In this document: piece by piece, positions 1-20,000 of the stretch
Numbering within the stretch: position 1 is the first letter of the stretch
Layout of the letters: each line of letters starts with the position of its first letter
Virus record (IMG/VR): IMGVR_UViG_3300022562_000410
DNA from: an uncultured virus (IMG/VR IMGVR_UViG_3300022562_000410)
Lineage: Duplodnaviria > Heunggongvirae > Uroviricota > Caudoviricetes
Reading direction: 5' to 3' (one strand)
Length of the DNA: 20,000 bases
Notes under the pieces: generated by a model
What the model saw: the letters and a program-made list of their open reading frames with translations, nothing else
Databases searched by the model: none
Told to the model about the DNA's origin: nothing
Position numbers and translations under genes: made by a program

Positions 1-45
1 GGGGGAGAGCTGGATTACATTGATGAGTATTATGTTTACGCTTAA
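1..45 (+). CDS. 3' end of an upstream gene (partial, ...GGELDYIDEYYVYA*)
   Basis: Frame 1 is open from base 1 to TAA at 43-45, just before the AGGAG RBS (48-52) of the next gene, as expected in a tight phage operon. Confidence 0.5.
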   Translation, partial: GGELDYIDEYYVYA

Positions 46-61
46 ACAGGAGTAAAGCACC

Positions 62-1990
62 ATGTCTCTCGTAGCCACTGACTGGACAATTGACCGGGCA
101 ACCGGGAACATCCGGTACACCGGGAACGACCACAACGGAGCTGCGCCGTCGTATGCCACAGTCATCGAATTCCATCGCTGGTTGCAGGACTTGGCGGACG
201 ACGCAGAGTTCGTGGGCGATGATGAACTCGACATCATCGATGACACCCCGTCTGATCGTTCAACCGACAACATCATCACCCTGATCAACGGGTTCAATAT
301 CGACGACACTGCCGCCGAACACCTCTACGACGGCTCGATCATTCAGGCGGGCGGCAACACGATCTACGACGGCATCGTGAACTTCGGCAACGCTGGCGTG
401 ATCATCCAGATTCATCAGGACGGAGCGGTCCTGACCGACGACTGGTGGAACTACTCGGTAGGTGGCAGCGATGATACCAGTACCAATGCCGCCTTCCTGA
501 CGGACAGTGGGGCCACGTTCACCACCAATGAGTTCGTTGGTTATTTCATCTACAACGTCACGGACGGCAGCTTCGGTCTGATCACGGCAAACACTGGCAC
601 CACGGTTACCGCGACCCTGCAGGGCGGGACCTTGGACAACTGGAACAGCGGTGATGCCTACCTGATCGCCAAGGGCTTGAATGAAGATTCAGCCTCCGGC
701 ATCTCGCACCGGTTCATGATCAAGGTGCGGACGGGCGGGGTAGATACTGATGGCCGTCGCCTGATCGGCACCACCCGGCGTTGGGGGTTCACCTACTCCG
801 AGTTCAAGATTTCAGCCGGTACCTCGCGAGGCAATAACGTACTCGCGCTGGGCGACTCGGCGGACCTGAACAACACTACGGCCTACAACACTGTGTCGGG
901 CTGGTCGACGATCGCCAACAGCACTGAAGGCTTTGTCCAGCTCGACGTCAACAACGACACGACTAACGAGGACTACTATTCCGAGTGGAACCGGGATACC
1001 TACACCATCAACCAGTTCTACGAACGGATGAAGTTCCTGACCACGGACGGCTCCAGCTCAACCTTGTATGGCCTGAACGGCGAACTGTTCCGTGGCATCA
1101 CCCATGAGCTAGACGTCGATGGTGGCAGCGGCACATGGGGCACACCAGAGCATGAAGAGATCACGTGGACGGGTGGTTCAGGGCGACTGCTGGCGGTCGA
1201 CAACAAGACCGGTACCAGCACCACGAAAATCTGGTTCCAGTTGCTCACTGGCGTCGTCCCGACCGACAACCAGACGATCACCGGCACTACTTCCAGCGCC
1301 ACAGCGGACGCTGATCTGACGACGGGAGCATTGACGGCACGCCCGATCTCGACACCCTTTGTCGGTGTATCCACCGGCTCGGCATTGATCGGTTCCTATG
1401 GGTTGTCTTTGGAGGTTGCCGACCTCGCCGCCACCGACACCGTGTTCGATCTGACCAATACAGCAATCACACCACCAAACAACGTGACCTTCACGGTATC
1501 GGGACTGGTTTCTGGCGAAGATCGGGTGTTGGTATCCAACGACAACACGGGTATTGACTTCACCCAAATGACGCTGGCCACAACCCTGAGTGCCGCTGCC
1601 GAGACGACAGTCGACGTAGGGGCTGGAAACATCCCGGTTGATACGCCAGCCAGCGGCACGATCCGCATTCAGCGGGATAACGGTCTTTACAGCCGTCATC
1701 CGTTCAGTGCCTATGACGCAGGACGCCAGAACTTCACAATCACCTCGGCAGACTTCAGCACCAACAATGCGACGTCAGGCAACGATGTGTTCGTAAGCTA
1801 CATCGACAAACTGGCAGGAGCGACCTCGGAGCAGTTCACCACGGTCTACAACGCCAGCCGGACGCTGTTCATCCGGGTGCGGGATGGTGGCACTGCGGGC
1901 GATCTGGAGGGCACAAAGACCTACGAGGGTACAGGCGTACTGGGTTCTAACGGAGGCTCGGTCACGATCAACCGTATTAGTGATGTCTAA
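62..1990 (+). CDS. Phage virion structural protein, putative tail appendage/fibre-associated (642 aa)
   Basis: AGGAG RBS at 48-52; Thr/Gly/Asp/Ser-rich, beta-strand-like sequence; strong GC3 bias; stop overlaps next start (TAATG); lies among tail-fibre genes. Confidence 0.75.
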   Translation: MSLVATDWTIDRATGNIRYTGNDHNGAAPSYATVIEFHRWLQDLADDAEFVGDDELDIIDDTPSDRSTDNIITLINGFNIDDTAAEHLYDGSIIQAGGNTIYDGIVNFGNAGVIIQIHQDGAVLTDDWWNYSVGGSDDTSTNAAFLTDSGATFTTNEFVGYFIYNVTDGSFGLITANTGTTVTATLQGGTLDNWNSGDAYLIAKGLNEDSASGISHRFMIKVRTGGVDTDGRRLIGTTRRWGFTYSEFKISAGTSRGNNVLALGDSADLNNTTAYNTVSGWSTIANSTEGFVQLDVNNDTTNEDYYSEWNRDTYTINQFYERMKFLTTDGSSSTLYGLNGELFRGITHELDVDGGSGTWGTPEHEEITWTGGSGRLLAVDNKTGTSTTKIWFQLLTGVVPTDNQTITGTTSSATADADLTTGALTARPISTPFVGVSTGSALIGSYGLSLEVADLAATDTVFDLTNTAITPPNNVTFTVSGLVSGEDRVLVSNDNTGIDFTQMTLATTLSAAAETTVDVGAGNIPVDTPASGTIRIQRDNGLYSRHPFSAYDAGRQNFTITSADFSTNNATSGNDVFVSYIDKLAGATSEQFTTVYNASRTLFIRVRDGGTAGDLEGTKTYEGTGVLGSNGGSVTINRISDV

Positions 1991-3837
1991 TGACCGCCGC
2001 AACATACACGACGAATCTTGCCGACATTTTCACGGACGGCTCTACTACCGGGTGGACCGCACTCGGTGGTGGGGCCTCCGGTCTGGCGCAGGAGACTGAT
2101 TACTTCATTCAGAACACGTCGTGCCTGAGCAAGGCGGCGTTTGCCTCAGCCACCAAGGGCATGATCTTCAGTTACGGCTCAGATGCCGGTGGCTCAGGAT
2201 CGGACGGTGCTTACATTGCGTGGATGACCCATACCGCACCGAACTCACTGGCAAACCGCAGCGCGGGTGGCATGCAGTTCCTGATCGGTTCCGGTACCGG
2301 CGACTACGAGCAGTACTACGTTGGTGGGGCCGACACCATGGTGTTCCTCGGCTGGGAACTGGTTGCTGTCAGCGAAACGGTCTCTGGGGACAACACCACC
2401 GGCTCCCCCTCTTCCACCGTGGAATCGTACTTCGGGGCGCTCTGGAACCTGCCCTCTGGTGGTCCAACGAAGGGCAACCCGAACGCCATAGACGCGATCC
2501 GCTTCGGGCGTTGCGATGCGATTATCGAGCTGGGCGACGCGACCCCCAACGGTCCAGCCAACTTTGACGACGCTATCTCGACGCTGGACTCGATCGCAAA
2601 CCGTTACGGCCTGCTGACACAGCGTAAGGCGGGCGCGGCGATCGAGAACTCAGGTCTGGTCCAGTTCGGCAGCAGCACCAACGCGGTGCTGTTCGAGGAC
2701 AGCGACAAGACGATCCTGCTGCGGAACCATCCCCACGTCACAGCCAACTTCCACACATGGGAAGTTCAGAACGCCTCCAGCTCGGTCACCCTGACGCGCA
2801 TCACGGTGCAGGCACTGGGTACGACCAGCCCCGGACGCTGGGTAACGACGGACAACGCCACGCTGGCCTTCACGGCTTGCTCGTTCATCGACATGGGCGT
2901 GTTCGGCTTCGAGAGCAACGCCAGCATTCTCGGCTGTCTGTTTCTGAGGACGGATGAGATCACGGCGAACACGGCAGACTTAACCGGCTCTTCGTTCGTG
3001 GATTGCGCGGCGGCGGCGGATGGAGCCTGCGTGATCTGGGATGTAGCTACTGATCCAGATGGCTACTTGGACGACACCAGCTTCGACTCAACGAATTCCA
3101 CCAACGCGATCCATGCGATCGAGTTCGGCACGACATCACCAACCTCGATTACCCTGCGCGGGATTGATTTCAAGGGCTTCAACGCCACCAGCGGGCAGAA
3201 CGACAGTACCTTCAATGTCCTGCGCGGCAGTGGTACCGTCACGATTAACCTCGTGAACTGCACCAGTGACGTCTCCTTGACCAACTCCTACAAGTCAGCC
3301 GGGGCGACGGTGAACATCGTGGCCAACCCAGTGACTACCACGGTTTCCTGTGTCGACAGCACCGGGGCGGCAATCTCTGGCGCACGGGTCTTCCTGCAGG
3401 CAGCGAATGGCACCGGTCCTTTACCGTTCGAGGACAGCATCAGCATCACCCAGACTGGCGGCGTGGCTACGGTCAGTCATACAGCGCATGGCCTTGCCAC
3501 CAATCAATACGTTGTGATCCGTGGGGCGACCGAGGAGGGCTACAACAAGGTTGCCCAGATCACGGTCACTGGCGCGAACAGCTACACTTACTCAGTGGAC
3601 AGCGGGCTGTCGTCCCCGGCTACTGGAAGTCCAGTCTCAACCGGCGTGCTGGTCTATGGGACCACGGGCGCTCCGGGGACGGTAACAGATACCCGGACCC
3701 TGTCAGCCAGCCAGCCAGTGACGGGATGGGCGCGGAAGTCGACCTCCAGCCCTCTGTACAAGACCGCTCCGATTACTGGCACAGCCAGTAGCTCGGCGGA
3801 CACGACCTTAACGGCGGTTATGATCGGAGATGAATAA
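1990..3837 (+). CDS. Phage structural/tail protein (615 aa) with probable beta-helix segment and a C-terminal beta-sandwich containing an E1-FCCH-like insert
   Basis: TAATG coupling at both ends. Central LAFTACSFIDMG...ILGCLF...LTGSSFVDC pattern suggests parallel beta-helix rungs. VTTTVSCVDSTGAAISGARVFL resembles a carboxypeptidase-regulatory/prealbumin-like fold. SITQTGGVATVSHTAHGLATNQYVVIRG...YN...ITVTGANSYTY (~3439-3600) matches the FCCH-like pattern seen in phage tail proteins. Confidence 0.72.
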   Translation: MTAATYTTNLADIFTDGSTTGWTALGGGASGLAQETDYFIQNTSCLSKAAFASATKGMIFSYGSDAGGSGSDGAYIAWMTHTAPNSLANRSAGGMQFLIGSGTGDYEQYYVGGADTMVFLGWELVAVSETVSGDNTTGSPSSTVESYFGALWNLPSGGPTKGNPNAIDAIRFGRCDAIIELGDATPNGPANFDDAISTLDSIANRYGLLTQRKAGAAIENSGLVQFGSSTNAVLFEDSDKTILLRNHPHVTANFHTWEVQNASSSVTLTRITVQALGTTSPGRWVTTDNATLAFTACSFIDMGVFGFESNASILGCLFLRTDEITANTADLTGSSFVDCAAAADGACVIWDVATDPDGYLDDTSFDSTNSTNAIHAIEFGTTSPTSITLRGIDFKGFNATSGQNDSTFNVLRGSGTVTINLVNCTSDVSLTNSYKSAGATVNIVANPVTTTVSCVDSTGAAISGARVFLQAANGTGPLPFEDSISITQTGGVATVSHTAHGLATNQYVVIRGATEEGYNKVAQITVTGANSYTYSVDSGLSSPATGSPVSTGVLVYGTTGAPGTVTDTRTLSASQPVTGWARKSTSSPLYKTAPITGTASSSADTTLTAVMIGDE

Positions 3838-4184
3838 TGAACGCAGGTGTATTGTGGAGTGCGTTTAATCTAATCATGACAGGCAATGTCCTCGGAATTC
3901 CAAGGGAGCATATGAGAATGCAGTTTGGATCGACCGATAGAGAACCGGAACCTACCGAGGAGCAAAAGCAGGCGCAAGCGGCTCGTGAGGTGCGTGACAG
4001 GACGGCGACGATTGCCGGAATCAGCGCTGAGCTGCAGATTCAATCACAGCGGATGGAGAAGCTGTTCGAGGAACTTCATCGAACACAGAACCTGTATCAG
4101 ACTCTGCTGAACCGTTTCGAGCAGTTCGAGCGGCAGCGGGTGAAGGAGCTGCAGAAGCTGCTGAACGGAGGGCCAACGGCCTAA
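3837..4184 (+). CDS. Small coiled-coil hypothetical protein (alternative start at ATG 3918)
   Basis: ORF fills the gap between structural genes; Q/E/L/R-rich heptad C-terminal half. ATG 3837 is TAATG-coupled, while AGGGAG (3903-3908) lies 9 nt before in-frame ATG 3918, so the start is ambiguous. Confidence 0.6.
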   Translation: MNAGVLWSAFNLIMTGNVLGIPREHMRMQFGSTDREPEPTEEQKQAQAAREVRDRTATIAGISAELQIQSQRMEKLFEELHRTQNLYQTLLNRFEQFERQRVKELQKLLNGGPTA

Positions 4185-4187
4185 GCG

Positions 4188-4694
4188 ATGGCGATCACGA
4201 TAGACTACGCCACCAAGGTGATCAGTGTGCCTCAGGGCGACTGCACGCTGGTCAGTGGTACGGTCTATACGATGGATACCGAGAGCGTGTTCCGGCAGAC
4301 TATCATGGCGCTACTGGCCGATGAGGATCACATCTGGATGGATGATGTCTATGATCATGCCACTCAGCGCTCGGTGGCCGGGGTGACGTACGCCAGAGCG
4401 ATCTCGATCATCAATGGCTACACGATCCAGTTCACGCCTGACAGCCAATGGTCGGTAGTACTGACCGGGTCCAACAATGATCTGTGGGACGTGCTGGGCG
4501 GAATCCTTGTCCAGAATCAGGTTCAGGTGATACCAACCAATTCGGCTGGGTTGGTTGTGGCGGGCACGGGCGGAGGTGCGACGGCGCAGGAAGTATGGGA
4601 ATACCTGCTGACCTCAGGGCAACAGGCACAGGCGGAGCTGATCAAGGCACGGCTCAACGCAGGGAACGCATTCGCCGTGAGCGCGGCGAAGTAG
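4188..4694 (+). CDS. Phage structural protein (168 aa), N-terminal domain related to that of the 62-1990 protein
   Basis: MAITIDYATKVI...IINGYTI aligns by eye with WTIDRATGNI...LINGFNI of the 62-1990 product; tight spacing with neighbours. Confidence 0.7.
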   Translation: MAITIDYATKVISVPQGDCTLVSGTVYTMDTESVFRQTIMALLADEDHIWMDDVYDHATQRSVAGVTYARAISIINGYTIQFTPDSQWSVVLTGSNNDLWDVLGGILVQNQVQVIPTNSAGLVVAGTGGGATAQEVWEYLLTSGQQAQAELIKARLNAGNAFAVSAAK

Positions 4695-4703
4695 GAGAAC
4701 GGG

Positions 4704-6524
4704 ATGAGCGAGATCACCCTATACGAAGGAGCAGCAGCCGCAACACCACCCTCTGGCGGAATCACCATCTATGCCAAGGTCAACCACCGGCTTTATTGGA
4801 AAACCGACACGGGCGTCGAGATTCCGTTTTATCCCGAGGGCGCGGGCACAGGTGATCTGAACTCTGACGGCAGCGTCGCCCTAACCGTCAACTGGGACAT
4901 GGGCAACTACCAGATGCGGGCGCTGCAGTTCTACCCAGATGCCACCACTGGCACACCGCCATTTGTGGTCGACTCTACGACTTTAGTCGCAAACCTGAAC
5001 GTCGATCAGCTCGATGGCTACGAGGCGTCCGCCTTCGTCCTGCTGGCAGCAACCGATATCTCCACTGCTGGGTTCTTCCTCGACGAAGACAACATGATCT
5101 CGGATGATCCAACCAAGGTAGCCAGCCAGCAATCGATCAAGGCTTACGTCGATATGAAGACGGCTGGGGCCCTGATGTTCCAGACGGGCTATAACGCCAG
5201 CACCAATAGCCCCGACCTGACGACCTCGCCGAACTCTATCCTGAAGGGCCAGTACTGGGTGGTCAGCGCTGCCGGAACCTCGTTCTACAGCCTGAATCTG
5301 GAGATAGGGGACACCTTGATTGCTAATCAGGATGATCCCTCGCTCGTGGGTCATTGGACGGTCCTACAGACGAATCTCGATGCGGCCAGTATCAAGACCC
5401 TGTATGAATCGAACAGCAACACCAATGCCTATCCAGATGCTGACGTGGCGGTAGTTGCCGCAGCCTTGGTCGATGGTGATTTTTCCGGGGCCAATGGCGA
5501 GATGCAGAAAACGGGCAGCGGAACCTACAGCACAATCAAGTGCGACTTTGCGGCCACTGCCGATCCAGATGCAAACTATGACAACACGGCTGGCTGGGCA
5601 GTTGGTAGTCGCATTATCAACGTCAACAACGACACGGTGTGGACGTGTGTTGATGCGAGCACTGCCGCTGCGTTATGGACGGAAGGCGGTGGCGCGGGTG
5701 GACTGGTACCACAGTTCAAGACCGCCAGTTTCACAGCCGTCGCAGGCAACATGTATTTCTGCGACACGTCAGGTGGGCCAATAGCCGTCACCTATCCTGC
5801 CGGAGTTGATCAGGACAACATCGCAATCTATGGCGATGCAACGTCAAGAGCGAACAACATCACCATCACGCCCGATGGCTCCGAGACCATCGACAACGAC
5901 ACCTCGTTCGTCATCGACCAGAACTTTGGTCAGGCGAATACTGCCTATGATGCCGCCAACACCAACTGGGTCTGTGCCTTAACCGGCATGCCAGAGGTGG
6001 TTAATGTCGAGGCTTACATCATAGGAGCACAGACTTTTATTTTTAGAGCTGGCGACTTTGGTTTGGGTGGTACACCACCGTCACTAGGAACGGCTGCTGG
6101 GAACTATGGCGTTAAGGTTCTGGCATTTGATGATTCAGCCTATGAAGCGGCAAACTTGGCCTTGCCGATGCCCAACCGATGGAACGAGGGACAGTTCAAA
6201 TATCGGATAATCTGGCAACCACTTTCAACAGGCACCGGGACAGTTCAGTGGGGAGTTTATGGAAACGCCGCCACCGATGGTAGTGTTATGCCAACTTCTT
6301 CGGTGGGCGCTTCTGTTGAAGATGCTGCTAGTGGAACGGCCAATGCTTGGCAAACCACCATATGGTCAGCATGGTTTTCATTCGGCAACACCCCTGATTT
6401 GACAAAGATGATAGCCCTCAGGGTGCAGCGTAATGGTCCGTCTGGGCCTGATACTTATGTAGGAGATGCAAACTTTATCGCCATCGAACTTCAGTGGGTC
6501 TCTAACGCAGCAACGGATGATTAA
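4704..6524 (+). CDS. Mosaic tail fibre / receptor-binding protein (606 aa)
   Basis: AGGAG RBS at 4693-4697. Chain of modules typical of phage fibres: TPPFVVDSTTLVANLNVDQLDG; DEDNMISDDPTKVASQQSIKAYVD (~5082-5153); YNASTNSPDL...GQYWVVS...IGD; GWAVGSRIINV...WTCVDA; KTASFTAVAGNMYFCDTSGGPIAVTYP...NNITITPDGSETID (~5718-5973, T4 gp9/gp10-like pattern); and a C-terminal beta-sandwich. Confidence 0.78.
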   Translation: MSEITLYEGAAAATPPSGGITIYAKVNHRLYWKTDTGVEIPFYPEGAGTGDLNSDGSVALTVNWDMGNYQMRALQFYPDATTGTPPFVVDSTTLVANLNVDQLDGYEASAFVLLAATDISTAGFFLDEDNMISDDPTKVASQQSIKAYVDMKTAGALMFQTGYNASTNSPDLTTSPNSILKGQYWVVSAAGTSFYSLNLEIGDTLIANQDDPSLVGHWTVLQTNLDAASIKTLYESNSNTNAYPDADVAVVAAALVDGDFSGANGEMQKTGSGTYSTIKCDFAATADPDANYDNTAGWAVGSRIINVNNDTVWTCVDASTAAALWTEGGGAGGLVPQFKTASFTAVAGNMYFCDTSGGPIAVTYPAGVDQDNIAIYGDATSRANNITITPDGSETIDNDTSFVIDQNFGQANTAYDAANTNWVCALTGMPEVVNVEAYIIGAQTFIFRAGDFGLGGTPPSLGTAAGNYGVKVLAFDDSAYEAANLALPMPNRWNEGQFKYRIIWQPLSTGTGTVQWGVYGNAATDGSVMPTSSVGASVEDAASGTANAWQTTIWSAWFSFGNTPDLTKMIALRVQRNGPSGPDTYVGDANFIAIELQWVSNAATDD

Positions 6525-6526
6525 TC

Positions 6527-7300
6527 ATGGGCGCTCTTTCTTCTAAGTTCACAGCTTATATAACAGATGATGCGACCATCGGGGATGCTGACATCAAGGG
6601 TGGCAAGATCGGCTATGGCACTGACGGAAAGCACGTCGGCACCATGCTGGCTGAGGACCCTTATTGGGCTAACGTGGTGTTCCTGCTTCCCTGTCGGACT
6701 GTTGCTCCATTCTGGTGGTATGCAAGCAGCGGTGGGCCGCTGTACGGTGGGTTTGATACAACGTCACCCAAGTTCGGGAATGTGAGCTATTACGCAGACG
6801 GCAGTGGCGATGTCCTGTTTGCAACGCTACCTGCCTTGGGTACTGGTGATTTTACTATCGAGACGTGGCTGTGGCCGATCACTGGTGGGGCTGGAAGTAA
6901 TTATGGCCGCATCTTTCAGATTGGTCCAAACAGCACCGCTGGTGGCTTATTTCTTGTCAGGAACAATGCGCCTAATCCACTGAGCTTTCTGTGCCAGTTC
7001 TGTTACACCTCATCGTATACAACATTGTTCAGCCCCGGCACGACGATCCCCAATACCACATGGGCGCATATCGCAATGGTCCGGGCCAGCGGTGTATTGA
7101 GCTTTTACGTGAGCGGGACGAGGGTCTATACCGGGACTCCAAGTACTTTCAACATCACGCAGACGTTGCTTTGTCTTGGTGCTAATAACTCTGCCGCTGA
7201 GAGCTTTAATGGCAAGTTCAACAACCTTCGCATCACGACCGCAGCGCGATACTCGGGGGCCACCCTGACCTTACCCACAGAAGAGTTCCCGACTTATTAG
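6527..7300 (+). CDS. LamG-like / concanavalin A-like jelly-roll virion protein (257 aa)
   Basis: Hallmark motifs DPYWANVVFLL, KFG..SYYADGSGD, GTGDFTIETW, WAHIAMVRASGVLSFYVSG and FNGKFNNLRIT..ARY...PTEEF. Confidence 0.85.
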   Translation: MGALSSKFTAYITDDATIGDADIKGGKIGYGTDGKHVGTMLAEDPYWANVVFLLPCRTVAPFWWYASSGGPLYGGFDTTSPKFGNVSYYADGSGDVLFATLPALGTGDFTIETWLWPITGGAGSNYGRIFQIGPNSTAGGLFLVRNNAPNPLSFLCQFCYTSSYTTLFSPGTTIPNTTWAHIAMVRASGVLSFYVSGTRVYTGTPSTFNITQTLLCLGANNSAAESFNGKFNNLRITTAARYSGATLTLPTEEFPTY

Positions 7301-7308
7301 GCAGGCCA

Positions 7309-8001
7309 ATGACCAAACTCTCAGATTATTTTCAACGGGTTCTAACTGGCCAGCAGCCGGGAGGGTTCAATGGAATCCTGTGTGATCTGAGCACTCCCAG
7401 AGGGGCTTCTGGTGCCTATACGCTGGACATGGCCAATGCAGTGATCCTTGCCACCGAGATGAGTCTCCTCAGTTCGGCAGGCGGGACGCTGGATTCAGAG
7501 GGATTTTTTACGTGGACTTCAGCCGTACCTATCGGCTCTAGTTCAGGTGCTCCGCCACGGCTGACCAGCGTTACCAGAGAATATCTTTTCGAGATTAAGA
7601 CCCTCACCACGCCAGCCGATGGGAACAACATCTATTGCATATTCAATTATGTTGATGCGAGCAACTACTGGGTCATCATTTTTCAGTACCTGACTGCCAG
7701 CACCCTTTACCAAGCTTATCTCTATGAAATAACGGGTGGCAGCGGCACGCAGCGCGGCGTTATCAACATGTCCACCACCCTCGACCATCCATCTTATTTC
7801 CGAATCACAGTGCGTGACTACGGGGATCGCGTTACCTTGTTTGTCGATGGTTGGAAGACCGACAACACAAGTTTGTACGACTCTAAGACTTTAACTTACA
7901 CCGTAGCCAGTCGTCCCAACAAAGGCGGCGTCGGATTTTATATCAATCTGGTCAACGGAAATAAATACGCCTTCAGGCGAATGCGGGTTGCAGATGTCTA
8001 A
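7309..8001 (+). CDS. Putative lectin-like beta-sandwich virion protein (230 aa)
   Basis: Aromatic-rich alternating beta strands (IFNYVDASNYWVIIF, YLYEITGG, FRITVRDYGDRVTLFVDG, GGVGF...FRRMRV) resembling ConA-like folds; follows the LamG gene. Confidence 0.6.
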   Translation: MTKLSDYFQRVLTGQQPGGFNGILCDLSTPRGASGAYTLDMANAVILATEMSLLSSAGGTLDSEGFFTWTSAVPIGSSSGAPPRLTSVTREYLFEIKTLTTPADGNNIYCIFNYVDASNYWVIIFQYLTASTLYQAYLYEITGGSGTQRGVINMSTTLDHPSYFRITVRDYGDRVTLFVDGWKTDNTSLYDSKTLTYTVASRPNKGGVGFYINLVNGNKYAFRRMRVADV

Positions 8002-8026
8002 TTCGCAGCAAACCGAGGTGTTAGTT

Positions 8027-8055
8027 TGTTATCATGGGTTAGCCAGTATTGGCTA
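8027..8055 (+). promoter_or_regulatory. Candidate extended -10 promoter element plus small hairpin upstream of the lysis cassette
   Basis: TG-T-TATCAT at 8027-8035 (TGn plus 5/6 match to TATAAT); perfect inverted repeat TAGCCA-GTAT-TGGCTA at 8040-8055; lies in the longest intergenic gap of the window (8002-8080). No convincing -35. Confidence 0.3.
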
Positions 8056-8080
8056 TCTTGAATGATTTGCGGAGGGGACT

Positions 8081-8545
8081 GTGACAGATCATAATGACGC
8101 AGCAAAGGAAGGCCGACAGATTCCGTGGAAGCCGGTGTCGATAGCAGGGATCATCACACTGATGGTGGCTATAGTTCCGATACACGATAGAGTGTACGAC
8201 TCCCGCTATGTCCGAACGGATCGTGACAGTTTCGAGAAGGTTCACAAGGAATTCGCCCTAAAAGATCAGGTGCTCACTGTCAGTGAAGCGATGCCCATCA
8301 AGGAGCAGGTCGCCAAGATCGATCGGAACTCCTCCCAGAACACAGAAAAACTCGATACGCTACTTATCTCATCGGCGATCCAGTTGGCGATTTCCGCCGA
8401 GGATCGCTACGAGCGATTGAGCAATACACCAACAGCCTCGGAACAGGACGTACACGACGCCAAGGCTACAATGATCAAAGCCCAGCGATACCGGGATTGC
8501 TTGTTGGATCGACAACCCAACTGTCAGGCCTTAAGGGTCTGGTAA
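8081..8545 (+). CDS. Single-pass membrane protein with coiled-coil domain, first gene of the lysis cassette (154 aa)
   Basis: GTG start with GGAGG at 8071-8075; hydrophobic PVSIAGIITLMVAIVPI; helical C-terminal domain with two Cys near the end; TAATG-coupled to the endolysin. Confidence 0.7.
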   Translation: MTDHNDAAKEGRQIPWKPVSIAGIITLMVAIVPIHDRVYDSRYVRTDRDSFEKVHKEFALKDQVLTVSEAMPIKEQVAKIDRNSSQNTEKLDTLLISSAIQLAISAEDRYERLSNTPTASEQDVHDAKATMIKAQRYRDCLLDRQPNCQALRVW

Positions 8546-8952
8546 TGAGTCTCGGGGCACGTCAGGAAGAGTTCATGGAGCTGGTGCCACGCTTGCTAGA
8601 CAAGGTCCATGAGCTGGGTTTCAGAATCCGTGGGGGTAGCCTCTTCCGTGATCCACGCCTGCATGGCCAGAAAGGGCATCCAGACGTGATGACATGGCTG
8701 GAGACCAACTTCCCTGAGGCCTTCACCGCCGCAGAGGCGGCAGGGTATCGTGGCTACGGCTCACGAGTCTCGCTGCACAAAGACAAGTGCGCCATTGACC
8801 TGAATCTGTTTCTTGACGGCCAGCCAGTGACGGGTACTGACGAGCACGCTCCCATTGGCGCATGGTGGGAAGAACAAAACCCGCTGTGTCGGTGGGGTGG
8901 TCGCTTCAACGACGGCAATCACTACGAATATCTCGCTGAGCCGTGGCGATGA
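8545..8952 (+). CDS. Endolysin, peptidase M15 family (L-Ala-D-Glu peptidase-like), 135 aa
   Basis: Start reassigned to ATG 8545 (TAATG overlap). Zn-ligand motifs SLH-x6-D (SLHKDKCAIDL) and WGGRF-x-DGNH, plus upstream R (FRDPR). Confidence 0.9.
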   Translation: MSLGARQEEFMELVPRLLDKVHELGFRIRGGSLFRDPRLHGQKGHPDVMTWLETNFPEAFTAAEAAGYRGYGSRVSLHKDKCAIDLNLFLDGQPVTGTDEHAPIGAWWEEQNPLCRWGGRFNDGNHYEYLAEPWR

Positions 8953-9194
8953 AGGCCGCATTCACCGCCTTCGGCAGGTTTATCGAGAAACTGGTTGAGC
9001 AGCACAAACTGGTGCGCCGTGGGCTGGTTGTTTGGATCGTGGTTGAGATCACATGGGTAGTCGACCGGGTCTTCACCAGCCCGCACGAGATTACAGCGCC
9101 GGAGGCTACTGCATTTGGTGTGCTGACCGGCTTGTTGACATTGGTCCTCGGGTTTTACCAACGAACGAGGAGCAAGGAGGACGGGGATAAGTGA
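8949..9194 (+). CDS. Putative holin (two transmembrane helices)
   Basis: ATGA overlap with the endolysin stop; hydrophobic GLVVWIVVEITWVV and AFGVLTGLLTLVLGFY; charged tail QRTRSKEDGDK; sits between endolysin and spanins. Confidence 0.7.
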   Translation: MKAAFTAFGRFIEKLVEQHKLVRRGLVVWIVVEITWVVDRVFTSPHEITAPEATAFGVLTGLLTLVLGFYQRTRSKEDGDK

Positions 9195-9607
9195 GCGCTT
9201 TGGATTTAGCTAAAGGTCTGCTGGGCAAGGCCAACCCCTACGCGATCTACATCAAGTGGGGCGCGATCTTCGCAGTGGCCTTACTGGCTTTCTTCTATGT
9301 GCGGGGTGCTGAGCAAGCCAAGGCTGACGTAATCACCCTGTCAAGTGATTTAGATGAAGCGCAGGCGAACACACGCAAGAATCAAGAAGCCTTCGAAACC
9401 TGTTCCGCTGCCAATGAAGCGAACCGGGCGGAGGCCGAGCGCCAGCGGCACTTAGTCATGGTGGCTGAGGCCCGGATAGAGATGATGCGGCGACAAGCCG
9501 ATATCAAAGTAGAGGATATAAACCATGAGGTGGGAACCTTCCGTAGCGCTGGGCTTGAGTGCCCTGCTCTCACTGATGATTTTCGTCAGTGGGTGCGCGG
9601 CTCCTAA
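9191..9607 (+). CDS. Inner-membrane spanin (Rz-like i-spanin)
   Basis: GTG start after GGAGGACGGGGA; N-terminal TM WGAIFAVALLAFFYV followed by an Ala/Glu/Arg-rich coiled coil; 3' end overlaps a lipoprotein gene. Confidence 0.8.
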   Translation: MSALDLAKGLLGKANPYAIYIKWGAIFAVALLAFFYVRGAEQAKADVITLSSDLDEAQANTRKNQEAFETCSAANEANRAEAERQRHLVMVAEARIEMMRRQADIKVEDINHEVGTFRSAGLECPALTDDFRQWVRGS

Positions 9608-9839
9608 GCCGATAACCGTCTACGAAACCAAGGAGGTCGTGCGGGACCGGTATGTCCCTATCGACCCCTCCTTGACCGCCCCGGTGGATATAATCACCTT
9701 GTCGGAGGACTTCGATCTGTACGCACTGGGGGCGGCGTACAAGGCCCAGAGAGTTCGTGCCGAACAGTGCAACGGCCAGCTTGCGGAGATCGCCAAGCTG
9801 GGCAATTCAATGAAACGAGAGGACCAATTCCATGAATAG
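9525..9839 (+). CDS. Outer-membrane lipoprotein spanin (Rz1-like o-spanin)
   Basis: AGAGGA RBS at 9511-9516; signal peptide with lipobox VSG-C (Cys24); Pro-containing region then CNGQLAEI; overlaps the i-spanin by 83 nt in another frame. Confidence 0.85.
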   Translation: MRWEPSVALGLSALLSLMIFVSGCAAPKPITVYETKEVVRDRYVPIDPSLTAPVDIITLSEDFDLYALGAAYKAQRVRAEQCNGQLAEIAKLGNSMKREDQFHE

Positions 9840-10365
9840 CAAGATAAAGATCATCACCGCCGACACCAACCGGGAACAGATCGAGGCATTGCTCGATCAG
9901 AAAGAACTGATCGACGCGCAGATACGCCAGTTGCGCTACGAAGAGCTGCACCCGCCGATTCAGGAATACCCGGATTTCGAGAGTGTTGAGTTCACCATGC
10001 TCGACACACTGGAGCCATACAACAACCTGAACATGACCCGCAAGGTGACGATGCATTTCATCGTTGCTGGCAAGGAATATACGTGGTCGAATCAGCAGGA
10101 GATGCCGGACTTTCAGGCCATTGCTTCTGGCGTGCAGGACATCGATGCCGATACATGGATCATCGAGCTGCCGAAGATCGAGTGGAAAGAGGACATGTCC
10201 ACAGAAGACAGAGCCATCGTGATTGGCCGCTTCGAGCGATACAAGGGCGGCTTGCGCGACAACCTGCGGATGTGCCCTCAGGAGCTGAAGGACGCATACA
10301 CCCGGACGCATGTCATGCCGAAGCGCCGAGCCGTATACTACGTTTACCCGGTAGCGATGCCGTAG
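9832..10365 (+). CDS. Hypothetical protein (177 aa)
   Basis: GAGGA RBS upstream; typical codon bias; soluble composition; no motif recognised. Confidence 0.7.
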   Translation: MNSKIKIITADTNREQIEALLDQKELIDAQIRQLRYEELHPPIQEYPDFESVEFTMLDTLEPYNNLNMTRKVTMHFIVAGKEYTWSNQQEMPDFQAIASGVQDIDADTWIIELPKIEWKEDMSTEDRAIVIGRFERYKGGLRDNLRMCPQELKDAYTRTHVMPKRRAVYYVYPVAMP

Positions 10366-10390
10366 GTCGAACACCAACAGGGACGTAGCC

Positions 10391-11278
10391 ATGAGTGGTC
10401 TAGTCAATTCGGTCAAGAAGGTCTTCAAGAAGGCGACCAACTTCGTGAAGAAATACTGGAAGCCAATTCTTGCAGCCGTCGCCATTTACTTCACGGCAGG
10501 GGTGGCCCTGTCCTACTTTGGGAGTACCGCTGGCTTTGCCAGCAGCTTACCGGGGTTCGGAACAGGGGGCCTATTCAGCAAGGCTGCTGTCTGGATGGGC
10601 TTCAACGGGACGGCAGGCAGCGGACTCTTCAACACTGCGGTGGCTGCGGGCAAGATCGCCCCAGCCATCGCCACAACCGCTAACACTACGGGCGTGCTCG
10701 CGGCGGATACCGGAGCGATCGGCGCAGGTGGTAGCAGTGGTGGCCTGTTTGTCAACCCAGTGACGGGCGAGGCTGGGGCCAAGGCTTCCGCTTCCATGCT
10801 GGCTGGCGGAGGCGGGGCTGCTGCCGGGGGTGGTGGTGGCGCACTGGTCGCGCAGCAGGCCACCCAGTCCGCAACCGAAAGCGCACTGGTCAAGGCGCTG
10901 GAAACCCAGACCAAGCTCAGCATGGTCAAGATGGGAATCGACACGGTGTCCGGCCTGTTGGCTCCTGATCCGTACGAAGAGGCCCGCAAGATGCACGATC
11001 TGCAATACGCCTCTTCTTTCGGCGTAGACCGGCAGGGCAATGATACCTTTGGCTGGGGTAAGAGCGACAGCGCGGCTGGCTGGGCCAACATGAATAAACG
11101 ACAGTCCGGGTTTGGTTCCAATGTGGGCTACGGAATGTCGTCCGACCAGAGCCAGTTCCGTGAAGCCCAGTTCGTGCCAACCCAGCACGAGCAGAACAAC
11201 CCATATGGTCAGATGAAGCCACAGCAACCACCCGGACAGCCTGCCTTTGTGCAGCCGAGCATGAACCGGAGAGCGTAA
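10391..11278 (+). CDS. Putative DNA-ejection/pilot internal virion protein (295 aa)
   Basis: AGGGA RBS; Lys-rich amphipathic N-terminus, hydrophobic helix, long Gly/Ala tracts and Gln/Pro tail. This architecture resembles podovirus small ejection proteins (P22 gp7-like by analogy only). Confidence 0.6.
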   Translation: MSGLVNSVKKVFKKATNFVKKYWKPILAAVAIYFTAGVALSYFGSTAGFASSLPGFGTGGLFSKAAVWMGFNGTAGSGLFNTAVAAGKIAPAIATTANTTGVLAADTGAIGAGGSSGGLFVNPVTGEAGAKASASMLAGGGGAAAGGGGGALVAQQATQSATESALVKALETQTKLSMVKMGIDTVSGLLAPDPYEEARKMHDLQYASSFGVDRQGNDTFGWGKSDSAAGWANMNKRQSGFGSNVGYGMSSDQSQFREAQFVPTQHEQNNPYGQMKPQQPPGQPAFVQPSMNRRA

Positions 11279-12105
11279 TGCCAGAGTTCATTCCCCAAGG
11301 ACAGGCCCCTCAGGGGCAAGGTGGGCAGGAGATGGTGGCCCCAGCTCCCGCCCAATTCCTCTCGCCTCAGCAATCCGCCCAGATGGCCCAGACCGGCATG
11401 CAGGCGCAGGGTCAGCCACAGGCCCCTCCGGGCGCTCCGGTGGGGGCTGGCATGGGTGCGACGCAGGAGGACCCGTTCAACGCGCCCGAGGAGCCAGCAA
11501 CAGACGAAGAGGAGCAGCAGTTCGAGGACCTGTTCATCCGTACCATTGCCGCCGTCAATGACAACCGCAAGCCACCGAAGGGTCGGCGCTCGCTGGCTGA
11601 TGAGGTGGTCAGGCAGTTGTCGCAGAAAGGCAAGGAGGCCTACATCGTCATCGGCGATACAGCAGGCCTGATCATGACCCAGATGGTGGATAACGCGAAG
11701 CGTCAGGGGGTGCAGTACGAAGGCTCGGTCGTCATGCAGGCTGGCATGGGCCTTATCGGTGAGTTGATCAAGATTGCCCGTATGTCCGGCGCGATCAAGA
11801 ACCTACCAGAAGAGGATTCGGAAGAGGAGCAAAAGCTGGTTGAGCTGGCCGCGTTGCAGGGATCGAAGTATTTCGGTGAGTATCAGCTCTCCACCGGGCA
11901 GGCTGATCAGATGGGGCATCGCAAGGAGCTGGACGAGCAGATGCAGCGCGAGGCTGACTCAGGGCAGCTCGATGACTGGGGCATGGAGCAGATGAGCCCC
12001 GACATCCGGGCCTCTCTGATGCAACAGATCGGCGGAGGTGGTGGGCAGGGGCCGCAGCCATCGCCGCAGCCACAGGCCCCACAGGGAATGCAGGGAGCAC
12101 GCTGA
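11278..12105 (+). CDS. Putative internal virion protein (275 aa), Gln/Pro/Gly-rich termini with helical core
   Basis: TAATG coupling and GGAG RBS; low-complexity ends; lies within the ejection-like cluster. Confidence 0.6.
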   Translation: MPEFIPQGQAPQGQGGQEMVAPAPAQFLSPQQSAQMAQTGMQAQGQPQAPPGAPVGAGMGATQEDPFNAPEEPATDEEEQQFEDLFIRTIAAVNDNRKPPKGRRSLADEVVRQLSQKGKEAYIVIGDTAGLIMTQMVDNAKRQGVQYEGSVVMQAGMGLIGELIKIARMSGAIKNLPEEDSEEEQKLVELAALQGSKYFGEYQLSTGQADQMGHRKELDEQMQREADSGQLDDWGMEQMSPDIRASLMQQIGGGGGQGPQPSPQPQAPQGMQGAR

Positions 12106-12106
12106 C

Positions 12107-13255
12107 ATGGGTCTGAACTGGTACGGTGGCGCTCAGGGCGCGTCAAAGGGTCTGGAGACCTTGCTTGGTGTTCAGTCAAAGAATATCGACATGCTCTACG
12201 ATCAGGTAACGCGAGAGAATCACGATCGCTTTGCCTCCGCCGAGGCCGAGAAGCAACGACAGTTTGTGAAGGAACAGGCCGACACCGAGTGGAGTCGGAA
12301 GATGCCGCTCGAATACGGCAAGCTGAACCTGCAGGGACAGCAGATCGAAGCCACTAATAAGTTGCAGCAGGCTCAGCTTGAGGCGACCACGGCGTACCAG
12401 AACGCCAACATTGGCATTCAGCAGCAGCGCAATGAGATGACCGGTCTGGCCAATGCCGCCACCGCCGAGTCCAGACGAGCGACTAATGCCCGCGAGCAGG
12501 CAGCGGATGATCAGAAGACACTGGATGCGATCAACGAGAAGATCGCTGCAGCCGAAAAGGACATTGTGTCTACCCCAGAACAGCGCCAGTCCGACATCAA
12601 CTATTGGAAGGAGCAGCGCCAGCTCGTAACGGAATACGGGGCCGATGGTGCGATGGACTTCACCAAGATACAGAGCATCATGGCTGGCCACCCACAGACC
12701 GAGTACTACGGGCGGGCCTATGCCCTGATGAAACCCGAGGAGCGGCGGAACGTGGACCGGGAGGCTCTGCGCCTTCAGAGAGACAAGAAGGCGGATGGCC
12801 GTCGCCAAGCCTACGCCATGGCGATCGACGCTGTGATGGGAGAAGGGGAGGCCCAGACCCCTGCCAAAGAGGAGAAACCGCCTCAGAATCGATCTGAGGG
12901 GCAGGGGCAGGCCACTCCAAAGGCTGAGACACCTGAAAAAAAGACTCAGCCCCAATTCACTGATCTTCCCGCGAAACCTCCGGGCTATGATTTCTCGGCT
13001 GAGAAGGGGATGACCCGTGAACAGCGAATCGCTGCCCAGAACACTGCGGCAGTGGCGACCAGTAAGTACAAGAAGGCCACCAAGGCGCAGGTTGAGGCGC
13101 TGGCCAAGGAGCTGGCCAAGAAGGACGGTTTTCAGATGTGGGGCATGCTGTTCCGTGGTCAGCGGAACAAGTACCTTGAGATGGCTCAGGAACAGATCGA
13201 CAAAGCTCCTCGCGAGGACACGAGGTTTATCGCTGCTAGTGGTGGGTCGAAATAG
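12107..13255 (+). CDS. Putative ejection/internal virion protein, coiled-coil (382 aa)
   Basis: Start reassigned to ATG 12107 (AGGGAG at 12092-12097, 1 nt after the upstream stop). Gly-rich start MGLNWYGGAQGASKGL, then long Q/E/A/K helices. Confidence 0.65.
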   Translation: MGLNWYGGAQGASKGLETLLGVQSKNIDMLYDQVTRENHDRFASAEAEKQRQFVKEQADTEWSRKMPLEYGKLNLQGQQIEATNKLQQAQLEATTAYQNANIGIQQQRNEMTGLANAATAESRRATNAREQAADDQKTLDAINEKIAAAEKDIVSTPEQRQSDINYWKEQRQLVTEYGADGAMDFTKIQSIMAGHPQTEYYGRAYALMKPEERRNVDREALRLQRDKKADGRRQAYAMAIDAVMGEGEAQTPAKEEKPPQNRSEGQGQATPKAETPEKKTQPQFTDLPAKPPGYDFSAEKGMTREQRIAAQNTAAVATSKYKKATKAQVEALAKELAKKDGFQMWGMLFRGQRNKYLEMAQEQIDKAPREDTRFIAASGGSK

Positions 13256-13289
13256 CAGCCTATTAAAGCCCTGACGGGCTGGGACAGGC

Positions 13290-16200
13290 ATGGACAAGGA
13301 TTATTCGTCGTTTGCGGAAGATAAAACCTATACGCAGGAAACGGAAGCTCCACCTTTAACCGCATCAGCAGCGCTAGAGATACCAGAATCAAGCGACTAT
13401 TACTCGTCGTTTTCTAGCGATATCGACTATACCAAGGGCCCCGAACCAGCTCAGGGTGCGCCGGGAGAAGAACCCTCTTTCCTGAAGAACCTCGTCGCTG
13501 AGTGGGGTGTTGGTTCCGGTCAGCTCGCTCAAGGTATCGGGCAACTGATGGACGACTGGCTCGGATGGAAGAGCGGAGCTGAATTCGTCCGCAACGCAGG
13601 GCAGCGAGCCGAGGAGTACTGGAAAGGCTCGATCCCCGAGGACGAGTGGAACCGGATCGAGAAGGAGACTCAGAAGAACTTTATGACCCTCAAGGACGAG
13701 GGCGACTGGTGGAACCCCATGGACTGGGAGCGGGGCGACATGGGTCTCGAAGGCTTGCTCTATATGGGCATGCAGTCCATGCCAGCCACGGTGGCCACCA
13801 TGCCGATCGCCGGACTTGGTGGTAAGTTGGGGATGGCTGCGATCAGCAAGATACCGGGCGTATCCAAGCTGATAACCACTTCTAAGGTCGGAAAACTAGC
13901 TGAGGCGGCTGGCGGATCGGCGGAAGCGATCAAGGCCGGGAAGCGGGCCGATAAGATTCTAAACCGGATTCAGGGAACCCTCATGGGCACTACCTATGGT
14001 GGCGCTGAGGGCGCGATTTCGGCTGGCCAGACGGGCTACCAAATCAATCAGCAGGTTGACAACATGCGGTTCGAGGACCTGCTGTTGAAAAGTGACTATG
14101 CCCGGAACGTATACGAGGCCCACATCGCCGAGGGTATGGACCCTGAGGAGGCGGCGAACCAGACACGGGAAATGGTCAAGGAGAAGGCCAGATCAGACGC
14201 CATGTGGAAGACCATGGTCACCACAAGCGCTCTGGGCGCTCCCATGGGCATGTTCTTCTCCTCCGTGCTGCTCAGGACACCATGGGCTAAGGCTTTCGCT
14301 TCCGGCAAGGTGGCTGGATTGGTTGAGGGCGCAGCAGGTGAGGCCGCACAGGAGACTTTGCAATCGGCCTTTGAGCAGTATTGGCAGAACGAGGCGACAC
14401 AGAAGTATGCGGACAAGACGATCAAGCTCTCCGATGGTGTGTTCGAGGCTGCTCTCACAGGTGGTATTGTCGGCGGTGTTCTGGGTGGCGCTTTCGGCGT
14501 GGCTGGTACGCCAACTAAGGCTCAGGCCCAGAGGGAAGAAACCCGCACCCAGAACCTGAAGGACAACCTGAAGGTTGAGGTGCATTCACGACTGGCCGCT
14601 TCTAGTCTGATGCAGAACTATGGCAAGACGCCAGAGCAGGCTACTGAGATTATCACCCCGATTATGCAGCGCTACTCGGAAACCAGAAATCTGGTTGAGG
14701 CGGCTGCTGACCTGAAGTTCCTTGAGATGACAGGTCGTACTCGTGAGCGTGGCCTTGATAATGTTGGGCAGGCCCAGCCGGATTACGGCGACCTCGATGT
14801 CAGTGTTGAAGAGGAGGCTGGGCAGGAGCGCAACGGCCACACCCTGAAGTACCCAGCCGGGAAGATCAACGGCACGGTCGGCGCTGACGGCATGAACGTC
14901 GATATCGTTGGTCCGGGCACCGGCAATCGCATCTACATCGCCGAGAAGTTGGCCCCTGATGGTACCTTCGAGCAGCACAAGGTCCTGTATGGCTTCGAAA
15001 ATGAAGAGCAGGCCATGGATGCGTTCTACAGCACATGGGGCCGGGACGACGCCGACAACCTCGGCAACCTGACTGAGGTTAACAATCAGGAGCTGAACGA
15101 CGCTCTGGCCCGCTGGACACGTGACTATGGAACTGAACTGGGACCAGCCACCGATGAGCCGCTGACGCCAGAAGAGGACCTCGCGCTTCGCAAGGATGAA
15201 GACTTGCAGGTTGGCATCGAGGATGTCCAGTCCCAGCTTGATTATGTACAGAACGAGGACGGCTCTTACCCGACCGAAGCTGAGCCTCTGCTCAACCGCC
15301 TGAAGGTGCTACAGGAAGAGAAACAGCGCCGGATCAACTCTGGTGAGTGGCAGCAAGAAGCGGGCGTGGAACAGCCCGTGGAACAAGGTGAACAGGGTTC
15401 CCAGCCAGAGGGCGAAAATCAAGCAACCACACAGGTTTCAGAGGAAGCTCCACGTGGAACAGAAGGGGGTGAAACACCACTCAGCCTGCGCGAGGGTGGC
15501 CGTACCATGCGCGGGCCATACCCGGAGCGGATACGGCCTTCCGAGGCTGCTGGTGCTGGTGAGAGGGCGGTCGATGTCGATTTCTTGCATCTCTCTCGCG
15601 AACCTGATCTGCAGGTATTGAAGGGCGAGAAGGCTAGCACCTCCGCCGTCCGGCGTACGCGAGCCAAGGTGGGTCGTGAAGCCACTGCCAATCGAGTTTA
15701 CATCTACGCCCAGCAAGAGAAGGCGATGGGTGGCCGTTCTGTTAGTGGCAATGAGTCCGTTGTCTCTCGGGCCTCGGATCAGGTCTACAGCGGGACCGCT
15801 ACCAACCTGTACGACTTTGATGCTGATCCGCTGAACCTGCTGCAGGGGGCAAAGATGCCCTCTGAAAGCATGGAAGCCGCCATCCTCAAGGCGGGTTACG
15901 ACGGTTGGTACTACGAGAAGTTCCCGAAAATACATGGCGGCATGGGCGTCATCCTCAACAAGGATGTGGCGGCGATGTATCACGGTCGCGCCCAGAAGGT
16001 TAAGGAGCTGTTGCGCGAGCCGAGCATGTTCCAACATCTGGTCGCGTGGGAAACCATCCCCGGCAGTGCCTCCCCATTTGCCGCAGCCACCTCTCTGCTG
16101 ACCCCGGCAGAAGCTCAGGTGCTGAACGAGAAGCTGCTGCTCGGCGTGGTGATCCAGAAAGACCTCCGTAGTGATATGCTGGCCTCGGCCATGGGACTTC

Positions 16201-19200
16201 CATCGCGGCTGCTGTTACAGCGCTGGGGCGGATATTCCGGTAAGGTCATGCCGTCGATGCAGGTTGGTCTTGACAGCGCCCTGCAAGCCAACCTGTATTC
16301 GGCGGCGATTAAGCTGATCTACCAGCAGGATGCCGTGCCATGGATGCATGCCACGCCCAAGGGGGACAGGGACGGCATCGAAATCGAGCTGGACAGAACA
16401 CCGACCCAGAAGCAGCTCGAAGCCTTCCAGCGTGAACTTGAGAAAAATCTCGGGCAGTTTGTTGGGTTCACGGTCATGCCGGATGGCAGGATCATGGTCG
16501 GGAACTACGATGAGAATGTATCCAGAGCGCAGTTTGTAGCGCGAGTGGATCGCTCGGCAGCAGTGCTTCCAAGTGGTACAATGACCTCCTTCAAGTTCGA
16601 GGGCGCGTATCGTGACGAAAGCCAGCAAGAAACTAAAGAACTTGCGCTACGCTGGGCAAGCGAAGCCGGATCACCGAATCTACAAGAGTGGATTTCAACT
16701 GCTCAGGCCCGTGCGGCAAAGGCCGCAGGGGAATTCTTCAGCTCCCTCCCAAGAAGCCACGCCGCCCGCCAAGCCTACGAAAACTCAGCAGTAACCCCGC
16801 TCAGCCTGCTGCCGGAGGAGTTCCAGCTCACTCCTCCCGACGAAGAGGCTGAGGCCGAATACAAGGACCCATTCTATTCAGCCCTTCTCCGAACGGTGGA
16901 GGAGGGTTCGCAGCGTGGTATGCCAAAGAAGGGAGCCAAGGCCATCAAGGAATGGCTGCTTGCTGCCCAGAGGAAAGGTCTGTTCAAGAAGGAGGAGTAC
17001 GACTGGCTGGACCTTGATCGTGTGTTCGAGGATTACAGCGAGGTCGGCGCTCCCGAAATGAAGCGTCAGGACCTACTCGATTACGTTAAGAGAAATCAGG
17101 TCAGGATTGAGGACTCCTTTGCTGGTGCGCCAGACCGTGCAGCGTTCCGTCCTTACGATATAGCCCTCGGTGATCTGCTGGATTACATCTATACCCTCAG
17201 TGCCACCAGCGGGATCAATGAGAGCGCCCTGAAGATGTGGGCCAACGGCACTGACGTCGGGGGCATAGAAGCTATCCCAGAGCATCAGCGTAATGAGCTG
17301 CTGAGGCGTCATGAAAAGTTCATCCAGCTTGAGGCGCAGTCCATCGAGCGCGGCCTCAAGACGGATCGACCGGCAACCAAGTATGAGGAATACAGTCTGG
17401 CCGGTGGTCGGAATGCTCGCGAACTACTACTGGTTGTCCCCGGTATTGGTGAGTGGGGCGATGGGCATATATGGAATCAGGACGGTCGAAAGCGGGCGGT
17501 TGTTCATGTCCGATTCAACGACCGGATCAACAGCGAGGGTGGGCGTACGCTGTTTATCGAGGAGGTGCAGTCAGACCGCCATCAGGCCGGGCGCAAGGAA
17601 GGGTATCAGGCTCCTGATTTGAGCCGGAAGAATAGGGCGCTCAGGGAGCAGTTGACGCGAGTTGGTCGAGGTATCGACAAGATTGTTAAGGAGAACAACA
17701 ATCTTGGATTTGATAACTCAGCAGAAGCGCAACTTTCACTTGTTTCGAGAATGAGGCATGTGGGACGTGGTGAAGGCATTAGGTTGCACAATACAGTCTT
17801 CGGGTTTGAGCTGAACACTACCGAAGAAGCCGCGCAACTTGGAGACCTGTTATGGGAAGCCAAGCGCCTTCGCCGCCTCCTTGATGATGTGGAATCCCAG
17901 CAGCGTATAGGCGTTCCACCAACGCCCTTTATGAAGACCCAGACATGGGCCATGGTGGCGATGAAGCGCATGATCCGTTACGCCGCTGAGAACGGCTACG
18001 ATGCCGTGGCATGGACGCCGGGAGATGTTCAGAATGAACGCTATGGATTAGAGCGCTCGATAGATGCCATTAGATATAAGCCAACGGAAGGGTATCTCTA
18101 CATCGAGTACTCCAATGGCAATGAGGATGTGGAGGAGCTTAGCGCGACCGAGATAGAAGAAGGAATGGGCATTGCAGGGCAGGTGCCAGAATGGATGCGG
18201 ATTGAGATGTCCAGCAGCATAGATCAAGCTCACCAAGATGCTGAATATTATTACGAACCAACCCTTCTCAAAGACACAGACTATATCGGCGAGGTGGCTG
18301 ATCAACAAGGATTTGACCAAGAAGATTATGAGCCGGAAGGCTACGTCATCATCAACAATAGTGGGGACGTCGAGCGCACGTATGATGGTCAGATCGAGTG
18401 GTTTGAGGATGAGGAGGAGGCTCGCAAATGGGCGCTGGAAAAGGTCGAAGCGTCTGATGACGGTTTAATCATCTGGGGTGACGAGGAAGACAAGGTCGGT
18501 GGTGAAGGGATGCGCGGCTTCTATGATGACATCCTCGTCAACGAGGTGCAGAAGTTCGTCAAGAAATGGGGCGCTCAGGTAAGACCGTTCGGTACCGCCA
18601 TCGACACCGAGGAAACCTTCGGAGATGAGATCGCCGGGGATATCAGCGATGAGGCGCTGAGGGTGGCTTTCGAAGAGAACCAGACGGTAGATATGGAAGG
18701 CAACGCATGGGGGTTGTCCTTTGAAGGGCCGGAGGGGGTACATCTGCTCAAGATGACGCCTGACTTGGTGGAGGCCGCGATGGGCGGTTTCCCGCTGTTT
18801 TCTCTGGGGCCGGACGCTAAACCCAGCGATCAGGCCCGCGCTCGCGAGCACGCAGAACGCCTCTATAACCGCCCCGACTGGACCGTGATCAACAAGGAGG
18901 TTGATGCCTCCGTGGCTGGAGCCGTCACACCTGAAGAGATTCAGGACGCCATGGAAGAGTTCACGCTCATGGGCACCATGAGCCGGTACTTCCGCAAGTG
19001 GTTCGGCAACTCCCAGACGGTGGACGCCTTCGGCCAGCCGATCGTTTTTTATCATGGCAGTGGCGAGGGCATGATTGGTCGATTCCTGCCTAATCAGAGG
19101 GGTCAAATCTTCGTTTCCACCAACCCGGCCTTTGCTGGCGCATTCGCCGAGGTAAACTCTATGACCTATGGCTGGTCGGTGGACGAAGAGGACCCCAATT

Positions 19201-20000
19201 ACACTCGCGCAGCTCCGACCATCTACCCTCTGTATGTTCGGGCCAACAAGATATTTGACTTCCGTAACAAAGCGATCCGGCGCAGCTATTCCCGCTGGCT
19301 GCAACAGAACAACATCTACTCAGGAACCCGGCTGAATCAGGAACTGGCCAACGTTCAGAACGGCGATTGGGAGACGATCGAGAGGGGCGCTGTTCAGGCC
19401 TTCATCAAGGAGCGTGGCTACGATGCGTTCTACCTGATGGAGCAGGGGTCTCTGAACCTTGGCTTGTTCGATCCCAGAAACATCAAGTCGGCAGTGGGGA
19501 ACGCCGGGACCTTCCTGAATGGCACCGCAGACATGCTGCTGTCACTGGACCCGAACGAGGTGGGTAACGAGCTGAGCCGTCGCCTTAATCTGTACCAGTT
19601 GCTGGCTCATCTGCAGAAGACCACCACTGCCGATTCCACCTTGAAGGCGGTGCGGGCGCACATCAATGAAGGACTGGATAAGGGCCTGTTCGATCGTCGC
19701 GCCCTGAAGGCCCTGTCCGGCAAGGAAAATAGCGGAGCTGAGATCATACGAAAGATTAAGGCCTCGATCCGTGCCGGTGCCCCGATCACTGCGCGAACAG
19801 CGCTGTCACGCACGGTGGTCAACAACGAGGTCAACCGCATCATTCAGCAGGAAGGCTGGCAGAATCCACCTGAGTTCGAGGTGGTGACTGACCATCGTGG
19901 CCTGCCGCCGCATATCCGGGCTGAAGTCGAGCGCTACGGTTATGAGCGCCGGGTCGAGGGCTGCGTCGATCCGTTTACCGGCAAGGTCTATCTCGTATCC
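13290..20000 (+). CDS. Giant polyvalent virion-associated protein (>2237 aa, 3'-truncated by the window)
   Basis: Manual translation from ATG 13290 (preceded by GGGACAGG) finds no stop through 20000 (MDKDYSSF...GKVYLVS). Absent from the ORF track. Contains InPase-, ART- and MPTase-like motifs typical of phage polyvalent proteins. Confidence 0.93.
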   Translation, partial: MDKDYSSFAEDKTYTQETEAPPLTASAALEIPESSDYYSSFSSDIDYTKGPEPAQGAPGEEPSFLKNLVAEWGVGSGQLAQGIGQLMDDWLGWKSGAEFVRNAGQRAEEYWKGSIPEDEWNRIEKETQKNFMTLKDEGDWWNPMDWERGDMGLEGLLYMGMQSMPATVATMPIAGLGGKLGMAAISKIPGVSKLITTSKVGKLAEAAGGSAEAIKAGKRADKILNRIQGTLMGTTYGGAEGAISAGQTGYQINQQVDNMRFEDLLLKSDYARNVYEAHIAEGMDPEEAANQTREMVKEKARSDAMWKTMVTTSALGAPMGMFFSSVLLRTPWAKAFASGKVAGLVEGAAGEAAQETLQSAFEQYWQNEATQKYADKTIKLSDGVFEAALTGGIVGGVLGGAFGVAGTPTKAQAQREETRTQNLKDNLKVEVHSRLAASSLMQNYGKTPEQATEIITPIMQRYSETRNLVEAAADLKFLEMTGRTRERGLDNVGQAQPDYGDLDVSVEEEAGQERNGHTLKYPAGKINGTVGADGMNVDIVGPGTGNRIYIAEKLAPDGTFEQHKVLYGFENEEQAMDAFYSTWGRDDADNLGNLTEVNNQELNDALARWTRDYGTELGPATDEPLTPEEDLALRKDEDLQVGIEDVQSQLDYVQNEDGSYPTEAEPLLNRLKVLQEEKQRRINSGEWQQEAGVEQPVEQGEQGSQPEGENQATTQVSEEAPRGTEGGETPLSLREGGRTMRGPYPERIRPSEAAGAGERAVDVDFLHLSREPDLQVLKGEKASTSAVRRTRAKVGREATANRVYIYAQQEKAMGGRSVSGNESVVSRASDQVYSGTATNLYDFDADPLNLLQGAKMPSESMEAAILKAGYDGWYYEKFPKIHGGMGVILNKDVAAMYHGRAQKVKELLREPSMFQHLVAWETIPGSASPFAAATSLLTPAEAQVLNEKLLLGVVIQKDLRSDMLASAMGLPSRLLLQRWGGYSGKVMPSMQVGLDSALQANLYSAAIKLIYQQDAVPWMHATPKGDRDGIEIELDRTPTQKQLEAFQRELEKNLGQFVGFTVMPDGRIMVGNYDENVSRAQFVARVDRSAAVLPSGTMTSFKFEGAYRDESQQETKELALRWASEAGSPNLQEWISTAQARAAKAAGEFFSSLPRSHAARQAYENSAVTPLSLLPEEFQLTPPDEEAEAEYKDPFYSALLRTVEEGSQRGMPKKGAKAIKEWLLAAQRKGLFKKEEYDWLDLDRVFEDYSEVGAPEMKRQDLLDYVKRNQVRIEDSFAGAPDRAAFRPYDIALGDLLDYIYTLSATSGINESALKMWANGTDVGGIEAIPEHQRNELLRRHEKFIQLEAQSIERGLKTDRPATKYEEYSLAGGRNARELLLVVPGIGEWGDGHIWNQDGRKRAVVHVRFNDRINSEGGRTLFIEEVQSDRHQAGRKEGYQAPDLSRKNRALREQLTRVGRGIDKIVKENNNLGFDNSAEAQLSLVSRMRHVGRGEGIRLHNTVFGFELNTTEEAAQLGDLLWEAKRLRRLLDDVESQQRIGVPPTPFMKTQTWAMVAMKRMIRYAAENGYDAVAWTPGDVQNERYGLERSIDAIRYKPTEGYLYIEYSNGNEDVEELSATEIEEGMGIAGQVPEWMRIEMSSSIDQAHQDAEYYYEPTLLKDTDYIGEVADQQGFDQEDYEPEGYVIINNSGDVERTYDGQIEWFEDEEEARKWALEKVEASDDGLIIWGDEEDKVGGEGMRGFYDDILVNEVQKFVKKWGAQVRPFGTAIDTEETFGDEIAGDISDEALRVAFEENQTVDMEGNAWGLSFEGPEGVHLLKMTPDLVEAAMGGFPLFSLGPDAKPSDQARAREHAERLYNRPDWTVINKEVDASVAGAVTPEEIQDAMEEFTLMGTMSRYFRKWFGNSQTVDAFGQPIVFYHGSGEGMIGRFLPNQRGQIFVSTNPAFAGAFAEVNSMTYGWSVDEEDPNYTRAAPTIYPLYVRANKIFDFRNKAIRRSYSRWLQQNNIYSGTRLNQELANVQNGDWETIERGAVQAFIKERGYDAFYLMEQGSLNLGLFDPRNIKSAVGNAGTFLNGTADMLLSLDPNEVGNELSRRLNLYQLLAHLQKTTTADSTLKAVRAHINEGLDKGLFDRRALKALSGKENSGAEIIRKIKASIRAGAPITARTALSRTVVNNEVNRIIQQEGWQNPPEFEVVTDHRGLPPHIRAEVERYGYERRVEGCVDPFTGKVYLVS
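14781..15120 (+). other. Domain: inorganic pyrophosphatase-like (InPase), degenerate
   Basis: LDVSVEEEAGQER...KYPAGKINGTVGADGMNVDIVG...FEQHKVLYGFENEEQAMDAF...LGNLTEV follows the polyvalent-protein InPase pattern. Confidence 0.8.
15570..15970 (+). other. Domain: divergent ADP-ribosyltransferase-like
   Basis: FLHLS...RVYIY...NLYDFDADPL...EAAILKAGYDGWYY...GVIL; motif order parallels the ART domain at 18987-19547. Confidence 0.5.
16869..18806 (+). other. Domain: 'FYS...EVQSD...GYDAVAW...GMRGFYD' domain of phage polyvalent proteins, with insertions
   Basis: PFYSAL (16869), VHVRFNDR, LFIEEVQSDRHQAGRKEGY (17550), KRMIRYAAENGYDAVAWTPG (17964), GMRGFYD (18507), ending GFPLFS. Confidence 0.65.
18987..19547 (+). 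other. Domain: ART-PolyVal ADP-ribosyltransferase
   Basis: FRKWFGNSQTVDAFGQPIVFYHGS...IFVS...A..FA...IYPLYV...GYDAFYLME...FDPRNIKSAVGNAGTF closely follows the family signature. Confidence 0.88.
19800..20000 (+). other. Domain: probable N-terminal half of a zincin-like metallopeptidase (MPTase)
   Basis: W...PEFEVVTDHRGLP...VEGCVDPFTGKVYLVS matches the strands that precede the HExxxH/HExxH helix in polyvalent-protein peptidases; the catalytic motif lies outside the window. Confidence 0.6.

Follow-up and report, generated by a model that had tools for sequence, protein, structure and literature searches.

Does the string [L/F]-S-L, which recurs where one domain of a giant phage protein gives way to the next, mark sites at which this protein is cut into separate effectors? 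The question is raised by the window, i.e., the whole stretch of 20,000 nucleotides from the uncultured Caudoviricetes virus IMGVR_UViG_3300022562_000410 that was analysed here, in which an ORF at 13290..20000 encodes a polyvalent, putative virion (ejection-type) protein; this ORF and all features described below lie on the + strand. Genes for polyvalent proteins rank with the largest and most poorly understood ones of phages, and the proposal that their products are cut dates from 2017 and leaves the occurrence and the sites of cutting open. A junction tag legible in the sequence would provide exact, testable predictions of cleavage sites, would guide annotators to the start and end of effectors within ORFs of 2000-5000 codons, and hints at how new effector modules get slotted in. 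An initial annotation had taken the recurring string for the recognition site of a metallopeptidase encoded in cis. This interpretation is partly supported by our analysis: the observation is confirmed by position and conservation, and cleavage at the tag is plausible but unproven.

According to the ORF list and its translation, 2236 residues of the protein (hereafter P0001) are visible and the 3' end is open, with relatives being 3964+ to 4555 aa in size. A continuation past base 20000 was sought through an exact 50-base match in viral and metagenome contigs, and none was found; the genome contig reaches window base 19826. The closest relatives retrieved for P0001 are P0222, P0100 and the L001 ORF, which share 32-44% overall identity with it and are referred to as kin. 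L001 was the one locus retrieved by an alignment-based (A3) search of viral contigs, while a single-protein search of viral contigs and searches of metagenome and genome contigs returned no further kin. The phage setting is given by portal, major head and tail fibre genes. The N-terminal domain (residues 1-471; 13290..14702) is 37-55% identical to those of P0100 and P0222, and within it, residues 195-471 are similar to the N-terminal portion of virion RNA polymerases of the N4 type (phrog_2206, E 3.8e-18); moreover, the kin end in LPD38. This N4 vRNAP-like N-terminus, together with the presence of LPD38-type relatives of other phages in virions, suggests indirectly that the protein may be packaged into the virion with the DNA. 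By description, it can be likened to two giant multidomain LPD38-type proteins that mass spectrometry detected in virions and for which ejection has been proposed, gp47 of phi24B (bioRxiv 10.64898/2026.04.10.717836) and the 'DarB-like' gp69 of the Bcep22-like phage JC1 (PMC9144972); the available parts of these two reports describe no processing of either protein.

Downstream of the N-terminal domain, P0001 is a string of modules. The InPase domain (residues 496-606; 14775..15107; PF18823, 52.1 bits vs a cut-off of 26.8) is followed by an acidic, weakly conserved linker (residues 607-727; 15108..15470) with large indels relative to P0222 and P0100, and by domains A (residues ~760-895) and B (~916-1165), which together span 15567..16784 and belong to no named family. 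Domains A and B had 27 matches among 1.84 billion representatives, with P0100 and P0101 being the best. The 'EVQSD' module, delimited by homology, an AF2 model and GNAT matches, extends from P-F-Y-S-A-L to G-F-P-L-F (residues 1192-1837; 16863..18800) and precedes a segment that consists of a pre-ART region, ART-PolyVal and a tail (18843..19544), within which residues 1912-2075 (19023-19514) match PF18760 with 43.1 bits vs a gathering cut-off of 31.2. The visible part ends within a zincin-like MPTase-like module. One phage polypeptide therefore carries at least two unrelated effector domains, as in polyvalent proteins sensu Iyer et al. 2017, with InPase and ART-PolyVal passing Pfam cut-offs, and the EVQSD and MPTase-like modules being recognized via homology. 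The domain labels given previously hold in part, namely for InPase and ART-PolyVal; the 'first ART-like domain' (about 760-895) has no Pfam match, the Pfam search of domains A and B being blank.

All six strings listed in the initial annotation occupy the positions given there and are read in the ORF's frame, and four of them are junction tags at module ends. Tag 1, ETPLSLR (residues 728-734, LSL at 731-733; 15471..15491), reads ETPLSLREGG in P0222, PPMSLAEGE in P0100 and PPLSLVSRE in L001; tag 2, VTPLSLL (residues 1168-1174, LSL at 1171-1173; 16791..16811), corresponds to TPFSV in P0222; tag 3, GFPLFSLG (residues 1833-1840, FSL at 1837-1839; 18786..18809), corresponds to ALFSL, SPYSL and FPLSL in the kin; and tag 4, DMLLSLD (residues 2081-2087, LSL at 2084-2086; 19530..19550), to VFSL in P0222 and VYSL in P0100 and L001. 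The boundaries are defined by homology independently of the motif: alignment ends of non-kin homologues pile up at residues 1837 (36 ends) and 2084 (6 ends), and 79 non-kin alignments start at most 45 residues after 1171. Four of the six [LFMY]SL occurrences in P0001 lie at module ends, and the remaining two (1368 and 1482) are internal. One of the latter, QLSL (residues 1481-1484; 17730..17741), had been recognized as internal before and falls in a variable insertion of the EVQSD module, at a place without conservation in 71 aligned rows; the other, a YSL at 1368 that had been missed, is part of the conserved core K-x-x-x-Y-[ST]-L-x-G-G. The sixth string, PSMFQ (residues 911-915; 16020..16034), had been proposed as a variant of the motif at a further boundary. 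It is no junction tag: the kin read PSMHE, PTMRK and PSMQR, so that FQ is not retained, and the string belongs to the conserved N-terminal portion of domain B, with B-only homologues beginning just past it. A tag is absent from the junctions between the N-terminal domain and InPase and between domains A and B. With these two junctions excepted, one short motif is found at most module junctions and is kept in relatives.

The kin have hydrophobic-S-L at the corresponding module ends and at additional ones as well. P0222 carries LSL at 793, FSV at 1228, FSL at 1929, 2201 and 2503, and FSV at 2831, and in P0100 (4555 residues) all four [LFMY]SL occurrences (794, 1576, 2054 and 3629) lie at module ends. 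The same is true for five of six in the L001 ORF, including the end of the MPTase-like module at 2298, while the sixth (2768) is within the conserved EEVQSD core. The tags are kept, whereas the linkers beside them are not. Furthermore, modules are shuffled among these relatives with breakpoints exactly at the motif, which is in line with the cassette-like domain swapping envisaged earlier. In P0001, the ART tail ending in LLSL is followed by the MPTase-like module, whereas P0100 has this module behind an EVQSD end with PYSL; the EVQSD module of P0001 and P0222 is flanked by TP[LF]S[LV] and [PA]LFSL, at a place where P0100 and L001 have neither; and tag 2 is absent from P0100 and L001, which have no module inserted there. 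[LF]SL marks module junctions, but as written it is specific to this small lineage: at two sites, the conserved core in most homologues is not S-L but the preceding P-L-F or I-L-[FY], the latter being part of the ART tail family GTFDPxxPxI[LR][FY][SQ].

The reading that we tentatively favour, at close to an even chance, is that the end tags are processing sites cut by a cis-encoded zincin-type peptidase, which frees the effectors. In this scheme, the N-terminal ejection-type domain would head a string of InPase, two unnamed domains, the GNAT-like EVQSD module, ART-PolyVal and the zincin-like peptidase module, and each module would be closed by an end tag, of which [L/F]-S-L is the variant used here. 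The hydrophobic or aromatic residue of the tag would be part of the structural element with which the module ends (as shown for the EVQSD module), while the next one or two residues are shared by unrelated modules of one protein and depend on the lineage (S-L in this one, and A-L, [KR]-L or Q in others). The peptidase may do its cutting in the capsid or once the protein has been ejected. Since zincins generally prefer a hydrophobic P1' residue, the cut would be expected between Ser and Leu. Moreover, as each module would carry its own tag, the tags would be places at which modules can come in, drop out or change order, and rearrangements of this kind are observed among the relatives.

Picornavirus 3C is a cis-encoded protease that cuts a viral polyprotein at a site code. 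If our reading is true, the phage protein would work in the same manner, with a motif that recurs at the junctions, a protease that is part of the polyprotein and separate enzymes as products; this is an analogy rather than membership, since the candidate protease is an unrelated zincin-like metallopeptidase of a DNA phage. A further likeness exists to the prohead proteases T4 gp21 and those of the phiKZ/SPN3US type, which cleave many of the packaged or ejected proteins at a short consensus before or during head maturation. However, these systems use a separate prohead protease and another motif, and PHROGs named no such protease among the 19 ORFs in the rest of the 47.9-kb incomplete contig, 11 of which had no hit. 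A close precedent is the polyvalent proteins of Iyer, Burroughs, Anand, de Souza and Aravind 2017 (PMC5512222), which resemble P0001 in having many effector domains per polypeptide (InPase and ART-PolyVal, with LPD38 in the kin) and zincin-like MPTase modules, including the HEXXXH form, and for which domain release through MPTase autoprocessing was proposed. In contrast to our analysis, the parts of that paper available to us name no site or junction motif, although its supplementary alignments may show the tails; a lineage-specific end tag that is common to unrelated modules and linked to the kind of peptidase module present extends beyond it, and no such junction tag was found in the literature searched.

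The candidate peptidase is the zincin-like (HExxxH-type) MPTase-like module behind tag 4, the N-terminal half of which is visible (residues 2089-2236; 19554..20000). These residues match the L001 module (38% identity, E 1e-28), which itself matches P0096 (with HEIVGHFG; 3e-9), P0121 (2e-9) and P0111 (8e-6), and the query is thereby homologous in sequence to members carrying HExxxH. An iterated HMM of the module matched 20 of 229 proteins, and its distant members have HExxxH[FYH]G plus a conserved Glu. While 11 of 14 aligned modules contain HExxxH, the three closest kin have EExxxH, in which the first zinc-binding His is replaced by Glu, with the catalytic Glu and the second His being present. 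A third metal ligand, a Glu on a later helix, is found in kin and distant members, in which E100 and A103 are invariant (alignment A4), the query part being outside the window. Searches of Pfam, PDB sequences, the protein atlas and Foldseek gave no match by which to name the module. For the AF2 model of the L001 module (pLDDT 75), there was no Foldseek match at E <= 0.001, and the best VIA match, the catalytic domain of anthrax lethal factor (Z 4.3, rmsd 4.6, 102 aligned), as well as PPEP-2/3 and PprI (Z 3.0-3.2) were below the meaningful level. Of the cis-encoded metallopeptidase announced in the initial annotation, the zincin-like N-terminal half in cis thus stands; however, the window closes inside the module, with the catalytic helix expected some 20-30 residues beyond base 20000, and the closest kin are of the EExxxH type.

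Other lineages have tags of their own, again common to unrelated modules of one protein: F/Y-Q, [FYH]-A-L and [FY]-[KR]-L. [FYH]AL lies at module ends in four of four occurrences in P0051 and in five of six in both P0017 and P0009; FAL occurs three times in P0060, in settings that resemble junctions; P0121 has [FY][KR]L after both ART tails; and P0096 has FSL at the EVQSD end and YSL directly before an EVQSD-type start. Two more [FYL]SL were noted in P0096. In a permutation test, which ignores kinship, the residue after the aromatic one agreed between EVQSD end and ART tail in 18 of 26 proteins (7.5 expected, P < 1e-4). With close kin thinned, the agreement was 12/20 vs 5.7 (P 0.0017) or 11/19 (P 0.003), and for the dipeptide, with one SL protein kept, 2 vs 0.62 expected (P 0.12). 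As shared ancestry is left in these tests, they reflect few independent tag changes (SL, AL, KL, Q and S). The tree of the EVQSD core does not allow such changes to be counted, its resolution being too low (of 23 inner branches, 4 are starred).

The tag also varies with the peptidase module, by comparisons that likewise ignore kinship. Of 40 F-Q ends with at least 220 residues downstream, 27 have an HExxH at most 220 residues on, 24 of them at 26-49 residues, with 0.067 HExxH expected by chance per 220-residue window and 10 of 45 ends of the other types having one. An HExxxH-type module accompanies 4 of 11 x-L ends within one protein, compared to 8 of 126 others; it is also found with other end types, and in AL-lineage proteins, HMM and regexes detected no HExxxH-type module and only one HETVH. 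It is conceivable, though rather unlikely, that polyvalent proteins are genuine polyproteins whose junctions bear a code that is specific to the lineage and evolves together with the clade of the cis zincin peptidase. In such a code, F-Q would pair with an HExxH module starting ~10 residues past the tag, and hydrophobic-[S/A/K]-Leu with modules of the HExxxH type or others. A tag that follows the type of peptidase would mean that protease and site co-evolved inside a single gene, and if the junction code is true, mature effector boundaries would be predictable from sequence across many uncultured phages and the tag-delimited cassettes would be exchangeable.

A different account of the same data is possible and has to be taken seriously, even though we consider it the less probable one: the tag may be real and stay uncut, serving as a structural end-cap (last strand plus hydrophobic staple) or as a docking motif for a phage or host partner, e.g., in capsid packing or tail passage. 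Agreement between modules would then result from duplication with tails plus adaptation to one common partner. The EVQSD module speaks for this. Its AF2 model (676 residues, pLDDT 69) points to a GNAT-like fold with large insertions: Foldseek comparison with GNATs gave a best E of 0.017, VIA gave NatD 4ua3_B (Z 9.7, rmsd 3.4, 132 aligned), AtaT and TacT2 (both Z 9.5) and many other GNATs (Z 8.3-9.3), and the homologue P0136 has a precomputed PF00583 match. G-x-P-L-F forms the last strand of the module in a C-terminal strand-helix-strand that is modelled with pLDDT 89-95 up to fragment residue 660 and 67 thereafter; the GNAT alignments extend to model residues 648-668, and G659, P661 and L662 are invariant or nearly so in alignment A1. 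Furthermore, 42 of 137 non-redundant EVQSD ends lie fewer than 60 residues from the C-terminus, and stand-alone EVQSD proteins retain P-L-F plus a short conserved tail, which implies a structural role of P-L-F independent of any polyprotein. The missing first His in the closest kin fits an uncut protein as well, as does the statement in the consulted parts of Iyer et al. 2017 (PMC5512222) that N4 vRNAP, ArdC and TraC1 are delivered without being cut although they have MPTase domains. However, an end-cap leaves unexplained why the residue after the aromatic one agrees between unrelated folds and differs between lineages, and why HExxH follows F-Q ends by ~30 residues, and for docking there is no known partner. 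Processing at the tags remains our preferred reading.

That a Leu/Ser-rich short string came to lie near four boundaries of one protein by chance is improbable and largely refuted by the tags of the kin and of the A-L lineage, even though counts alone would permit it. In P0001, [LF]SL occurs 5 times vs 1.06 expected (P 0.006, 2000 shuffles), with a pattern picked after looking, but in a ranking of tripeptides by extremeness, LSL comes only 26th, where shuffled copies hold ~14 equally extreme ones, and 6 repeated 5-mers, TPLSL among them, compare with 2.6 expected, so that the count alone is not beyond chance. Nor is the motif enriched across homologues, as 98 distant ones contain 129 [LF]SL vs 130 expected; count-based enrichment was discarded as a criterion for both P0001 and the homologues. 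Chance would also fit the internal occurrences at 1368 and 1482. However, it does not account for tags kept at equivalent places in P0222, P0100 and L001 next to diverging linkers, for the exclusive placement at module ends in P0100, or for the parallel A-L tag of another lineage.

Finally, it is very unlikely that the strings are DNA-level recombination junctions that promote module exchange without a role in the protein, since, despite the variable module order with breakpoints at tags and a common 10-base run in the two TPLSL copies, it is amino acids rather than nucleotides that are conserved across kin, and the 33-base segments at the tags are only 39-61% identical, too short and dissimilar for homologous exchange. 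The different codons noted before for the two TPLSL copies apply to TP (ACA CCA vs ACC CCG), but LSL is CTC AGC CTG in both. Among all tags, the Ser codons are AGC, AGC, TCT and TCA in the window and TCA, TCC, AGC, TCG and TCC in L001; as they come from both codon families, the likeness of the tags does not stem from recent DNA copying, and a DNA-level repeat or gene conversion is rejected. Protein-level selection on the tags, as suggested by the initial annotation, is thus upheld by Ser codons that vary and by a motif that is kept in kin while the linkers diverge.

The giant P0001 is a polyvalent protein as defined by Iyer et al. 2017 (PMC5512222), and its 2236 visible residues contain two Pfam matches, namely an InPase (residues 496–606) and ART-PolyVal (residues 1912–2075). 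Homology additionally delimits a region that resembles N4-like virion RNA polymerases in their N-terminal part (residues 195–471, window 13872–14702) and an EVQSD module without Pfam name (residues 1192–1837, window 16863–18800). Similarity to 98 long proteins spans, with sharp edges, residues 1195–1837 (EVQSD) and approximately 1896–2085 (ART-PolyVal). The strings noted at its domain boundaries, ETPLSLR (15471–15491), VTPLSLL (16791–16811), GFPLFSLG (18786–18809), and DMLLSLD (19530–19550), were all confirmed at these positions and are in frame with the ORF. By count, [LF]SL strings are unremarkable: 5 were observed in P0001 (1.06 expected), LSL is only its 26th most extreme tripeptide, with shuffled copies containing about 14 equally extreme ones, and TPLSL is one among six repeated 5-mers (2.6 expected). 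The initial annotation considered [L/F]-S-L a candidate self-cleavage code; overall, [LF]SL is not enriched in the 98 long proteins (276,056 residues), with 129 observed versus 130 expected.

Three close relatives were found: P0222 (4282 aa; 44% identical to P0001 across 2366 columns), P0100 (4555 aa; 37%, 32%, 33%, and 34% identity over four segments), and P0229, the ORF of IMG/VR locus L001 (>3964 aa). Hydrophobic-S-L is present at equivalent module ends of all three. After the InPase linker, the tag reads ETPLSL in P0001 and P0222, PPMSL in P0100, and PPLSL in L001; after domain B, it reads TPLSL in P0001 and TPFSV in P0222, while P0100 and L001 have neither this tag nor the module inserted there. 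EVQSD modules are followed by PLFSL (P0001), ALFSL (P0222), or SPYSL and FPLSL (both P0100 and L001), ART-PolyVal by LLSL (P0001), VFSL (P0222), or VYSL (P0100 and L001), and the next module of the relatives ends in VPFSL, MVYSL, or MVFAL. In the 4555 residues of P0100, 4 of 4 [LFMY]SL occurrences lie at module ends, a total not above expectation (3.7); the tag signal is therefore positional. The suggested tag-delimited domain swapping is borne out, since module order varies among kin and the breakpoints coincide with tags: the MPTase-like module is preceded by ART...LLSL in P0001 and P0222 and by EVQSD...PYSL in P0100 and L001, and P0001 and P0222 have an EVQSD module flanked by two tags at a point where, in P0100 and L001, the pre-ART region comes straight after domain B. 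The InPase-to-domain-A linker of P0100 also harbors a small, weakly matching DUF2188-like insert (residues 757–790, E 0.004), absent from P0001 and directly followed by PPMSL.

GFPLFSL coincides with a conserved C-terminal element of EVQSD modules, I-T-P-x-M-R-x(5-6)-G-x-P-[LM]-F. The family is widespread (98 long and 95 shorter homologues; stand-alone forms of ~560–780 aa), with invariant residues including H219, H232, R234, E251, Q253, S254, and D255. Across 32 aligned rows, the column at S1838 contains Q (18), S (3), R (3), K (2), D (2), N (2), E (1), and A (1), followed by L in 3 rows. P-L-F with a short tail is kept in stand-alone EVQSD proteins, and 42 of 137 non-redundant EVQSD ends lie <60 residues from the C-terminus. 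In an AF2 model of the EVQSD fragment (50 sequences; overall pLDDT 69), G-F-P-L-F terminates a confident strand-helix-strand (pLDDT 89–95 up to fragment residue 660, 67 beyond). The predicted fold is GNAT-like, interrupted by large insertions, one of them a long helical hairpin; GNAT acetyltransferases were the best matches (Foldseek E 0.017; VIA Z 9.7–8.3), with VIA alignments extending to model residues 648–668. The position of P-L-F at the end of the modelled fold and its retention in stand-alone proteins argue that it is structural, with S-L placed by the model at the fold exit. DMLLSL coincides with the ART-PolyVal tail G-T-F-D-P-x-x-P-x-I-[LR]-[FY]-[SQ...] (40 non-identical tails; 42 under a wider pattern). 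Both alignments indicate that the part conserved in most homologues is a hydrophobic/aromatic pair; S-L as the conserved motif thus holds for the three close relatives but not for most homologues. The tails beyond P-L-F in stand-alone EVQSD proteins (e.g., P0157 and P0147) are conserved with acidic ends (AATPAGLGLLGSEEE; QALPAIPATGLLATQDENR), constituting a second short motif.

Homologues of other lineages carry tags of their own. [FYH]-A-L closes EVQSD modules, ART tails, and another module in P0051, P0017, and P0009 (4/4, 5/6, and 5/6 occurrences at module ends, respectively), P0060 has three FAL in junction-like contexts, and P0121 has [FY]-[KR]-L behind both ART tails. P0096 combines FSL at its EVQSD end with YSL immediately ahead of an EVQSD-type start and has two additional occurrences elsewhere in its sequence, and many proteins have F-Q after EVQSD and [FY]-Q after ART. 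Comparing the first EVQSD end with the first ART tail of each protein, and scoring P0008 (six mixed ART tails) as a mismatch, the residue after the aromatic was identical between these two unrelated modules in 18 of 26 proteins, against 7.5 expected; after thinning of close kin, 12/20 (P 0.0017) and 11/19 (P 0.003) agreed. Dipeptide agreement was weaker (3 versus 0.75 expected, P 0.03; 2 versus 0.62, P 0.12). All these figures, thinned ones included, still contain shared ancestry, and the EVQSD-core tree is too poorly resolved for counting independent tag changes.

The proposal of a metallopeptidase encoded in cis was upheld in part: residues 2089–2236 of P0001 align at 38% identity (E 1e-28) with the first half of a module in L001, P0100, and P0222 whose distant members carry HExxxH[FYH]G (e.g., HEIVGHFG, HEHIGHLG, HEAVAHYG), but visible P0001 contains neither HExxH nor HExxxH, the catalytic helix falling beyond the window. 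Iterated HMM searches placed this MPTase-like module in 20 of 229 proteins. Its HExxxH motif matches the HEXXXH MPTases that Iyer et al. 2017 (PMC5512222) mention. The module went unrecognised in searches of Pfam, PDB sequences, and Foldseek, and the best VIA row, the lethal factor catalytic domain, reached only Z 4.3. An alignment of 14 modules shows four invariant residues: the motif Glu and second His, a Glu further along, and an Ala. Eleven of the modules begin the motif with His, but those of the three closest kin begin it with Glu; their EExxxH (P0222 2366, P0100 2222, L001 ORF residue 2159) marks a zincin that uses Glu as a ligand or, alternatively, a peptidase that has lost its activity. 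Among 40 F-Q ends with enough downstream sequence, 27 are followed by HExxH within 220 residues, in 24 cases at a distance of 26–49 residues (chance 0.067 per window; other end types 10/45), with the consensus PLF-Q-x(6-10)-RGRITL-x(10)-LF-x(4)-ST-x(2)-HE-x-GH. This region looks like an MPTase fused directly behind the EVQSD module. The 26–49-residue arrangement occurs, with a canonical HExxH, in P0020, P0032, P0033, P0047, P0139, and others, and the putative MPTase is missing from precomputed Pfam lists. Proteins that also contain the HExxxH-type module account for 4 of 11 x-L ends and for 8 of 126 other ends; three of the four are kin.

The tags genuinely mark module ends and are under selection. 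The best single explanation is cleavage at them by a cis-encoded zincin peptidase, although we give it slightly less than even weight. T4 and phiKZ proteases have consensus cleavage sites, and picornaviruses offer an analogy. MPTase autoprocessing of polyvalent proteins was proposed by Iyer et al. 2017 (PMC5512222), in whose consulted passages no junction motif was found; a literature search for a cleavage-site motif likewise returned nothing. Giant proteins of this sort are present in virions according to the phi24B preprint (bioRxiv 10.64898/2026.04.10.717836) and the JC1 paper (PMC9144972), the consulted parts of which report no processing. Nearly as likely as cleavage, if still doubtful, is a non-cleaved cap or docking motif, which would not explain the HExxH behind F-Q ends. 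Chance, compatible with the counts but not with the placement at module ends, is improbable. DNA-level recombination signals would suit the coinciding breakpoints and are the least probable, since codons of both Ser families encode the tag Ser in the window as well as in L001.

The phage DNA of the window encodes tail-fibre-like proteins, an Rz-like spanin, and Gly/Gln-rich proteins ahead of the single ORF running from 13290 to its end; the remainder of the 47.9-kb contig has portal, major head protein, tail protein, and RusA-like resolvase genes. The contig ends at window base 19826, inside the polyvalent ORF, and the window reaches 174 bases further (19827–20000), so the contig assembly is truncated within this gene. 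A 257-aa protein (6527–7300; phrog_3545, E 1e-21), encoded next to the tail-fibre-like ORFs, looks like a receptor-binding-type domain; its matches are to the C-terminal regions of numerous large proteins of tail, baseplate, or virion. Positions 8081–9839 are likely a lysis cassette, in which ORF 9525–9839 is similar to an Rz-like spanin (phrog_456, E 1.3e-4) and ORFs 8081–8545, 8497–8952, and 9191–9607 have no family match. Three Gly-, Gln-, and Ala-rich ORFs (10391–13255), also without family match, lie directly upstream of the polyvalent ORF, a placement like that of internal virion or ejection proteins.
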